A stretch of DNA of 64,000 nucleotides. It comes from Bacteroidota bacterium. GTDB lineage: Bacteria; Bacteroidota; Ignavibacteria; UBA10030; SZUA-254. Of this stretch, positions 1 through 64,000 are shown piece after piece. Location: the NCBI GenBank assembly GCA_036522515.1, contig DATDFQ010000057.1, forward strand, positions 5,175-69,174, written 5' to 3'. Position 1 is the stretch's first letter, and every line of letters begins with the position of its first letter. A program made the translations under genes and the position numbers. Below the pieces are notes generated by a model. It was given only the letters and a program-made list of their open reading frames with translations. It searched no databases and was not told where the DNA came from.

Positions 1-813
1 CGCGAGCGCGAGGTTGATGGTCGCGCGAGGCGACGCGCCGTAGTTGATGAGCGACGCCAGTTTGTCGAGTTTGAAGTCCTTCGGGCTCCGCGTCGCGAAG
101 ACGATATCGAGAATGTACCGCTCGATTTTTTCGTCCATGTAGACTTCCTGGACGACGGAGCGGGCTTTGAGAATATCGGAGGGGCTCACGGCCGGTCTGA
201 CCGCGGGGGTGGAGTTGGTGATGTTCTGCCGCATGATCAGCCGTTCCTCCTCCCGGTTCGGATAATCGATCCTGATCTTGAGCATGAACCTGTCGACCTG
301 CGCCTCAGGGAGCGGGTAGGTTCCTTCCTGCTCGATCGGGTTCTGCGTCGCGAGCACGAGAAAGGGTTCCTCGAGCTTGAACGTCTGTTCGCCGATCGTG
401 ATCTGCCGTTCCTGCATCGCCTCCAGCAGGGCGCTCTGAACCTTCGCAGGCGCGCGGTTGATTTCGTCGGCGAGGATGAAATTGGCGAAGATCGGTCCCC
501 TCCGGACGGTGAACTCGCTGTTCTTCTGGTTGTAGATCATCGTCCCCACGACGTCGGCCGGCAGCAGGTCCGGGGTGAACTGGATCCGCTGGAACTTCGC
601 CTGGATCGCGGCGGCCAGCGTTTTGATCGAAAGGGTCTTCGCCAAACCCGGGACGCCTTCCAGGAGGATGTGCCCGTTGGAGAGCAATCCTATCAGCAGG
701 CGCTCGACCATCGCTTTCTGGCCGACGATCACCTTGCCGACCTCCATCTGGAGCAGGTCCACGAATGCGCTTTCCCGCTGGATCTGTTCGTTGAGAGATT
801 TGATGTCCGTCAT
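1..813 (-). CDS. moxR: MoxR-family AAA+ ATPase (3' end beyond the left edge of the window)
   Basis: Absent from the ORF track because it has no stop in the window. Hand translation from ATG at 813 gives MTDIKSLNEQIQRESAFVDLLQMEVGKVIVGQ...GHILLEGVPGLAKT (Walker A), followed by RIQFTPDLLP and LADEINRAPAKVQSALLEAMQE. Confidence 0.92.
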   Translation of the reverse strand, partial: MTDIKSLNEQIQRESAFVDLLQMEVGKVIVGQKAMVERLLIGLLSNGHILLEGVPGLAKTLSIKTLAAAIQAKFQRIQFTPDLLPADVVGTMIYNQKNSEFTVRRGPIFANFILADEINRAPAKVQSALLEAMQERQITIGEQTFKLEEPFLVLATQNPIEQEGTYPLPEAQVDRFMLKIRIDYPNREEERLIMRQNITNSTPAVRPAVSPSDILKARSVVQEVYMDEKIERYILDIVFATRSPKDFKLDKLASLINYGASPRATINLALA

Positions 814-863
814 GGTTCTATTCTGCGTTCCGGTTGAGAGATTGACCGTTGGTTAATGAAATC

Positions 864-2495
864 CTACATTTTTTCAGGCGCCGTGATCCCCAGAATGGAA
901 AAACCGTTCCCGAGGACCGTTTTCGTCGCCAGGCAGAGCGCAATCCGCGCCGCAGTGAGGGCGGCGTTCTCCGTCACAACCCTATGAACATGGTAGAACG
1001 CGTGAAAAATTCCCGCAATTTCGCGCAGGTATTCGGTCAGGCGGTGCGGTTCGTACGTCGACGCGCACGACTCCACCATGTCGGGAAACTCCACGAGAAT
1101 CTTCAGGAGCGCCATCTCCTCGGGCGCGGCGAGGATGGAAAGGTCATGCGCCGATTTCGAGTCGACGCCCTGGCTTTCGGCGTGGCGGATGATGCTTGCG
1201 ATGCGCGCGTGGGCGTACTGCAGGTAATAGACCGGGTTCTGGTCCGACTGCTCCTTCGCCAGCTTCAGGTCGAAATTCAGGTGGCTCCCGATTCCGCGCA
1301 TCAAAAAGAAAAATCGGACAACGTCCGCTCCCACTTCATCGATCAGCTCGTCGAGCGTGACGAAGTTCGCCTTCCGGGTCGACATCTTCACCACCTCTCC
1401 GTCCTGCACGATCGTCACGAACTGGTGGATCAGCACTTTGATCCGCGCCGGATCTTCTCCGAGCGCCTTCAGCCCCGCGAGCACGTCGGGATAGGTGGCG
1501 ACATGGTCGGCTCCGAGCACGTCGATCACGAGACCGAACCCCCGCCGGAGTTTCTCGCGATGGTAGGCGATGTCCGGAAGCCTGTAGGTCGGCTCCCCCG
1601 TGCTTTTGACGATGACCTTGTCCTGGGCAGCCCCGAGGGCGCTTGTCTTGAACCAGACGGCGCCTTCCTGATCGTACGCGAGGCCGCGCGAGCGGAGCTC
1701 CTCGATCACGCCCTTGACCATGCCCGACTCATAGAGCGAATTCTCATTGAAGAAGACGTCGTGCGCGATGCCGAGGCGGGCGAGGGTCTTCTTGATATCG
1801 TCGAAAATTTCCTGCTCGGCCTGCCGCTTGAAGAGTCCGTCGGCGGGTTCGTCTCTCAGCGCTTCGCCGTGCGACGCTTTCAGGTGAGCCGCTATTTCTT
1901 TGATGTACTCCCCCTGGTAATGGTCCTCGGGAAAGTCGATCCGGTCGCCGAGCAATTCGAGGTACCGGAGCCGGACCGATTCGCCGAGTATCCTCATCTG
2001 CCTCCCGGCATTGTTGAAGTAATACTCGCGCGTCACCCGGTGGCCGGTCCACTCGAGGAGGCGCGAGATCGTGTCGCCGTACACCGCGCCGCGCCCGTGG
2101 CCGACCGTGAGGGGCCCGGTCGGGTTCGCGGAAACGAACTCCACCTGCGTGGTTGTCCCGCCGGCGGAGTCGCTTCTTCCATAGGAGGCACCCTGCCGGA
2201 GGATCCCCGCGGTTTGCTCGCGGTAAAACTTCTCGGTGAAATGAAAATTGATGAAGCCGGGACCGGCGATCTCGACCCTGTCGATGAGCGTCGGGTCGGC
2301 CTTCAGCTCTTCGACGATCCGGCGGGCGAGCGGGGCGGGCGCAAGTTTCGCCTGCTTCGCGGCGAGCATCGCGACATTGGTGGTAAGGTCTCCGTGGGCG
2401 GGATTGCGGGGTTTTTCGAACGTCGGCGGACCAACGGCGGAGAGGCCCAGCGACCGGAGGCTAGATTCTATCCGCTCCCTGAGGTATTGCCTCAT
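864..2495 (-). CDS. argS: Arginine--tRNA ligase
   Basis: VEFVSANPTGPLTVGHGRGA (HIGH-like), KMSTRKA (KMSKS-like), YLQYAHARI and C-terminal GITAPEKM. Confidence 0.97.
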   Translation of the reverse strand: MRQYLRERIESSLRSLGLSAVGPPTFEKPRNPAHGDLTTNVAMLAAKQAKLAPAPLARRIVEELKADPTLIDRVEIAGPGFINFHFTEKFYREQTAGILRQGASYGRSDSAGGTTTQVEFVSANPTGPLTVGHGRGAVYGDTISRLLEWTGHRVTREYYFNNAGRQMRILGESVRLRYLELLGDRIDFPEDHYQGEYIKEIAAHLKASHGEALRDEPADGLFKRQAEQEIFDDIKKTLARLGIAHDVFFNENSLYESGMVKGVIEELRSRGLAYDQEGAVWFKTSALGAAQDKVIVKSTGEPTYRLPDIAYHREKLRRGFGLVIDVLGADHVATYPDVLAGLKALGEDPARIKVLIHQFVTIVQDGEVVKMSTRKANFVTLDELIDEVGADVVRFFFLMRGIGSHLNFDLKLAKEQSDQNPVYYLQYAHARIASIIRHAESQGVDSKSAHDLSILAAPEEMALLKILVEFPDMVESCASTYEPHRLTEYLREIAGIFHAFYHVHRVVTENAALTAARIALCLATKTVLGNGFSILGITAPEKM

Positions 2496-2887
2496 CGCCG
2501 TTTTGCAGTTCGCGACCGGGGCTTGGCAGGTTTCTTCTTTTCACCGTCCTCGACGACTTCAATCTTCGCGTCACCCCACAGTTTTTCCAGCCCGTAAAAC
2601 CTTCGGACCTCCTTGTGGAAGACGTGGACGACGACGTCGACGTAATCGAGCAGCACCCACTGGCGGTGCGTGAGGCCTTCGCTGTGCCATGAGCTGACAC
2701 CGATCTTGTCCGTCCCCTCGGCGATCGCGTCCGCGACGGCCTTCACCTGCACGTCGGAATCCGCGGAACAGACGACGAAAAAATCCGTCATGTCGGTCAA
2801 TTTCCGGAGATCCATGACGGTGACGTCCTGGGCTTTTCTGCTTAGTGCGAATCGTGCGATCTTCATCGCGAGTGTCTTTGTTCTCAA
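2492..2887 (-). CDS. rsfS: Ribosome silencing factor RsfS (Iojap)
   Basis: KAQDVTVMDLR, DFFVVCSADS, WVLLDYVDVVVHVF and RRFYGLEKLWGDA. Confidence 0.95.
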   Translation of the reverse strand: MRTKTLAMKIARFALSRKAQDVTVMDLRKLTDMTDFFVVCSADSDVQVKAVADAIAEGTDKIGVSSWHSEGLTHRQWVLLDYVDVVVHVFHKEVRRFYGLEKLWGDAKIEVVEDGEKKKPAKPRSRTAKRR

Positions 2888-2915
2888 CGTGTCCTGGGGC
2901 CTGGCCTGACCGGCA

Positions 2916-3404
2916 TTAGTGAAATGGCTGCAGTGAACTGTAATCCGCCCCGATGATCACCGAGACGTCGACGAAGTAATCGGGGTTCAATTGCTGTACC
3001 ACGTTCTTGTCCGAAATCCCGAGCGCGGCCGCGACGCGGCGCGCTGCGGCGAGGTTTCCGACCCGGTCGACGACGATCGAGCGGGGGATGTTGGACACTT
3101 TGTAATTCTTCATCTCCACCACGTCGAACCCGTTGGTCCGGAGATAGTTCATGCACCTCGCGGCGACTCCCCTCGTGCGTGTGCCGTTCAGGACATCGAG
3201 CTGAATTATTTTCTGGGGTTTCTCCTGCGGCGCGGTTGCGGCGGGAGGATTGGCGCCCCGGGAGATGAATGTGTATGACAGGTACCCGGCCGCGAACACG
3301 AACACGATGATCAAACCGGTTAGGAGTGATTTCGCGATTCTGGTCGTACGGGAGGAGGAACTTGGCGACTGCTGTACCGTCTCGGTCTGCTGGGGGGACT
3401 CCAT
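2916..3404 (-). CDS. Membrane-anchored LytR C-terminal domain protein
   Basis: One N-terminal TM helix, then IQLDVLNGTRTRGVAARCMNYLRTNGFDVV and DVSVIIGADY, typical of LytR_C. Confidence 0.85.
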   Translation of the reverse strand: MESPQQTETVQQSPSSSSRTTRIAKSLLTGLIIVFVFAAGYLSYTFISRGANPPAATAPQEKPQKIIQLDVLNGTRTRGVAARCMNYLRTNGFDVVEMKNYKVSNIPRSIVVDRVGNLAAARRVAAALGISDKNVVQQLNPDYFVDVSVIIGADYSSLQPFH

Positions 3405-3511
3405 TATTCCCGATCACCCTGGCAGGGCAAAAAACAAAAACGAGTCAGCCCGCTTGAGGTAGACCAACCCGGTTCTGATTCTGGGGTCCATCGGCTGGCT
3501 GCCAACGCGGG

Positions 3512-4006
3512 TTATTCGTCTCCCAGGTAATAGCCCGGAGCGAACGAAGAGTATCCACCGGGAAAATAACCGAACGGAATCTGGTTGTATTCCAGTCTCA
3601 GGAACATGTTGTCCGCCGGCTTGTAGTTCAATTGCGCCCGGCTGATATACAGCTTGCTGAAGTTCCCCTGCGAGAGCGTTCCCGACCCCCCGAAGGGCGA
3701 CCCCTGGAGCGTGAGATCGAGCCTGAGGTTGAGCGGGTCGGCGATGCGGTAAAACATGCTGTTCGTGTACGACGCCATCGAGATGCCGTCCCCCCCGGAG
3801 GAGAGATAGCTCAGGGAAAAATTGTGCCTCATCATGAAATTATCGGAATTCAGCAGGCCGAGAAAGCTGCTGATGCTGGTCGCCGGGTGGACGAGCGACT
3901 GCGATGCGCTGACCGGTTGTTCGTCCAGGGATTTCAACTGTGCGTTCGATACGCCTGTAGCAAGAAATGCCGAAAAAGCGAGGATCAGGAGTGATTTCAT
4001 TGCCAT
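3512..4006 (-). CDS. Hypothetical exported protein
   Basis: Signal peptide MAMKSLLILAFSAFLATGVSNA; mature part rich in alternating beta-strand patterns. Start placed at 4006 (or 4000) rather than 4057. Confidence 0.7.
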   Translation of the reverse strand: MAMKSLLILAFSAFLATGVSNAQLKSLDEQPVSASQSLVHPATSISSFLGLLNSDNFMMRHNFSLSYLSSGGDGISMASYTNSMFYRIADPLNLRLDLTLQGSPFGGSGTLSQGNFSKLYISRAQLNYKPADNMFLRLEYNQIPFGYFPGGYSSFAPGYYLGDE

Positions 4007-4061
4007 TTCTCGTGTGGATTCCTGCTTAATGATAAAGAAAAACGCCATGAGAGTCAAACCT

Positions 4062-4832
4062 TCAGGCGGTCGTCCTGGATGCCATCAGAGCCCGTGCCGC
4101 ATCGAGCTGGGCCGGGTCGTTGATCCCGATAACTTCAATCGAGTCAATGGCTTTGACGGCAGAGACCCTGTATTGATTCTTCCAGAAAATCTCGAACACG
4201 TCGGTCAGGTAGTACTCCCCCTGGGCGTTATTGGGCTTCACGAGCCGGAGGCACTCGAAGAGCTTCTCTCTCTCAAACACGTAGATCCCCGAATTAATTT
4301 CCTTGACGGCAAGTTCCTTTTTGGAGGCGTCCTTATCCTCCACGATCCGTTTGACGCTCCCGTCTTCGTTGCGGACGATCCTGCCGTAGCCCGCCGGATT
4401 GTCGAGTTCCGCGGTGAGAATCGTGGCGACCGCCTCGGTGGTCCGGTGATATCCGATGAGGGCCCGGGCCGTCTTCTCCGTGAGGAGCGGGACGTCCCCC
4501 GACAGGACGAGGAGGTCTCCCTCGAGTTTCTCGAGCGCCGATTCCGTCTGCAGGACCGCGTGTCCTGTTCCGAGTTGTTCCCGCTGTTCGACGAACTCCA
4601 CGCGGGGGTTCACCCCCGAGAGATGCCCGATGATCGAATCCTTCTGCCACCCGACGACGATCAGGGTGCGGTCCGCCTGGAGTTTCGTCGCGAGCTCCAC
4701 GACATACTCGACCATCGGCTTGCCGTGCATCTGGTACATGACTTTGGCGAGATCCGGATTGTTCATCCTCGTGCCTTTGCCTGCGGCGAGAATGACGACG
4801 GCCAGTTTCGGGGGTTTGGAGAGTTCGATCAT
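4062..4832 (-). CDS. glmU: GlmU-like sugar-phosphate nucleotidyltransferase (N-terminal domain only)
   Basis: VVILAAGKGTRM, EQLGTGHAV, VLSGDVPLL, GYGRIVR, EINSGIY, NNAQGEYYLTD. Ends at 256 aa with no hexapeptide-repeat acetyltransferase domain. Confidence 0.85.
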   Translation of the reverse strand: MIELSKPPKLAVVILAAGKGTRMNNPDLAKVMYQMHGKPMVEYVVELATKLQADRTLIVVGWQKDSIIGHLSGVNPRVEFVEQREQLGTGHAVLQTESALEKLEGDLLVLSGDVPLLTEKTARALIGYHRTTEAVATILTAELDNPAGYGRIVRNEDGSVKRIVEDKDASKKELAVKEINSGIYVFEREKLFECLRLVKPNNAQGEYYLTDVFEIFWKNQYRVSAVKAIDSIEVIGINDPAQLDAARALMASRTTA

Positions 4833-4846
4833 AACAATTTCGGTGC

Positions 4847-4876
4847 GGAGATCCTTCGCTTCGCTCAGGATGACAA
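4847..4876 (-). repeat. Solo REP-like palindrome, TGTCATCCTGAG family
   Basis: Minus strand reads TTGTCATCCTGAGCGAAGCGAAGGATCTCC. The same arm occurs at 48473-48558 and 56349-56428. Confidence 0.85.
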
Positions 4877-5728
4877 GGGAACCTGCACGACTACATTGTC
4901 GATCAACCGGACGCCGCCGATGCGGACCGCCATCGAGACGAGAACCGCCGCGCCGGGGGTCAGCGTTTTTAATTCTTCCAAGGTCACGGAGTCCGCGATG
5001 GAGATATACTCTACCGAGGCCGATGGATGGAGTTTGAACAGTTTCTGCATTTCAGCGAGTATCGCGGGGCAGTCCCGCCCGCCCTTCGCGATCAGTCCTT
5101 CGGCCAGCTGGAGTGAACGGTAGAGGACCGTGCTTTCGGCACGCTGTTCAGCGGAAAGATAAACGTTTCTCGAGCTCATTGCAAGTCCGTCCGGTTCGCG
5201 GACGGTGGGACCCACGATGATTTCGAGGTCGAAGTTCAGGTCCCGGGCCATTTTCTTTACAACGGCGGCCTGTTGGGCATCTTTCTGGCCGAACACGGCG
5301 ACGTGCGGTTTCGTGATGGCAAATAATTTGGCGACAACCGTGGTCACGCCCCGAAAGTGACCAGGCCGCGCCTTCCCTTCGAGGAGGCTGGTGATCGTAT
5401 CGACTTCCACGTGGGTCAGGTAGCCGGGGGGATACATTTCGGACGTCTCGGGCGTGAAGAGGATCGCAGCCCCGCCCTCTTCGGCGAGAGAACGGTCGCG
5501 CCCGGGGTCGCGGGGATACTTCGAAAAATCTTCGTTCGGACCGAACTGGGCCGGATTGACGTACGCCGTGACAATGACCACGTCGGAGTGTTGCGCGGCG
5601 ATCCTGATCAGGCTCAGATGACCCTTGTGGAGAAACCCCATGGTGGGAACAACGCCAAGCCGCCGGCCCTCCCGGCGCAGGGCTTCGGCGCTCCGCTGCA
5701 TTTCCGGGACGCTCGTGATGAGCTTCAT
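4865..5728 (-). CDS. panC: Pantoate--beta-alanine ligase
   Basis: VPTMGFLHKGH, NPAQFGPNEDFSKYPR, RPGHFRGV, FGQKDAQQ, REPDGLAMSSRN, RLIDN. Start MKLITS at 5728 forms an ATGA overlap with the upstream gene. Confidence 0.97.
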   Translation of the reverse strand: MKLITSVPEMQRSAEALRREGRRLGVVPTMGFLHKGHLSLIRIAAQHSDVVIVTAYVNPAQFGPNEDFSKYPRDPGRDRSLAEEGGAAILFTPETSEMYPPGYLTHVEVDTITSLLEGKARPGHFRGVTTVVAKLFAITKPHVAVFGQKDAQQAAVVKKMARDLNFDLEIIVGPTVREPDGLAMSSRNVYLSAEQRAESTVLYRSLQLAEGLIAKGGRDCPAILAEMQKLFKLHPSASVEYISIADSVTLEELKTLTPGAAVLVSMAVRIGGVRLIDNVVVQVPLSS

Positions 5729-7350
5729 CGCAAATGTATCTTGGCGTCGAGCTTCAGCTCCCTCCCGGGCGCGCTGTACCCGCTCCACCACTCGTACCCT
5801 GTGTTGAACAGATTTGCGATCTCGAACGAGATGACGGTGCGCGGGAGGGCGCGGGTCGATACTCCGCACCCGAACAGGAACACGTCGCCGAGAGTCTTGT
5901 TGCCCGCCCGGTCCACGTTCCTGCGGCTCCAATACTCGCCAGAAGCCCAGACGGTCATCGAAGGGATCGGATCGAGCTCTCCACGGCCGAGCCCCTGTAT
6001 GATCGGAATCATCGGCAGCTGGACGCTGGTCCCGGTTTCATGTCCGGGCTGAAGGGCTGCGGAGAACTTGACCCTCGTCGCGGCTGTCGGAGTGACGGAG
6101 CCCGCCGCCTCGGCGACGAATTGATCCGCGTCGACGTAGGCGAGAATGATTCTGCCGCTGTCGCTCAGCGTGATATCCTTGTCGGTGCTATGGGTGAACG
6201 AACCGCTCAGGCGCAGCGACACGTTCTCGTCTTTGTACGAGAGGCTGCTTCCGAGGCGAATCGGTCTTTTTTCGGGACGAATATCGAGCTCCCGGACAAG
6301 ATAGGGATTGTCGCGGATATGCTCGTCGTAGGTCGCAAGATGAAGTTCCGGCTGGAACCAGAAAATCCACTCCCGGTCCTGGCTCGCGTCCCACTGGAGG
6401 ATCGCCGTCGGAGCGATCACCGTCCGGCTCTCGCCCGTGCTTCCCGATCCGTTCTGGTAGACCCCTCCTGCGCGGATGGACCACTGATCCATGAATTTCC
6501 AGCTCGCCGTCGCCGAAAACCCGAGGACCGACGGAGAGTTGGTCGGGAGGTGATAGTTCAGCGACGATCCCCGGTACACGACCTCGGCGCCGAACCCGGC
6601 GTCCTGCAGGTCCGTCCTGAACGACGCCCGCACGTCGGGCGAGACGACAGACACGTCGGAATCGCGCCCGGCCCGGGTGTCGGTGACATTCCACACTTTC
6701 GTGTCGAGGCTCAGGTCCAGAACGGTCCCCTGCCGGTTCACCGAACCGATCTCAACTCCCAGCGCCTCGTTGCTCCTCGTCCGCTTCGGGGACCCCGCAG
6801 GGATTCCGAACATACCGTAGGAATCGTGCCTGAAACCGAGCTCGCCCGATACGCGGAGCCCCCTGAGGAGATCGTTGTCCGTCGAGAGAAGCGAGTGCGC
6901 CCCGAGATCGAGGCCAGTCGTCGTTCCGGAAGAGTTGGCGACGTGTCCCTGGGTCGTTCTGTAATTGCCGTTCCCGTAGATGCCCCAGACCTGCGTCTTG
7001 TAATCGGCAAACGCTTTCAGCCCGCCCGTGCTGAAGCTTCCGAACGAGCCTTCGAGCGAAGCGCGCCACGGCATCTGGTGTTCCTCGTACCGGGAAAGTG
7101 CGCCCTGCGGCAGCACGATGGAGCGCCGGTCGCCGAGGAGGCTTGTGTCCGGAGGGGGCGCCTCGTACAGCGAGACGTCGTAGATCTCCCCCTTCCGCGC
7201 GAAGGGAAGCATGATCGCTTTTTTGCCGACAATGGTGATCTCCGGTATTTCGAGGCTGGGGAGACCGGTCGTGTCTCTCGACTCGAGTTTCTCCTGAGCA
7301 GGAGCGAGCGCAAACGTGGAGATGAGACAGGGAAGAAGAATCCACTTCAT
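5725..7350 (-). CDS. Outer-membrane beta-barrel protein, TonB-dependent-receptor-like without an evident plug
   Basis: Signal peptide, EIPEITIVGKK segment, amphipathic strands, and C-terminal ANLFNTGYEWWSGYSAPGRELKLDAKIHLR resembling the end of TonB-dependent receptors. Confidence 0.65.
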   Translation of the reverse strand: MKWILLPCLISTFALAPAQEKLESRDTTGLPSLEIPEITIVGKKAIMLPFARKGEIYDVSLYEAPPPDTSLLGDRRSIVLPQGALSRYEEHQMPWRASLEGSFGSFSTGGLKAFADYKTQVWGIYGNGNYRTTQGHVANSSGTTTGLDLGAHSLLSTDNDLLRGLRVSGELGFRHDSYGMFGIPAGSPKRTRSNEALGVEIGSVNRQGTVLDLSLDTKVWNVTDTRAGRDSDVSVVSPDVRASFRTDLQDAGFGAEVVYRGSSLNYHLPTNSPSVLGFSATASWKFMDQWSIRAGGVYQNGSGSTGESRTVIAPTAILQWDASQDREWIFWFQPELHLATYDEHIRDNPYLVRELDIRPEKRPIRLGSSLSYKDENVSLRLSGSFTHSTDKDITLSDSGRIILAYVDADQFVAEAAGSVTPTAATRVKFSAALQPGHETGTSVQLPMIPIIQGLGRGELDPIPSMTVWASGEYWSRRNVDRAGNKTLGDVFLFGCGVSTRALPRTVISFEIANLFNTGYEWWSGYSAPGRELKLDAKIHLR

Positions 7351-10300
7351 CTGCCGAGCCTCCTGAGCCGCTCCTGCGCCTCACTGCGGACACCGGCATC
7401 GGTGGCCGAACCCGCCAGCTCCTCGTAGGCCGACCGCGCCCTCTTCTTGTCGCGCAGCCGCTCGTAGCATTCTCCCTCGCCGAGTTTCGCCCGTTCGACG
7501 ACCATCGGATAATCCTTATACTGCCGGATCACGTCTTCGTAGGCCTGCATCGCGTCCTTGGTCTTTTTCATCGCAAGATAATTTTGGCCGATCATCAGGA
7601 GCGCCTCTCCCGCGATGTCGTCGCTCCGCCTGCCGACGATCGCCGTCAGGGTGTCGATCGCCGCGGCGTTTCTTTTCCTCTCGAGGTCGATCTGCGCCAT
7701 TCCGATCCGGCTCCGGTCCGCGAACAGGTCGGCGGGATGCTCCCTGATGACAAGCTGGAACTGGTCCGAGGCCGCATTCTTGTCGGAAAGGTTCGAGAGG
7801 GCCACTCCGAGCTGGTACTGCGCTTCGGTGAGAAGGGGCGAGTCGGGGTATCGCTTGTCGAACCCTTTCAGCGCGTCGACGGCCTGCCCGTAATGTTTCG
7901 CTTTCATGCGCGCGAGGCCGAGCGCCAGCGTCGCCCGCGGGACCACCTCCGAATCGGGCGCGTCGGAGAGAATCTGCTCGTAGAAGGACGCCGCGCGGAG
8001 AGGGTTTTCCTCCTGCTCATACGCCCTTCCCAATTGATAGAGCGCCTTCGCCTTGACGGACTGTTCCGGCTTCATCGCGAGAAGCCGCTGGTATTCCGTG
8101 ATCGCCCCCGCAAAGTCGCCCTGGCCGAAGAGGATTTCCCCCTTCTTGAGAACGAGCTCCCCCTCGGGCGCCCCGGCAGGTTTCTCTTTCATCACTTTTT
8201 CGATCTCCGCGAGCGCTCCTTCGGGCTTTCCCTGGGCGGCGTACGTATACTGGAGACCCGAGAGAGCGTCGGCCACCAAAAGACTCGAAGGGTATTCCTT
8301 GATCACCCTCTGATAGTAAACGCGGGCGCTGTCGTATTCCTTCAGGTTGTAATAAGAGTCGCCGAGATTGAAGAGCACACGCGGCAAGAGCTGGCTGTCG
8401 CCGTATTTTCGGAGCACCGTCTTGAGCTCGGTGACGGCAAGCGCGTATTGTTCCCTGGAAAAATAGGTCCACCCGATGTTGAACTGGACGACCTCGGCAT
8501 AGATCGAGGAGGGATACTTGACGAGAAAACTCCGGAGTTGCTCGACGCCGCGGTCGGATTCGCCCCGCTGGATGTACGACATCGCAAGCTGAAAGGCCGC
8601 GTATTCCACCTGTCGGCCGCTCGCCTTTTCCGCGCCGAGCGTTGAATAGAGAGACGCAGACTTCTCATACTCCCCGACGGCGAAATAGGAGTCGGCTTTC
8701 CTGAGCATCGCGTCGAGATAGTGGCCGTCGTTCGGGTACAACTTCGTGAAGCTGTCGAACGCCGACGCGGCCTGGGAGAATTTTTTCTGTTCGAAGAGCG
8801 TCCAGGCATATCCGTACGCCGCCTCGGGTTTTTTCGGGTTGTTCGGATAGAGCCGGAGGGCCTCCGAATAGGACCGCTCGGCGTCCGCGAACCGGCTGTC
8901 CTGATAGAGCGCTTCGGCCCGCCAGACGTGGCCTTCGCCCCCCCGGGCGTCACGCGGGAATTTCTGGAGATACTCGTCGAACCGCTCGCCGCACGTCTTG
9001 AACCGGCCCAGGTGATAGAGCGCGACCCCCTCCTGGAAGAGCGAAGGTGCGAGAATTTCAGGTGGTGCGCCGAGGTGCCGCACCTGCGCGAAGGCATACT
9101 GGGCGTTGGAGAAGTCGCCGATCGCCATGTTGCTCTCTCCCAGCATGTGATACGCGGCGGTCCGCAGCTCGCTTTCCGGGAAGAGACGGGCTGCAAGCTG
9201 GAAATTTCGCCGCGCCTCGCGGTATTGCTTCCCCCTGTATTGGATCATCCCCATCTGGAAATAGGCGCTGACCGCGTCCCGGTCGTAGGGGGAAAGCGAT
9301 GTCAACGTGTCGAGCGTGGTGAGCGCCGCCGTGATCCTTCCCCTGAGAAGCGAAAGGATCCCGCTCTGGTAGAGCGACGCGAACGCGAGCGAATCGTGCC
9401 CGCGGCCCAACGAATCAAAGACCGCCTGCGCGCGCGCGTAGTCGCCGAGCTTGACTAGCGACCATCCCAGGCCGTAGCGAGCCTTCCGGGCGTGGGGGCT
9501 GTCCGAGAATCTCGACGCGAACTCTTCGTAGGCGTCGCGCGCGGCCTGGTACCGTGCAAGCTGGATGTTCGCTTCGGCCTCCAGGAGGAGATACTCCTGC
9601 CTCTGGGAGGAGTAGGACGGGGATGCCTGCTCGAGCATGTTGAGCGTCCGGGCGAGCCGCCCCTGGCGAAGCGAGATCGAGGCGAGACGGAGCTGCGCGT
9701 CGGTGACAAGCTCGCTCCGGGGGTAATCCGACAGGAGCCGCTCCAGCCGCTCGGCCGACCCGTCGAGGTTGCCGCGCCGCTCCAACGAGAGCGCCCAACC
9801 CATCAGGATGTAATCGCGATAGGCGAGCGCCGACGGGTCGCCATAACATTGCTGGATATCGTCCTGCGCGGCCGCGGTGTCCCCGCGGTCGAGCTCGGCC
9901 ATCGCGTGCCAGAAACAGCCGGCTCCCCTCTGCGGATGATCGCCCCCTTCTTTCAGAAACTTTCCCAGAGCCGACGCGGATGCGTCGAGCCGGTGCGTCT
10001 GATAGGCGCTCACTCCCTGGATATAGAGGACTGTGACCCTGCGGACGTCGTTCGGGTACTCCTGAACGAACTCGGAAGCCCACTGATAGGCCTCCTCGTA
10101 CTCCTGGTCCTTGAAGGTCGATTGGACGAGCCAGTAGAGGACGTCCCGATTTTGCTCGGTGAACGAGGAGCGGCGGAGAATCTCGGCAAGCTTCTGGCGG
10201 GCCACATGGTAGGAGCCGGCGTCCATCCAATCCGTCGCTTCATTGAGGAGGCCGGAGGTCGATTGCCTGTCGACCGGAGGGATCTGCGAAAAGCACCGGA

Positions 10301-10385
10301 GCGACAGCACGAAGCAAAGGAGGAGGGCTACCCGGCCCGCCCTGTAGCCTGAACGGAACAGCGGCTTACTCCGGCAGAATGTCAA
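7347..10385 (-). CDS. Large periplasmic tetratricopeptide-repeat protein (BamD/CpoB-like repeats)
   Basis: Signal peptide and more than 20 TPR-like units ending in YP/FP-x-S motifs (e.g. ALYQLGRAYEQ, FVQEYPND, LSDYPRS). Confidence 0.9.
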   Translation of the reverse strand: MTFCRSKPLFRSGYRAGRVALLLCFVLSLRCFSQIPPVDRQSTSGLLNEATDWMDAGSYHVARQKLAEILRRSSFTEQNRDVLYWLVQSTFKDQEYEEAYQWASEFVQEYPNDVRRVTVLYIQGVSAYQTHRLDASASALGKFLKEGGDHPQRGAGCFWHAMAELDRGDTAAAQDDIQQCYGDPSALAYRDYILMGWALSLERRGNLDGSAERLERLLSDYPRSELVTDAQLRLASISLRQGRLARTLNMLEQASPSYSSQRQEYLLLEAEANIQLARYQAARDAYEEFASRFSDSPHARKARYGLGWSLVKLGDYARAQAVFDSLGRGHDSLAFASLYQSGILSLLRGRITAALTTLDTLTSLSPYDRDAVSAYFQMGMIQYRGKQYREARRNFQLAARLFPESELRTAAYHMLGESNMAIGDFSNAQYAFAQVRHLGAPPEILAPSLFQEGVALYHLGRFKTCGERFDEYLQKFPRDARGGEGHVWRAEALYQDSRFADAERSYSEALRLYPNNPKKPEAAYGYAWTLFEQKKFSQAASAFDSFTKLYPNDGHYLDAMLRKADSYFAVGEYEKSASLYSTLGAEKASGRQVEYAAFQLAMSYIQRGESDRGVEQLRSFLVKYPSSIYAEVVQFNIGWTYFSREQYALAVTELKTVLRKYGDSQLLPRVLFNLGDSYYNLKEYDSARVYYQRVIKEYPSSLLVADALSGLQYTYAAQGKPEGALAEIEKVMKEKPAGAPEGELVLKKGEILFGQGDFAGAITEYQRLLAMKPEQSVKAKALYQLGRAYEQEENPLRAASFYEQILSDAPDSEVVPRATLALGLARMKAKHYGQAVDALKGFDKRYPDSPLLTEAQYQLGVALSNLSDKNAASDQFQLVIREHPADLFADRSRIGMAQIDLERKRNAAAIDTLTAIVGRRSDDIAGEALLMIGQNYLAMKKTKDAMQAYEDVIRQYKDYPMVVERAKLGEGECYERLRDKKRARSAYEELAGSATDAGVRSEAQERLRRLGR

Positions 10386-12279
10386 TAATCACCGTCCGAT
10401 TGTAGAACCGTTCCTCCGGCAAGCGGTTGTCGAAGGGCGCGCGCCGCACGTCCTCGCCGAAGCCGTACGTGTCGAATTTCACGTTGCGCTTGCCCGCCCT
10501 GGCGAGCTCCCGCTGGAGGATCGCCATGGTTTCCTGGGCGCGATCGCGGGAGAGTTTCAGGTTGTGGCTCTCCTCGCCGACAATGTCGGTATGCCCGTGG
10601 ATGATCACGCTTCCGCCCGCCGGTATCAGAGGCGCGACCGTGCCGGAGAGGAATCGTTCGTACGTCGCGACGGTCTTCGATTGATCGAACTCGAAAAGGA
10701 TGCTGAAACGCAAGCCGGGCTCTTCCTCCGGCTGGTCGGACCGGACGAGACGGATCGTTTCGTCTTTCTGGATCGACTGCCCCGACTTGGTGATGCCGTC
10801 GAGGACGACGGTGTACTTGCCCTGCAGGCGGTCTCCCAGGATCGCCCTCCCGGATACCCGTTCTTCCGACGAGGTGAACGGGCCGAACCGCTTCACCGCG
10901 CCGTTCTCGTCGGTGGCGACGATCGACCAGGAGGCAAGCACGTCCTGCGCGCCGGCGACGCTGAAGAGCACGTCGCTGTCGAGCGGGTCTTCCTGCAACG
11001 AAATAATCTGATCGGGCTCCAGAAGCTCCGGCGACGGGCTCGAGATATCCACGCGCCGGTCTTCGGGACGGACAAGTTCGAGCTCGCGCGATGCCCCCGA
11101 TTGCATCGACGGAATTTCGGGTTTCGTCCTTCCATCGGTGACAATCCTGCCGCCGTCGATTCCGAAGAGGTCCACGAGATAGCGCTTCACGGCCTCGGCA
11201 AGCTCGCGGCCGTTCGACGCGCCCTGCTCGGACGCCCCGCTCAGCTTGAGCGTGGCAGACGGATGGCGGCGCATCCTGTCGCCGAGAACGTTCAGGATGT
11301 TATGATACACGGTCAACTGGCGGCGGGACCGGCCCGACAAATCCTTGGGTTCCGGTTGAACGAGCTGCTCCTCCCGAAACGAGGAGGCCTGTGACTGGGT
11401 GAGCGAGATATACCGGGCGGGAATGGTGTTCGATCCCTCGTCGAAGAAGATGCAATTTCGCATCGGGAACGTTTCCTTGACCTTCCGCTCGACCGGTATC
11501 AGCTTCGGCGCGCGGACGGCGAACTGGACTTCGCCGCTGGCGGTTTGTCTCGCCTCGGACCCGGAGCCGAATTTCAACGCCAACCCGGCGCGAAGGGTCG
11601 TCAGCGTCCAGCTCTCCTCCGATCTCGGTCCCTGCCCGAAATGAAAGGCGACGAAGGGCGAGAGCTCGATCTGCGAGGAGGAATTGGGGTCGGAGATGGG
11701 GATGTCATACCCGGCGCCGATCTGCGCGCCGAAGACGGTTCCGCGCGAACCGGTCCAATCTCCGCTGAATTCCGGACCCCCGACTTCGGTGAACGTGTAC
11801 GACTTGGAGACGCTAAAACCCAATCTCGGCCCGGCAAAGAAATAGAGCGGGGCGCTGAAAGGCGTCGCGCGCACGCTCGGCTCCAGGCTGATGTAGTTCA
11901 GGGAAGTCCTCAGCGTGCGGGTCACCCCGCTGCCGCTCACGTCGGTGAACGACCCGCCGCGCCCGTCGAAACCGAGCATCAGCATGCCGCCCCAGACGGG
12001 ATCGGGGCGATATTCGAGCAGCGGGGAGAGAAAGACACCCGCTCCCGTGCCTTTCGTGAACGAAGGCAGGGAAGGAACGGCACCGACATATCCCGGCGGG
12101 TAAAACTGCGAGCTGTTGATATCGCTGCTGTAGGTGTTGAAATTGGGGCCGACGGCTCCGCCAAACCACCATTGGGGTTGCAGCCGCCTGGACTCCTGCG
12201 CGTTGAGAAGAGTCTGCGCCGCCAGGGCCAGCAGGATGAAAAAGGGGATGCGTCTTCCGCTACCAGTTCGGACGTTCAT
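10366..12279 (-). CDS. OmpA-family protein with N-terminal beta-barrel
   Basis: Signal peptide, N-terminal strand pattern, C-terminal IHGHTDIVGEESHNLKLSRDRA...NRTVII (OmpA_C). A second degenerate OmpA-like segment lies mid-protein (LKLSGASEQ...AEAVKRYLV). Confidence 0.85.
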   Translation of the reverse strand: MNVRTGSGRRIPFFILLALAAQTLLNAQESRRLQPQWWFGGAVGPNFNTYSSDINSSQFYPPGYVGAVPSLPSFTKGTGAGVFLSPLLEYRPDPVWGGMLMLGFDGRGGSFTDVSGSGVTRTLRTSLNYISLEPSVRATPFSAPLYFFAGPRLGFSVSKSYTFTEVGGPEFSGDWTGSRGTVFGAQIGAGYDIPISDPNSSSQIELSPFVAFHFGQGPRSEESWTLTTLRAGLALKFGSGSEARQTASGEVQFAVRAPKLIPVERKVKETFPMRNCIFFDEGSNTIPARYISLTQSQASSFREEQLVQPEPKDLSGRSRRQLTVYHNILNVLGDRMRRHPSATLKLSGASEQGASNGRELAEAVKRYLVDLFGIDGGRIVTDGRTKPEIPSMQSGASRELELVRPEDRRVDISSPSPELLEPDQIISLQEDPLDSDVLFSVAGAQDVLASWSIVATDENGAVKRFGPFTSSEERVSGRAILGDRLQGKYTVVLDGITKSGQSIQKDETIRLVRSDQPEEEPGLRFSILFEFDQSKTVATYERFLSGTVAPLIPAGGSVIIHGHTDIVGEESHNLKLSRDRAQETMAILQRELARAGKRNVKFDTYGFGEDVRRAPFDNRLPEERFYNRTVIIDILPE

Positions 12280-12298
12280 GAGATCGATTTACCTTTCG

Positions 12299-13249
12299 TT
12301 AATGGGAAAGCTCGAGCTTGAAATTAAAACCCACCTTGCCGGTCTGAGATTTCGGCGCGACTTGCTGGGGGAGCGGTTCGAAGCGCCAGGTACGCAGAGC
12401 GGCAATCGATGCGCTTTCCAGGATTTCGTCGGTCTTGCGGGTCGGGAGGATGGCGTCGACAGAGCCGTCCGGCAGCACCGTAAATTGCAGCACGACCACC
12501 ATTTGCTTGTCGGTGCCTTCGGGGTAGCGGGGATAGAGCCCGCTGAGGAGCCGCCGTCCGCCGGTGCCGCCCCAGTCGATCGAGTAGCCGATCGATTTCC
12601 CGATGCCGCCGCCGCTTCCTCCCCCGGCTCCTCCGCCGGTACCCGGACCCGATCCGTGGCGGACCCAGCGTGTGGGGAGGTTCTCGGCGATGATCGTTTG
12701 TTGCTTCTTCACTTTCTTTACGGCCGTCTTGGGAGGTTCTTTAATCACGACCGGCTGCGCGTGCTCGACTTCGCTGTAGATATAGAGGTCGATCAGGTTG
12801 ACCCTTCCCCGCGTGGAATTTTCTTTTGCCTGCTTCCCCTGATCGGGATTGCTCTGCGGCCCGAATTGCAACACGAGCGACTGCTCGTCCTCCCCGCCGC
12901 CGCCGCCGCTGCTTCCGAAGGGGGTTTCCTCCAAATTGGATTTCTCAAGCTGCCGCTCGAGGTAAAACAGAAGGCCGACGATCACCGTGAAGTGAAGCAG
13001 GAGGCCGCTAAGGAGCGCCACAACCCTGATCCGCCGGAAATCGCTGTCGGAGAGATACGATTTCCGCAGGTGCATCGCCCCCGAAATCGACTGCACGGTC
13101 GCGCGCCGGGGCGCGTCGTCTCCGGGGTCCGGCCCCACCTGTAACGATGAGAAGTCGCCGATCCGCCTCCCCCTGATCTCGATCCGGTAATGCTCTTCGT
13201 CCCGGCCTGGGATCTTCGGGTCAGCTTCCACGGGTTCGAGTGTCCTCAC
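12299..13249 (-). CDS. tonB: Energy transducer TonB family protein
   Basis: Single TM helix, Gly-rich and Lys/Pro-rich linker, C-terminal PRYPE...VVLQFTVLPDGSV...AALRTWRFEP. Start uncertain. Confidence 0.8.
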   Translation of the reverse strand: MRTLEPVEADPKIPGRDEEHYRIEIRGRRIGDFSSLQVGPDPGDDAPRRATVQSISGAMHLRKSYLSDSDFRRIRVVALLSGLLLHFTVIVGLLFYLERQLEKSNLEETPFGSSGGGGGEDEQSLVLQFGPQSNPDQGKQAKENSTRGRVNLIDLYIYSEVEHAQPVVIKEPPKTAVKKVKKQQTIIAENLPTRWVRHGSGPGTGGGAGGGSGGGIGKSIGYSIDWGGTGGRRLLSGLYPRYPEGTDKQMVVVLQFTVLPDGSVDAILPTRKTDEILESASIAALRTWRFEPLPQQVAPKSQTGKVGFNFKLELSH

Positions 13250-14151
13250 AATATTTTCTTGCCGAATGCGGACTGTACCAACTCTACGGCGAATTCCGCC
13301 GATTGGTTGCGATTGTCGATGATGGGGTTTACCTCGACGAGCTCCAGGGAAGACATCTTCTTCGATTCGGCGAGCATCTCCATGATGAGGTGCGCCTCGC
13401 GGTAATCGAGGCCTCCTTTGACCGGCGTCCCGACCCCCGGTGCATAGACCGGATCGACGCTGTCGAGGTCAAAGCTCACGTGCAACAGGTCGACCTGCCT
13501 CCCCACCTTCTGAAGGGCAGATTTCATGACGCGATGAATCCCGAACTTGTCGATCTCTTCCATCGTGAAAATCTTCACACCGTACTTGATCAGATTGTCC
13601 CGCTCGCCCTTGTCGAGCGTCCGCACACCGATAATCGCCACATTCTGGGGTTCCACCTTTCTAAACGTCCCGCCGATGCGCGTTAGTGCCCGCGGGCCGA
13701 GCCCCGTGCAAATCGCCAGAGGCATGCCGTGGATATTTCCCGAGGGCGAGCTTTCCGGCGTGTTGAAGTCGCCGTGGGCATCGATCCAGAACACGCCCAG
13801 TTTCTTGCGGCGCTTCCGGGCATGGACCGCGACGCCGCTGATGGTCCCGATCGCGATGGAATGGTCGCCCCCCAATACCAGGGGAAAGTGACCCCGCTCG
13901 AGAACTTTCTCGACTTTCCGGCTCAGGACGCCTACGGCCCGGGCGATCTCCGGCAGGTATTTGGCAAGCGGATCAAGGATCCGCTGTTCCTCCTGCGTTT
14001 TGATCGTAAGATCGCCTTCGTCGTTGACCGTGTACCCGAGTTCCGTCAGACGGGGGCCGATTCCGGCGATTCTGATCGCGGAAGGGCCCATGTCGACTCC
14101 GCGCCGGCCGGCACCCAAGTCCATCGGGACTCCTATGATATGGATGTTCAT
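13246..14151 (-). CDS. rocF: Arginase
   Basis: GVDMGPSAIR, LVLGGDHSIAIG, WIDAHGDFNTP, SGNIHGMP, SFDLDSVDP, APGVGTPVKGG, LVEVNP. Confidence 0.96.
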   Translation of the reverse strand: MNIHIIGVPMDLGAGRRGVDMGPSAIRIAGIGPRLTELGYTVNDEGDLTIKTQEEQRILDPLAKYLPEIARAVGVLSRKVEKVLERGHFPLVLGGDHSIAIGTISGVAVHARKRRKKLGVFWIDAHGDFNTPESSPSGNIHGMPLAICTGLGPRALTRIGGTFRKVEPQNVAIIGVRTLDKGERDNLIKYGVKIFTMEEIDKFGIHRVMKSALQKVGRQVDLLHVSFDLDSVDPVYAPGVGTPVKGGLDYREAHLIMEMLAESKKMSSLELVEVNPIIDNRNQSAEFAVELVQSAFGKKIL

Positions 14152-14161
14152 ACGTGAAGTC

Positions 14162-14190
14162 AAATTAATAAATATTTATCTTAATATCAA
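14162..14190 (-). promoter_or_regulatory. Putative sigma70 promoter of rocF with a palindrome in the spacer
   Basis: Minus strand TTGATA-N17-TAATTT. The spacer contains the perfect palindrome ATAAATATTTAT (14168-14179). Confidence 0.45.
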
Positions 14191-14306
14191 TACCTTGCGG
14201 GTCTCTATGAAAGTATTGGTTGAGACAGGTGACCAAATACTGACCTTCAGGGGCTCAGAAATGAGGAAATTGAGGAGGCTCGGAACCGGAAGAAGGCGGA
14301 GGATTT

Positions 14307-14512
14307 GGTAGGCGCGACCTTCAGGTCGCGTGCAGGCGCAGGCTAAAGCCTGCGCCTACCGTAGGGGCGACGCATGCGTCGCCCGGAATGATCGTGATAC
14401 CTGAAACGCCGGGCGGGGCATGCCCCGCCCCTACAACAACGGTTAATGGATGTCGGTAGGCGCGACCTTCAGGTCGCGTGCCGGATGACGCAGCCTAAAG
14501 GCTGCGGCTACC
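14307..14512. repeat. Cluster of six GTAG-tagged REPs arranged as three inverted pairs
   Basis: GGTAGGCGCGACCTTCAGGTCGCG / GCGCAGGCTAAAGCCTGCGCCTACC; GTAGGGGCGACGCATGCGTCGCCC / GGGCGGGGCATGCCCCGCCCCTAC; GGTAGGCGCGACCTTCAGGTCGCG / GCAGCCTAAAGGCTGCGGCTACC. Confidence 0.92.
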
Positions 14513-14621
14513 AAAGCCAGGGGTTAGAGCGATCGTGCTCCCGCGAGGCGAATATTAGAACCCAGGTTGAAACGGCGTTTCGGGAGCATGCTACGGGAGG
14601 GTGAGACGGGGGGAAACTCTC

Positions 14622-15464
14622 CTACTCGGTCATCAGCTTCAGGAGCCGGGTGATGGTCTCCTTCATCTCCTTGCGATGGATGACGACATCCACAAAGCCG
14701 TGTTCGAGCTGAAACTCGGACCGCTGAAAGCCCTCCGGCAGGTCTTTTCCGATGGTTTGCTTGATCACCCGCGGACCGGCGAATCCGATGAGCGCCCCCG
14801 GCTCGGCGATGTTGATATCGCCCAGCATCGCGTAACTGGCCGTAACGCCGCCGGTGGTCGGGTCTGTCATGACCGAGATATAGGGGATACCGGCATCCGA
14901 GAGCTGTGCAAGCTTCGCGCTCGTCTTTGCAAGCTGCATGAGCGACAGGGCCCCCTCCATCATGCGCGCGCCCCCGCTCGATGAAACGGTCACAAGCGGA
15001 ACCTTGGATTTGAGCGACTTCTGGATCGCCCGCGCGACTTTCTCTCCCACCACCGAACCCATGCTCCCGCCGATAAAACTGAAATCCATGACGCCGATCG
15101 CCACGCTCACTCCGCCGAGCTTGCCGGTTCCGGTTCGCACCGCATCGTTCAGACCGGTCTTCCTCATGGTCTCCCGGATACGGTCCTTATAGCGCTTGGT
15201 ATCCTGGAATTCGAGCGGATCGGTGGACTTCATTTTCCGGTCGAGCTCCTTGAACGTTCCCTCGTCGATCAGGATCGACAGATACTCCTTGCTCCCGATC
15301 CGGAAGTGATAATTGCATTTGATGCAGGTATAGAACTGCTGCTCGAGTTGCTTCCGGTGAATGATCTCGCCGCAACCCTCGCACTTGGTCCACATCCCGT
15401 CGGGCGTGTCCTTGCGCTGGGGATCGGCCATGATGCTCGCTTTGGAGCGGCGGAACCAGGCCAT
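14622..15464 (-). CDS. accD: Acetyl-CoA carboxylase carboxyltransferase beta subunit
   Basis: WTKCEGC...CIKCNYHFRI zinc finger, MDFSFIGGSMGSVVGEK, SGGARMMEG, PTTGGVTASYAMLGD, GFQRSEF. Start MAWFRR at 15464. Confidence 0.97.
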   Translation of the reverse strand: MAWFRRSKASIMADPQRKDTPDGMWTKCEGCGEIIHRKQLEQQFYTCIKCNYHFRIGSKEYLSILIDEGTFKELDRKMKSTDPLEFQDTKRYKDRIRETMRKTGLNDAVRTGTGKLGGVSVAIGVMDFSFIGGSMGSVVGEKVARAIQKSLKSKVPLVTVSSSGGARMMEGALSLMQLAKTSAKLAQLSDAGIPYISVMTDPTTGGVTASYAMLGDINIAEPGALIGFAGPRVIKQTIGKDLPEGFQRSEFQLEHGFVDVVIHRKEMKETITRLLKLMTE

Positions 15465-16192
15465 CAGGACACCACCCCGTGCTGACCGGCGCCGACCAGC
15501 GACTGAAAATCCTTTACATAAAAAGGCTCGAGATCCGCGACGACGCCCGTGCGCCCGGCCGCAAGGGCCCGTTCCCCGAGCAGCCCGACCGCCGAGGCGC
15601 TGCACTGCCGGGCTTCCATAGGAGGGAACACGAACCGGGAGCGCGCCGGCGACTTCCCGAGCTCAAGATATTCCAGAAATTTTACGGCTCCGTCTCCCAT
15701 GACGACGACCGGCGACTCCCCGGGAAGGATCCCCTCAAGGTCGCGAAGCTGCGCGGCTCGCGGGGGAATGATTTCTTCGAGGTTCCCCCCCACCCGGCGA
15801 TAGAGAGCCGCATACACCTCCGCGCGCCGCGCGTCGATCATCGGAAGAACGAATCCTCCGGCGACCGCGAGCGACTGCTCCACGGCATGCATCGCGAGCG
15901 CCTCGAGCGTCTGAACCGGAATCAGCGGCTTCTCCCAGGCATAGGCGAGTCCTTTCGCGACACTGAGGCCGATCCGCAAGCCCGTAAACGAACCCGGGCC
16001 GATCGAAACGGCGATGCCGTCGATTTGGGCGGGCGCGACGCCCGCCGATCTGAATGCTTCATCCATCATGGGCAATAGTTTCTCGGAATGCACGTGCCGC
16101 GACTCCACCCTGCTCTCCGCCAGGACCGCGCCGTCCCGGACGACCGAGGCCGCGCACACAGCGGTAGCCGTCTCTATCGCAAGGACGGTCAT
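15464..16192 (-). CDS. tsaB: tRNA threonylcarbamoyladenosine biosynthesis protein TsaB
   Basis: VLAIETAT, HSEKLLPM, AVSIGPGSFTGLRIG, IDARRAEVY, LEPFYVK. Start at 16192. Confidence 0.96.
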   Translation of the reverse strand: MTVLAIETATAVCAASVVRDGAVLAESRVESRHVHSEKLLPMMDEAFRSAGVAPAQIDGIAVSIGPGSFTGLRIGLSVAKGLAYAWEKPLIPVQTLEALAMHAVEQSLAVAGGFVLPMIDARRAEVYAALYRRVGGNLEEIIPPRAAQLRDLEGILPGESPVVVMGDGAVKFLEYLELGKSPARSRFVFPPMEARQCSASAVGLLGERALAAGRTGVVADLEPFYVKDFQSLVGAGQHGVVS

Positions 16193-16713
16193 GCAGCCAC
16201 CCCGAGGATCTGTGTAATGGTGATTTCGCGCAGGTCGCGGCTCCCGCGACACGCCGGACCGGGGCCGGTCCGTGTTCCGGAAATCGGCCCTGTCCCGAAT
16301 TTCAACACGACGTCATACCTTCTTGCCGGAAGAACGGCCGCCGCCTTTTCGGCCCACTCGATGAGGCAGACTCCGTCTCCCGAAACGTATTCCTCGAAAC
16401 CGAGGTCGCGCAGTTCGGCGATCGAGTTCACGCGGTAGAGATCGAAATGGTAGATATCGAATGCGGCCGTATGATATTCGTTCACGATGGTGAAGGTCGG
16501 GCTTGCGACATGTTCGTTGACGCCGAGCGCCTTGCAAATTCCCTGGATGAAGCGGGTCTTGCCCGTCCCCAGCTCCCCGTAGAGCGCGACGGTATCGCCC
16601 GGTCGGAGCCTCCGGCCAAGGTCCCCGCCGAGGCCCGCGGTCTCCCGTTCCGTACGTGTGTTGTAGGTTTCCGGGGGAGCCGTACCGCCCTCTGCGCTAC
16701 GGTTTCGGGTCAA
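16189..16713 (-). CDS. tsaE: tRNA threonylcarbamoyladenosine biosynthesis ATPase TsaE
   Basis: LYGELGTGKT, VASPTFTIVNEY, YHFDLYR, CLIEWAE. Confidence 0.95.
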   Translation of the reverse strand: MTRNRSAEGGTAPPETYNTRTERETAGLGGDLGRRLRPGDTVALYGELGTGKTRFIQGICKALGVNEHVASPTFTIVNEYHTAAFDIYHFDLYRVNSIAELRDLGFEEYVSGDGVCLIEWAEKAAAVLPARRYDVVLKFGTGPISGTRTGPGPACRGSRDLREITITQILGVAA

Positions 16714-18271
16714 GCGTGACCACGGGAAGTATCATCTCCTCCATCGATATTCCGCCGTGCTGGAAACTGTCGCGATACTGGTTCACATACTTATGGAACT
16801 CGGTCGGATAGACAAAGTAATAGTCTTCCTTCGCGACCAGGTAGTTGATGGTCACGCTTCGCTTGGGCAGCCGGAAATCGGCCGGGTTTTTCACGAAGAT
16901 CGCATGGCGTTCGTCGCACTTGAGGTTTCTCCCGTACTTGTAGCGCAGGTTCGTGGACGCTTCCCTGTCGCCGATCACCTTCGTGCTTCGAAGGCTCCGG
17001 ATGCTCCCGTGATCGGTCGTCAGAACGATCTTGACGTTCTTCTGCCGGGCGAGGGTTTTCAACATTCCGAGAAGCGACGAGTGCATGAACCACGATTGCG
17101 TCAGCGACCGGTACGCGGCCTCATCCGGCGCTATTTCCTTCAGGAGCTGCGAGTCGGACCGCCCGTGCGCGAGCATGTCGACAAAGTTCACCACGATCGA
17201 GGTGAGCGGGTTTTTGGCGTAGGAATTGATGCTCTGCTCGATGCTGCGGCCGAACTCGGGGTCCAGGATCTTCACATACTTCGACTCGGGCTTCAGATGC
17301 ACCTTCCGGCGCTCGAGCAGGTTCTCCAGGAACTGATGCTCATACCGGTTCTGGCTGTTGTCGTCGTCCTCCCATTTTTCCCAGATCTCCGGAAAGCGGA
17401 CCTCGATCTCATCGGGGAAGGCGCCGCTGAAAATCGCGTTGCGCGAATAGGGAGTCGCGGTCGGAAGAATCGAATAGTAATACTCGCGGGAGATGTCGAA
17501 ATACTCCCGCAGCACCGATTCCATCATCATCCACTGGTCCATCCGGAGGCAGTCGATGACGAAAAAGAAGACCGATCGCCCGGGCTGGAGCTGGGGGATG
17601 AGGTATTTCTCCACGATGTCGACCGAGAGGGTGGGGCGCTTCGCCTGCCCGAGCCAGTGCCGGTAATTCCGTTCGATGAATTTCGAAAACTCGACGTTGC
17701 ACTCGCGGAACTGGTCGGTGAGCGTCTGCTTGAGCCCGAGCTCGGGGTGGAGGTCGAGCTCCAGCGACCGGTCCACGAGCTTCGCATAGAGCGCGGTCCA
17801 CTCGTCCGCCGTGAGATTATTCTGCAGCGCGATGGAAATCTCGTTGAATTCCTTGATGTAGTCGCGGGAGACATGCGCCCCCGTGATTTTCCTTCCCTCG
17901 AGGAATTTCTTGCAGGCAAGGAGGACCTGGCTGGGATTGACGGGCTTGGTCAGGTAGTCGCTGATCTTGACTCCGATCGCCTCCTCCATCAGCCCTTCGT
18001 CCTCGTTTTTCGTGATCATGACGACCGGAAGCTCGGGCCGGATGTCCTTAATCATGGAGAGGGTCCGGAGGCCCCCGATGCCGGCCATCATCTCATCGAG
18101 AAACACGAGATCGAACGACCGTTCCTTGACGAGCTGAACCGCGTCCTCCCCGTTCGTGGCGGTCTCGACATTGTACCCCTTTTCCGAAAGGAGAAGAATA
18201 TGAGACCGGAGAAGCTCGATTTCATCGTCAACCCAGAGAATTTTGCCTTTCGTTGCAGTCATGACGGTCAT
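16697..18271 (-). CDS. porX: T9SS response regulator PorX (receiver plus PglZ domain)
   Basis: ILWVDDEI receiver domain, VIDCLRMDQW, LPTATPYSRNAIFSG, TTDHGS, FQHGGISMEEM; adjacent to tsaE as in Bacteroidota. Confidence 0.92.
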   Translation of the reverse strand: MTVMTATKGKILWVDDEIELLRSHILLLSEKGYNVETATNGEDAVQLVKERSFDLVFLDEMMAGIGGLRTLSMIKDIRPELPVVMITKNEDEGLMEEAIGVKISDYLTKPVNPSQVLLACKKFLEGRKITGAHVSRDYIKEFNEISIALQNNLTADEWTALYAKLVDRSLELDLHPELGLKQTLTDQFRECNVEFSKFIERNYRHWLGQAKRPTLSVDIVEKYLIPQLQPGRSVFFFVIDCLRMDQWMMMESVLREYFDISREYYYSILPTATPYSRNAIFSGAFPDEIEVRFPEIWEKWEDDDNSQNRYEHQFLENLLERRKVHLKPESKYVKILDPEFGRSIEQSINSYAKNPLTSIVVNFVDMLAHGRSDSQLLKEIAPDEAAYRSLTQSWFMHSSLLGMLKTLARQKNVKIVLTTDHGSIRSLRSTKVIGDREASTNLRYKYGRNLKCDERHAIFVKNPADFRLPKRSVTINYLVAKEDYYFVYPTEFHKYVNQYRDSFQHGGISMEEMILPVVTLDPKP

Positions 18272-18362
18272 TGCGGTACCCCCGAATTGAAAGTAAGTAT
18301 TTCGAGAAAGAGAGTCAACGGAGCACGCGGTGGTGTCTGCGTTTCACCGCGGCTCTCTCAAA

Positions 18363-18445
18363 CTCGTCATGCTGACATGCTCCTGGTCAGCATCTTTCAA
18401 CGCTTTTAGAAAGATCCCGACCAGAAACATGTCGGGATGACGAGC
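18363..18445. repeat. CGTC-tagged REP inverted pair (REPIN-like)
   Basis: CGTCATGCTGACATGCTCCTGGTCAGCATCT (18365-18395), a 16-nt spacer, then AGATCCCGACCAGAAACATGTCGGGATGACG (18412-18442). Confidence 0.9.
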
Positions 18446-18496
18446 CTCTGAGTAGATCCCGATCAGATGCGTTCCGGTACGACGCACAGCACTGCT

Positions 18497-21400
18497 TCAG
18501 ATCGTAATATGGATCTCGACCCCCGCTTCGTTCGTCGTCGTTCCGGGGATGGGCGAGCCCTGATCATCGGGCGCGATTTTCGTCAGCCGGTAGAAGAGAG
18601 CCGCCGACACCCTGCTGCTCAGCACATACCGGATCCTCGGTTCAAGATTTGTCCGGGTGCTCCCCTCGATCGGGATACCTTCCTGGCTGAGGCTGAGAAA
18701 CGCGGGGTCGTACGAGCGCCGCGCGTTCTTGGCGCGCGAGAACGTGACGGAGAGATCGACGTCGTTGCTCAGGTTCAGCCCGAACAGCGGGAACTTGAAC
18801 CCTTTGCGGGAGTAGGTCAGCGACAGGGACATTTCCTGCGTCCCCGTCTCCACGATGTTCAGCCCGGCGATGTTCAGGTCGTACGTGGTGGCCGTATTGT
18901 ACCGGAGGTTCCCGGACAAATTGCCCTTCAACACTTCCTTGAACGAGGCGTTCACGCCGAGAAGCGGAGCGAAGCCGTAGACGACGCGCTCCACGTCCGT
19001 CCGCTCTCCCCCGAGGTCGCTGGTCAGGTCCCCCCGGAAGTCCCTCCGGAAGCTCGAGGAGTAGGAGTGTTCAAACGACATGCGGTCGACGACGCTCGAA
19101 ATTCCGATGACCTTCTCGACCCCGTCCCAGCGGACGGTCCAGTTCGGACGCGGCACATACTGGCCGAAGATCCTGTTGAGAAACGGAAGAGCTTCCAGCC
19201 CCTTTTCGAACGATTCCGCGAGCGCGTCCGCGGCGGGAGTCCCCTTTCCGAGGGCCTCGTCATAATTCTTGCCGACCTTCTCGAGGCTGCCGCTGATCGG
19301 CTTGAAGATGAAGACCGGAGGAATCGAGAGGTACGTGCGCTCGATGCTCCCCTGGGTCGCGAAGGTGGCGCTGTTGCTGTCGCGGAACCCGAACTGGTTG
19401 GTCTGGAAGGTCGTATTCTTCTGGAACTGCCACCCGACCTTCCAGTTGAGCTCGAGAGTCGCGCCTTCCCACAGCGGGCGGTTCGTCCGGAGCGTGACGT
19501 TGTTTGTCTGGCCGAATTGATCGGACAGGGCGCCGTAGGGGGGCCGAATCCCCGGTTCCGTCGTCCACCCCAGAAAAGGAAAGCGCGAGCTGGGCGTGAA
19601 CCGCAGATCTCCCGACGGGTCCGAAACAAGGCCGAGCTGGTAGAGGCGCGACGGACCGTAGCGGGGCAGCGAGCCCTGCCAGGGCGCGCGAGCCCAAAAA
19701 TTCTGAAATCCGGTCGCGCCGACCACTCCGCTGTTCGAGACCCTGTTCGTCTGCGAGAAGGATATGTTGATCGTCTCGTAATTGAGAAAGGGGATTTGCA
19801 GGAATATTTTGGCGGCGGTCTTCAGGCCCGCGAGCAGGCCGGAGGCGTTGCTTTTCTTCTCGGTCTGCGGTTTGTCCTTCCCCGCCGACGTGTCCGAAGG
19901 GTTTTTCGGGGCGGCGGAAGGCGCCGGCGGCTGGGCGGCGTCACCCGACGACCGGAACCACGGGTCGGTAAAGGACTTCAACCGGAAATCGAGCGAAAGG
20001 GTGATATTGTTGTCCCATCCCGCGCTCTTTCCCAGGTCCCCGTTCTGGAAGGAGTTTTGCCAGCCGTAGTTCACGGCGTACCCGGCGTTCAGCGTGGCAT
20101 ATTTCGGAAGATCGAACACGTCCGGAATCTTCGGCTTCGAATTAATCGTCACCCTCTGGCCGAACCGGCTGTCTTCGCCCGCGACGAAGATGGCTCGAAG
20201 AATCTTTTGGAAACCGCGCCCCACGCTGTCGTTGTCGAGGGGAAGCAGGTTCTTGTCGAGCGATGCGCCATAATCGCCGGCGAGGCCGAGGAGGCCGCCT
20301 TCGGTCAGCTTCCAGCCGAACCCGAACGATTTCCCGCCGCTGAAGTTTCGCGTATCCCTGGGAATGCTCGCCGGATCGCTCCCGAGTTCGAACGTGCGGG
20401 AGCGCTGGGCGCTGACATTCGCCGAAAGGTTGTTGATCGGAACATAATAGAATTTCCAATCCTTGAATCCGTCCAGCATGAAAATCCCGCTGAAGATACT
20501 CTTGAACGGCTGCACATAGTATTCCGGGAGGGACAATCCGTAACTGACCCTGAAATTCCACAGCCACGAGCTTCGCGTCGTGATCGAGGGATCCCTGTCG
20601 TGCGCGGTCGTGTAATTGAACGAGTATGACAGCTTGCTGAACGTGTCGCGAATGAACCACAACTGCGTCGGCAGGACGAGGCGGAAGTTGGGAAGTGAAT
20701 AGGAGTCCTGCACGTGGAGGTACTGCGATCCCGTGATGACGCTGTCGCGCACCCGTGCGGACTCCTTGGGGTCGGTCCGGCTGCCCGCCGCCCTGTCCGC
20801 GGCGGACGTCACGACCACGTCGCTCCCCGGGAGGTAGACGGGTTTGGTGAGATTCTCGGTGTGAGAGTACCCCAGCGGAACCGTCGTTCCCGCCCATGCC
20901 GGCGAGAAGAACTTGTCGAGCGAGATGCTCGAGTTGACTCCCCAGCTCACCGTGGTGTTCTGGTTTCCGAAACTCTGGTCGAGGGCGTGAAAGTTCGGAT
21001 CGGTTTTCGCATAGTTGAAGCTCACTCCGCCCAGGTCCGCGAGCTTCACCTGGGTGTCGAAGTGGTACGCATAGCCCTTGGCATTGTTGACATCGGTGAG
21101 GCGGAGCTCATTGACCCATACCTGTCCCACGAGAGGAAATCGCCCGCCCTGCGCCGCGGGGTTTTCGATGCCGATCGAGATCTCGCGGATCTGCCGGAGC
21201 GATGGATTTCCCCTGATGCCGTATGAAGCTCCCGGAGGAGCGTCTTTCCGGTACTTGCTGACCGGATCGATGAACAGTTTATTCACGGAATCCCTGCTCG
21301 CCTTCACCGATGTGAGCTCGGAGAAGACGATGTTCATGTCGTTGAGGGGGTCCCATCCCGGATGAACCGGGGCCCGGTACTCGTAGAAATTCAGCGAATC

Positions 21401-24400
21401 GGATCCGAACCGGATGAAGACCTCCGCGTCGTACCGGTCCGGCCCGAAAAAGCCGAACGCGTTGTCTCCGTGCACGAACATCTTCATCGCCTTGTAATTG
21501 AAGAGATCCAGCGGCCTCACGGCGAACGAACGGTACACCTGGCGGGAATCCCCGCGCCTCAGGCCGTCGAGAATGAGCGCGAGCGATTGCTCGTTGCCGA
21601 GGATGACCTGGTCCGGCTGGGTCTTGTCCCGCTCGCGGATCACTCCGGGGGGCGAGACGTACGAGGGATTGTCCTCGATATTGACCGTAGAGACCTTCAA
21701 CGTCGAGTCGCTCTGTGTGCGCTCGAGCCACTGGTTCCCGACAAAATCCATTTCCGCTATCCTGATGCTCACCGGGTGCTGCACGCCGGAGACCCAGAGG
21801 CGCATGTACTGCACGTCGCTGAGGACGGACGTGATCGACTGCTCTCCGCCGATGATGCGGTTCGCGTCAAAAAGAGGAATCCGTATCTGCCGCCATACGT
21901 TCCCGCCGACGATGAGCGTGTTACGCTGCTCCCTGCCGAGCGAATCGATGTAGACGCTGTCGAGCGGCACTTCGTATTCCGCGTAGAGGTCGACCTGGTC
22001 CGCCGATCCGTTGCTGTTCAGATCCTCGGTTTCGGGAAGGCGGCCGTCCACCGCGTTGCCGTTCCCTTCCTCGCCGTTCAGATGGCTGAAGTCCCCCGAA
22101 CCGGTGACATAGGCCCAGTCGTCGCCGCTCGGATCGAGGCGAAGAGAGTCGATCTTCGAATCGTCCCGGTTCGACTCGAGGAAATCGGCATAGACGCGCC
22201 GCTCCGCGCTGTCCGCAAGCATGTCGAGGCCCACATCCTCCCCGGGGTTCAGGACGTTGTTCGGAATCCCGCTCGGGTTATCGGGCGAGACGATGAGATC
22301 TTCGGAATTTAAACGGCCGTTCGGAATCACATCCTCGCTGATGCGCCCGAGATCGACGTACAGCCGCCCGTGCTTCAGCTCCTGCAGATCCGGGCCCGAT
22401 ACTTTCATCCAGAGTTCAAGGTAGGAGATGTTCTGGTCGAGGAGCCCTCCCGTGTTGTTCATGTACCGCATCACACCGGCCCAGTTCCTCTGGCGGAGCT
22501 GCCGGCTGTCCCTGGGATCGATCAGATCGAAGGCCGTTCCCTCCCGGTGAAGCGTGGAGTCGAGCCTCGGAGAATAATTAAACATCCCCCGGCGATCGGG
22601 GTCGTAATCGAGGTTCAGCACGGTCACCTGGTTTTCCCCGGTGCGCACCTGTCGCAGCGGCCAGATCTCCTGAGAAACCACGTCGCTCGGAAGGCGGTTA
22701 TACCAGGCCAGCTTAGCCTTGTAATAGGATCGTTCGGCGGGGGTAAGACCGCCGGGAAGCAGGGAATAGACCGGCGGGCTCGCGAGATGCCACTGGGTGT
22801 ACGAGATCGGGAGCGGAATCGTGCGCCTCGCTCCCTCAAAATCATCGAGGTACGCGATGCTTGCGCCGTTATCGTCGGCGATCGTGCTCGTCTTCGTGTT
22901 CGGGTTTGGAATGACATAGGCGGCCTCACCGCTCAGCCTGATGCTCGACATCTCCCTGGTGTGGTAGAACGGGATCGAGCCGATGAGACTGGTCAGGAAC
23001 GGGAGGTTGAACGACGTCGTCATATCGGCGCCGCCGATCAGGTTTTGCGTGGGCTCCTCTCCCAAACGGACTTTGTCGCTCAGCGTCGCCTGGCTGAGGT
23101 TCATCACGGTGAACCCGAGGTTCGTGTTGGGAAGAAAATTCGACACCTCGCCGCGGGCGCCGATCAGCGTCTTGGAGGCAAGCTGGAACAGGTCGTTCGT
23201 TTCGTATTTCACCTGCACGTTCGCCCCGGGAACGAGGGCCGCGGGGTTCCGGATAACCACCTCGCCGACGATATAATCGACGGTGTAATCGATATTGGGC
23301 TGAAGCGGGGAACCGTTCAGCAAGACCTGCACGCTTCCTTCGACCAGGTTGAAACCGAGCGGGTAACGGCTCGACTGGGAGGTCGAGGAGGTGACGTGCA
23401 TGTAGTACCGGTTGTTCGCGTTATTGTTCTGGACGGCCGCGACCGTCGTGTCGTAAATGTCGTGAAACAGAAGCGAGTCCGAGATTGCGATCCCGTTGGT
23501 CTTCCGGAAATACTGGACGATCGTGGAATCGAACGGCCGGAGCGTCGGGAAGATCACCTCCGCACGGTCGACGTCCACCGTGATCCCCTTCAGAAAATCG
23601 AAGACGCCGTCCGGGGGCAGGACACCCGACGCATTGAAGCGGTCGAGAGAGAGGACCTGGAGCAGATTCGTGCTGTAGATCTGGAAGATCGGCGCCGCCT
23701 CCGTCCGCCGAAGAAGCTTGAAATCGAACCCTTCCTGCTTCAAATCCCTCCCCCCGAGCGGATAGACGTTCTTCAACATCAGGTCCCACGCCGGTTTATA
23801 GCTCGGATGATCCTGAAGGTTTTCCGGCTTGACCATCTTCAGATAGAATTTGTGCTCGACGCTGTCCCCGTAGACGGTGCCGTCGGCGGTGATGTAATTC
23901 ACCGCGTAGGCCACCTGCTCGTTGACGTTCGTGAGAATCGTAATGTAACCGCCATACCGGTCGTACCGGTAGTCCTTGGACGGATCGAGCCTGGTCCAGT
24001 ACCCCGATTTAAACCGCCCGGGAGAGGTGGTATCGAACAGGGCGATCGCGGCCGTGTCGAGCGGAGTCCCGGGGTTCGACCGCGTGGCCAGCTGGTGCGG
24101 CGGCATATCGATGTAGGCCGACGCCTTCACGTAGGTGCCGTAATTCTGCTGGTTGATGATCTGGACGTTCTGCCAGACGTCGATCTGCACGATCTGCTTG
24201 TTCACGATGTCGGGATAGGGACCGATATCGGGGATCGTGGAGCTGTGCAGGACTTCCCAGTTTTTCCGGTAGGAGGTGTCGACGAAATAATAGTTTCTGC
24301 TGTATTGCCACGGGTAGAGATCGAACGCGTTCGATTGAGCGCCGCCGGTGAGGGTCAGCTCTTTCGTCTGCCCCTTTTTCTGCGAGAGGAGCGTCGTGAG

Positions 24401-25522
24401 CGTCATCGGCCCCGCCTGCATCCTCGCCTTGATCCCGAAGAGCGCCTGGCCGCCACCGATCAGCGACGGGGTCTGGAGCGAAACGTTTCCGGCTTCGACG
24501 CTCTGGACGATCTCGTCGTCGTACCCGGTGTACTTGATCTTCAACTGGTTCTCGTACTCGAAGGTCCGCTGCGTGTTCCAGTCCGCGAGGATGTTCAGCT
24601 TGTCGCCCACGGTGCCGTTGACGTTGACCTGCACGTCCTGATTGAAGTCGGGCTCGCTGCGGGATTGATCGAGCTGCGAGACCGTGACCTGGTCGGACTT
24701 CTGGTTCCTGAACGCCGCCCGGATATCGACCGCGCCCGACACGTTCAGCTTGATGCCCCTGCCGCCGAAAATGCTCAGGAGCGGGTTCGCGGGAACGGGA
24801 ATCTCGATGCTCGTCAGGGAAGAGAAGAAGCCGCCGAGCTGATCACGGTTTTCCTTGTACTGATATTTGCTGACGAACTCGCGCCAGTTGTTCCGGATTT
24901 CCTGCCGGGAACGGAGCTGGATGTAATCGTTCAGGGGCACCGCGTTGGGGATTCTGACATCCTTGCCGTTGACCATCTCGCGGGCGCTGACGTATTGCCC
25001 CGACGAATCGATCGTCACATCGCGCGTATAGGCGGGTGAACGGACGCGGAGGAAGAGCCGCTGGTTTTCCCGCGGAAAAAATTCGGCCGAAGGTCCGTCC
25101 CGCCGCCGGTGGACGAATTGCCGTATCCGGGAGGTCGAATCCTTGTACACCACCCAGGTCGTGTCGACTTTCAGGGTATCGCGCCGCACATGGAGGGAAT
25201 CGCGGAAAAAGTTGAGCGAGTCGCGGTGGGCCCGGAGCGAGTCCCGCATCCTCAGCCGCTGCGCGGCAACCGCAGTATCGTTTCGCCCCGGGAACGGGAA
25301 CGCAAGGCCCCTCTGAACGCTGTCCGCCCTGAGGGAGTCGGCCCGCACAAGCGAATCCACGCGGGCGAGCGAGTCGGCCAGCGACCCGATCTGAGCATGG
25401 GCCACGCGCGGGCAAAGCAGCAGCATGGCGATGAACGCCGCCGCAAGGATAATCACACGGGGGAATACGCGGGGGTGGAGGGATACAACGATCCCGCGCA
25501 GACATCGGAGATGTTGAGCCAA
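18497..25522 (-). CDS. sprA: T9SS outer-membrane translocon SprA (Sov)
   Basis: 2341 aa; FNQDVQVNVNGTVGDKLNILADWNTQRTFEYENQLKIKYTG, VDLGRISEDVIPNG, VWVNELRL and terminal beta-strands. Confidence 0.93.
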   Translation of the reverse strand: MAQHLRCLRGIVVSLHPRVFPRVIILAAAFIAMLLLCPRVAHAQIGSLADSLARVDSLVRADSLRADSVQRGLAFPFPGRNDTAVAAQRLRMRDSLRAHRDSLNFFRDSLHVRRDTLKVDTTWVVYKDSTSRIRQFVHRRRDGPSAEFFPRENQRLFLRVRSPAYTRDVTIDSSGQYVSAREMVNGKDVRIPNAVPLNDYIQLRSRQEIRNNWREFVSKYQYKENRDQLGGFFSSLTSIEIPVPANPLLSIFGGRGIKLNVSGAVDIRAAFRNQKSDQVTVSQLDQSRSEPDFNQDVQVNVNGTVGDKLNILADWNTQRTFEYENQLKIKYTGYDDEIVQSVEAGNVSLQTPSLIGGGQALFGIKARMQAGPMTLTTLLSQKKGQTKELTLTGGAQSNAFDLYPWQYSRNYYFVDTSYRKNWEVLHSSTIPDIGPYPDIVNKQIVQIDVWQNVQIINQQNYGTYVKASAYIDMPPHQLATRSNPGTPLDTAAIALFDTTSPGRFKSGYWTRLDPSKDYRYDRYGGYITILTNVNEQVAYAVNYITADGTVYGDSVEHKFYLKMVKPENLQDHPSYKPAWDLMLKNVYPLGGRDLKQEGFDFKLLRRTEAAPIFQIYSTNLLQVLSLDRFNASGVLPPDGVFDFLKGITVDVDRAEVIFPTLRPFDSTIVQYFRKTNGIAISDSLLFHDIYDTTVAAVQNNNANNRYYMHVTSSTSQSSRYPLGFNLVEGSVQVLLNGSPLQPNIDYTVDYIVGEVVIRNPAALVPGANVQVKYETNDLFQLASKTLIGARGEVSNFLPNTNLGFTVMNLSQATLSDKVRLGEEPTQNLIGGADMTTSFNLPFLTSLIGSIPFYHTREMSSIRLSGEAAYVIPNPNTKTSTIADDNGASIAYLDDFEGARRTIPLPISYTQWHLASPPVYSLLPGGLTPAERSYYKAKLAWYNRLPSDVVSQEIWPLRQVRTGENQVTVLNLDYDPDRRGMFNYSPRLDSTLHREGTAFDLIDPRDSRQLRQRNWAGVMRYMNNTGGLLDQNISYLELWMKVSGPDLQELKHGRLYVDLGRISEDVIPNGRLNSEDLIVSPDNPSGIPNNVLNPGEDVGLDMLADSAERRVYADFLESNRDDSKIDSLRLDPSGDDWAYVTGSGDFSHLNGEEGNGNAVDGRLPETEDLNSNGSADQVDLYAEYEVPLDSVYIDSLGREQRNTLIVGGNVWRQIRIPLFDANRIIGGEQSITSVLSDVQYMRLWVSGVQHPVSIRIAEMDFVGNQWLERTQSDSTLKVSTVNIEDNPSYVSPPGVIRERDKTQPDQVILGNEQSLALILDGLRRGDSRQVYRSFAVRPLDLFNYKAMKMFVHGDNAFGFFGPDRYDAEVFIRFGSDSLNFYEYRAPVHPGWDPLNDMNIVFSELTSVKASRDSVNKLFIDPVSKYRKDAPPGASYGIRGNPSLRQIREISIGIENPAAQGGRFPLVGQVWVNELRLTDVNNAKGYAYHFDTQVKLADLGGVSFNYAKTDPNFHALDQSFGNQNTTVSWGVNSSISLDKFFSPAWAGTTVPLGYSHTENLTKPVYLPGSDVVVTSAADRAAGSRTDPKESARVRDSVITGSQYLHVQDSYSLPNFRLVLPTQLWFIRDTFSKLSYSFNYTTAHDRDPSITTRSSWLWNFRVSYGLSLPEYYVQPFKSIFSGIFMLDGFKDWKFYYVPINNLSANVSAQRSRTFELGSDPASIPRDTRNFSGGKSFGFGWKLTEGGLLGLAGDYGASLDKNLLPLDNDSVGRGFQKILRAIFVAGEDSRFGQRVTINSKPKIPDVFDLPKYATLNAGYAVNYGWQNSFQNGDLGKSAGWDNNITLSLDFRLKSFTDPWFRSSGDAAQPPAPSAAPKNPSDTSAGKDKPQTEKKSNASGLLAGLKTAAKIFLQIPFLNYETINISFSQTNRVSNSGVVGATGFQNFWARAPWQGSLPRYGPSRLYQLGLVSDPSGDLRFTPSSRFPFLGWTTEPGIRPPYGALSDQFGQTNNVTLRTNRPLWEGATLELNWKVGWQFQKNTTFQTNQFGFRDSNSATFATQGSIERTYLSIPPVFIFKPISGSLEKVGKNYDEALGKGTPAADALAESFEKGLEALPFLNRIFGQYVPRPNWTVRWDGVEKVIGISSVVDRMSFEHSYSSSFRRDFRGDLTSDLGGERTDVERVVYGFAPLLGVNASFKEVLKGNLSGNLRYNTATTYDLNIAGLNIVETGTQEMSLSLTYSRKGFKFPLFGLNLSNDVDLSVTFSRAKNARRSYDPAFLSLSQEGIPIEGSTRTNLEPRIRYVLSSRVSAALFYRLTKIAPDDQGSPIPGTTTNEAGVEIHITI

Positions 25523-25845
25523 GCTTAGTATGTTAATCTTGTTAAATACGACTTTGTAGCGTTACACCGCACCACGACACGCACAAAACAGAGTCAGCAA
25601 GATTCGATACTAAACGGCTCCTTTCACCTCGTTGATGGAATGTCGACCTAAAAAAATTCCGCCGAATCGTTTCTTCATGCGGGCGGAAGATCGCTTAATA
25701 ATGTAGGTAAAAGGTTCTTCATACGCAACTGACATGTGCCCTGGCGCATCAAATATCAAGTAAATCATTACCCGATCCCGCTAATCCGTTCGCTATCGCA
25801 GAGCCGTGGACGCTGGAGCGTCCCAGAAGCCGATGCCTCGGGCTC

Positions 25846-26076
25846 GGTAGCCGCAGGCTTTAGCCTGCGTCAGGCTGCACGCGACCTGAAGGTCGCGCCT
25901 ACCGACGCTTCGGGCTTGGTAGGCGCAGGCTTTAGCCTGCGTTTGTTCGGTTTGGCATGTCGCCTGATGTAGGGGCGACGCATGCGTCGCCCGCTAGGGT
26001 CATCGTATCATCTGAGCTTCCGGGCGGGGCATGCCCCGCCCCTACAAAGGCACGCGACCTGAAGGTCGCGCCTACC
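25846..26076. repeat. Second GTAG REP mosaic cluster (six REPs)
   Basis: Same arms as 14307-14512, plus a repeated linker CCGRYGCYTCGGGC near 25830, 25902 and 26075. Confidence 0.92.
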
Positions 26077-26109
26077 GGTGCCTCGGGCGTGCCGGGAATC
26101 CGGAAACGT

Positions 26110-26138
26110 TTGTAAATGCAACCCTTTGAACCTATATT
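26110..26138 (+). promoter_or_regulatory. Putative sigma70 promoter of lptF
   Basis: TTGTAA-N17-TATATT, ending 5 nt before the ATG at 26144. Confidence 0.5.
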
Positions 26139-26143
26139 TACCC

Positions 26144-27541
26144 ATGCGTCTCGATTTCCACATTCTCCGCGCCCACATTGCGCCCTTCCTCTTCTCGTTT
26201 GTGACGCTGATGTTCATTTTTCTCCTCCAGTTCGTCATGAAATTCATCGACCAGCTCGTGGGAAAAGGCCTCAGCTGGTGGGTGATCGGGGAGTTGATCA
26301 CGCTGAATCTGGCCTGGATGGTGGTCCTCGCGGGCCCCATGTCCGTCCTCGTCTCCACATTGATGGGTTTCGGAACGCTCTCGGCGAACCACGAGGTCAC
26401 CGCCATGAAGGCGGGCGGGATGAGCCTCTACCGGATGATGCTTCCGGTTCTCCTCGTCTCGCTGGTCCTTACCTACCTGATGATCGAGTTTTACAACAAG
26501 GTGCTTCCCGAGGCGAACCACCGGGTAAAAGTCCTGATGGTCGACATCCGGAAGGTGAAGCCCACGCTCGCGATCCTTCCGGGCCTCTTCTCGCAGGAGC
26601 TCGCCGGCTACAGCATCCTCGCGCGGAAGACTTTCGAGAATTCCAACGACCTGGAGGGGATCACGATCTACGATTATACCGATCCGGCCACGAATGTCGT
26701 CGTCACCGCCGAGCGCGGCAAGGTGAGCTTCACGCCCGACCAGCGAAAACTGATCATGGATCTCTTCAACGGAGAAATTCACCAGGTCGGGACGAGCAAC
26801 TTCCAGTCGTACCGGAGGATGCGGTATGTCCGCCACCGTATCGTGATGAATACGGAAGGGTTTGATTTTGAGCGGTCGAACGAAAACGCGCTGAGCCGCG
26901 GCGACCGGGAAATGAGCGCCGGGGACCTGCAACGCCTGGCCGACAGCCTCGAGGTCGTGAACGCCGCGGCCCGCTCCAGGGTGCCGCTCTCCGGCCGCGA
27001 AGGCTTTACCCCCTACGGGGCGTTTCGCCGGAGTATCCCCGGATCCCCGGGCGCCCCGTCCCTCCCTCTCCGCGCGCAGGCGATCCAGCTTGCGATCGTG
27101 AACGCGCGCGCGACGGCGAGCGCGATCGACAACCAGATGATGCTTGTCAAGTACAACCAGGACCAGATCAACCAGTATCTCGTCGAGTTCAACAAGCACT
27201 ATGCGATTCCCGTCGCATGCATCGTCTTCGTGTTCATCGGCGCGCCCCTCGGGATCATGGCCCGCCGCGGGACGTTTGCGGTCGCGGCTTCGATGAGCTT
27301 CGGATTTTTTCTCATCTACTGGGCCGCTCTGATCGGCGGAGAGAAGCTCGCCGACCGCGCGATCATCCCCCCCTGGATCGGGATGTGGGGGGCGGATATC
27401 GTCATCGGCGCCATCGGAATCTATCTCACCGTCCGGATGGGGCGCGAAACCCCCTCGATCAACTGGGCCTGGTTCCGGAGATTCGTCCCGCGATCGCTCA
27501 GAACCCCCGTCGAGCCGGGCGCCGAAGGGGAAGGCCTCTGA
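26144..27541 (+). CDS. lptF: LPS export ABC transporter permease LptF
   Basis: ILRAHIAPFLFSF, LAGPMSVLVSTLMGFGTLSANHEVTAMKAGGMS, IPVACIVFVFIGAPLG. Start at 26144. Confidence 0.9.
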   Translation: MRLDFHILRAHIAPFLFSFVTLMFIFLLQFVMKFIDQLVGKGLSWWVIGELITLNLAWMVVLAGPMSVLVSTLMGFGTLSANHEVTAMKAGGMSLYRMMLPVLLVSLVLTYLMIEFYNKVLPEANHRVKVLMVDIRKVKPTLAILPGLFSQELAGYSILARKTFENSNDLEGITIYDYTDPATNVVVTAERGKVSFTPDQRKLIMDLFNGEIHQVGTSNFQSYRRMRYVRHRIVMNTEGFDFERSNENALSRGDREMSAGDLQRLADSLEVVNAAARSRVPLSGREGFTPYGAFRRSIPGSPGAPSLPLRAQAIQLAIVNARATASAIDNQMMLVKYNQDQINQYLVEFNKHYAIPVACIVFVFIGAPLGIMARRGTFAVAASMSFGFFLIYWAALIGGEKLADRAIIPPWIGMWGADIVIGAIGIYLTVRMGRETPSINWAWFRRFVPRSLRTPVEPGAEGEGL

Positions 27542-28626
27542 TGAGGATCATCGACCGGTACATCCTCCGCCAGTTCATTCAGACCGCGCTCTTCTCGCTT
27601 CTCGCCTTCATGGTGATCTTCGTGGTCGTCGACATGATGGAAAACCTGGACGATTTTCTCGACCGGAGCGCCGGCATCGGGCTGATCGCGACCTACTACA
27701 TGTATTTTCTTCCCGAGATCATCAAGCTGATGATCCCCGTCGCGATGCTTCTGTCGGCTCTGTTTACCACGGGCCGCCTCTCCACGTTCAACGAGCTCAC
27801 GACGTTGAAATCGGGCGGGATGAGCCTCTACCGGTTCATGGCTCCGCTCCTGATTTTCGCGCTGCTCGTGAGCGGCGTCTCGATTTATTTCAACGGATGG
27901 ATCGTGCCGTTCGCGAACAAGAAGAAGTTCGAGCTCGGGCGGAATTACTTTCAAAAGAACGTCGAGTACGTGGCGAAGAACAACATCTACATCCAGGATT
28001 CGCCTGTGAGAATCCTTTCGATCGGCATGTTCGAGGACAGCCGCGCCGTCGCGCACCAGGTGAGCATCCAGGAGTTCGATCCGAACGATCCGACCGTCCT
28101 CCGCGCCCGGTACGACGCGGCCGAGATGCGCTGGGACCCCGAACAGAAATCGTGGAGCCTGTTTAACGGGACATGGAGGAGATTCGACGGAGGGAAGGAA
28201 TCGATGCAACCGTTCGTGTCCCGCGCCGTCGGGGCGTTGAATTTTTCAGCGGAGGACATCAGGAAAAAGCAGCAGAAGCCGGATGAAATGGACCTCCCGG
28301 ACCTCCGCCAGTTCATCGAGAATCAGAGGCGGGCGGGGCAGGACGTGGCGCGGTGGATGGTGGACCTCTACGGAAAATCCGCCTTTCCGTTCGCAAGCGT
28401 GGTGGTCGTGCTCTTCGGAATTCCGTTCTCGTCGGTCAAGCGGCGGAGCGGCCTCGGGGTGGAGTTCGGCATCGCCCTGGGGGTCTGCTTCCTCTACATG
28501 ATCTTCCTGAAGGTGAGCCAGGCGTTCGGCTACAACGGCGACCTGGACCCGCTGTTGACGGCGTGGCTCGCGAACATCATCTTCCTCGCCGCGGGGATTT
28601 ACAACCTGATCCGTGTGCCGAAGTAG
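27541..28626 (+). CDS. lptG: LPS export ABC transporter permease LptG
   Basis: MRIIDRYILRQF, IPVAMLLSALFTTGRLSTFNELTTLKSGGMS, LAWLANIIF-type end (TAWLANIIF). TGATG coupling to lptF. Confidence 0.9.
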   Translation: MRIIDRYILRQFIQTALFSLLAFMVIFVVVDMMENLDDFLDRSAGIGLIATYYMYFLPEIIKLMIPVAMLLSALFTTGRLSTFNELTTLKSGGMSLYRFMAPLLIFALLVSGVSIYFNGWIVPFANKKKFELGRNYFQKNVEYVAKNNIYIQDSPVRILSIGMFEDSRAVAHQVSIQEFDPNDPTVLRARYDAAEMRWDPEQKSWSLFNGTWRRFDGGKESMQPFVSRAVGALNFSAEDIRKKQQKPDEMDLPDLRQFIENQRRAGQDVARWMVDLYGKSAFPFASVVVVLFGIPFSSVKRRSGLGVEFGIALGVCFLYMIFLKVSQAFGYNGDLDPLLTAWLANIIFLAAGIYNLIRVPK

Positions 28627-28640
28627 GAAGAGTCTCAGTA

Positions 28641-28694
28641 GTATTTGTCGCGGAAAAGAATTAAGATCCCGACCTAGAGCATGTCGGGATGACG
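28641..28694. repeat. 54-bp direct repeat, copy 1 (AT-rich tail plus CGTC hairpin)
   Basis: GTATTTGTCGCGGAAAAGAATTAAGATCCCGACCTAGAGCATGTCGGGATGACG; 51/54 identical to 29297-29350. Confidence 0.92.
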
Positions 28695-28747
28695 AGCTTA
28701 AAAAGTTTCGGGAGGACGAAGTAAGAAAATGTCGGGAGGACGGCTTC

Positions 28748-28963
28748 TATCTCGTTCCCACGCTCTGCGTGGGAAGGCACATGTCGGCCGCTCCGCGGCC
28801 TGAGTCAATCTGCTGTCCCTCCCCCTCGTCATGCTGACATGCTCCTGGTCAGCATCTTATCTTGTTCCCACGCCCTTCATGGGAAGGCACATGTCGGCCG
28901 CTCCGCTGCCTGAGTGAAGTTGCTGTCCCTCCCCCTCGTCATGCTGACATGTTTTAGGTCAGC
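28748..28963. repeat. Tandem duplication of a 110-bp composite unit
   Basis: Each unit is a TCGTTCCCACG..GTGGGAA palindrome, the linker GGCACATGTCGGCCGCTCCGC..CCTGAGT....TGCTGTCCCTCCCCCT and a CGTCATGCTGAC hairpin. The offset is exactly 110 bp (28751 vs 28861; 28811 vs 28921). Confidence 0.92.
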
Positions 28964-28980
28964 GGCTATGAGGCTTCGCC

Positions 28981-29277
28981 TCACCATGTCCAGGGAATCT
29001 CCTGAGATAGATCACGCATATCCGGATTGACCGACTGGATGAGACGAATCTTCCACTCCCTGTGCCACTTCTTCAGCGCTTTCTCTCTTTGGATCGCTTC
29101 CCGGATCTGATTGAACACTTCGTAATAGACCAGGTCCTTGAGTTTGTACTTGGTTGCGAACTTCGAGCCTGCAGTATCCCTGTGAGTTTGAACGCGTGCG
29201 CGCAGATCAGTCGTCACACCGGTATAGAATGTCGTGCGGTTGAAGTTGGAAAGGATGTAAACGTAGCTGGGCTTCGT
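28981..29277 (-). CDS. Small GIY-YIG nuclease (about 98 aa); ACG at the start position, possibly a pseudogene
   Basis: The frame upstream of the track's GTG reads (T/M)KPSYVYILSNFNRTTFYTGVTTDLRARVQTH...LVYYEVF..IREAIQREKALKKWHREWKIRLI..VNP.MRDL. GGGGGAGG lies 6 nt upstream of ACG at 29277. Confidence 0.88.
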   Translation of the reverse strand, partial: TKPSYVYILSNFNRTTFYTGVTTDLRARVQTHRDTAGSKFATKYKLKDLVYYEVFNQIREAIQREKALKKWHREWKIRLIQSVNPDMRDLSQEIPWTW

Positions 29278-29296
29278 ACCGGGCCTCCCCCGTATC

Positions 29297-29350
29297 GTAC
29301 TTGTCGCGGAAAAGAATTAAGATCCCGACCTGAAGCATGTCGGGATGACG
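29297..29350. repeat. 54-bp direct repeat, copy 2
   Basis: GTACTTGTCGCGGAAAAGAATTAAGATCCCGACCTGAAGCATGTCGGGATGACG. Confidence 0.92.
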
Positions 29351-29359
29351 CCTTCGGCG

Positions 29360-30331
29360 TCAGAACCGGTACTCGATGCGGGCTTCGGTGACGGGGGCGA
29401 CGCCGTACTGGGTCGGCTCCACCCTCATCTTCACGCTCGCATGCAGGGAGTGGTTGTAGCGGGTGGCGGACCAGTAGGCGTCGAGCGCGCTCACGATGTG
29501 ATTCACCACCGCGACGCTCACGAAGGTGCTCGCGATGTCGTACTGGTTGTTCGCCTGCGCGCGCATTTCCGCGTACTCGTAGAACCTCTTCGAATTGCTC
29601 CTCAGGGGAAGGTCCGATTGCGAAATCGGCCGGAGGTCCGCGTCGTCCCAGCCACGGCTGAACTCGTCGTACTTCCCGATCAACTCATAGTATTGCTGGG
29701 CCCCGTAGTAGGGGAGCTGGTGCGTGTAACCGTTGGCCGACGCCGCCGAAATATCCCGCTCCAAACGGTTCAGCTCCGTCCAGCGCACGCAGGCGAACGG
29801 CGCGCTGCAATCGGTGGACCCGTTGGGAAACACGTTGTAACTTCCGGGATCGGTGATGGCCGGATTCAGTGTGCCGGCGTTCTGGAGCGTCCAGTTCGCA
29901 TACCGCGCCGCGCTCCAGTGCTGGTCCGCGTAGACCTGAAAATCGCCCGTCTGGCGGTCGCCTTTCTTATTGTACGTGTAGGCGACGATCCAGGAGGTCG
30001 CTTCCACCGCGATGAACGCGGCAGCCTTGATATAGCTCTTCGCATAGAACTCCCCCGCGCCGGGCAATCCGAGAGACAATGCGCCCGCGACCCAGGGGGA
30101 TTTCTCCTCGCCCGAAGTTTGCTCCTCCTCAGGGAGGAGCGGGGGTTGCGAAGGCGACCAGTGGTCGCTCCGGACCGTGACGCTTCCGCCGAAAAAGTCG
30201 ATTGAATGATGCCCGGTGAGCGCGGCCGCGGGCTTCTCTCCGGCCGCGGCGGTCAGTCCGGCGAACGAAAGAGCCATAGCGCAGACCGTCAACAGAAGAA
30301 CCCTGCGCCTGTTATCTGCGTGAGTCGACAT
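29360..30331 (-). CDS. Hypothetical exported or membrane protein
   Basis: Start MSTHADNRRRV at 30331 with an upstream GGAG; signal peptide; KSPWVAGALSLGLPGAGEFYAKSY segment resembling DUF5683/TM2-like motifs; ends IEYRF. Confidence 0.7.
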   Translation of the reverse strand: MSTHADNRRRVLLLTVCAMALSFAGLTAAAGEKPAAALTGHHSIDFFGGSVTVRSDHWSPSQPPLLPEEEQTSGEEKSPWVAGALSLGLPGAGEFYAKSYIKAAAFIAVEATSWIVAYTYNKKGDRQTGDFQVYADQHWSAARYANWTLQNAGTLNPAITDPGSYNVFPNGSTDCSAPFACVRWTELNRLERDISAASANGYTHQLPYYGAQQYYELIGKYDEFSRGWDDADLRPISQSDLPLRSNSKRFYEYAEMRAQANNQYDIASTFVSVAVVNHIVSALDAYWSATRYNHSLHASVKMRVEPTQYGVAPVTEARIEYRF

Positions 30332-30348
30332 CGGTAACTCCCTTCTCC

Positions 30349-33300
30349 TTAATCCAGATCGAAGCCGAACAGGACGCCGAAATGGAAGTTCCATTCCTTC
30401 CCGTAGGTCACGGTCGCGCCTGTGTTGCTGAAATAACGGTTGAATTGATCGAATCCGTAGGTCGCATTGAGGAACACGCGCGTCGGGAACGCGTAGTAGG
30501 AAAACGCCTGGAGCCTCAGCTCGATTCCGGCGTCCCGTCTGAACTGTTGCGCGCCCGGGCCGCCCCCCGTCCATGCCTCGCCGACGTCGCCGTAGAACGC
30601 GGCGTAGAGCTTGTCGAAGTAGAGCTGGAGAAAGCGCATGTCGATGTGCTCCAGGACCGGAAAGCGATAGGTGAGGTTCGCCATGGCAAATTCGTTCCCG
30701 CCCATGGAATAGAACGGATATCCCTTCATGCCCGCGAGTCCGCCGATGTAAAAATCGAAAAACTCGTCCACGGGGGGACCGAAGATCGTCCCGCCTCTCA
30801 CCTGCAGGCTCAGGGTATGCTTCCATCCCGGCAGACGCTGCGATTCCCTCCAGCCCAACTCCAGGCGGTGGAAGTTCACCTGCTGGTACTTCGGCACCAG
30901 GAGGCCGTTGGAGACCTCGTAGTCGCTCGACGGATTAAACTTGTTGAATTCATAGTCGTAGCGCATGCGGATCCTTCGCCCCACCGGGTTGATGTCCTGC
31001 GTCCGGGAGGGAGCGATCTGCTCCAGCGTCAGGGTGGTCGAGATGTCGTTGCCGATCAGGTAGAGCTCGCTGAAGGCCTGGACGAGGTTGTTCGGCGGAG
31101 GCAGGTCGGGGAGGCTGAACGCGCCGACCGACGCGGTGTACCGGCTGTGTGCGTAGCGGACCTCCATGCCGAGCGCTTCGCTGATGATTTTTTGCTTGAG
31201 CGCGACGTCGAACTCGAGGAGGTTGTAGGAGACGTCCACTCCGATCGTGTCGAGCGGCAGCGCGATCTGCGATCCGGTCGTCCGGGTCACGTTGTACGCC
31301 TCCAGCGAGAGGGCGGGCTCCAACCCGAGCTGAAAGAGTCCGGGTATTTTTCCCCGGTAATCGAAATTGAAGAAGAGGTCCCGCTCGCCCAGCTTGTTGA
31401 ACGCCGCTCCCGCGAAGAATCCGTAACGGTCGAGCACGTCGTAGGAGAAGAGGTACGCCCCGAGCTTCAGGACGTCGATCCCCTTGTTCCGCGGATTGTA
31501 ATTGTCGACCCGCAGGAACGGAACGATCGTGAGGCTCGTGGCGATATTCTTGTACGTCGTATCGGTCGCGGGGGGAAGCTTCGCGTCGTCGTACGACCGG
31601 AGCGATTTCCAGTCGAAGCGGTCCTTCTCCGGGCCGTCGCTCTCCCCACCGGAATCCGCCGCGGCCCGGCCACGCGCGTCCGCCAGGTAGCTGCCGCCCG
31701 AACCGAGCGGATGGGACTCTTTCATGAGGGCGATCTTGTACCCGGTGGAGGCGTACGACGCGTATGCAATGGCCCCGTCCCGGTTCACCGCGGGCATGAA
31801 CGCTCCCCCCAGCACATTGGTGAGCTGCACCGATTGCTTCGAAACCAGATCGTACTCGTAGAGATTGAAAATTCCCGTCCGGTCGGACGAATAGATGATT
31901 TTTGAGGGCCCCTCAAAAACGGCATTCCGTTCATCCTGCGGCGATGCGATAATAAAGGTGGGCGGGCCGCCGACCGAGGGGACGAGCGCGATATCTCTTC
32001 CGTCCTTGATCGAGTATTCGTAGAGGATGGCGGCTCCGTCCGGCGACCACCTGGGGTTGTAAACCTGCTCGCCCTGCACGTATTCGGTGAGCTTCCGGAT
32101 GTCGGACCCGTCGTTCTTCATCGTGTAGAGGTTCAGCGTGCCGTCGGACCCGGCGACGTACGCGATCCTTTCCCCGTCGGGGGAAACCGCGGGCGCGTTC
32201 GCCCGCAGGCCGTGCGTAAGCCGTGTTTCATCGTCGCGGCCGATATCATAGACGTAGAGGTCGGACAGGTTCGACCAGTGGTCGTTCTCGCGGCTGGTCC
32301 TGGCGTAAAAGATTCTCTTCCCGTCCGGAGACCAGGAGAAATTGGAATGCACGCCCTGCTTCAGGAGCTTCTCCGTCTGCGAGGCGATGTCGTACAGGTA
32401 GATGGACGAGAGCGAAAAATAGTCGGCCTCCTTGTTCGAAACATACGCGAGGCTCTTCCCGTCCGGAGAAAAGGAGGGGTAGAAATTGCCGAAGCCGACA
32501 TTGCCCACGACCTTGCCCTCGACGAGCGCGCCCTTCAGCGGCGCCGTCCGGGCCGCATATTCCTTGCGCAACTCCTCCTTCCACTCGTCGTAGAGATCGC
32601 TGCCGTTCTTCCCGACCGCCGACCCGATTGCGCCGTCGATCGTCACCGCCGTCAACGAGGAGAGGTTCCGGGAAATCGCCTCCAGCTTGTCGTCGCCGTA
32701 CTTCTCTCCGATGTAACGGACGAAGGCGAATCCCGCATTATACGAGGATTCGTTGCCCAGGCTCGTCTTGCCGAACACCGACATCTCGTTCCAGGTCAGC
32801 ATGGTATTGTCGAGCGCGTACATGCGGAGGATCATGTCGCGGTGGGAGTCCCAGGAATCGTATCCCAGTTCTTTTCTGTTGTATTGCGCGACCCCCTCGG
32901 CGAACCAGCTCGGGACGACGTACCCGGAGACCGGGTAGGAGACGATCCCGTTGGGATAGCCGTACAGGACGTCGGCCCGCCGCTCCGATTCGTACTGCAG
33001 CCACTGGAGATAAAATGCCGGAATTTTTCTTCCGAACTTCAGAGAGGTTTGAATCTGGACGATGTGCGTGAACTCGTGCGTCACCACGTTGCGCAGCCAG
33101 TTGTGCGTGCCGCGCAGGTCGAAATCGAGCGCGGAGGCGAAGATCTCTATCTTGTTGTCGAAAAAATAGGCGGCGCCGTTCGAATAATCGTCGTAGTCCT
33201 TGATCACGAAGCTCACCTTGCCGTCCGGCTCGTGATGGTAGAGCGACGTCACCGGGCGGTAGATCTCCTCCCCGATTTTCGCCACCACCCGGGCGGTCCG

Positions 33301-33477
33301 TTCCTCCCCCTCGTGATAGTGGACGTAGAAATGCTCCGTTTCTATCGATCGCCACGTGAGCTCGGGGTGATAGTATTCGTCGTCCTGGGCCGCGGCCGGG
33401 ACCGGCAGGAGCAAGCCGGGGAGAACCCCGGAACACAACAGGATAAGCAGCGAGCGAAGGCGGCGGTTCAGTTTCAT
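30349..33477 (-). CDS. Gluzincin-like domain + TolB-like beta-propeller + Omp85-like barrel protein
   Basis: Start MKLNRRL at 33477; VTHEFTH and WFAEGVAQY; PD40 repeats (PSFSPDGK, FSWSPDGK, PAVSPDGE, PRWSPDG); barrel motif FYIGGLAGMKGY and terminal FGVLFGFDLD. Confidence 0.75.
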   Translation of the reverse strand: MKLNRRLRSLLILLCSGVLPGLLLPVPAAAQDDEYYHPELTWRSIETEHFYVHYHEGEERTARVVAKIGEEIYRPVTSLYHHEPDGKVSFVIKDYDDYSNGAAYFFDNKIEIFASALDFDLRGTHNWLRNVVTHEFTHIVQIQTSLKFGRKIPAFYLQWLQYESERRADVLYGYPNGIVSYPVSGYVVPSWFAEGVAQYNRKELGYDSWDSHRDMILRMYALDNTMLTWNEMSVFGKTSLGNESSYNAGFAFVRYIGEKYGDDKLEAISRNLSSLTAVTIDGAIGSAVGKNGSDLYDEWKEELRKEYAARTAPLKGALVEGKVVGNVGFGNFYPSFSPDGKSLAYVSNKEADYFSLSSIYLYDIASQTEKLLKQGVHSNFSWSPDGKRIFYARTSRENDHWSNLSDLYVYDIGRDDETRLTHGLRANAPAVSPDGERIAYVAGSDGTLNLYTMKNDGSDIRKLTEYVQGEQVYNPRWSPDGAAILYEYSIKDGRDIALVPSVGGPPTFIIASPQDERNAVFEGPSKIIYSSDRTGIFNLYEYDLVSKQSVQLTNVLGGAFMPAVNRDGAIAYASYASTGYKIALMKESHPLGSGGSYLADARGRAAADSGGESDGPEKDRFDWKSLRSYDDAKLPPATDTTYKNIATSLTIVPFLRVDNYNPRNKGIDVLKLGAYLFSYDVLDRYGFFAGAAFNKLGERDLFFNFDYRGKIPGLFQLGLEPALSLEAYNVTRTTGSQIALPLDTIGVDVSYNLLEFDVALKQKIISEALGMEVRYAHSRYTASVGAFSLPDLPPPNNLVQAFSELYLIGNDISTTLTLEQIAPSRTQDINPVGRRIRMRYDYEFNKFNPSSDYEVSNGLLVPKYQQVNFHRLELGWRESQRLPGWKHTLSLQVRGGTIFGPPVDEFFDFYIGGLAGMKGYPFYSMGGNEFAMANLTYRFPVLEHIDMRFLQLYFDKLYAAFYGDVGEAWTGGGPGAQQFRRDAGIELRLQAFSYYAFPTRVFLNATYGFDQFNRYFSNTGATVTYGKEWNFHFGVLFGFDLD

Positions 33478-34139
33478 CCGAGTGTGAATCCGGCGGTTGT
33501 GATTTGATCTTTTTTCAACAGGACGGAGGGATAGGGCGCGTTCAGCGCGCCCTTGTACAGGAACAAGTCGACCTGCGCCCTTACGCGGAGCGTCACGTCG
33601 TAGGCGTTGAGCTGCGTATAGGCGTCGAAGACCGTTCCCACCGGCAGGTGTTGAGCCGTAATGGTGAACCGGCCGAATCCGTCCGTCGTCGCCGTCGTGT
33701 GGCCGTCGATCACCACGACCGAATACTTGACGACCGTCGTGTCGATGGCGTACCGGATCAGGTACTCGCCGCTCGATACCGGCGCCCCGGTCTGATCCCG
33801 TTCGTCCCACAGGAAATGCGGGACCGGGCCCCTCGGCCGGTAGTTAAAGTAGAGCTGCTTGACGAACACGTGGTCCGGCGTATAGACCGAAACGTCGACG
33901 ATGCGCGTTGAGTCCGTGACAATCACCTGTTGAGTATCGATGGGATCATAACTGACGATGTCATACGAATAGTAGAGCCGGACGCCGACGCTATCGAGGG
34001 GGATGCCGTTCGGGGATGTCACCGTTCCGTTCAACTGGTACCCTTGAGTGGATGATGAGGATTGAAACGGCTGAATGTCGCGGCACGACGGAAGAACGGC
34101 GCAGAGGATGCACAACAATGCACCTCCCGCCCGTCTCAC
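33474..34139 (-). CDS. Hypothetical lipoprotein with FlgD-Ig-like segment
   Basis: GTG start at 34139 overlaps the upstream stop (GTGA); lipobox-like AVLPSC; FLWDERDQTGAPVSSGEYLIR. Confidence 0.7.
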   Translation of the reverse strand: MRRAGGALLCILCAVLPSCRDIQPFQSSSSTQGYQLNGTVTSPNGIPLDSVGVRLYYSYDIVSYDPIDTQQVIVTDSTRIVDVSVYTPDHVFVKQLYFNYRPRGPVPHFLWDERDQTGAPVSSGEYLIRYAIDTTVVKYSVVVIDGHTTATTDGFGRFTITAQHLPVGTVFDAYTQLNAYDVTLRVRAQVDLFLYKGALNAPYPSVLLKKDQITTAGFTLG

Positions 34140-37100
34140 TTGACGACCGCTATCTTGATGACGGTCGCGCCGCTCCCCCCCGTCCCCCGGGCGTCGAGGT
34201 GGGCGAAGTAGATTCCGCTCTGGATTCCCGAGACGTCCCACTCCACCTCGTTATCCAACCCTCCGGTCCCGGGTGCGTCGAATTCGGTCACCTGATCGCC
34301 GGCAAGATCGAAGATCCTGATATGCACCTGGGCCGTGCTGTTCACATAGTAACGGATATGAGTCTTATATCCGTGATCCCGGTCGACCGGGTTGGGCCAG
34401 TTATAGGCGCGCGAAGCAGGGAAAAAATTGGATGCAAGCGGTTGGCCCGCACCGACAGAGTCGGACAAACCGGTGTTGCGCTCGTCGCGCATGAACTGAG
34501 GCCAGGGTTGCGCGGGCGGAATCAGGGTCCCCGGGTGCCAGCTTCCCGTTCTCCAGGCGTAGACATGGCCGTCATCGGAGGCGACAGCCAGGCCGATGGT
34601 CCAGCAGTTCAGACAATCGCCCAGCATGGAGGAGAATACCGCAGGGGTCGAACCGCCGTTCGCCCCGGCGAGGAGCGGAAACCCGCGAACCATTTTTCCG
34701 TTCCGGTCATACGCGACGACCAGCCCTTCCTGCGTCACCACCACCACATCCGCCGAGCCGTTGCCGTCGACGTCAGCGACGACGGGTGAGGTGAGGATCG
34801 TTTTTGCCGACGGGACCGTCACCGGAAAGTTGTCGAGCACCGAACCCACGGCGTTGATCGCATAGATCTTGTTGGCGCTGCAGACGATCACATCCTTGCT
34901 TCCGTCGCCGTCGAGATCGGCGATGGCCGGGGCGTTGAGGATTTCGCCGCCGGTCGAAACGGTAAAACCGTCGCGGCCGAGGCTCGCGCAATAACCGCGG
35001 GAAGAGACAACTCCGTCCTTCGACACGAGGATGACAAATTTTCCGGCGCCCGCGGAAAGCGTCGCCGCGACCGCGAACGAGGGCCGGATGGCGCCCGCCG
35101 CATTATCCGCGCAGGCCATTCCCGTGACGGCGATCGAGCCGTTTGCCGTGAGCGCAAGAAACGCGCCCGGATTCTGGAGGAGGCTCAGGCTGACGACATC
35201 GGACGAGTCGGACGGGTACACCCGAACGCTGTCAGAGATTGATCCGTCAAGATGAAGCAAATAGACGATCCCTCCCGTCGCTCCGTAGGCGACGAACGAA
35301 TCCGAGACGACAGGAGAAGTCGTGATCGAACGGCCGAGCTGCCTGGTGAAGAGCGTATCGATCAGGTGGTCGCTGTCCGAGTCGCGCAGGGTCCAGCCGA
35401 AGACCTCGCGGGCGTTTGCGGCCGGCGCAGGGTTGGGGAACGGGCCGGACCTGCTTCCCGCTATTGTAAGATCGGGAGTGGCGTCGCCATTGAACTCTCC
35501 GAGGGCGATTTTCCCCGTAAAATATCCAAACTCGCCTCCCGGAGAGGCAAGCTGGCCGGAGGAGAGCCCCGAAGGAAGTATGGGCGTTCCCTCGAGGGTC
35601 CACCCGTAGATGAGAGAGGATCCAAAGGTTCCGTCGGCAGGCGGAACTCCCGAAGCGGGGGGCGGAGCAGGCCCGGAAGGGAGCGTCGCTACGAGCAATT
35701 TCGGAGAGACTCCCGCCGGCGAGGATCCGACGGTGACGGAATTCCTGCCGAATCCGAATAACGTCGGCTTCGGAAATCCCGGAAGGAGCGAGACCTGGTC
35801 GTCGCCTGTCTGGAACCGGGCCGTCATCCTGGGTCCCCTCGGGGAGAACTCGCGGACGGAAATATGACTGTTTGCGTGGTCGTAGCTCTCGCTCCCCGGG
35901 TGGGAGTCGGGCGTGAACGCGTTCGACTGGACGCGGAGCGGAGCTCTGTTTCCGTCGTACCAGAAATCGAGCACCGTCCCGTTCTCGCTTCCCGAGCCGG
36001 AGCTGATGATGCCGTAACTCTGGCCGATATCCTGGGAACCGTCGGCTTCTTCGAGGTTGACTCCCCGCCGGCCGGGATCGGCGTTCACCGCATCGGCGTC
36101 GTACTCTGCCGCGATGACATTCTCGTCGATATGCCAGATCAGGACGCCGCCGTCGTATAATTCGTGCGTGGTGGAACTGACGCCGCCCGGGAGGCTCCAA
36201 TCGGGCTCGTCGACGTCGGTGACGACGCCGTACAGCGAGTCGGTGTCGAACGCGTTGAAGCCCGTGGTGTCCCGGTACCACGTGCGCGTGACCGTCGCGC
36301 CGTTCCGGACGAAGGTCACCGTGGCGCCGTCCCGGCTTGCGTCGCGATTCCGGTTCTCAACCAGAAAATATTCTCTCGCCGAGATCGGCAGGCGGTAGAC
36401 CGTGTCGCTCTGGCCCGGCAGCCCCGCCGCGGGGAGCGTGTAGGTCAGATCCCCCGGGGGGAGCGTGACCGGATCGATCCACCCGAGGAAATACCTCTCC
36501 CACGCCGAAGGTTCCGGCGGGAAGAGTCCGTTCCAGCTGAAGATCGACTGCCCGTCCATCAGGCCGAACCGGCCGATTCCCGTCGCGCCTGTTTTGGTGT
36601 CGAACAGATCCGGCAATCCGAGATGGCTCCCCACGCTCGCGCAGAGAAGGCCGTTGATGCCGAGCTGCAGGCGGGTGGACCCCACGGAGGTCGTGACGTC
36701 GCGGCTCTCCGTCTCCGGCAGGATGATCGAATTCTGGATCGTGAACCTGCCGCTGTCAACCGGGACTCCCGCGTACGAACTTCCGAACATGCGCCGGAGG
36801 GAAGCCAGGTTGAGATAGATCGAGGGAACGTCGAACGGTGTCGGATCGAATCCGAACAGGCTCGTGAGATCGACGTCTCTGCCGGCGCCTGCGTGGAGGA
36901 TCAGAAAAGCTCCATAGTTTGCGAACGGAATTCCCGGGGTCGAAGAATCGACGAGGCGCCAGGAGTCCTGTGTCAGGAGGCCCAGCTCGACATTGTCGGT
37001 CGTGCCCCTGGGCGGACTGTAATGCCTCATCGGAAAAGGAAGCCGGTAAACGGAAGGGAGCACATCTCCCTTCACGATCAATTTGCCGAGTGAAACTCTC

Positions 37101-37435
37101 CGGAAATAATTCTCAAGGAAGGCCAGGTGCTGCTCGACGTACGCCCGGTCGTGCGGAGGTGGGTCGAGATACTTCTTCGTCGTCGCGGTCGTGTCGAAAC
37201 TCCCGGTCCCGGAGGAGCGGGAATCGTTGTCCTCCTGGAAGGCGACCATCGCCGCGAGAACGCGAAGAGTTTCCGGAAACGCCGCCGATCCGCCCGGCAG
37301 GTGCAGCCGTTCGTTCGCGCCGCGCCGGACCGTCAGGGGATGGCTGAACCCCGGCCCGTGTTGGGCGTCCGCCGCGCCGACGGCGGCGGAGACGAGGATG
37401 ATAAGGGCGGCCCTGCAGAGTGTGGAAAAATTCAC
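34136..37435 (-). CDS. M6 (immune inhibitor A)-like protein with FG-GAP-like repeats and T9SS C-terminal signal; zinc motif degenerate
   Basis: LHAGAGRD, HLGLPDLFDT, GIGRFGLMDG, PSAWERYFLGWI, EYFLVENRNR, GVLIWHIDE; AIADLDGDG and VVADVDGNG repeats; CTD YNWPNPV...IFDLAGDQV...SGIYFAHL. Confidence 0.8.
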   Translation of the reverse strand: MNFSTLCRAALIILVSAAVGAADAQHGPGFSHPLTVRRGANERLHLPGGSAAFPETLRVLAAMVAFQEDNDSRSSGTGSFDTTATTKKYLDPPPHDRAYVEQHLAFLENYFRRVSLGKLIVKGDVLPSVYRLPFPMRHYSPPRGTTDNVELGLLTQDSWRLVDSSTPGIPFANYGAFLILHAGAGRDVDLTSLFGFDPTPFDVPSIYLNLASLRRMFGSSYAGVPVDSGRFTIQNSIILPETESRDVTTSVGSTRLQLGINGLLCASVGSHLGLPDLFDTKTGATGIGRFGLMDGQSIFSWNGLFPPEPSAWERYFLGWIDPVTLPPGDLTYTLPAAGLPGQSDTVYRLPISAREYFLVENRNRDASRDGATVTFVRNGATVTRTWYRDTTGFNAFDTDSLYGVVTDVDEPDWSLPGGVSSTTHELYDGGVLIWHIDENVIAAEYDADAVNADPGRRGVNLEEADGSQDIGQSYGIISSGSGSENGTVLDFWYDGNRAPLRVQSNAFTPDSHPGSESYDHANSHISVREFSPRGPRMTARFQTGDDQVSLLPGFPKPTLFGFGRNSVTVGSSPAGVSPKLLVATLPSGPAPPPASGVPPADGTFGSSLIYGWTLEGTPILPSGLSSGQLASPGGEFGYFTGKIALGEFNGDATPDLTIAGSRSGPFPNPAPAANAREVFGWTLRDSDSDHLIDTLFTRQLGRSITTSPVVSDSFVAYGATGGIVYLLHLDGSISDSVRVYPSDSSDVVSLSLLQNPGAFLALTANGSIAVTGMACADNAAGAIRPSFAVAATLSAGAGKFVILVSKDGVVSSRGYCASLGRDGFTVSTGGEILNAPAIADLDGDGSKDVIVCSANKIYAINAVGSVLDNFPVTVPSAKTILTSPVVADVDGNGSADVVVVTQEGLVVAYDRNGKMVRGFPLLAGANGGSTPAVFSSMLGDCLNCWTIGLAVASDDGHVYAWRTGSWHPGTLIPPAQPWPQFMRDERNTGLSDSVGAGQPLASNFFPASRAYNWPNPVDRDHGYKTHIRYYVNSTAQVHIRIFDLAGDQVTEFDAPGTGGLDNEVEWDVSGIQSGIYFAHLDARGTGGSGATVIKIAVVK

Positions 37436-37457
37436 GCCACGCGGTTTCAGAGTTTCT

Positions 37458-38591
37458 TTATTCCTTATTTCCGCCCCACGCGATCATCAGGCTGAACCGA
37501 AGCGTTCCGTCGAGGGGATGATTCTCTTCGACCGCGGAAAGGTAACTGAAATCGAACCCGTAGACATCATACCGCACGCCCGCTCCGAAGGTGAGGAACT
37601 TCCGGTTTCCGTAGTTCGGGTTTTCGTAGAAGTAGCCGAACCGCAATGCGATGAGCCTCGGGCTCCCGTACCAGTACTCGAGCCCCGTCGCAATGTCGAC
37701 CTTCTTGAGGCCGCCGTCGCCCCACGCGCTGAACAGGGCCTTCGGCAAAGGATCGACCGACGCCGGCGTGATGATCGCGAAGGTGATCGAATCGTCCACT
37801 TCAGGGCGGCGCCGGACGAGGATTCTCGTGAAGTCGAGCACGAGGTTGATGTTGTTGTATTCGGTCTTGATGATCTGGCCCGAAAACGCGAGCCGGAGGT
37901 TGGTCGGCAACGGATCGGCCTGCGCCTGGTCGATATAGGTCAGCTTCGGCCCGAGGTTCGAGAGGTCGAGGCCGATGTTCAACCGGCTGTCGAAAAACGA
38001 CGGCTTCCAGAGGGCGGCAACATCGAAGCTCACCGTCGACGCCACGCCCTGACGGTCCTGCCCCTGGACGTTGAACGGCGCGAGAGAACTTCTGATGTAC
38101 CTGAGGTTCAGTCCCACCCCGAGGTCGGAAAGAACTTTCGTGGAGTATCCCGCCGTGACCGCCATTTCGTACGCCCTGAACGTGCTGATGATGTCGGGCG
38201 TGTCCCGTGTCTCGTTAAACTCGCCCAGGCTCTCGTACGTCAGGGTCGCCGAGATCGTGCCTCCGATGTCGTCGATGTGGTTTCTGTACGCAAGATAGTC
38301 GTAAAAGAGGTCGCTCTGCTGGAACTGCGGAAGCAGATTCGAGTGGGTGATGCTGACTTCCTGGCCGGGCAGGAATGCGAGCCCCGCCGGGTTCCAGAAC
38401 GCGGCAGCCGCGTCATCGGCGAGCGCGCCGCCCGCTTCTCCCATCGCGTCCGCGCGCGCGTTCGGAGCGAGAAGCAAAAACGGCACCGCAGATTCGCCCT
38501 GCGCCTCCGCCGTCCGGGGCACTGCCAGCAGGCAGCATGCGGCGGCGATTGTGATCCAGGAGAGATTTCTCCTTGTCCGGTCTGAAATCAT
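37458..38591 (-). CDS. porV: T9SS outer-membrane shuttle protein PorV
   Basis: AQGESAVPFLLLAPNARADAMGEAG, FWNPAGLAF, NLGPKLTY, PLPTNLR, GNRKFLTFGAG, HPLDGTLRFSL. Start MISDR at 38591. Confidence 0.9.
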   Translation of the reverse strand: MISDRTRRNLSWITIAAACCLLAVPRTAEAQGESAVPFLLLAPNARADAMGEAGGALADDAAAAFWNPAGLAFLPGQEVSITHSNLLPQFQQSDLFYDYLAYRNHIDDIGGTISATLTYESLGEFNETRDTPDIISTFRAYEMAVTAGYSTKVLSDLGVGLNLRYIRSSLAPFNVQGQDRQGVASTVSFDVAALWKPSFFDSRLNIGLDLSNLGPKLTYIDQAQADPLPTNLRLAFSGQIIKTEYNNINLVLDFTRILVRRRPEVDDSITFAIITPASVDPLPKALFSAWGDGGLKKVDIATGLEYWYGSPRLIALRFGYFYENPNYGNRKFLTFGAGVRYDVYGFDFSYLSAVEENHPLDGTLRFSLMIAWGGNKE

Positions 38592-38659
38592 AGCGAGTAT
38601 CCTTTTATGAGTGGAAATGTGAGACGAATTGACCGATTCCCAGGCGTCTAGGGGATTAT

Positions 38660-38688
38660 AATGTAGCACGTTACGCCGTAATAAGCAA
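38660..38688 (-). promoter_or_regulatory. Putative sigma70 promoter of the porV operon
   Basis: Minus strand TTGCTT-N17-TACATT with a TG extension. Confidence 0.4.
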
Positions 38689-38726
38689 TTACCTGCATCA
38701 CAAGATGCCTTCATAAACTACCCCCG

Positions 38727-38812
38727 CTCGTCATCCCGGCACGCTTCTGGCCGGGATCTTCATTCTCGTGCCTTGGTAAAGATGCTGACCTGGAGCATGT
38801 CAGCATGACAAG
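38727..38812. repeat. CGTC-tagged REP inverted pair between porU and porV
   Basis: CGTCATCCCGGCACGCTTCTGGCCGGGATCT (38729-38759), a 20-nt spacer, then AGATGCTGACCTGGAGCATGTCAGCATGACA (38780-38810). Confidence 0.9.
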
Positions 38813-38835
38813 CTGGAGTGTGTCACAGCCTCTCT

Positions 38836-41800
38836 TCATCTGATAATGCTCAATTTGCCGAGGACTTCCTTCGAAAACCTGCCGTCCTGAGTCCTGGCGA
38901 TTAATTTATAAAGATAGACTCCGTTGGCGAGGAGATCGCCGTCGCGGTCGCGCCCGTCCCACGGAATCTGGACAAAATGCTCGTTGAGATTCGCTTTCTT
39001 CAGCGACTGGATCATGCGGCCGGCGACGGTGTAAATCTTGACCTCCGCGTCGACTCCGGAGACCTGGCTCTGCTCGAAGGTGAACAGGGTCGTGGAGGAG
39101 AACGGGTTGGGATAATTGTAGACGTTGGTGATATCCAACCCCGCGCCTTCCAGGACGCTGAAGATCGTCTCCGTCATGGTGGAATTGTTGTAGGTGTCCC
39201 ACGCGCGCATCCTGAGCTTGTGGCTTCCCGCCGGGAGCGTTCCGAACCGGTACTCGACCGTGCCTTCCTGGTAGGTATCCGTCTTGCTCTGATAGAACGC
39301 GCTCAGGTCGATGCTCTCGGGCTGGTCGTCAAGCCAGGCTTCCAGCCGGTGCCCGACTCCGGAGCCCGACGTGTTGATCCCGCTGACGTCGGAGAGGTCC
39401 GCAATAAATAACGGCGTTGCGCTGACGATGTCGCCCGGCCTGAATCCCCTGCTGTCGAGATAGAGCCGGAGGAGCGGACCTGTCGAGTCGGGGACCGCCG
39501 CCGAGTCGGATCCGCCCACGCGGACGTTTGCGGTATATCCCGCGCCGTCGGTGGAGCCGTTCCAGAAATAGGTGGTGATGCGTCCGAAGTCGTTCCGGTA
39601 GGAGATGTCTTTCGGCACGACGAATGTCGAGCTGATGGTTCCGTTGTTCAGCGTCGCGGCGCCCCGGAACAGGACGCTCCCTTCCGTCCTGAACGTGACG
39701 AGCCCGGCGTCGGGATCGGTGAGCTGGATCGTCCCCTGGGCGTCGTTCACGACGATCTGGGCCTGCCCGGAGACGGGGAGGATTCCCGACGATGCGGTAT
39801 CCCGGACCGTGGCGGTGACCGCCGCATGGCTGAGGGCCTGAAGCTGGGCCGTCAGCGACGCGGGCTGGTGGTTGATGCTGTCCACGGAGGCATAGAGCCG
39901 GGGAAAGGCGATGCTCAGCGCCGGATCACCCAGCAAAAAGTATTTTCTGTCGTTGTCGGTCGTCCGGATCTGCTTCGCGCGGTAGACCACGTCGCCCAGA
40001 CGCTGCGGCAACACCCGCCCCGCGCTGTCGAGCTGGAACAGGTTCTGGAACACGATCACGTTGAGCGTGGCGTTCAGGCTCTGGAACACCGGCCTCGTGG
40101 CCGAGAATGTCGCAATCGCCCCCGCGCCGGGCATAGTCTGCAGCAATTCCCCGCCGCTCTGCTGATCGAGCTGGTCGAAGGCCGAGAAATTGCACGTCGC
40201 CGCCACCAGGAAAAAATATTTCCCCTTGTTGTGAAACTGGGGGAAGTCCGTCGCGTTCACGAGACAGTGCTCGTGCGTCCACAGCTGCGGGTTGCCGTGT
40301 CCCGAAAAATTCATGATCATCGTTCCCTGGTTCACCTGGTCGATGATGGCCGCGGTCACCCCGGGCTTCCTTCGTCCTTCGGGCGTGAAGACAGTCGGAT
40401 ACTCGAACTCGTAAATCTTCTTCACGTCGAAGAGCGGCGGAATCCTGCGGGCGACGTCCTCCGCCTGGTCCATGTGCTGGGTTCCGTCGTTTTCTATCGT
40501 TCCGTTCGGGAGCACGCCCGCCAGGGCGTCGTCCGCCACGAAGGTGGCGCGGATCTTCCACGGATCCTCGACCGGGTTTGTTTCATATTCGACGATCTTG
40601 TCGACGACCGTGTTCGCCTCCTGCGCCGACCGGACTGTCAGGCGCCCCACCCCCAGGTCGACGCGCACGTTATTGTCGAGGATGGCGAAATCGTCGTCGC
40701 TGGCATAGGTGCCGAGCGGATCGAACGACTCGACGGTTTCCCACGCCGGTATCCAGTCGGGGCCGGTGGCGACAATCCTTCGATAATCGTAGTCGCCGTC
40801 GCCGAACAGCAGGAGGTACTTCGGGGGACGCGACCAGTTCGAATAGACGTACCGGAGATAATTGCGGATCGCGACGGGGCTCGGCAGGCCGCCGCCGAAT
40901 TCGTTGTAGATATCGTCGACATCGACCACGAGGGACCGCAGCGGATTCGGCGCCTGTTGCTCGCGGAAGGTTCTCAGCCGCTGCGCCGCGCCGTCAAAGT
41001 CGGGATGCGTGACGATGATGTAGTCGGCCTCCGCCGGATCGCCGTGGAGATTCTGATTGGGGACCCGCGAAAGCTGGCCCGGGGTCTTGAACCCGTTCGC
41101 GCCCACCGCGTAGAATTCTTTCGCGCTTCCCGCCGCCAGCTGAACCTGAAACGAACAGGTGTCGGCCGAGACGCGCGGGCCCGAAACGAACACGGCGCTG
41201 TCGAATTTCGTCACGTCGAACACGAGCACCGGGCCGCCGCTGAACCCCGTCACGTCGTACCCGGCCGCCGCCGAAGTATCCTGCGCCCGGAAGTTGAAGA
41301 GGTCGTTTTGCGCCTGCAGCTTCCGCCTGTAAAAGATCTCATACCAATCGACGTATCCGGTCCCTCCCACGTTCGATGTCGAATAGGCGAACCGGAGCTG
41401 GCTCTGCCCGTCCGAGAAGGCGGGCTGGATCGACCTCACGAGCACCGCGTCGGTGAGCTGCCTCGCAAGATCGTTTCCGACGTCGGTTCCGCTCAGGATC
41501 ACGTTCGCGCCGAGCTGAACCCCGTGTTCCTTGATCGCGAACGTCGAGAAATCGTGGGATTGGGCTCCGACGTGAAACCGGTAGCTGATCTGCTGGGAAT
41601 TGTCGAGGCCGGGAAGCGAAGTGACGTACGTCGCCTGCTCTCCGTTGCTCATCGGCGGGCCAAGCCATTCCTGGCCGGAGGAGAGAAGATTCACACGGTC
41701 ATCCTCGCGTGATTCCATGCCGAGAATCGTGGTGACCGCCGGGACTCCGGGCTGATTCAGGGAAGGCGAGACCGCCATCGCCTTCGCCGGCGTGTTCCCG

Positions 41801-42891
41801 TACGTCAGCCAGCAATAGTCTGTCTCGGTAAAATGGTTTATGTAATGGCTGAAGGAGCGCGTCGCCGGATTGTAGGTCCATCCCCGCACGCCCTTCGCGT
41901 AGAAGGCGACATAGTCGCCGGGATCCAACGCGCCCTGGCTTCCCCCGTCGAACGTATAGACCGCGTTTTCGATGAGGTCGTCCGCCGAGGGTGCGGTGAC
42001 GGCAGCCGGGAGCTCAAATCCGCCGTTCCCGAAGATTCGGATCGTCTTCGGATCCGTTCCCGAGGGAATCCCCGCGTTCAGCAAGGCCTGGCCTGTGAGC
42101 TTGTACACTCCGTCGGCCGCGATCGGAAACCGGTACCAGACTCCGCTGCTCAGTACGCTGTTGCGGAGGGTCGCGGCCCGGCGTCCGGGGGATCCGGAAA
42201 GGGTGGAACTGAACGCCGCCTCATTGAGCGCGAGGCCCCGGGCCATCGGGTCATTGGAGGCCGCAGCGGCGCCCTCTCCCCCGAAATTTACCCGCACGAG
42301 GATGCGGGTATATTTCCTGAGGGTCCGGAGTCCGGCGTTATACTGCATCGGTGAAATCGTGAGATCCCCGAGAATCATCCTTCTGCTCTCCCCTACGTTC
42401 TCCAGGGTGGCAATCCGGCCGGGAAGAAACTCCGTCCGAGAATACGCCGCCCGGTCGGGCGCGTAGGAACGAACCGGATCAAGTTCGCCAGGGTGGAGGC
42501 CGGCGACGGGAAGGAGCGTCACGTTGGGGATATCCTCATAATCCGCTTTCAGGATTTCGACGCTGTTCCCGGCCCGGTCCGGAAGCCGAAGAGGTATCCG
42601 GCGGACGCGCAGCTCGGGCTCACCCGGGAGCGGCCGCCCCGAAACGACAGCGCCCTCGAAATCGTACCGGACGAACTCCTGGCCCGGGGAAGGGACGCGG
42701 GAAGGCGTCCGGAATTGCGGTTCGTAGAGTACCGTGACTCCGTTTCTATCCGATTGCACGATCTGTATCTCCCTTGACCCGCCATACGACGGGGAGATGC
42801 CTCCGGATACGGTGGAGCAAAGAATAATGGATGTAAGGAGAAATGACGCCTCCTTGTTCGTGGTCGCGATATTGGTCCTGTAAGTGATCAA
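38836..42891 (-). CDS. porU: T9SS sortase PorU (gingipain C25 family)
   Basis: NFSGHG and AATC catalytic His/Cys, YLLLFGDGDYD, YFLLGDPAL, DSTGPLLRLYLD, CTD YNYPNPF. Start uncertain: the ORF extends to 42999, but a terminator at 42917-42959 suggests a start such as TTG 42891. Confidence 0.92.
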   Translation of the reverse strand: MITYRTNIATTNKEASFLLTSIILCSTVSGGISPSYGGSREIQIVQSDRNGVTVLYEPQFRTPSRVPSPGQEFVRYDFEGAVVSGRPLPGEPELRVRRIPLRLPDRAGNSVEILKADYEDIPNVTLLPVAGLHPGELDPVRSYAPDRAAYSRTEFLPGRIATLENVGESRRMILGDLTISPMQYNAGLRTLRKYTRILVRVNFGGEGAAAASNDPMARGLALNEAAFSSTLSGSPGRRAATLRNSVLSSGVWYRFPIAADGVYKLTGQALLNAGIPSGTDPKTIRIFGNGGFELPAAVTAPSADDLIENAVYTFDGGSQGALDPGDYVAFYAKGVRGWTYNPATRSFSHYINHFTETDYCWLTYGNTPAKAMAVSPSLNQPGVPAVTTILGMESREDDRVNLLSSGQEWLGPPMSNGEQATYVTSLPGLDNSQQISYRFHVGAQSHDFSTFAIKEHGVQLGANVILSGTDVGNDLARQLTDAVLVRSIQPAFSDGQSQLRFAYSTSNVGGTGYVDWYEIFYRRKLQAQNDLFNFRAQDTSAAAGYDVTGFSGGPVLVFDVTKFDSAVFVSGPRVSADTCSFQVQLAAGSAKEFYAVGANGFKTPGQLSRVPNQNLHGDPAEADYIIVTHPDFDGAAQRLRTFREQQAPNPLRSLVVDVDDIYNEFGGGLPSPVAIRNYLRYVYSNWSRPPKYLLLFGDGDYDYRRIVATGPDWIPAWETVESFDPLGTYASDDDFAILDNNVRVDLGVGRLTVRSAQEANTVVDKIVEYETNPVEDPWKIRATFVADDALAGVLPNGTIENDGTQHMDQAEDVARRIPPLFDVKKIYEFEYPTVFTPEGRRKPGVTAAIIDQVNQGTMIMNFSGHGNPQLWTHEHCLVNATDFPQFHNKGKYFFLVAATCNFSAFDQLDQQSGGELLQTMPGAGAIATFSATRPVFQSLNATLNVIVFQNLFQLDSAGRVLPQRLGDVVYRAKQIRTTDNDRKYFLLGDPALSIAFPRLYASVDSINHQPASLTAQLQALSHAAVTATVRDTASSGILPVSGQAQIVVNDAQGTIQLTDPDAGLVTFRTEGSVLFRGAATLNNGTISSTFVVPKDISYRNDFGRITTYFWNGSTDGAGYTANVRVGGSDSAAVPDSTGPLLRLYLDSRGFRPGDIVSATPLFIADLSDVSGINTSGSGVGHRLEAWLDDQPESIDLSAFYQSKTDTYQEGTVEYRFGTLPAGSHKLRMRAWDTYNNSTMTETIFSVLEGAGLDITNVYNYPNPFSSTTLFTFEQSQVSGVDAEVKIYTVAGRMIQSLKKANLNEHFVQIPWDGRDRDGDLLANGVYLYKLIARTQDGRFSKEVLGKLSIIR

Positions 42892-42916
42892 GATGCCGCA
42901 TCGTGCTGCCGTGCGT

Positions 42917-42959
42917 AAAACAAAAAGACCGAATGTCAGAGAACCCTGACATTCGGTCT
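42917..42959 (-). terminator. Intrinsic terminator
   Basis: Perfect 14-bp stem AGACCGAATGTCAG/CTGACATTCGGTCT with a 6-nt loop, followed on the minus strand by TTTTGTTTT. Confidence 0.8.
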
Positions 42960-43135
42960 GGACGGCATGATGTTCTATCATTCCGCAGCAGATTGTCAAA
43001 GGTTCCGGGTTTGAAAAAAGAAGAATTCAGCGATCAGCGCCGAATTCATCAACTCGAGGGGTTACCCCCTGGACGGAAAAAGAACCTTTAACAAAATCTC
43101 TATGCGGTCGGTCCGGTATAATAGTGAAACAATTT
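42917..43135 (-). ncRNA. Candidate structured RNA of about 200 nt (6S-like RNA or attenuator leader)
   Basis: Own promoter and terminator; long closing stem (43082-43107 with 42983-43005); GNRA-capped hairpin; G-U wobbles valid only on the minus strand. Confidence 0.55.
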
Positions 43136-43141
43136 CGAAGA

Positions 43142-43170
43142 AATATAGGAATTCTAAGGGGTAATGTCAA
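43142..43170 (-). promoter_or_regulatory. Putative strong sigma70 promoter for the candidate RNA and/or porU
   Basis: Minus strand TTGACA-N17-TATATT. Confidence 0.6.
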
Positions 43171-43178
43171 GACCCGAG

Positions 43179-43207
43179 TTGTTTATTACCCGAATAATTC
43201 GTAAATT
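43179..43207 (+). promoter_or_regulatory. Putative sigma70 promoter of the glgA-like operon
   Basis: TTGTTT-N17-TAAATT, back to back with the minus-strand promoter. Confidence 0.35.
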
Positions 43208-43248
43208 ATTTTGAAATCTCTCGTTTTTCCTACAATTTATGTGACCCA

Positions 43249-44115
43249 ATGGCCAAGCCGATAGGAATCCTCTACGTCGCGAGTGAGGCGGATCCCTTTA
43301 TCAAGTCAGGGAGTATCGGAGAACTTGCCGGCAGCCTGCCCAAGACCGTCCGATCAATGGGTCATGACATCCGTGTCATGCTTCCCGGGTACGGGAGTAT
43401 CAACACCCGCCGTTTCCAGATACACAATCTTCTCCGGATGAAGGACATCGAAATCCCCATCGGGGGAAAAATGGAGCAGGCGAGCGTGCGATCCTCTTAC
43501 CTGAACAGCGAGAATCAAAAGGTCCTGGTCTACTTCCTCGCCAACGACCGGTTTTTCAGCAGGGACGGCCTCTATTTCCACCCCTCGACCAAGAAATACT
43601 TTGCCGACAACGACGAGCGGTTCATTTTCTTCTGCCGCGGCGTTCTCGAGACGCTGAAAAAATTACGCTGGCAACCGGACATCATTCACTGCAACGACTG
43701 GCAGTGCGGACTGATCCCGGCATACCTGAACTCGATCTACAAAAACGATCCCTACTTCAAGCGGATGAAGACCGTGTTTACGGTGTTCAGCCTCGCTTCC
43801 CACGGCTCGTTCCCGAAAAATTCGTTCGAGAAAGCCGGCCTCCCCTCGCATGTCTGCGGCACGAACGGGGACGGGATGGGGCGGTTTAATTTCCTCTCTG
43901 CCGGCCTGACATTCGCGGACGTCATCACCACGCTCGGCAACCGCGCGGAGCAGGGTATCCGGATCGCGCCCCAGGACGGCGTCGACAAGATCCTGCAGGC
44001 CCGGAAGAACAGCATCGTCTCCATGGGGACGGAAACACACAACGGAAACGGAAACGGATTGCTAGCCCGAAAATTCATTGACGTCTATCGAGAGCTGGCA
44101 AAAAACGGCCGATGA
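43249..44115 (+). CDS. Glycogen/starch synthase catalytic-domain-only protein (GT5 N-terminal half)
   Basis: ILYVASEADPFIKSG, IRVMLPGYG, DNDERFIFFCRGVLE, PDIIHCNDWQCGLIP; only 288 aa. Confidence 0.85.
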   Translation: MAKPIGILYVASEADPFIKSGSIGELAGSLPKTVRSMGHDIRVMLPGYGSINTRRFQIHNLLRMKDIEIPIGGKMEQASVRSSYLNSENQKVLVYFLANDRFFSRDGLYFHPSTKKYFADNDERFIFFCRGVLETLKKLRWQPDIIHCNDWQCGLIPAYLNSIYKNDPYFKRMKTVFTVFSLASHGSFPKNSFEKAGLPSHVCGTNGDGMGRFNFLSAGLTFADVITTLGNRAEQGIRIAPQDGVDKILQARKNSIVSMGTETHNGNGNGLLARKFIDVYRELAKNGR

Positions 44116-44696
44116 ACCGTATAGGGATTTTTCTCGACCGCGACGGCACCATTAATGAAGAAGTAGATTATCTTTCCTCTCCGCTCGACCTTCACCTGAT
44201 CCCCGGCGCGGCGGACGCCATCCGCGAAGCCAACGAATCCGGATTTAAGGTATTTATCATCACCAACCAGTCCGGAATCGCCCGGGGCATCCTCACCGAG
44301 GAACGATTGGCGGAAATCCACGCGGCTCTCGTCTCCGCGCTCGCAAGGCAGCATGCGACGATCGACAAGATTTACTATTGCCCCCACCATCCCGATTTCG
44401 GAGAACCCCCCTTCCGGGCGGTCTGCAATTGCCGCAAGCCGGGAACCGGAATGATCGATGCGGCTGTTCGGGAGTTCGGGATCGACATATCGAAATCGTT
44501 CGTGATCGGCGACCGGATGATTGATGTCCAGACCGGAAACAACGCCGGCGCGGCCTCGATCCTCGTTCTCACCGGCTACGGGCGGAAAGAACTGGAACTC
44601 TGCCGCCTGAACGGGGTTCCCGTCGGGCATGTCGCCGAAGATCTCCCCGATGCAATCCACTATGTCAAGCAGACATTCCAGCAGGTGGTGTCCTAA
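44112..44696 (+). CDS. gmhB: HAD-IIIA phosphatase, GmhB-like
   Basis: FLDRDGTIN, ITNQSGIARG, YYCPHHP, CNCRKPGTGM, VIGDRMIDV. Confidence 0.88.
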   Translation: MNRIGIFLDRDGTINEEVDYLSSPLDLHLIPGAADAIREANESGFKVFIITNQSGIARGILTEERLAEIHAALVSALARQHATIDKIYYCPHHPDFGEPPFRAVCNCRKPGTGMIDAAVREFGIDISKSFVIGDRMIDVQTGNNAGAASILVLTGYGRKELELCRLNGVPVGHVAEDLPDAIHYVKQTFQQVVS

Positions 44697-45846
44697 CTTG
44701 TTCAGATCGGTTGTTCGGAAATTCGTTTCCATCTTAGCGCTCGCAAGTTTCCTCTCCGGTTGCAGCGACCAGCCCGCCGATGTGGGGATGGGCCTCCTCA
44801 CCGCGCAGGACACGCTCCATTTGGAGACACGGGTGTTCGGCGCGACGTCGGCCGCGAATTTTCTCACGAGGATCAACGGCAATTCGGGGAGGGTGCTCGT
44901 CGGCACTTTTCAGGATCTCGAGGCGAACGCGCTCATCGAATACACGGGTATCCCCAAATTCATTTCCGGCTCCACACTCGATTCCGCGACGATCACGCTC
45001 ACCGTCGATTATCGTTTCAGGGACACGACGGGGGAATTCGGAATCTCCGCCCACAACATGATCAGGCCCTGGGGGACCGCATCCTTCCGGTGGGACAGCA
45101 TTCCGGGTTCCTATGACAACGCGCTCGCGGGAGCGTATTTGAAGTCGATCTCCGCCTCGGACACCATGTCGACCCTCACCTTCCGGATCGACACGGCCCT
45201 CGTCCGGACCTGGTCGCAGACCGGAACCGGCTCGCTCCTTTTGATGCCATCTCTCACCGCGCAGATCATCCTCGGGTTCTCGACCGTGTCGAACACCCTC
45301 TCGGACTCCAGGCCGCTCCTGACCATTAACACCCGCGACAGCGCGGGGACGCCGGACACGCTCAGAATCCGCGCGCCCCGGAGCATCTTTGTCGCCAACT
45401 CGACGATTCCTGCGGCGGCCCAGCGTACGTTCATCCAGGCGGGGGTCGATTACCCGGTGCTCCTCCGGTTCGATTCGCTCGCGCTTCCCCCGAAGGTGAG
45501 CGTCGTGGAAGCTTCGCTCGAGTTTGCGATCGACGAGGGAACCTCCCTCCTGAACCGGTACTCGCGCGACTCCCTGATCGCGTACCTGACCAGGAAAGAT
45601 GTCTACCCCTACGATTCCCTCATTCTGGGAGCCGTGTGCAGCCCGGAACGGATCGGACTCCAGAAATATTACAAGGCGAACGTGAGGAACATCGTCCAGC
45701 AGTGGATCACGCACGAGCCCAATCACGGCTTGGCGATCCATTCCTATGCGGAATTCACGACTCTCGACCGGTTCGCGGTCTATGGAGCGGATGCTCCTCC
45801 GAACCTTCGGCCCAAACTGACCGTTTCCTACACTCTTTTCCCGTAG
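44662..45846 (+). CDS. Hypothetical lipoprotein (DUF4270-like by context)
   Basis: Lipobox FLSGC; beta-rich mature part; located downstream of a short glycogen-synthase-like gene, as DUF4270 is in Bacteroidota. Start uncertain (44662 or TTG 44698). Confidence 0.6.
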   Translation: MSSRHSSRWCPNLFRSVVRKFVSILALASFLSGCSDQPADVGMGLLTAQDTLHLETRVFGATSAANFLTRINGNSGRVLVGTFQDLEANALIEYTGIPKFISGSTLDSATITLTVDYRFRDTTGEFGISAHNMIRPWGTASFRWDSIPGSYDNALAGAYLKSISASDTMSTLTFRIDTALVRTWSQTGTGSLLLMPSLTAQIILGFSTVSNTLSDSRPLLTINTRDSAGTPDTLRIRAPRSIFVANSTIPAAAQRTFIQAGVDYPVLLRFDSLALPPKVSVVEASLEFAIDEGTSLLNRYSRDSLIAYLTRKDVYPYDSLILGAVCSPERIGLQKYYKANVRNIVQQWITHEPNHGLAIHSYAEFTTLDRFAVYGADAPPNLRPKLTVSYTLFP

Positions 45847-45856
45847 CGACTCCAGC

Positions 45857-47122
45857 GTGATGACAACCCGAACCACACTCTTGCGCCTCCTCCTTCTATT
45901 GGCCATGTGTACGGCCGCGGCTTTTGCCGGGGGCGGGGGGTCCGTTTACACGCGCCACGGGATAGGGGATCTGCGGTACGGAACCTCGGGCCGGGGGACA
46001 GGAATGGGAGGGGTGGGGATCGCGCTTCTCTCTTCGGGCGTCGTCGACCCGCTCAACCCCGCCACGTGGGGAGTCGACAACAGGACCCAGTTTTCCATCA
46101 GCGGTTTTTACGAAGGGTTCGCTTCCAGCGACGACAGGAACTCGACCTATCTGAGCCAGGCCTCCTTCAACGGCCTGATGTTTGCGATACCCCTCATTCC
46201 CCGCTGGGGCGTCGTGCTCGGAGCCGGCATCACGCCCTACAGCAGAGTCGATTATAATATCGTCTCCCCTTCCTCCCAGAACGGATACGACTATACCGTC
46301 CGGTACCAGGGGGACGGGGGCCTCTCGCAGGGACACCTCGGGTTTTCCGCGATGCCCGACAGCCAGCTCCTGCTGGGGGCGAAGATGAACTATTATTTCG
46401 GAACGATCCGGAACACGCTGGACCAGTCGTTTACGCCGGCCCAGTACACAGACGCCGAGGATATCCGGCTGACGCGTTTCAACGGGCTGGGAGCGACGTT
46501 CGGTATCGTCTACCGCGGACTGAAGAACATTCTGAATCTCCCTGCGGGCCAGACGCTCAACATCGGCGCCGTCGTTTCCACGGTATCGCGGATGAACTCC
46601 GCGGAGGAACGCTACTTCACCTATACGACTTCGTCGCTTACGACGCGGGATACCGTCCTCAATCCCGAAGGGACCACGCGCCTTCCGCTTGCGGCCGGGG
46701 GCGGGATCGCCTTCACGGCGGAGCGGTACTCGCTCGGAGCCGACTTCACCTACCAGAACTGGAACGCGTACACGGTGAATGACGTAAAATCCCCCGACGT
46801 GCGCGACAGTTACAGGTTCAGCGCCGGGGGGGAACTCATCCCGAAGCGGGAAGCCTCCGCTCCGTTCTTCCAGCGCCTCGCCTACCGGGCCGGTTTTTTC
46901 TACGATGCGAGTTACTACGATATCAAGGGCGAGCCGATCAACGAGATCGGCTTTACCGCCGGGATCGGCGTGCCGATCGTTTCCGATACGCGGTTGCATT
47001 TTACGACAGGGTACAGCTTCCGCGGCACAACCGACCAGCAACTGCAGAAGGACCGCATCCTGCGGTTTACCGTCACCCTGACCGCGGGTGAACTCTGGTT
47101 CGTACGGCCCCCGGAAGAATGA
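45857..47122 (+). CDS. FadL/OmpP1-like outer-membrane beta-barrel protein
   Basis: [49 protein letters not shown] end. Confidence 0.7.
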
Positions 47123-48432
47123 GCGCGCTTTCAAAACAGGATCCGGAGATCTACGATGCGATCCGGCGCGAAATTGAGAGGCAGGACTCGAAGTTCGAGC
47201 TGATCGCCTCGGAGAATTTCGTCAGCACCGCGGTGCTGGAGGCGCTGGGCTCCGTCCTGACGAACAAATACGCCGAGGGCTACCCCGGAAAACGCTACTA
47301 CGGCGGATGCGAGTTTGTCGATATCGCGGAAAACCTCGCCCGCGACCGGGCCAGGCAATTGTTCTCGGCCGCTTATGCGAACGTGCAGCCGCACTCGGGG
47401 TCGCAGGCGAACATGGCCGTCTACTTCACGTTCGTCAAGCCGGGCGACACGATCATGGGCATGAACCTTTCTCACGGAGGCCATCTCACCCACGGGTCGC
47501 CGGTTAATTTTTCGGGCCAGCTCTACAGGTTCGTCGCCTACGGCGTGAGGCGGGACACCGGGCTGATCGACTACGACGAAGTCGAGTCGGTCGCGCTGCG
47601 CGAGAAGCCGAAGATGATCACTGTCGGCGCGAGCGCCTACTCCCGGAACATCGACTATCAGGCGTTCCGCGTCATCGCCGACAAGATCGGAGCCTTCCTG
47701 TTCGCCGATATCGCGCACCCCGCCGGCCTGATCGCCAAGAAACTCCTCAACGATCCGATTCCCCACTGCCACGTGGTAACCTCGACGACGCACAAGACCC
47801 TTCGCGGGCCCCGGGGCGGCCTGATCCTCATGGGAACGGATATTGAAAATCCATTCGGCCAGAAAGCGGCGAAGTCCGGGAGGACAAAACTCATGTCCGA
47901 GCTGATCGACTCGATGGTCATCCCCGGAATACAGGGCGGGCCGCTGATGCACGTGATCGCCGCAAAGGCCGTCGGATTTCTGGAAAACCTTCAGCCCGGG
48001 TTCGCGACCTACGCCGCCCAGGTCATCAGGAACGCCCGGGCGCTCGCGGCGCGCTTGACGAGCCTCGGCTACGATGTGATCTCCGGGGGAACCGATAATC
48101 ACCTGATGCTCGTTGATTTACGGAACAAGAACACGACCGGGAAAGACGCGCAGGAGTCCCTCGACAGAGCCGGGATCACCGTCAACAAGAACGCGGTCCC
48201 ATTCGACGACAAGAGCCCGCTGATCACCAGCGGCATCCGGATCGGAACGCCCGCCCTCACCACGCGCGGGATGCGGGAGCCCGAAATGGAGATCGTGGGA
48301 GGATTGATCGATCAGGTCCTCGCACACAGGGGCGACGCCGGCGTGGAGAAAACGGTGGAGGAGAGCGTGCGGCAGTTATGCGCGAAGTTTCCCCTGTACC
48401 CGGGACTGACAGGCCGGACTCACTCCGGGTGA
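47119..48432 (+). CDS. glyA: Serine hydroxymethyltransferase
   Basis: [72 protein letters not shown]. Confidence 0.98.
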
Positions 48433-48472
48433 TCGCTGCGGGGGAATGGAAGGTGTTCCGTTTTCCCATTGC

Positions 48473-48558
48473 TTGTCATCCTGAGGTCGCGGAGCGACCG
48501 AAGGATCTAGCTTTTCGGCTTACGAACGGAGATCCTTCGCTACGCTCAGGATGACAAT
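48473..48558. repeat. TGTCATCCTGAG-family inverted REP pair
   Basis: TTGTCATCCTGAGGTCGCGGAGCGACCGAAGGATCT ... GAGATCCTTCGCTACGCTCAGGATGACAA. Confidence 0.9.
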
Positions 48559-48638
48559 CAGGTGTGTGACCAGTAGTGTTGCGGTGACCGATCTGGACAA
48601 AGTGCGGCACAACCGAACGAAGAACAGAATAGCATCCT

Positions 48639-49454
48639 GTGGCTGAAGTGGCTGAGCATATCGAAGAGAATCCCCTGCCGGAAGACGGCGAGCCGTTCGA
48701 ATCCGACGAAAAGGAGATGTCGTTCCTCGACCACCTCGAGGAGCTGCGGTGGCGGATCGTCCGGGCGGTGCTCGGACTTCTCGCGGGCATCATCGTCTGC
48801 GGAATCTTCGCCGACCGGCTGGTCAACGACGTGGTCCTCCGCCCGAGCCAGACGATCACACCGCCCCTCAAGCTGATCAACACCGTTCCGTACGGACAGA
48901 TCTCGTTCTACATGATGGTCGTGATCGCCGGGGGGCTCATCCTCAGCTCCCCCTGGATCGTCTACCAGTTGTGGAAGTTCGTCCAGCCGGGCCTGCTTCC
49001 GCGCGAGCGAAAATACATCTCAAGCATCGTCCTGTTTACGACCCTCTGCTTCCTTGCCGGCATCGCGTTCGCCTATTTCATCATGCTGCCGTACATGCTC
49101 CAGTTCTTCGCGACGTTCGGATCGACCGGCATACAGAACATGATTTCGATCGACGAGTACATGAGCTTCACCCTCCAGCTCATCCTCCTCTCGGGATTGA
49201 TTTTCGAGCTTCCGATGGTCTCCTATTTCCTGGCGCGCTTCGGAATCGTGACTCCCGCGTTCATGAAGCACTACCGCCGGCACGCGATCGTCGCGATCCT
49301 GATCATCGCCGCGGTGGTGACTCCGACGACCGACCCTCTCACGATGACGGTGTTCGCTCTTCCCATGTTCGTCCTCTACGAGATAAGCATCTGGATCGCG
49401 CAGGTTGCGCAGCGTAAACGGGCGGAGGCCCAGGCGGCGAGAGAGTCATCGTGA
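48639..49454 (+). CDS. tatC: Twin-arginine translocase subunit TatC
   Basis: EMSFLDHLEELRWR, YQLWKFVQPGL, GLIFELP, YRRHAIV, AAVVTPTTDP, LYEISI. Confidence 0.96.
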   Translation: MAEVAEHIEENPLPEDGEPFESDEKEMSFLDHLEELRWRIVRAVLGLLAGIIVCGIFADRLVNDVVLRPSQTITPPLKLINTVPYGQISFYMMVVIAGGLILSSPWIVYQLWKFVQPGLLPRERKYISSIVLFTTLCFLAGIAFAYFIMLPYMLQFFATFGSTGIQNMISIDEYMSFTLQLILLSGLIFELPMVSYFLARFGIVTPAFMKHYRRHAIVAILIIAAVVTPTTDPLTMTVFALPMFVLYEISIWIAQVAQRKRAEAQAARESS

Positions 49455-50422
49455 ACCTGCAGGAGATCCTGGAACCCATCAGTGAGGAGCTCGACGCGTT
49501 CAGCAGTTACTTTCGCGGCGCGATCCGCTCGAAAGTCGCCTTCGTCGATCTGATCGCCCGGTATATCGTCCGGCAAAAGGGGAAAAAGATCCGCCCGGCC
49601 CTCGTCCTCCTCAGCGCAAAGGCGTGCGGGGGGATCTCGGACAGCACGTATCGGGGCGCCTCCCTGGTGGAAATCCTCCACACCGCGACCCTGATTCACG
49701 ACGACGTCGTGGACGACGCGGACACCCGCCGCGGGCTCGCGTCGATCAACGCGGTCTGGAAAAACAAAGTGGCGGTCCTGATGGGCGATTATATGCTCGC
49801 GAAAGGGCTCCTGTTGTCGCTCGACAACAACGACTTCCAGTTTCTGAAAATCACTTCCGACGCGGTGCGGAGGATGAGCGAAGCGGAGATTCTCCAGATC
49901 GCCAAGAGCCGGGATCTCGATCTGGATGAGGCGACGTACCTGAAGATCATCTCGGACAAGACCGCATCGCTCCTCTCGACCTGTTGCCAGATCGGCGCGG
50001 CGAGCGCAGCCGCCGGCCCCGAGACGGTGCGGCAACTGAGGGAATTCGGCGAGAACATCGGGATGGTGTTTCAGATCCGAGACGACCTGCTCGATTACAC
50101 GGGCCGGAAGAGCATCACCGGCAAGCCGACGGGCCTCGATATGAAAGAAAAGAAGCTGACGCTTCCTCTCATTTATTCATTCCTGAAGGCGCCGCAGGGC
50201 AGGTCCAAAGCGGTCCTGCGGATCATCAAGGACGGTTCGGGCAAGAAGGATCTGCAGAGCGTGGTGGAATTTGCCTACGAGTTTGGCGGGATCGAGTATA
50301 CGACAAGAAAGGCCGAACACTACTCGACGCTGGCCCTCAACGCGCTGGAGGGGCTTCCTCCCTCGCCCTCCAAAGATGCCCTCCGCGGATTCGTCGGCTT
50401 CGTCCTCGAACGGAGCAAATAA
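49451..50422 (+). CDS. Polyprenyl diphosphate synthase (IspB/HepT-like)
   Basis: GKKIRP, HTATLIHDDVVDDADTRRG, AVLMGD, DKTASL, FQIRDDLLD, GKPTGLD. Confidence 0.93.
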   Translation: MNLQEILEPISEELDAFSSYFRGAIRSKVAFVDLIARYIVRQKGKKIRPALVLLSAKACGGISDSTYRGASLVEILHTATLIHDDVVDDADTRRGLASINAVWKNKVAVLMGDYMLAKGLLLSLDNNDFQFLKITSDAVRRMSEAEILQIAKSRDLDLDEATYLKIISDKTASLLSTCCQIGAASAAAGPETVRQLREFGENIGMVFQIRDDLLDYTGRKSITGKPTGLDMKEKKLTLPLIYSFLKAPQGRSKAVLRIIKDGSGKKDLQSVVEFAYEFGGIEYTTRKAEHYSTLALNALEGLPPSPSKDALRGFVGFVLERSK

Positions 50423-50426
50423 AAAA

Positions 50427-50607
50427 CACGCGACCTGAAGGTCGCGCCTACCCGTACCACCTCATTCCCTCGTTCCCACGGAGACCGTGGGAGGGGAACC
50501 CAACAAAAAGCCCGCAAGCTGAAGCTTGCGGCTACCGGTACCTCTGCCGTCATCTCTTGGTAGCCGCAGCCCAACAAAAAGCACGCGACCTGAAGGTCGC
50601 GCCTACC
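50427..50607. repeat. Three same-orientation GTAG REPs with A-rich leaders, enclosing a TCGTTCCCACG palindrome
   Basis: CACGCGACCTGAAGGTCGCGCCTACC twice and CCCGCAAGCTGAAGCTTGCGGCTACC once; CTCGTTCCCACGGAGACCGTGGGA at 50469-50492; lies between convergent genes. Confidence 0.9.
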
Positions 50608-50619
50608 GGCGGTCTTTTC

Positions 50620-51162
50620 CTACGCCCACTTGATCGTGCACCCGATCGAATAGGTTTCCGGAACCGCGACCTCTTTTCCCCGGAGAACCGCCTCGAGAGC
50701 GTCCCGGAGGTAGCGTTCCTTCACAGATTCCGGGTGTTGCCAGTTATCGTCCATTTTTCCGACGTACCTCAGTTTTCTCTCCCGGTCGAAGACAAAGAAT
50801 TGCGGCGTGTGCGTGGCGCCGAACGCCCCGGCGACCGATTGGTCTTCGTCCCGGAGATAGGGAAACGTAAACCCCTTCTCCTTTGCATGCCGGACCATTT
50901 CTTCAAACCGGTCCTCGGGGTAGTTCTTCGTATCGTTCGAATTGATCGCAATCACCTGGACCCCCTTCGGGGCGTATTCCCGCTCGAGCTCGATCATCCT
51001 TCGTTCGTACGCCTTCACGTACGGGCAGTGATTGCAGCTGAACACGACGACGAGGATCTCCTTCCCCTTGAAATCGTCCGAGGAGTAGGTCTTGCCGTCG
51101 GCGCCGGGAAGCCGGTCGAACCGGGGAAGAGTATCGTTGAGCCGAATAATCGTCTCCTGCAT
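50620..51162 (-). CDS. Thioredoxin-fold protein (AhpC/TSA-like redoxin)
   Basis: VVFSCNHCPYV, AINSND, PYLRDEDQSVA..FGATHTP, IGCTIKW. Start MQET at 51162. Confidence 0.9.
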   Translation of the reverse strand: MQETIIRLNDTLPRFDRLPGADGKTYSSDDFKGKEILVVVFSCNHCPYVKAYERRMIELEREYAPKGVQVIAINSNDTKNYPEDRFEEMVRHAKEKGFTFPYLRDEDQSVAGAFGATHTPQFFVFDRERKLRYVGKMDDNWQHPESVKERYLRDALEAVLRGKEVAVPETYSIGCTIKWA

Positions 51163-51185
51163 AAGACTTCCTTTCCGCCCCTGCT

Positions 51186-52034
51186 CTAGCGCCCGGGGGC
51201 GCCTTTCGGGGACCCTTCTCTCGTAATAAACATTTCGAGAACCCGAACAAGTTCGCGCGGCTTCTCGAGAGGGATGGAATGACCGCACTCGGAGAAGAGC
51301 TCGAGCGTCAGATCGGGCCTCTGCCGCTGAAACTCGAGCGCATGCCTCACCGGCACGATCGCGTCGTTCTTCCCCCATACGACCAGCAACGGCATGCTCA
51401 GCCGTGAGACTCTGCTCTTAAATTCCGGGTCGCCCTTCAACGCGGACAGCAGCGCGTTCGACCAGGCGGCTTTCCGTCCCGGCCTCTCCAGATCCGCGAT
51501 GAATTGATCGCAGAGCTCCGGGGGCCGGCTCACGATCGAGTAATACGACCGCCGGCTGAAAAAGTCCACCATTCCCCTCGACCGGAAGACGACCCCGTTC
51601 AGAAAGGCGGAAACAAGCCTCCTGAACGGCTGACTGGCCGCGAACGGGCGGCGGCGGAAACCGCTGCTGCAGAGAAGGATAAGCCGCTCGACCCGCCCCG
51701 GATTCAGATCTGCAACCCGGACCGCGACCTCTCCGCCCCAGGAGATGCCGCACAGCACGACTTTGGGGGCCTCCACCCTCTCCAGCAACTCGAGCAGAAA
51801 CCCCGCATACTCCCCCGTGGAATAGCTTCCCGCCTGGCACTCCGTTTCACCGAACCCGGGAAGATCCACCGCCATGAGATGAAACCGTTGCGAGAGGGGT
51901 TCGAGCACTCGCTGCCACGTGCGCGGCCCTCCCAGGCCGTGAATGAGAAGAAGCGGGACGCCGGATCCACCCTCCGAGATGCGCGCCTTGACGCCCCCCA
52001 CCTGAAGGTAGCGATGAATTACTTGTCCAGCCAT
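51186..52034 (-). CDS. Alpha/beta hydrolase
   Basis: LLLIHGLGG, VDLPGFG, GISWGG nucleophile elbow, VWGKND, ECGHSIPLE. Confidence 0.9.
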   Translation of the reverse strand: MAGQVIHRYLQVGGVKARISEGGSGVPLLLIHGLGGPRTWQRVLEPLSQRFHLMAVDLPGFGETECQAGSYSTGEYAGFLLELLERVEAPKVVLCGISWGGEVAVRVADLNPGRVERLILLCSSGFRRRPFAASQPFRRLVSAFLNGVVFRSRGMVDFFSRRSYYSIVSRPPELCDQFIADLERPGRKAAWSNALLSALKGDPEFKSRVSRLSMPLLVVWGKNDAIVPVRHALEFQRQRPDLTLELFSECGHSIPLEKPRELVRVLEMFITREGSPKGAPGR

Positions 52035-52609
52035 TCATCAATCAACTGTTTCTCCTCCGTACTTCCAAGCGCCGATCGCCCGTAGCAACCCGCTTTCTGC
52101 CGCTGGCGGAATGCCTCGAAAAGAGAGATCGCGCAGGCGACGGAAACATTCAAACTCCGGATCATTCCCACCATCGGAATCTGAAAATTTCCGTCCGCGA
52201 GCTCCGCCGCGCGTTCCGACACCCCGCGGTGCTCGTTGCCGAAGACCAGGGCCACCTTTCCGGTGAGATCGAGCTCGAAGATCGATGGGGACGCCGCGCC
52301 GAGATGAGTCGCATACACCCGGAACCCCTCCTTGTGCAGCCGTTCGTAGCAAGCCTCTATCGATTTAAACGTGCGGCGTTTGACCCACTTGACCGCGCTC
52401 GCGGAACTCTTCTTGCCGAGCTTCGGAAATTCTTCGATTGCATAGACGAGCTGCACCTCGAGAACGCCGGCGGCGTCCGCGGTTCTCAGGATCGCGCTGA
52501 CGTTGTGAGGGTCATGGATTCCCTCCAGAACGACCGTCAGACCCGGCTGGCGCTTTTCAACCACCGAGAGGATCTTCTGACGGCGCCGATCGGTCACGAC
52601 TTTTTTCAT
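52019..52609 (-). CDS. trmH: SpoU-family RNA methyltransferase (TrmH-like)
   Basis: LEGIHDPHNVSAILRTADA, LVFGNEHRGVS, IPMVGMIRSLNVSVA. Start MKKVV at 52609. Confidence 0.88.
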   Translation of the reverse strand: MKKVVTDRRRQKILSVVEKRQPGLTVVLEGIHDPHNVSAILRTADAAGVLEVQLVYAIEEFPKLGKKSSASAVKWVKRRTFKSIEACYERLHKEGFRVYATHLGAASPSIFELDLTGKVALVFGNEHRGVSERAAELADGNFQIPMVGMIRSLNVSVACAISLFEAFRQRQKAGCYGRSALGSTEEKQLIDEWLDK

Positions 52610-53505
52610 GCGTTGTCCGCCGCCTCCTCCGGGGACGGGCCGAGCTGAAGGACGGCGACGGCCACAAGGACGATCGCCGCCCCTGCGAACTGAACGCCGG
52701 TGAGGAGCTCGCCCAGGATCATGAACGCCGAAAGGATTGCGACGACCGGTTCGAACGTCGCGGTGATGATCGCCTGGGAGGCCGTGAGCTCGCGGATACC
52801 CGCGAAGTAAAAGGAATGCGGGATCAGGATGGAGATCATCGCGAATCCGAAAAAAACGGCCCAGAGGGAAGGCGTATAGCCCGCCGATGCAACGCTCCAC
52901 GGGGGATTGATCGCCATCCAGAATACCGATGCGAACAACAAGGCGTAGATCAGGCAGGTCCAGACACTGTACCGCTTCAGGAGCCTCCGAAGCCAGACAT
53001 TGGTGAACGCCCAGCAGGCCGCGGATCCGATTCCGGAAAGGAGACCGATTCTGCTCATGCTGAAACCGGAAAAATCCCGCCCCGCCACCACCAGGTAGCA
53101 TCCCGCAAAAGAAAGAAGGCCCGCTCCGATTTTTCTCAAGCCGAGAGATTCGTCCCCCGACGCCGCGGCGTATGCGACGACGAGAAGAGGCGCCATGTCC
53201 TGCAGAAGAATCGCGGTCGCGACGTTCGTCTCGCGTATGGTGAAGTAATAGGTGAAGTTCGAGCCCGCCATTCCGGCTATGCCAAGCAGGGCAAAGCGAT
53301 AGAGATCCCCGGCCCGGACCCGAAGGAGGTGCCGCTTGAACAAGAGAAAGAACGCAAGCAGGACGATGCAGGAGAGCGTCATCCTCATCTGGACGAGCAC
53401 GAGTGTGTCGACATGCCGTGTGAAGAGCACCTTTGCGAGGGTGGCGGAGACCCCCCAGAAGAGCGTGGCGCCGAGGATAAAGAGATAGCCTTTGAACGGC
53501 CTCAT
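52606..53505 (-). CDS. EamA/DMT family transporter
   Basis: About 10 hydrophobic helices in two repeats; TFEPVVA..AFMILGE. Confidence 0.9.
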   Translation of the reverse strand: MRPFKGYLFILGATLFWGVSATLAKVLFTRHVDTLVLVQMRMTLSCIVLLAFFLLFKRHLLRVRAGDLYRFALLGIAGMAGSNFTYYFTIRETNVATAILLQDMAPLLVVAYAAASGDESLGLRKIGAGLLSFAGCYLVVAGRDFSGFSMSRIGLLSGIGSAACWAFTNVWLRRLLKRYSVWTCLIYALLFASVFWMAINPPWSVASAGYTPSLWAVFFGFAMISILIPHSFYFAGIRELTASQAIITATFEPVVAILSAFMILGELLTGVQFAGAAIVLVAVAVLQLGPSPEEAADNA

Positions 53506-54059
53506 GCGGGAGAAGGAGCCGGGCCGGGCGGAAGGGGGGGTCCATCGGCTTTCTGCCGGTAGAAGGACGACATCTCGTCGTTGCCGGCCAGGTCGAAGAG
53601 GTGGGCGAGCTTCAGATAGAGAGGCTTCGGGACCGTGACCGCGTTGATCCCCTGCTTCAGAAACTCGATCAGCGAGGCGAGCGGCGGAATATTCAGGTCG
53701 GGCTCGTGGCAGTCGGCGGCATCCAGGTAAGGGTCCGGCTCGGAAGGCCTGGCTGCGGAGGCTTTCCTGAAATACTGGAATGCGAGCTCGTAGTTATCGT
53801 ACATCGAGTAGGTCACCTCAAAGACGTTCGCCAGCCACATGTAGGTATCGTACGAAAGCTCGGGGAATTCCTTCGCAAGCTTTTCGCCGAACAGGCAGAG
53901 CTCCGCGGGCGTGAGGGTATGATTCCAGAAGAGCTCCCGGTAGAGCTCGATATCCTGCAATCGCTGTGCGATCGCCTGCTCGAACGCGTCGAAGAGCTCG
54001 TTGAACTCTTTCGACAACTCGAAGCGTTTTCGTATTTCTGCGGCGGTCAGATTCTGCAT
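53502..54059 (-). CDS. Hypothetical alpha-helical (TPR-like) protein
   Basis: Realistic amino-acid composition; ATGA coupling with the EamA gene. Confidence 0.7.
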   Translation of the reverse strand: MQNLTAAEIRKRFELSKEFNELFDAFEQAIAQRLQDIELYRELFWNHTLTPAELCLFGEKLAKEFPELSYDTYMWLANVFEVTYSMYDNYELAFQYFRKASAARPSEPDPYLDAADCHEPDLNIPPLASLIEFLKQGINAVTVPKPLYLKLAHLFDLAGNDEMSSFYRQKADGPPLPPGPAPSPA

Positions 54060-54276
54060 TCACCCCTTGAGCGCATGAACTTCACACCTGTCCCTCCCGG
54101 GTACGCGGGGAAAGCGATTGGGCACGTTCCATCGGCGAAGAGAGCCCGGCCTGATATCCGGACCGTTGCATGAGATGGCTGCTGACGTCCAACTGCGGCA
54201 AAATAACAAAGGAAGAGGTGAAAATCAAGGGATTTCCGCCAAAACGAGAGGATCCGGAACCGGAGGAGGTCAATAC

Positions 54277-54305
54277 TTGACCTTCGATTCGAAAATGACT
54301 ACTTT
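54277..54305 (+). promoter_or_regulatory. Putative sigma70 promoter of the Yip1 gene
   Basis: TTGACC-N17-TACTTT; the -35 is half of the inverted repeat AGGTCAA-TAC-TTGACCT; GGAGGAG RBS before ATG 54329. Confidence 0.4.
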
Positions 54306-54328
54306 CATCCAAAATTTGGAGGAGACCG

Positions 54329-55072
54329 ATGGATCAGCAGGAATCAACCGTTAAAATTTCGTCGTTCATGTCGAGGGCAACGGGAGTATTCGCCTCGCCG
54401 GGTGATGTGTTCCAGGAGGTGGCGTCGGCTCCGGTGCAAACGAGCTCATGGCTGCTTCCCTATCTCCTTTCACTCGTCATTGTGGTCGTTTTCACCGTTG
54501 TGCTGTTCGGCAACCCCTCTCTCCGGCAGCAGATTCTTGAACCCCAGCAGCAGAAGATGCAAAAGGCGGTCGACGAGGGCAAGATGTCTCAGGAGAAGTA
54601 CGACCAGGCCGTGGCGATGATGGAATCTCCGGCGATGTTTTACGCGATCGGGATCGGGAGCACTCTCGTCATCGTGAGTCTGGCGGTGTTCGGGGCGCCT
54701 CTCGCGATCTGGCTGGCCGCGAAATTGATCCTGAAGGCTTCCGCCCCCTATAAAAAGATGCTCGAGGTCTATGGCCTCACCACACTGATAGGGGTCCTCG
54801 GCGCCATCGTTACGCTCCTCCTAATGCATGTCTTCGACTCCGTGCATGCCTCCCTCGGGGGAGGCCTCCTGGTCATGAATCACTTCGACCCGGAAAACCT
54901 GGGCCACAAATTGCTCGCCTCAATCAGTGTGTTCGGCCTCTGGCAGACGGCGCTCGTGGGGATGGGAATCGCCGGCGTTACAGGCAAACCCGCCAGCACG
55001 GGGATGGGATTGGCGTTCGGTCTCTTCGCGGCGTGGGTCATATTGTCCTCCGCGCTCGGCTGGGTGAGATAA
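54329..55072 (+). CDS. Yip1-domain membrane protein
   Basis: GVFASPGDVFQEV start, soluble loop, five TM helices, SISVFGLWQ. Confidence 0.8.
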   Translation: MDQQESTVKISSFMSRATGVFASPGDVFQEVASAPVQTSSWLLPYLLSLVIVVVFTVVLFGNPSLRQQILEPQQQKMQKAVDEGKMSQEKYDQAVAMMESPAMFYAIGIGSTLVIVSLAVFGAPLAIWLAAKLILKASAPYKKMLEVYGLTTLIGVLGAIVTLLLMHVFDSVHASLGGGLLVMNHFDPENLGHKLLASISVFGLWQTALVGMGIAGVTGKPASTGMGLAFGLFAAWVILSSALGWVR

Positions 55073-55108
55073 TCCCGATCCAAAGGGCTTCCTGCCGGCC
55101 TGTTCCGG

Positions 55109-56254
55109 TCAGCTAAAAAGCCCTGTCCATTCGAAGGGTTTCCCGAGGTTCAGCTCGGTAGAGGGAAGTTGTTTTTGAAGAGCGTCGATCTCGCGGAGAC
55201 CGACGAACGTGTGAAGATCTCCCACGTCGGCCAGCAGCGGCGTCGATTCAGAGTGGGTATCGACCTGGTATGACACCCCGAGGTCTGCGCCTGTCGACCT
55301 CCCGTCCGGATGCATGATCCGGACATTTCGGATGATCACGTCATAGGCTTTTGAGCCGTTGAACGGGAGGCGTTCATAGTGCGAAAGGTCCCAGCCGGCC
55401 GATTCCCCCGACCCGATCGCGTAGAGGCTTCCGAGGATCCCGACGACATTCAGCTTGCGGATGGAGTCCTTCTCCGGATCGCCGGCCGTATGCCCTGATT
55501 CCACGAGGATCGTGCTTGTTCCCCACTTCTGCATGTTGTCCCCGAACGCCCTCGGTTCGAACGAATCGTCGTAGCGGGTAACCCGGTTCTGACCGGTCTG
55601 CTTCATAATAGCCGCGAATACCGATGCCACCTGCTTCGCCTTAATGCGCACCTCGTTGTCCGTCTTTCCCGGATCGAACGCGGGAGCGAGGAGGGCGATC
55701 GCCGCCAGTTCCCGGGTCGCGCCCACCGTGCTTAGCGCCTGATCGTGAAGATTGAATCCGTAGGCGGGCTTGATCGTATCCTTGAGCTGCTTCAGGAGCA
55801 CGGCTTCCGGGGTCTGCAGGGAGAGCGCATCACGGTTCATGTCGATGCCCTGCGCGGTACGGCGCTGGAACCTCGCCGCGCCGTCGGGATTCAGCATCGG
55901 AAGAAAATGGACCATGAATTTCGACAGGAGGTCCTTGACGGCCGCTTCGCCCCGGCCCAACCGGAAGTAATTGAGGATGTCGGCGATCGCCATGGTGGCG
56001 GTGGATTCATCTCCGTGCATCTGCGACCAGAGGAGCACCTGGGTGAGGCCGGTCCCGACGGAGACGAGCCGGAGGGGGCGCTCCTCGAACGACTGACCGA
56101 TGTTCCTGATGTTGAACTGGGAGGACGAATCGACCGCAAAGGCGTCGATGATCCGGTGAAAGGTTTCCGGCGAAAATCGCCGCGAGGGGAAGGACTCGAC
56201 TCTGTACGAGCCGTAGTTTTTTTCGAGCTCTTTGGCGTATGCAACAAAATCCAT
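55109..56254 (-). CDS. M14 zinc carboxypeptidase
   Basis: IGQSFEERPL, SQMHGDESTAT, PMLNPDGA, DMNRD, NLHDQ, ILVESG. Start MDFV at 56254. Confidence 0.9.
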   Translation of the reverse strand: MDFVAYAKELEKNYGSYRVESFPSRRFSPETFHRIIDAFAVDSSSQFNIRNIGQSFEERPLRLVSVGTGLTQVLLWSQMHGDESTATMAIADILNYFRLGRGEAAVKDLLSKFMVHFLPMLNPDGAARFQRRTAQGIDMNRDALSLQTPEAVLLKQLKDTIKPAYGFNLHDQALSTVGATRELAAIALLAPAFDPGKTDNEVRIKAKQVASVFAAIMKQTGQNRVTRYDDSFEPRAFGDNMQKWGTSTILVESGHTAGDPEKDSIRKLNVVGILGSLYAIGSGESAGWDLSHYERLPFNGSKAYDVIIRNVRIMHPDGRSTGADLGVSYQVDTHSESTPLLADVGDLHTFVGLREIDALQKQLPSTELNLGKPFEWTGLFS

Positions 56255-56279
56255 GGGCCGGCGTCTACTAGTGTGTGAC

Positions 56280-56307
56280 AATATAGCAAAATCTGCATTT
56301 GATTCAA
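56280..56307 (-). promoter_or_regulatory. Putative sigma70 promoter of the M14 peptidase gene
   Basis: Minus strand TTGAAT-N16-TATATT with a TG extension. Confidence 0.4.
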
Positions 56308-56348
56308 TCATTTCTGCGCTCCGGGTAGTGGCTCAATTTCACCGAACA

Positions 56349-56428
56349 TGTCATCCTGAGGGAGCGGAGCGACCGAAGGATCTCCTCTCCATCGAGCACG
56401 GAGATCCTTCGCTTCGCTCAGGATGACA
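56349..56428. repeat. TGTCATCCTGAG-family inverted REP pair
   Basis: TGTCATCCTGAGGGAGCGGAGCGACCGAAGGATCTC ... GAGATCCTTCGCTTCGCTCAGGATGACA. Confidence 0.9.
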
Positions 56429-56437
56429 ATATCCCCC

Positions 56438-56466
56438 TTGATTTCATACTCCCTTCTCCGTATATT
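56438..56466 (+). promoter_or_regulatory. Putative sigma70 promoter of the S9 peptidase gene
   Basis: TTGATT-N17-TATATT. Confidence 0.45.
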
Positions 56467-56490
56467 TTCGTTCACTTATTCGCCATCCCC

Positions 56491-58662
56491 ATGAACCTGC
56501 GGACTTCCGTCGCTCTCATTGTTCTCTGCGCCTTCGGCTCCGCCGCGTTCGGGCGCCAGGGCTCCGCCCCGCCGCTCCCCTTGAAGCGGATTTTCTCCAA
56601 ACCTTCCCTCCCCGGTTCCCGGCCCTCCGATCCAAAATTGTCCCCCGACGGGAAGCTCCTCCTATACAGGTGGGACAGCACTGCCAGGGGAAACTCCCGC
56701 TGCTGGATGCAGGTTCTCGACAGAAGCCTTTCAGAAAAGGCCCCGAACAGACCGGTCCCCCGGATGATCGCCGATACTCTTCTCGGTGAAATCGAATGGT
56801 CCCCCGACGGAAGAACGATCGCCTGCACGCGCAAGGGAAGTATCTTCCTGACCGACACGGGCTTTCAGTCTTTTCAGCGGCTGACAAAATCGGAAGCCGG
56901 GGAAAACTCCCTCCGCTGGTCGGCCGACGGAAAGATGCTGTTGTTCGCATCCGACGGCAAGCTCATGGCGATGACCATGGGCCAACCGGGGTATTCCGAG
57001 ATCGCAAAACCGGCCGGGAAGGACGTCGGGCTCGGTTTGATCGACCTGTCACCCGACAATCGCCGCGTACTGTTCGCGGAGACGAACCGCGAGGGGCTTC
57101 CGGACTTCATTCTCCCCAGGTACACGGGCAAAGAGGTTTCGACGAACTCCTTCAAAGGGGGGGTAGCGAAAACCCGCATCGGAATCGCTCCGACAGACAC
57201 CGGCAAAGTTGTCTGGGTGAAGCTCCCCGGCGACGAGCGCTTTTTCCTGGGCGACGTCGCACTTTCGCCGGACGGCAGGCGCGCGTTCGTCGAACGGTTC
57301 AGCTCGAACCATAAGAAGCGGGAAATCTATCTCGCCGACACCGATAGCGGCGGCGCGCATCTCATTTATGAAGAAACGGATCGGGCGTGGGTGGAGGGCG
57401 GGCTGGCCACGACGCGATGGATGCCGGACGGAAAGCGGATCGTCACCACCAGCGAGAAGGAAGGCTGGAATCATCTCTACACGATGACGCCCGACGGGAA
57501 GGACCTCCGGAGGGTGACCGGAGGAGCGTGGGAGATCCACTGGTTCGACCTCGATCCTTCGGGGGAGCGCGCCTATATTCTCGCGAACAAGGACGACCTG
57601 CACCAGTGGCAGCTCTACGCGGTCGAATTCCGCACAGGGAAGACCACGCGCCTCTCCGGTCGGGCCGGCACGTACGAAAATCCTTCGATGTCCAAAGACG
57701 GGCTCCTCATCGTCGCGCAGTATTCCGACTTCGGGAAACCGTCGGAACTGGTTTCCATTCCTGCGGGAAAACCCGCTTCGACGGGGGATGCGGCCACGGA
57801 CGGCGCAGGCGCCGTCCACGAAGTCCAGTTGACCCAATCCGTGCCGGCCGAGTTCACAAGTTCCCGCTGGGTGATTCCGGAGATCGTCCATTTCAAGGCG
57901 AGGGACGGGAAATCGATCCCGGCGATGATTTACAAACCGCCCGATTTTTCGCCCGCGAAGAAGTATCCCGTCGTGGTCTTTGTCCACGGCGCCGGGTATC
58001 TCCAGAACGTCTACCGCGGATGGAGTTACTACTACCGGGAGTATATGTTTCACCACCGGCTGACGCAGCTCGGTTTTGTCGTCTTCGAGGTCGACTACAG
58101 GGGGAGCGCGGGCTACGGAAGGGATTTTCGCGCCGACGTTTACCTCCACCTCGGGGGGAAGGATCTCGACGACGAGCTCGACGGTCTTGAATATCTCAGG
58201 AGTTTGGGGTATATTGACTCTTCGCGCGTCGGAATGTACGGAGGAAGTTACGGCGGCTTCATGACGTTGATGGGGCTCTTCCTCTCCGACAAGTACGCGT
58301 GCGGAGCGGCGCTGCGTGCGGTCACGAGCTGGGAAAATTACTACCGGCATAACTCGTGGTACACGGAGGCCCGGCTCGGGAAGCCCGAGGATCAGCCCGA
58401 AGCGTACAAGATCAGTTCGCCGCTGACGTACGCCGACAGCCTGAAGCGTCCGCTCCTGATCCTGCACGGAATGGTGGACGACAACGTTTTTTTCCAGGAC
58501 GCCGTCCAGTTGATCGCGAAGTTGCAGAAATCGGAAAAAAAGTTTGAAACGATGGTCTATCCCGATGAGGCTCATGCCTTCAACACCCCCGAAAGCTGGT
58601 ACGACGAGTATTCGCGGATCGAAGAGTTTTTTCTGCGGCACCTCCGGAAAGCGGACCAGTAG
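56491..58662 (+). CDS. S9 family peptidase (dipeptidyl peptidase IV-like)
   Basis: Signal peptide, propeller repeats, YGGSYGG, HGMVDDNV, YPDEAH catalytic triad motifs. Confidence 0.92.
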   Translation: MNLRTSVALIVLCAFGSAAFGRQGSAPPLPLKRIFSKPSLPGSRPSDPKLSPDGKLLLYRWDSTARGNSRCWMQVLDRSLSEKAPNRPVPRMIADTLLGEIEWSPDGRTIACTRKGSIFLTDTGFQSFQRLTKSEAGENSLRWSADGKMLLFASDGKLMAMTMGQPGYSEIAKPAGKDVGLGLIDLSPDNRRVLFAETNREGLPDFILPRYTGKEVSTNSFKGGVAKTRIGIAPTDTGKVVWVKLPGDERFFLGDVALSPDGRRAFVERFSSNHKKREIYLADTDSGGAHLIYEETDRAWVEGGLATTRWMPDGKRIVTTSEKEGWNHLYTMTPDGKDLRRVTGGAWEIHWFDLDPSGERAYILANKDDLHQWQLYAVEFRTGKTTRLSGRAGTYENPSMSKDGLLIVAQYSDFGKPSELVSIPAGKPASTGDAATDGAGAVHEVQLTQSVPAEFTSSRWVIPEIVHFKARDGKSIPAMIYKPPDFSPAKKYPVVVFVHGAGYLQNVYRGWSYYYREYMFHHRLTQLGFVVFEVDYRGSAGYGRDFRADVYLHLGGKDLDDELDGLEYLRSLGYIDSSRVGMYGGSYGGFMTLMGLFLSDKYACGAALRAVTSWENYYRHNSWYTEARLGKPEDQPEAYKISSPLTYADSLKRPLLILHGMVDDNVFFQDAVQLIAKLQKSEKKFETMVYPDEAHAFNTPESWYDEYSRIEEFFLRHLRKADQ

Positions 58663-58674
58663 GCCGGCACTACG

Positions 58675-60438
58675 ATGACCTATCTCGTTACTGCGCGCAA
58701 ATGGCGCCCGATGGCGTTCGAGGATATCGTGGGCCAGGCCCACGTCGCGAAGACCCTCCGCAACGCGATCGCCACCAACCGCCTTTCGCACGCCTACATT
58801 TTCAGCGGCCCCCGCGGGGTCGGCAAGACGACCGCCGCACGGATCCTCGCGAAAGCGGTCAACTGTCTGCACCCCGTCGACAACAACCCCGACAACACCT
58901 GCGAGATTTGCACCGAGATCACCGAGGGACGCAGCCTGAACGTCTTCGAGATCGACGGCGCGTCGAACCGGGGCGTGGACGAGATCCGCAACCTCCGCGA
59001 GGCGGTCCGGTACGGGCCCGCGAACGGCAGGTATAAGGTCTACATCATCGACGAAGTCCACATGCTCACCAAGGAAGCCTTCAACGCGTTGTTGAAGACG
59101 CTCGAGGAGCCTCCTTCCTACATTATCTTCATCTTCGCGACGACGGAAATCCACAAGGTTCCGCTGACCATTCTTTCCCGATGCCAGCGGTTCGATTTCC
59201 GCAGGATCGCGACGGAAGAGATCATGGGGCGCCTGAGGTTCATCGCCGGCCAGGAGAAGATCACGATCGGCGAGGACGCGCTGTTTGTCATCGCGAAACG
59301 GAGCGACGGATCGATGCGCGACGCGCAGAGCATCTTCGACCAGATCGTGTCGTTCTGCGGCGACACGATCGACACGGCCGAAATGGTCCGGATGTTGAAT
59401 GTGGTGGACGAGGAAATCTATTTCCGCACGACCGACGCCGTCAGATCGAAGGACGCGCCCGGGGCGTTGGCGCTGATCGAAGAAATCACGATGCGGGGGT
59501 ACGACATCCGTGAATATCTCGCCGGCCTCATGGAGCACCTGCGAAATCTTCTCGTGGCCTCCACGGTCGGCTCGGCGCGCCTGATCGAAACCTCCGAATT
59601 CTATAAGAAGAAATACGTCGACGAGGCGGCATCGTTCTCTCCGTCCGATTTGCTCAGGCTGATCAAGATCGCGGCCGACACCGATACGGCGATCCGGTGG
59701 AACCAATCGACTTCCGGCGGACGGTTCAAACTCGAGATCGGATTGCTTCAGATGGTGAGGCTCGACCGGAGTGTGCAAATCGGGGAATTGCTCGAGCAGC
59801 TCGAGGGATTAAAAAAAAAGCTGGCGGCGGGAAATAGCGATAGAGAGCCTTCGCCGGTGCAGAAAGCCGCCCCTCCGGCGATCGCTCCCGCGATCAGAGG
59901 GAGCGTCAAAGCCTCTCAGCCAAGCCTGCGGCCCGAACAGATCGTCCTTCCGGCGGCCCCGGTCCCTGAAATTATCCCTGCTCTGACCGGCCAACCCGCT
60001 CTTTCCATGACCCCCGTCGCGCGGCCGCTCCCCGCGGAGAGCCCGGCGGCCGACCGGATTTCGATCGACGAGGCCCAGGCGAAATGGCCGGCCCTGGTCG
60101 CGGAAGTGTGCAAGAAACGAATCGCCGTCGGGACGATGCTGGGTGAAACGGCCCTGGTCGGAGTCGGCGGCGGCAGCCTCAAGATTTCCTGCCCCGACGA
60201 TTTTCACCTCGACCAGTTGATGCGCAATCGCCAGTTCATCACCGACCTTGCGCAGAATATCTACGGCGCGAAGGTCCGGCTCGATACCATCCTGGCAAAT
60301 GCCCGGTCCCGTGAGTCCACCGCTCCGGCACATACTGCTGAAACGAAGCCCTCCGAACAACCCGCCTCAGCCACCGTCGGCGAGCACCCCATCGTCCAGG
60401 CCCTCATACGGGAGTTCGGCGCGAGGGAAATAAGCTAG
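58675..60438 (+). CDS. dnaX: DNA polymerase III subunit gamma/tau
   Basis: ARKWRP..F.DIVGQ, GPRGVGKTT, EIDGASNRGVDEIR, IIDEVHML, FNALLKTLEEPP, TILSRCQRF, DGSMRDA. Confidence 0.97.
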   Translation: MTYLVTARKWRPMAFEDIVGQAHVAKTLRNAIATNRLSHAYIFSGPRGVGKTTAARILAKAVNCLHPVDNNPDNTCEICTEITEGRSLNVFEIDGASNRGVDEIRNLREAVRYGPANGRYKVYIIDEVHMLTKEAFNALLKTLEEPPSYIIFIFATTEIHKVPLTILSRCQRFDFRRIATEEIMGRLRFIAGQEKITIGEDALFVIAKRSDGSMRDAQSIFDQIVSFCGDTIDTAEMVRMLNVVDEEIYFRTTDAVRSKDAPGALALIEEITMRGYDIREYLAGLMEHLRNLLVASTVGSARLIETSEFYKKKYVDEAASFSPSDLLRLIKIAADTDTAIRWNQSTSGGRFKLEIGLLQMVRLDRSVQIGELLEQLEGLKKKLAAGNSDREPSPVQKAAPPAIAPAIRGSVKASQPSLRPEQIVLPAAPVPEIIPALTGQPALSMTPVARPLPAESPAADRISIDEAQAKWPALVAEVCKKRIAVGTMLGETALVGVGGGSLKISCPDDFHLDQLMRNRQFITDLAQNIYGAKVRLDTILANARSRESTAPAHTAETKPSEQPASATVGEHPIVQALIREFGAREIS

Positions 60439-60859
60439 TTGTATCACCCTCTCTAATAGAGAGAAGCAATTTCGGTTTTTCCAGTCACTCTCGCGCCCAC
60501 CTCGATTTCTTCCGCCCCCCCGTCAGGCCCGGCTTCAATTTGATCGGGTAAATCGTCATTTCAGTGACCTGTATCACAAATTTCGAACGCCGCTCCCAAT
60601 AAATTTGGGTACCGACTCGCGGAGGGCGCGACTCACTCTTTAGTGAGTTTGATTGTTGGGAGACCACCTCGGTCTCAATTCCGTTCTCTCCCTCAAGCAC
60701 AGTCAGAAAGTTTGATCCACTAAGGCAATTTTCCCTCTTCGCGGCATTCGTCTGACCTTTTTCAGATGAGGTGTCTCCGCGAAGATTAAACCAACAAAGC
60801 TCAAATGTGATTTGGGTGCTTCATTGACCTTGTCACGTTACGATGGAAGGGCTCAAGAC

Positions 60860-63800
60860 ATGAATACTTGTAGACGATTTTGTGGCTCTCTTTTTGTTCT
60901 AACCGTCCTCGCCGCCATTTTCACTTCAGCGGCATTTCCTCAGGCCACACTCACCAGCAACAAATCGGATTACGCTCCGGGGGACACAGCGGCGCTTACG
61001 GGCTCGGGTTTTTCAGCAGGTGAAAGTGTCCAACTGCTGGTCGGGCACGCCGACGGCACGTTTGACAACGATACAAGCACCGCACACCAGCCGTGGCAAG
61101 TGACTTCCGATGAGAACGGTTCCTTTGAGACAACCTGGATCGTCCCACCCGATCAGGACGAGGCTGGTGCATTTCTCAAAGCAACCGCAGACGGGCAGAC
61201 GTCCGGTTTGCACGCGGAATTATTCTTTACGGATAATGTTTCCGTAACGAACGGCTCCGGGGGAGCGCCCGGCGCGGGGGGGACGAATCTCTCCGCCGAT
61301 CTCGCGGCAAACGGCGCGGCGCAGGCATACACGACGCTGGGCAACATCGTCATTACCGAACAATCGAACGGCGATTTCGCCAATTCCAGCGGCGCAAGCA
61401 GAACGTTGATACTTACCGCTCCGAGCGGGTGGCGGTTCAATGCAGGCGTGGGGAATGTGGCCGCGGCAAACAGCAAAGATATCGTCAACGGCAGCGAGAG
61501 CATTGTGATCGGGTCTACAACCCTGACAGTTACCTTCGCGGTCAACGGCACCAGCAAAACCGACGTTCTAACCATCAGCGGCATCCAGGTACAGGCGACT
61601 GACGGCGGAGCCATTCCATCCTCCGGGAGTATCTACCGCGACACGACCAACCGGGGCACTGAGAGTATCGCAGGCATTCTTTCAACTTCGAACACCAGCG
61701 GATCGGGCGGAACCAACTTCGGCTCCCTCTCTCAGGCAGTCGGTGCCCGGCGTCTCTATACCGTTTTGCCCGCCCAGACATTTACAGACGCAGCGACTCT
61801 TCCCGGAAGCGGCATCACAGGAACTCCCACCAACCAAACTGCCGGAGTCTCGTTCAACCTCACGAGTCTTGTGGTTGCAGATCGTGAATTCAACATTGAC
61901 AACTCTTACGGGAGTGCAAGTCCCAAGACCATTTCCTACAGCGGACCGGGCGGCACCCCGACTTATACCACCTCCGTAACGTTTCCGGCCGGGAGCGGCG
62001 TTTCAACCACGACGCTCGCCACAACGCTGAGGAAGGCGGAAACAACGGCAATCACCGCCACGGACGGCACGGTAACCGGTTTGGCAAGTTCAAATTTCAC
62101 AGTCAATAGCAACACTGTCACCAAGCTCCAAATACTCCTGCCCGGCGAAACGGCTGCGCCAGGCACGACCACGGGGCCGACCCCGGGCAAGACCGGCACA
62201 CCCACGACGCAGACGGCGGGCACAGCGATCAGCAGCGGCATCATCGTCAATGCGGTGGACGATAATTGGAACCGCGTCAACAGCTCCAATCCTGATGTCA
62301 CGATCACAAGCTCGGATGCCGGCGCGGTGATCTCCGATGATAACGGCGCGACGGCGGGCAACATAACCTTATCGGGCGGAACCGACACGTTGGCCAGTTT
62401 CAATTTTCAAACCCCGGGCACTCAGACTGTCACATCGACCGACGCTGCTGCCACACTCTCCGCAAACACCAGCGCAAATATCACCGTAAACAAGGCCGCA
62501 TCTGCCACGACAGCCGGTTCATCGGTTAATCCCTCTGTTTTCGGCCAGCTTGTTACCTTCAGCACCACGGTCAGCGGCACCATCGGAACCCCAACCGGAA
62601 CGGTCACTTACAAAGATGGTGGGACCACAATCGCGACGAAATCGTTAAATGGATCGGGACAGGCTACATTCGACACAAGCGGTTTGGTGGCCGGCTCGCA
62701 TTCGATCACGGTGACGTACAATGGCGACTCCAAATACCTCGCGAGCATTTCGTCCGCAGTTAATCAGAATGTGAATAATGCGAACACTACGACCGGCCTG
62801 ACGTCATCCCTCAACCCGTCATGCTCCGGCCAGTCAGTGACGTTTACCGCCACCGTGACACCCGTGGCGCCGGGTGGCGGTACGCCGGATGGCAATGTCG
62901 ACTTCAAGGATGGCACCACGGTTATCGGCAACAACATCGGGCTGAGCGGAGGGCAGGCAACCTTTACTACCTCTGCCCTTTCGGCGGCGGCCCATTCGAT
63001 GACGGCCGTCTACAAACCGCTTGCCCAAAGCAGCTTCAATGCCAGTACGTCGACAGTAGTGACGCAGACGGTTAATGCCACCCCAAGCGCGAGCATTACC
63101 GCCGCCTCAAATGTCTGCGCCAACGCGATCGGGAACGTTGCCTCAGTGCCTGATGCCGGGGTCGGCGCCACCTATTCCTGGTCGATCACAGGAGGCACCA
63201 TCACTGCTGGATCCGGGACGAACAGCATTACGTATACCGCGGGGAGCGTCTCGCCTGTGACAATCAAGGATACAGTATCCAACACAAGCGGCTGCACTGC
63301 GAGTTCATCACTCACGGCGACGGTGAATCCTAATCCGACGGCGAATGCGGGAACGGACAAGACCATTTGCAGCGGAGGTTCCACTGCGATTGGCGGCAGT
63401 CCGACCGCCACCGGAGGCACTTCGCCCTACACCTACAGTTGGAGTCCTGCAACCAACCTTAGCAGCTCGACGGTGGCGAATCCCACGTCCTCTACGACGA
63501 TTACCAGGACCTACACGGTCACCGTGACAGACTCCAAGGGCTGCACATCGAGTTCTTCGATGACTGTGAACGTCAATCCAAGCCCGACAGTTTCGGTAAA
63601 CAGTGCGGAAGTTTGCTCGGGAAATTCAGCCACATTGACCGCAACACCGAGCGGCGGTACAGGCGCCGTTACGTACGCCTGGAGTACCGGGGCGACAACA
63701 TCGACAATCAGCAGAAGTACGGCAGGCACCTACAGCGTAACGGTGACTGATACGAAGGGGTGTACTGGCTCAGGCTCCGGCACACTTACGGTCGATCCGA

Positions 63801-64000
63801 ATCCGACGGTCACAGTCAATAATCCGTCTGTGTGCCAGGGAAGTTCAGCAACGCTAACGGCGACGCCGGCAGGCGGAACAGGTTCGAAGACGTTCGCGTG
63901 GAGCACCGGCGCCACGACGTCAACGATCAGCACGGGCACGGCTGGCACCTATTCGGTGACGGTCACCGATACAAAGGGGTGTACGGGCTCCGGCTCGGGC
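60860..64000 (+). CDS. Giant secreted surface protein or adhesin with Ig-like repeats (runs off the right edge)
   Basis: Not in the ORF track (no stop in the window). Hand translation from ATG 60860 is open to 64000. Signal peptide; ATLTSNKSDYAPGDTAALTGSGF; two group-3 Ig-like domains at about 62490-63075; Cys-pair PKD/SprB-like repeats after that. Confidence 0.88.
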   Translation, partial: MNTCRRFCGSLFVLTVLAAIFTSAAFPQATLTSNKSDYAPGDTAALTGSGFSAGESVQLLVGHADGTFDNDTSTAHQPWQVTSDENGSFETTWIVPPDQDEAGAFLKATADGQTSGLHAELFFTDNVSVTNGSGGAPGAGGTNLSADLAANGAAQAYTTLGNIVITEQSNGDFANSSGASRTLILTAPSGWRFNAGVGNVAAANSKDIVNGSESIVIGSTTLTVTFAVNGTSKTDVLTISGIQVQATDGGAIPSSGSIYRDTTNRGTESIAGILSTSNTSGSGGTNFGSLSQAVGARRLYTVLPAQTFTDAATLPGSGITGTPTNQTAGVSFNLTSLVVADREFNIDNSYGSASPKTISYSGPGGTPTYTTSVTFPAGSGVSTTTLATTLRKAETTAITATDGTVTGLASSNFTVNSNTVTKLQILLPGETAAPGTTTGPTPGKTGTPTTQTAGTAISSGIIVNAVDDNWNRVNSSNPDVTITSSDAGAVISDDNGATAGNITLSGGTDTLASFNFQTPGTQTVTSTDAAATLSANTSANITVNKAASATTAGSSVNPSVFGQLVTFSTTVSGTIGTPTGTVTYKDGGTTIATKSLNGSGQATFDTSGLVAGSHSITVTYNGDSKYLASISSAVNQNVNNANTTTGLTSSLNPSCSGQSVTFTATVTPVAPGGGTPDGNVDFKDGTTVIGNNIGLSGGQATFTTSALSAAAHSMTAVYKPLAQSSFNASTSTVVTQTVNATPSASITAASNVCANAIGNVASVPDAGVGATYSWSITGGTITAGSGTNSITYTAGSVSPVTIKDTVSNTSGCTASSSLTATVNPNPTANAGTDKTICSGGSTAIGGSPTATGGTSPYTYSWSPATNLSSSTVANPTSSTTITRTYTVTVTDSKGCTSSSSMTVNVNPSPTVSVNSAEVCSGNSATLTATPSGGTGAVTYAWSTGATTSTISRSTAGTYSVTVTDTKGCTGSGSGTLTVDPNPTVTVNNPSVCQGSSATLTATPAGGTGSKTFAWSTGATTSTISTGTAGTYSVTVTDTKGCTGSGSG
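63575..64000 (+). repeat. Intragenic 219-bp (73-aa) tandem repeats
   Basis: VC.G.SATLTATP.GGTG...AWSTGATTSTIS..TAGTYSVTVTDTKGCTGSGSG occurs twice, offset 219 bp (63680 vs 63899). Confidence 0.85.

Follow-up and report, generated by a model that had tools for sequence, protein, structure and literature searches.

Does a small nuclease gene that lies between two oriented hairpins belong with the repeats that bracket it, and, if so, is it their mobile, gene-carrying form or a resident gene? The question arises from a window of 64,000 nt (the whole stretch of DNA that was analysed; G+C = 60%), in which the initial annotation described a 98-codon GIY-YIG gene bounded by outward-tagged CGTC hairpins and proposed it as the autonomous partner of 'empty' REPINs found elsewhere in the window. 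Our analysis indicates, with a probability of roughly 0.8, that the locus belongs to the Ssn system, namely a gene for a single-domain GIY-YIG nuclease placed between its cognate hairpins, the Ssn-related motifs (SRMs). It is a slightly divergent example of this published system, and not a new system. Its elements are the following, in window coordinates.

28981-29277, minus strand: gene of 98 codons and a stop for an Ssn-like, single-domain GIY-YIG nuclease (Pfam PF01541, E = 1.3e-14).
28937-28965, plus strand: 3'-side hairpin, type A', degenerate; CGTC-ATGCTGAC-ATGTTTTAG-GTCAGCgg, tag pointing away from the gene.
29322-29350, minus strand: 5'-side hairpin, type B; CGTC-ATCCCGAC-ATGCTTCAG-GTCGGGAT-C on the gene strand, tag pointing away from the gene.
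29284-29291, minus strand: Shine-Dalgarno-like GGGGGAGG, 6 nt before the ACG or ATG, identical in the window and in the orthologous loci L087 and L088.
28641-28694, minus strand: second copy of leader, type B hairpin and tag, 54 nt, 94% identical to 29297-29350 and abutting the lptG stop.
28748-28853 and 28858-28963, plus strand: two tandem units of ~110 nt, 89% alike.
18365-18442, plus strand: REPIN-like empty A-B doublet in the gap from the sprA stop to the start of a porX-like gene.
38729-38810, minus strand: empty A-B doublet, inverted, with ATCCCGGC as its type B stem and TGTC as one of its tags.

The PF01541 match covers residues 17-90 of a 111-aa stop-to-stop frame, in which no other domains were found, and a search of the protein against NCBIfam gave no match. 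The gene is present in one copy within the 64-kb window. Its product retains all residues that are invariant across 134 homologues, Tyr/Tyr/Glu included, and its Y-11-Y-47-E spacing is that of Y6, Y17 and E64 in SsnA. Hairpins with outward tags do bracket the gene, at 28937 and 29322-29350, as originally described; the 98 codons of the gene also stand, but it is now placed on the minus strand at 28981-29277, with ACG at its start position. The type A hairpin lies 15 nt past the stop codon; its CGTC tag occupies 28937-28940, its 3' arm is decayed and six of the eight stem pairs form, as the initial annotation implied. On the other side, a perfect stem at 29322-29346 is followed on the plus strand by GACG at 29347-29350; on the gene strand, the start position comes 44 nt after this type B hairpin and its tag. 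Both hairpins are conserved, the 3'-side one in position and sequence in L087 and L088 (24-25 of 27 nt) and the 5'-side one between orthologues (25-28 of 30 nt).

The cassette sits in an intergenic region of 733 nt between two convergent genes: lptG, whose stop is at 28626, and the final gene of the porV operon, which stops at 29360. The remainder of this region is repeat material. It is more intricate than the initial annotation had it, with the copy at 28641-28694, which is missing at the orthologous loci L087 and L088, and the two tandem units. In each unit, a segment of ~80 nt containing two further small hairpins precedes CGTC and a type A hairpin, and the number of units varies among assemblies.

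We searched the window for further copies with the pattern GTCATSCYGRC-N9-GYCRGSAT, allowing up to two mismatches, and obtained matches at 18366, 18414, 28666, 28828, 28938, 29322, 38730 and 38782 and at no other position. These eight CGTC- or TGTC-tagged hairpins compare with 0.07 expected from dinucleotide shuffles, and none of 100 shuffles gave eight. They share an 8-bp stem, a 9-nt loop and a one-sided tag, CGTC in all copies except one with TGTC, and read (C/T)GTC-AT-SCYGRC-AYGYTYYWG-GYCRGS-AT-C-TT from the tag. Stems are of type A (ATGCTGAC/GTCAGCAT) or type B (ATCCCGAC/GTCGGGAT, with the variant ATCCCGGC/GCCGGGAT in a single copy), and the compensating changes that distinguish them, as well as the loop consensus AYGYTYYWG, are as initially reported. 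As short intergenic repeated palindromes with CGTC at one end, the hairpins are CGTC-tagged REPs, and seven of the eight also retain the HGTC-AT-palindrome-AT-C layout of the NTS repeat. The published SRM search motif, HGTCWYN(0-2)YYVSBRHN(0-5)WNVSBRGN(0-2)RNCYNB, matches only the copy at 38729; the other seven fall outside it because their stems and 9-nt loop differ. GTAG-type repeats, which form a family separate from the CGTC hairpins, are also present in the window at 14365, 14411, 25973 and 26022.

The doublets at 18365-18442 and 38729-38810 contain one A and one B hairpin each, with outward tags. These pairs had been recognised correctly, the second as inverted; their spacers, however, measure 20 and 24 nt from stem to stem, and the 16 and 20 nt first given require that the flanking CT/AG be assigned to the hairpins. 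The spacer is conserved as CTTTCAAC[G/T]CTTTTAGAAAG. A derivation of the empty doublets from the cassette by deletion was considered and rejected, as the spacer is a separate conserved sequence unlike the cassette interior. The doublet between sprA and porX (18365) is missing from the orthologous spacer of relatives, and no member of the tagged repeat family was found in the ~26 kb of outgroup sequence examined.

A system of this kind has been characterised experimentally. Ssn nucleases are single-domain GIY-YIG proteins of ~94 aa that bind CGTCAT-tagged hairpins in single-stranded DNA and cut just upstream, and such repeats typically flank their genes (Chenal et al., 2025, Nat Commun 16:2388, PMC11893778). 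SsnA of N. meningitidis, of 94 aa, binds the NTS repeat CGTCATTCCCGCGMAVGCGGGAATCYRG only as single-stranded DNA and cuts it a few nucleotides upstream of the hairpin, with no cutting of the reverse strand, of double-stranded DNA or of RNA, and cleavage is abolished by Y6A, Y17A and E64A (PMC11893778). The three bases before the NTS palindrome (GTC) govern cleavage and the trailing C governs binding, while changes in the palindrome abolish cutting (PMC11893778). The same study found at least one SRM at 71% of ssn homologue loci and SRMs on both sides at 42%, an Ssn homologue in 81% of the genomes with more than 200 SRMs, cleavage of their own repeats by the Ssn homologues of three other species and, in Neisseria, a reduction by the Ssn system of transformation with repeat-bearing DNA (PMC11893778).

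In the window locus as in this system, a single-domain GIY-YIG protein of ~94-98 aa with the same Tyr/Tyr/Glu spacing is encoded between oriented (C/T)GTCAT hairpins that carry a C past the palindrome, and nuclease and repeat co-vary; the repeat probably has many dispersed copies in the genome of the window, as in published SRM-bearing genomes. The window differs by its 9-nt loop and its other stems, through which seven of eight copies escape the SRM motif, by the arrangement of A and B stems as doublets with a conserved 20-nt spacer, by its host, an uncultured soil bacterium of Ignavibacteria type, and by ACG at the start position. The role described for the system is that in Neisseria, where it restricts incoming single-stranded DNA in the course of natural transformation. 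The assignment to the Ssn family (cd10448 in CDD), which is probable, draws on residue spacing, layout, repeats and homologous loci. The closest solved structures by sequence are UPF0213/YhbQ-type proteins (PDB 1ywl and 1zg2), which are likewise stand-alone GIY-YIG domains of ~100 aa; the similarity is marginal (E = 3e-4 and 1e-3), and no association with repeats has been reported for them.

An older literature bears on the same repeats. Di Nocera, De Gregorio & Rocco (2013, BMC Genomics 14:522, PMC3733652) described CGTC-tagged REPs and found no associated enzyme gene. Like the window hairpins, these are short, dispersed intergenic palindromes with CGTC at one end that occur as singles and dimers; in contrast to them, the window repeats, like those of the Ssn study, are accompanied by a small GIY-YIG nuclease gene. 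SRMs and the CGTC-tagged REPs are the same thing. Chenal et al. (2025) do not cite the 2013 paper, and a search for literature pairing GIY-YIG with REP, REPIN, RAYT or MITE returned nothing relevant under such terms, which Chenal et al. do not use. The premise that CGTC REPs have no dedicated enzyme is outdated, because the Ssn partnership and the cutting are published (PMC11893778); it is also this paper that supplies the existing description for which the initial annotation had advised a search.

In order to evaluate the association between gene and hairpins, we assembled 80 homologous loci from species-representative genomes (many phyla, 43-62% identical) and 80 from metagenomes; the association tests took in 165 homologous loci. 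The metagenome scan gave no relative above 62% identity, and this set was used as a replicate. At most loci the gene is preceded, at a distance of 20-50 nt, by a (C/T)GTCAT-tagged hairpin, and the hairpin recurs in inverted form on the far side. In the genome set, tagged hairpins were present in 86 of 141 gene-adjacent gaps versus 14 of 216 other intergenic gaps at the same loci (OR 22.6, p = 5.5e-30), and in the metagenome set in 50 of 107 versus 2 of 46 (p = 6e-8), an enrichment at homologous nuclease genes that had been predicted from the window. The tag of the nearest hairpin points outward more often than inward, both upstream (59 versus 16) and downstream (52 versus 20). Paired hairpins of one locus share 5.9 of 7 stem bases, compared with 3.6 for random pairs, and stem sequence tracks protein similarity (Mantel r = 0.45, p ≤ 5e-4), although this co-variation, which the initial annotation had advised looking for, is confounded by host relatedness. 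Taken together, gap enrichment in both sets, outward tags and the co-variation of stem and protein support the nuclease and the hairpin family as partners, in line with the original proposal.

Hairpin shape varies with distance. The closest homologous loci (L087, L088, L090 and L091, 61-77% identical) all have an 8-bp stem and a 9-nt loop, while loops are of 4-6 nt in more distant homologues. The window protein is 53-55% identical to those of L009 and L014, two loci where NTS copies with no more than one mismatch flank the gene. A match to the SRM motif lies within 200 nt at 27 of 164 homologous loci, and a generic search for tagged hairpins gives matches at about half of the gene-adjacent gaps. 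With one of eight window copies and 27 of 164 loci detected, the published motif is narrow and largely misses the hairpins of this branch.

Orthologous loci bear on whether the cassette is mobile. The same arrangement of B hairpin, leader, gene and A hairpin adjoins lptG in L087 (LptG 91% identical) and in L088/L089 (88%). At the corresponding position, the convergent stops are a mere 31 nt apart in L084/L085 (LptG 80%) and 7 nt apart in L086 (79%), and L083 (LptG 87%) has a GTAG-type repeat at the junction, after which the contig ends. Among the strains sampled, no polymorphism in the presence of the cassette was seen. A comparison of the three orthologues gave dN/dS values of 0.07-0.12 at synonymous saturation (pS 0.66-0.77), and identity amounts to 83-93% in the flanking hairpins, 51-57% at third codon positions and 17-50% in the 3' spacer. 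The orthologue alignment ends at the tags, and the conserved unit is therefore exactly the 414-bp segment. In this lineage the tag-to-tag cassette has been inherited vertically as a resident gene, and it does not behave as a recent insertion would.

Copy numbers were estimated from contigs of the source soil metagenome, not from the genome itself, and in these the cassette is single-copy at ≥90% identity, the gene body having a depth of 57 against 44-46 for unique flanks. Hairpin segments at the locus reach a summed contig depth 25-180 times that of the unique flanks, and the 18365 doublet reaches 170-400 times flank depth on ~113 contigs, many of them at the genome's own depth. The depth of the doublet spacer nearly equals that of the B arm, which indicates that the common repeated unit is the A-B doublet with its conserved 20-nt spacer. 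None of the metagenome contigs over the locus and over the 18365 doublet lacks the cassette or the doublet, respectively; this missing empty form is weak evidence, because contigs break at these repeats. We also compared near-identical genes across contexts in search of the limits of a mobile unit, but most such gene pairs are orthologous loci and yielded no clean insertion boundaries.

The start of the gene is unusual. ACG occupies the start position (29277-29275) and there is no ATG, GTG or TTG; ACG is common to the window and L087 and invariant among the strains sampled in the source metagenome, and the orthologue L088 has ATG. Given the purifying selection on the gene, ACG is probably a very weak start codon. 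No sigma-70-like promoter or intrinsic terminator was found on the gene strand, and the gene was found in no RNA run searched. It lies downstream of, and co-directional with, the last gene of the porV operon, so that read-through transcription is likely. Since there is no promoter-like site and the start position is ACG, expression is probably very low and due to such read-through; as no canonical start codon is present, we infer expression from selection alone.

If the enzyme behaves as its homologue SsnA does, it would bind the folded hairpin only in single-stranded DNA, would need both the palindrome and the adjoining C for this binding, and would nick the CGTCAT strand a few nucleotides before the GTC tag. 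Either strand of a doublet, or of the cassette, would then offer a single cleavable site, situated at the 5' edge of that strand. The suggestion that the nuclease cuts this repeat family agrees, by analogy, with the published activity of Ssn enzymes (PMC11893778). Because a change in the palindrome abolishes cutting in Neisseria, the one enzyme may serve either both stems A and B or only one of them.

The main alternative is that the 414-bp unit is an autonomous mobile element and that its GIY-YIG enzyme multiplies unit and empty doublets alike, in a REPIN/RAYT-like or MITE/IS-like manner. The layout invites this reading: Chenal et al. themselves pointed out that repeat-gene-repeat resembles an insertion sequence, compared it with RAYT/REP and suggested domestication (PMC11893778). 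Doublets with a conserved spacer occur at ~100 sites, the one between sprA and porX is absent in relatives, the related genes of L090 and L091 (61-63% identical) lie at other loci in hairpin arrays of the same type, as after relocation over long times, and some homologues are pseudogenes. We nevertheless consider it unlikely that the unit is the autonomous form envisaged by the initial annotation. The cassette is syntenic in three species, under purifying selection and single-copy at ≥90% identity, no contig from the sampled strains lacks it at the site, and the doublet spacer is unrelated to its interior. In addition, hydrolytic GIY-YIG enzymes are not known to join strands. No Ssn has been shown to transpose (PMC11893778).

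Two further readings fit the data less well than an autonomous element. Homing endonucleases of the GIY-YIG type exist, and the gene might have been a selfish gene of this kind, once inserted into the spacer of an A-B doublet, with the repeats as its target and not its product. That the gene takes the place of the spacer in an outward-tagged A...B pair and is patchily distributed among relatives would agree with such an origin. However, GIY-YIG homing endonucleases combine the nuclease with a separate DNA-binding domain, whereas the window protein is a single domain of 98 aa, and the long syntenic persistence under purifying selection does not suit a selfish gene. The tags of L090 face the gene, and the gene is therefore not always inside a doublet. 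As published Ssn enzymes do not cut double-stranded DNA either (PMC11893778), we regard homing as quite improbable. Least credible, to a degree that makes it nearly negligible, is a decaying pseudogene in an intergenic repeat 'junkyard', functionally unlinked from the hairpins. The lack of an ATG, GTG or TTG start, the other repeat types and tandem units of the region and the GTAG-type repeat at the same convergent junction in L083 could all be read in this way, but the low dN/dS (0.07-0.12) holds despite saturated synonymous divergence and also between the two ACG lineages, all invariant residues are intact, and hairpin association, orientation and spacing recur across phyla.

The Ssn reading, with a resident gene between its cognate hairpins, also bears comparison with REPIN-RAYT systems ('REPtrons'; Nunvar 2010; Bertels & Rainey 2011; bioRxiv 10.1101/2022.05.22.493013). 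As in these, a vertically inherited enzyme gene, single-copy at ≥90% identity, lies between its own hairpins, the repeats are mostly inverted doublets with a copy number far above that of the gene, and the enzyme would, by homology, recognise hairpins in single-stranded DNA. The window differs in having a hydrolytic GIY-YIG nuclease, with no strand transfer known, instead of an HUH-Y1 (IS200/IS605-type) transposase, and CGTC/TGTC tags instead of GTAG. By this analogy, the arrangement resembles a domesticated RAYT/REPIN-like system. A stronger version, which we consider possible but doubtful, is that the A-B doublet, and not the single hairpin, is the replicating unit and the single-copy Ssn nuclease its dedicated partner, making this a second, independently evolved REPIN/RAYT-like system; the two stem types would then be distinct left and right ends. 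If this were true, the Ssn family would be the long-sought driver of the CGTC-tagged REP superfamily, beyond the restriction of single-stranded DNA, and an enzyme with a non-autonomous repeat population would have been built on a hydrolytic GIY-YIG single-strand nickase.

The locus opens no new field, as the 2025 paper already covers the partnership as well as the cutting. It is of value as a well-resolved natural example outside the Proteobacteria, which adds dimorphic A/B doublets, hairpins mostly missed by the SRM motif and a conserved ACG start. Because cognate hairpins escape the published motif, surveys based on it undercount such repeats. The finding also connects the 2013 problem of CGTC REPs with no enzyme to the work on the Ssn family; neither of these literatures cites the other. 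A new pair of enzyme and site (8-bp stem, 9-nt loop, two stem types) may be of use in the proposed single-stranded-DNA tools. For the biology of the family, the locus indicates that the repeats can form dimorphic doublets with a conserved spacer, in the fashion of REPINs, and that a tag-to-tag cassette can persist as a long-term resident under strong purifying selection.

On the 5' side of the GIY-YIG nuclease gene, a 7-bp hairpin, TGACGCC-gaa-GGCGTCA (window 29346-29362), links the B repeat's CGTC tag with the stop codon that ends the preceding gene, and its counterpart beside the orthologous cassette of L087 (290-306) reads TGACGGC-gaa-GCCGTCA, a compensatory change. In L087, the region before the nuclease gene (306-496) contains a 42-nt unit repeated five times in tandem, every copy being an entire B hairpin with its tag; this shows that the B repeat has been amplified locally.

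On the A side, a longer unit is repeated in tandem and contains further hairpins:

Window 28748-28963; L081 4208-4318; L082 2768-2988: ~110-nt tandem unit
Window 28755-28810 and 28865-28920: ~80-nt segment before the A hairpins

The copy number of the ~110-nt unit varies among assemblies, with one copy in L081 and in the contigs of the soil metagenome runs X1 and X2, and two in the window and L082; window 28861-28911 was covered by no contig of runs X1-X4. Either the strains themselves differ in this unit or the discrepancy arises from assembly. The ~80-nt segment 5' of the A hairpins carries two additional small hairpins, TTCCCACGC-N3-GCGTGGGAA and GGCCGC-N3-GCGGCC, and is itself repeated: in run X1 its depth is ~59x that of the flanks. 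Hairpins of a similar TCCCACG type are present at window 50474-50492 and in the outgroup relative L086 (1238-1267), and together with this segment they look like an additional repeat family.

GTAG-tagged, RAYT-type REPs are also present beside the CGTC family, in the forms GTAG-GGGCGACG-catg-CGTCGCCC and GGGCGGGG-catg-CCCCGCCC-CTAC:

Window 14334-14430 and 25973-26041; L083 4091-4110; L086 1317-1475: GTAG-type REPs

At the lptG 3' junction of the relative L083, one of these REPs lies at the place of the window's nuclease cassette. A 12-bp-stem hairpin at window 56374-56411, CGAAGGATCTCC ... GGAGATCCTTCG, is a member of the 'VILSEAKDL'-type repeats.

An A-B doublet lies between sprA and the following gene:

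Window 16697-18271, (-) strand: gene for a PorX-like protein (response-regulator + PglZ), directly 3' of sprA

Since this doublet sits within a short co-directional spacer, it is probably transcribed.

Among the nuclease homologues, tags pointing outward from the gene are common, yet not universal: in a 61% identical relative (L090 1985-3000), the gene lies between doublets whose nearest tags point toward it. Internal stops or frameshifts in L002, L005, L038, L080 and the second copy of L001 indicate that the family includes decaying copies.

The start of the nuclease gene was compared in three orthologues:

Window 29275-29291, (-) strand; L087 530-543; L088 1567-1581: nuclease start and GGGGGAGG region

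The start position is occupied by ACG in the window and L087, and by ATG in L088, and GGGGGAGG, 6 nt 5' of it, is identical in all three. Purifying selection still acts on the frame, which suggests that ACG serves as a deliberately weak, non-canonical start for the nuclease gene.

Follow-up and report, generated by a model that had tools for sequence, protein, structure and literature searches.

The minus strand of the divergent intergenic region at 42917-43248 of the window, the 64-kb (64,000-nucleotide) stretch of soil metagenome DNA analysed here, encodes a structured RNA that is probably the 5′ leader of the porU-porV operon, which specifies the attachment complex of a type IX secretion system (T9SS), and that would act in cis as a transcription attenuator. 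The element recurs in about 45 distinct loci among Ignavibacteriota-type MAGs and metagenomes, mostly uncultured, and, as judged by comparing these sequences, it is an RNA family without an Rfam model that would work by a known kind of mechanism. Its members combine a promoter, a leader and an intrinsic terminator lying 8-31 nt before the ORF, with no promoter between; a conserved pairing of strand B with strand C that competes with the terminator, although mutual exclusion may be less strict in a porV-type subfamily; and a stable linkage to porU/porV while the upstream genes vary. The preliminary description of this DNA had inferred a 6S RNA and named a switchable leader controlling the T9SS sortase as the alternative. 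It is the alternative that the competing pairing, the fixed linkage and the position of the terminator before the start support.

On the minus strand, porU (38836..42891; Peptidase_C25, 1351 aa from the TTG at 42891) is the first gene 3′ of the terminator, and it is followed by porV (37458..38714), the second gene of the operon, and then by the gene for a cargo protein that ends in a T9SS-type C-terminal sorting domain. The opposite flank is occupied by a short glycogen-synthase-like gene, here called glgA-like (43249-44115, plus strand), whose 288-aa product has the N-terminal Glyco_transf_5 domain only, a truncated form that is kept in 80/80 loci. The stop codon of this gene is overlapped by 4 nt by a HAD-type hydrolase gene (44112-44696, plus strand). 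The stretch from the leader promoter to the glgA-like start (43171-43248) holds a conserved AT-rich motif, AATTTACGAATT on the minus strand and TTCGTAAATTATTTTG on the plus strand, which also occurs in L001-L025 and presumably serves the glgA-like gene as its divergent promoter. Farther out, 44629-47134 contains two pairs of long ORFs on opposite strands (44629-45846 plus with 44734-45906 minus, and 45857-47122 plus with 45896-47134 minus), and no Pfam match was obtained for these pairs on either strand.

Transcription of the leader is predicted to start from the promoter that had been proposed for the minus strand, TTGACA-N17-TATATT, which is present at 43170..43142 (TTGACA at 43170-43165, a 17-nt spacer and TATATT at 43147-43142) and agrees with the consensus at 11/12 positions. 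It is the sole site of its kind in the 64 kb, with 0 expected in shuffles, and its form CTTGACAAT-N14-CTATATT has identical spacing in 25/25 genome loci; by its sequence the promoter appears strong and constitutive. The predicted RNA starts at about 43135 and is about 215 nt long. Near its 5′-end lies a conserved motif, UUGUUUCAC (43124..43132, minus strand; family consensus AUGUUYCAY-NNN-GGAGU), which is positioned about 30 nt 5′ of strand A, resembles a mini-ORF MFHxGV and has UGU in common with strands A and C. A second promoter starting from a TTGACA within strand B was considered and rejected, as no -10-like element occurs at 16-18 nt in the window, L001, L005, L006 or L008; a TATAAG found at a -10-like distance in L004 is probably due to chance.

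At the other end of the leader, porU likely starts at an in-frame TTG, position 42891, since L001 shares the N-terminal YRxNIAT and the two proteins align from residue 1. This codon lies 26 nt past the U tract, the measured counterpart of the roughly 25 nt between terminator and porU start given earlier. In the loci read by eye, start codons lie 8-31 nt 3′ of the U tract, which leaves no room for a promoter belonging to porU/porV themselves, so that transcription must read through the terminator. A 68-codon ORF (42746-42952, minus strand) begins at an AUG in the terminator 5′ strand and runs across the porU start out of frame with porU; both the window and L001 have this frame open, but L004 and L008 meet stops after 13-20 codons, and the ORF is probably spurious.

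P1, a long closing helix, forms the backbone of the leader. For the 224-nt stretch the computed folding energy is -81.6 kcal/mol (z = -6.6 relative to dinucleotide shuffles; z = -5.5 for the opposite strand), and the closing arms, pyrimidine-rich unpaired segments and two hairpins named in the preliminary description all reappear on the minus strand in the minimum free energy (MFE) fold. The 5′ strand of P1, strand A, is the 26-nt CCGCAUAGAGAUUUUGUUAAAGGUUC (43107..43082, minus strand), which consists of an outer part CCGCAUAGAG and a nearly invariant core UUGUUAAAGGUU at 43094-43083. Its partner, strand B, is the 23-nt GAACCUUUGACAAUCUGCUGCGG (43005..42983, minus strand), with the core AACCUUUGACAA at 43004-42993 and the outer part UCUGCUGCGG; in the window strand B contains CCUUUGACA, and the A:B duplex amounts to -25.8 kcal/mol. 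P1 encloses a variable apical domain (43023..43070, minus strand) made of the hairpins AGGGGGUAACCCCU (43070..43057) and GAAUUCGGCG-CUGAU-CGCUGAAUUC (43047..43023) and of pyrimidine-rich joining strands. Between P1 and the terminator, a small linker hairpin AUGAUAGAACAUCAU (42967..42981, minus strand) is lineage-specific and does not occur in L001/L002.

The same architecture is folded by each of the 25 sequences in the first alignment, where the 12-bp P1 core is 94.3% paired. Within this core one A-U pair has been lost on both strands in four lineages, a compensatory 1-bp deletion, and a U.G pair is kept in 24/25 sequences. Family-wide, folding favours the sense over the antisense strand in 43/43 members, by 15 kcal/mol on average, and the earlier argument that G-U pairs mark the minus strand thus holds for the family as well as for the window. 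The outer part of P1 is unalignable, and here 24 nt on each side of the core were paired with their own partners or with those of other lineages: own partners reach -14.0 kcal/mol and mismatched ones -9.0 kcal/mol (z = -8.75; composition control z = -1.1). Across the family the P1 helix measures 26-35 bp, and the domain that it encloses is likewise unalignable, with one or two hairpins, 36-82 nt and no conserved sequence; in L014, P1 continues as a nearly continuous rod. Invariant columns are confined to P1 and the terminator.

The terminator (42959..42926, minus strand) has a 15-bp stem, one pair longer than the 14 bp first assigned to it, and is followed by the U tract UUUUUGUUUU that ends at 42917; its presence on the minus strand stands as described, and its computed stability is -23.6 kcal/mol. 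Its 5′ strand and loop form strand C, AGACCGAAUGUCAGGGUUC (42941..42959), and strand C pairs with strand D, UCUGACAUUCGGUCU, which together with the U tract UUUUUGUUUU occupies 42917..42940. Across the alignment the terminator is 90.8% paired, with six pairs changed on both sides; 0/500 shuffles reach its covariation score and 1/500 reaches its number of pairs with changes on both sides. Together with the z of -8.75 for outer P1, this provides the conserved covarying structure in the glgA-porU regions of relatives that had been proposed as a check. In its lower part, CCGAAUG/CAUUCGG, the terminator stem shows an invariance that exceeds the needs of pairing alone.

Strand C and the terminator loop imitate strand A and are complementary to strand B. 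In the window, the mimic AUGUCAGGGUUC within strand C (42952-42941, minus strand) corresponds to UUGUUAAAGGUUC in strand A, so that A, B and C plus loop form the triple UUGUUAAAGGUUC / GAACCUUUGACAA / AUGUCAGGGUUC, and the B:C duplex has 12 bp, one bulge and -14.4 kcal/mol. A triple of this kind changes together across lineages, as in UUGUUAAAGG / CCUUUGACAA / UGUCAGGG. A competing pairing had been postulated earlier in the form UUCCG/CGGAA; that pair exists in the window and is missing even in the closest relatives, L001-L003, and what persists of the proposal is a competing pairing between B and C plus loop. In a fixed 8-bp register, 92.6% of B:C cells are paired, against 26-48% when the partner is slid. 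No both-side changes occur in this register, and column shuffles give 92.9%, so the fixed-register evidence is one of conservation and not of covariation. The covariation signal for B:C comes from alignment-free tests and from lineage-specific extensions. Own partners exceed mismatched ones at z = -5.0 for 25 lineages and z = -8.8 for 35 lineages, with composition controls at z = -1.8 to -2.3. When strand A was blocked in silico, nascent C paired with the B region in 29/42 transcripts.

The lineage-specific matches between B and C plus loop are CCUUGACA with UGUCAAGG in L009 and L010; CUCUGACA with UGUCGGAG in the L022 group and L086; GCCAGA with UCUGGC in L106; and CACCC with GGGUG in L088. 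The U-to-C change in B of the L022 group breaks one P1 pair. In L116, CCUUU in B faces AAAGG in the unpaired loop, and in L115 the 3′ strand of P1 has an 18-bp match with the upper hairpin (-24 kcal/mol). All three strands can be followed in L126 and L134 (A AAGAGU, B ACUCUU, C/loop GGAGUC) and in L140 (A GCGAGAGAG, B UUUUCUCG, C/loop AUGAGAGAG). The porV-type subfamily (L130/L131/L133/L136/L142) has UUGUUAGAG as A and CUCUAACAA as B, and a 9-11-nt loop with GUUAGAG, GCUAGAG or GUUGGAG. Here B pairs mostly with the terminator loop, which on sequence grounds could produce a pseudoknot instead of a mutually exclusive fold, and the sign of the effect is then uncertain. Such four-way complementarity accounts for helices that are conserved in sequence, since any change in B or C needs two compensations. 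In L140/L141, a mimic hairpin GACCAAAU...UUUGGUC (about 200-30 nt 5′ of porV, locus 500-670) lacks a U tract and is followed by an ACCAAAU repeat and a separate GC-rich terminator, a layout that suggests a role of the mimic hairpin apart from termination.

The distribution of the element was established along three routes. Species-representative genomes were searched with the glgA-like protein, which yielded 80 loci, all from Ignavibacteriota-type MAGs. All loci that have at least 58% glgA identity and sufficient upstream sequence (25 including the window) carry the element on the same strand as porU, and porU is 3′ of the element in 25/25 of these genome loci. From 5′ to 3′ the family layout reads CTTGACAAT-N14-CTATATT, a variable 35-45 nt, UUUUGUUAAAGGUU, 36-82 nt of variable sequence, AACCUUUGACAA, a linker that also varies, and the hairpin ACCGAAUGUCAGGG...CUGACAUUCGGU with U6-9; 171-225 nt separate the -10 box from the end of the U tract. 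A covariance model, R1, was built from the 25 sequences. It detects one copy in the 64-kb window and gives 0 matches in the 55 more distant loci (L026-L080), where glgA does not adjoin porU. As this first set had been picked through glgA, metagenome contigs were scanned with a pattern for the terminator only. The terminator sequence alone is unspecific: of the 49 matches, 22 are plain terminators that follow unrelated genes, and the remaining 27 carry the element, including L126, which matches R1 weakly and has porV directly downstream as judged from its N-terminus. The next gene is porU or porV in all of these 27 loci whose contig is long enough. The third route, through PorV homologues, retrieved the porV loci of Ignavibacteriales (L130-L142), in which porV is monocistronic and has upstream of it a leader that is built alike but shorter.

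The genes upstream of the element differ among these loci. A TonB-dependent receptor replaces glgA in L106/L122, with porU downstream; porV stands directly behind the element in L088, L115 and L117, and the upstream gene, where on the contig, is a pyrimidine-nucleoside phosphorylase in L088 and L117; and the neighbours of L130-L142 are dnaX or an unnamed gene beside a dodecin gene. The element immediately precedes porU, or porV at loci that lack porU; it is linked to porU/porV and not to glgA, and this linkage is stable across rearrangements. Each of the P1 arms, the terminator and the promoter occurs once in the 64-kb window, which rules out a repeat or mobile hairpin element. Some local variations accompany this arrangement. 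A small signal-peptide gene is inserted between the leader terminator and porU in L016, L099, L019 and L125; those in L016 (2137-2676, minus strand) and L019 (2153-2584, minus strand) are signal-peptide/lipoprotein-like, the inserted genes encode 143-179 aa, and these two proteins are unlike each other by eye. In L130, L131, L133, L136 and L142, the leader promoter combines TTGACA with a Bacteroidota-style TAnnTT(T)G (for example TACCTTTG), and near the 5′-end of the leader is an AAAGGAG/AAAGGA that no start codon follows. Downstream of porV, L130, L131, L133, L135 and L142 carry a convergently oriented CHASE2-sensor adenylate/guanylate cyclase gene.

In the proposed mechanism, the promoter would start the RNA of about 215 nt, and A and B would pair as P1 around the variable apical domain. 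With P1 formed, B would be locked, C would pair with D and transcription would stop, so that P1 would act as an anti-antiterminator. If A is blocked or P1 opened, B could pair with nascent C and its loop before D is made; this B:C antiterminator would hinder the terminator, and RNA polymerase would read into porU/porV. We infer this direction of the switch, in which B:C favours read-through, from the arrangement of the strands. P1 (about -26 kcal/mol) is much stronger than B:C (-14.4 kcal/mol), so that without an active factor the switch would always be in the terminating state; something would thus be needed that holds A or opens P1. Its variability makes the apical domain unsuitable as a ligand pocket or aptamer, and the best guess is a trans-acting factor, protein or RNA, with specificity for the conserved UUGUUA-type single strand within A. 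The fuller proposal, that the sensor is the single strand UUGUUA(A/G)AG(G) of P1, read by a trans-acting protein or small RNA which decides on synthesis of the attachment complex and making the element a new class of cis-regulatory RNA, is tentative and on balance somewhat doubtful. Three metatranscriptomes contain short contigs of relatives, 90-95% identical over longer matches, that span strand B or the second apical hairpin, the terminator and 30-70 nt beyond. These contigs are short, shallow and possibly DNA carry-over, and they hint faintly at read-through transcripts, with which they are compatible. No metatranscriptome fragments were found for L020.

Three-helix attenuators such as the PyrR-controlled pyr leaders of Bacillus and the four-segment trp leader of E. 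coli share this plan. They likewise have a promoter, an untranslated leader and an intrinsic terminator before the regulated genes; their segment 2 (the counterpart of B) pairs with 1 (A) or 3 (C), and 3 pairs with 4 (D); and an upstream stem-loop decides if the antiterminator strand is free. The porU/porV leader differs in having no sequence similarity to these leaders, no PyrR-type binding loop and no conserved leader peptide. Its anti-antiterminator helix is of unusual length (26-35 bp) and encloses a hypervariable insert, its competing partner in the porV-type subfamily is the terminator loop, and the genes that it would regulate belong to a secretion system.

The 6S interpretation, in which the RNA would bind a sigma-70-type holoenzyme by open-promoter mimicry, is now very improbable. 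Size, a long closing helix and an own promoter are indeed shared with 6S (RF00013) and 6S-Flavo (RF01685) RNAs, although the length (171-225 nt in the family, about 150-200 nt for 6S) does not discriminate; promoter and terminator would suit a stand-alone RNA gene, and no other 6S RNA occurs in the window, a point of little weight with 64 kb searched. The Rfam search that had been proposed as a check (6S, 6S-Flavo and riboswitch models) returned no match of any kind at gathering score in the window and 18 related loci, and neither RF00013 nor RF01685 matched a 701-nt stretch at E<=10 with lax filters. In place of a conserved central bubble the family has a variable junction with one or two hairpins, or the nearly continuous rod of L014, and its conserved nucleotides belong to the terminator and to a helix that is perfectly paired. 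Strict linkage to porU/porV would also be left unexplained, as a global regulator of RNA polymerase has no reason for it. On model search, structure and context the 6S reading is therefore rejected. The same Rfam result bears on a metabolite riboswitch with a P1-enclosed aptamer, which, taken together with a 5′ processing or stability element that has an RNase III site in P1 and no role in termination, is unlikely. The succession of P1 and terminator does resemble an OFF riboswitch, but an enclosed domain of 36-82 nt with a variable number of hairpins and no conserved nucleotides is the reverse of what makes an aptamer; RNase III could plausibly cleave a helix of 26-35 bp, but a stability element leaves the imitation of strand A by the terminator loop unexplained.

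A leader-peptide attenuator of the trp/his type is about as improbable as these. Here a ribosome on the mini-ORF MFHxGV..., about 30 nt 5′ of A, would sit over A and release B for antitermination. Classical attenuators have the same four-strand arrangement, AUGUUYCAY-NNN-GGAGU is a conserved motif that varies at third-codon-like positions, and 28/41 members have an AUG/GUG/UUG ORF that ends from 12 nt 5′ of A onward, usually near or within A. In the remaining 13/41, however, the ORF is absent or broken by the lack of a canonical start or by in-frame stops, and the frame is broken even in close relatives (UAA in L024, UGA in L099, UAG/UAA in L025/L018, AUU for AUG in L022 and a 1-nt indel in L020). 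Stops occur in all three frames relative to A, and in the porV-type subfamily no start codon follows the AAAGGAG. The motif is thus real and the ORF is not conserved, and the candidate peptide was rejected. The alternative with the most left to it, still a minority prospect, is that the transcript of about 215 nt is an independent small RNA working in trans, for instance through base-pairing or protein sequestration, with porU/porV served merely by constitutive leakage through the terminator. A near-consensus promoter of its own and a strong terminator should make the terminated RNA abundant, and strand A and the terminator stem are conserved beyond pairing needs. Terminated riboswitch leaders can act in trans, as do SreA/SreB of Listeria, which also counts for such a role. 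Against it, the element never leaves porU/porV though other neighbours change, it is present as a single copy in the 64-kb window, and the three-way relation of the co-changing strands A, B and C would be purposeless in a purely trans-acting RNA. Action in trans and the attenuator model are compatible, and both could hold.

Leader-dependent antitermination is also known from LoaP of Bacillus velezensis and UpxY of Bacteroides capsule loci, both specialised NusG paralogues, and from the EAR element. These systems likewise have long 5′ leaders with terminators before envelope- or secretion-related operons, and read-through needs a dedicated factor; they lack the strand-swap design of the porU/porV leader, and no NusG-like gene is found near the window locus. 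At the level of T9SS regulation, the PorY-PorX-SigP cascade of Porphyromonas gingivalis controls T9SS component genes, including those of the porU/porV type (PMC4800418). It resembles the attenuator in its targets and differs in acting on transcription initiation, through proteins, and in belonging to the class Bacteroidia (PMC4800418). Neither an RNA leader of porU/porV nor control of the T9SS at the RNA level turned up in a search of literature full text.

Regulation of the T9SS is known only at the protein level (PorXY-SigP), in a few cultured Bacteroidia. An attenuator-like conserved RNA that precedes the sortase and shuttle genes porU/porV in a large and mostly uncultured group would extend this picture; as a structured-RNA family it is new and well supported, with about 45 distinct members and no Rfam model, and its description corrects a tempting but wrong annotation as 6S RNA. 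If the attenuator model is true, the machinery for cargo attachment would be gated after transcription initiation in these bacteria, and strand A could serve as bait for the signal to which the switch responds. Should strand A itself prove to be the sensor, the leader would represent the first checkpoint in type IX secretion that operates at the RNA level.
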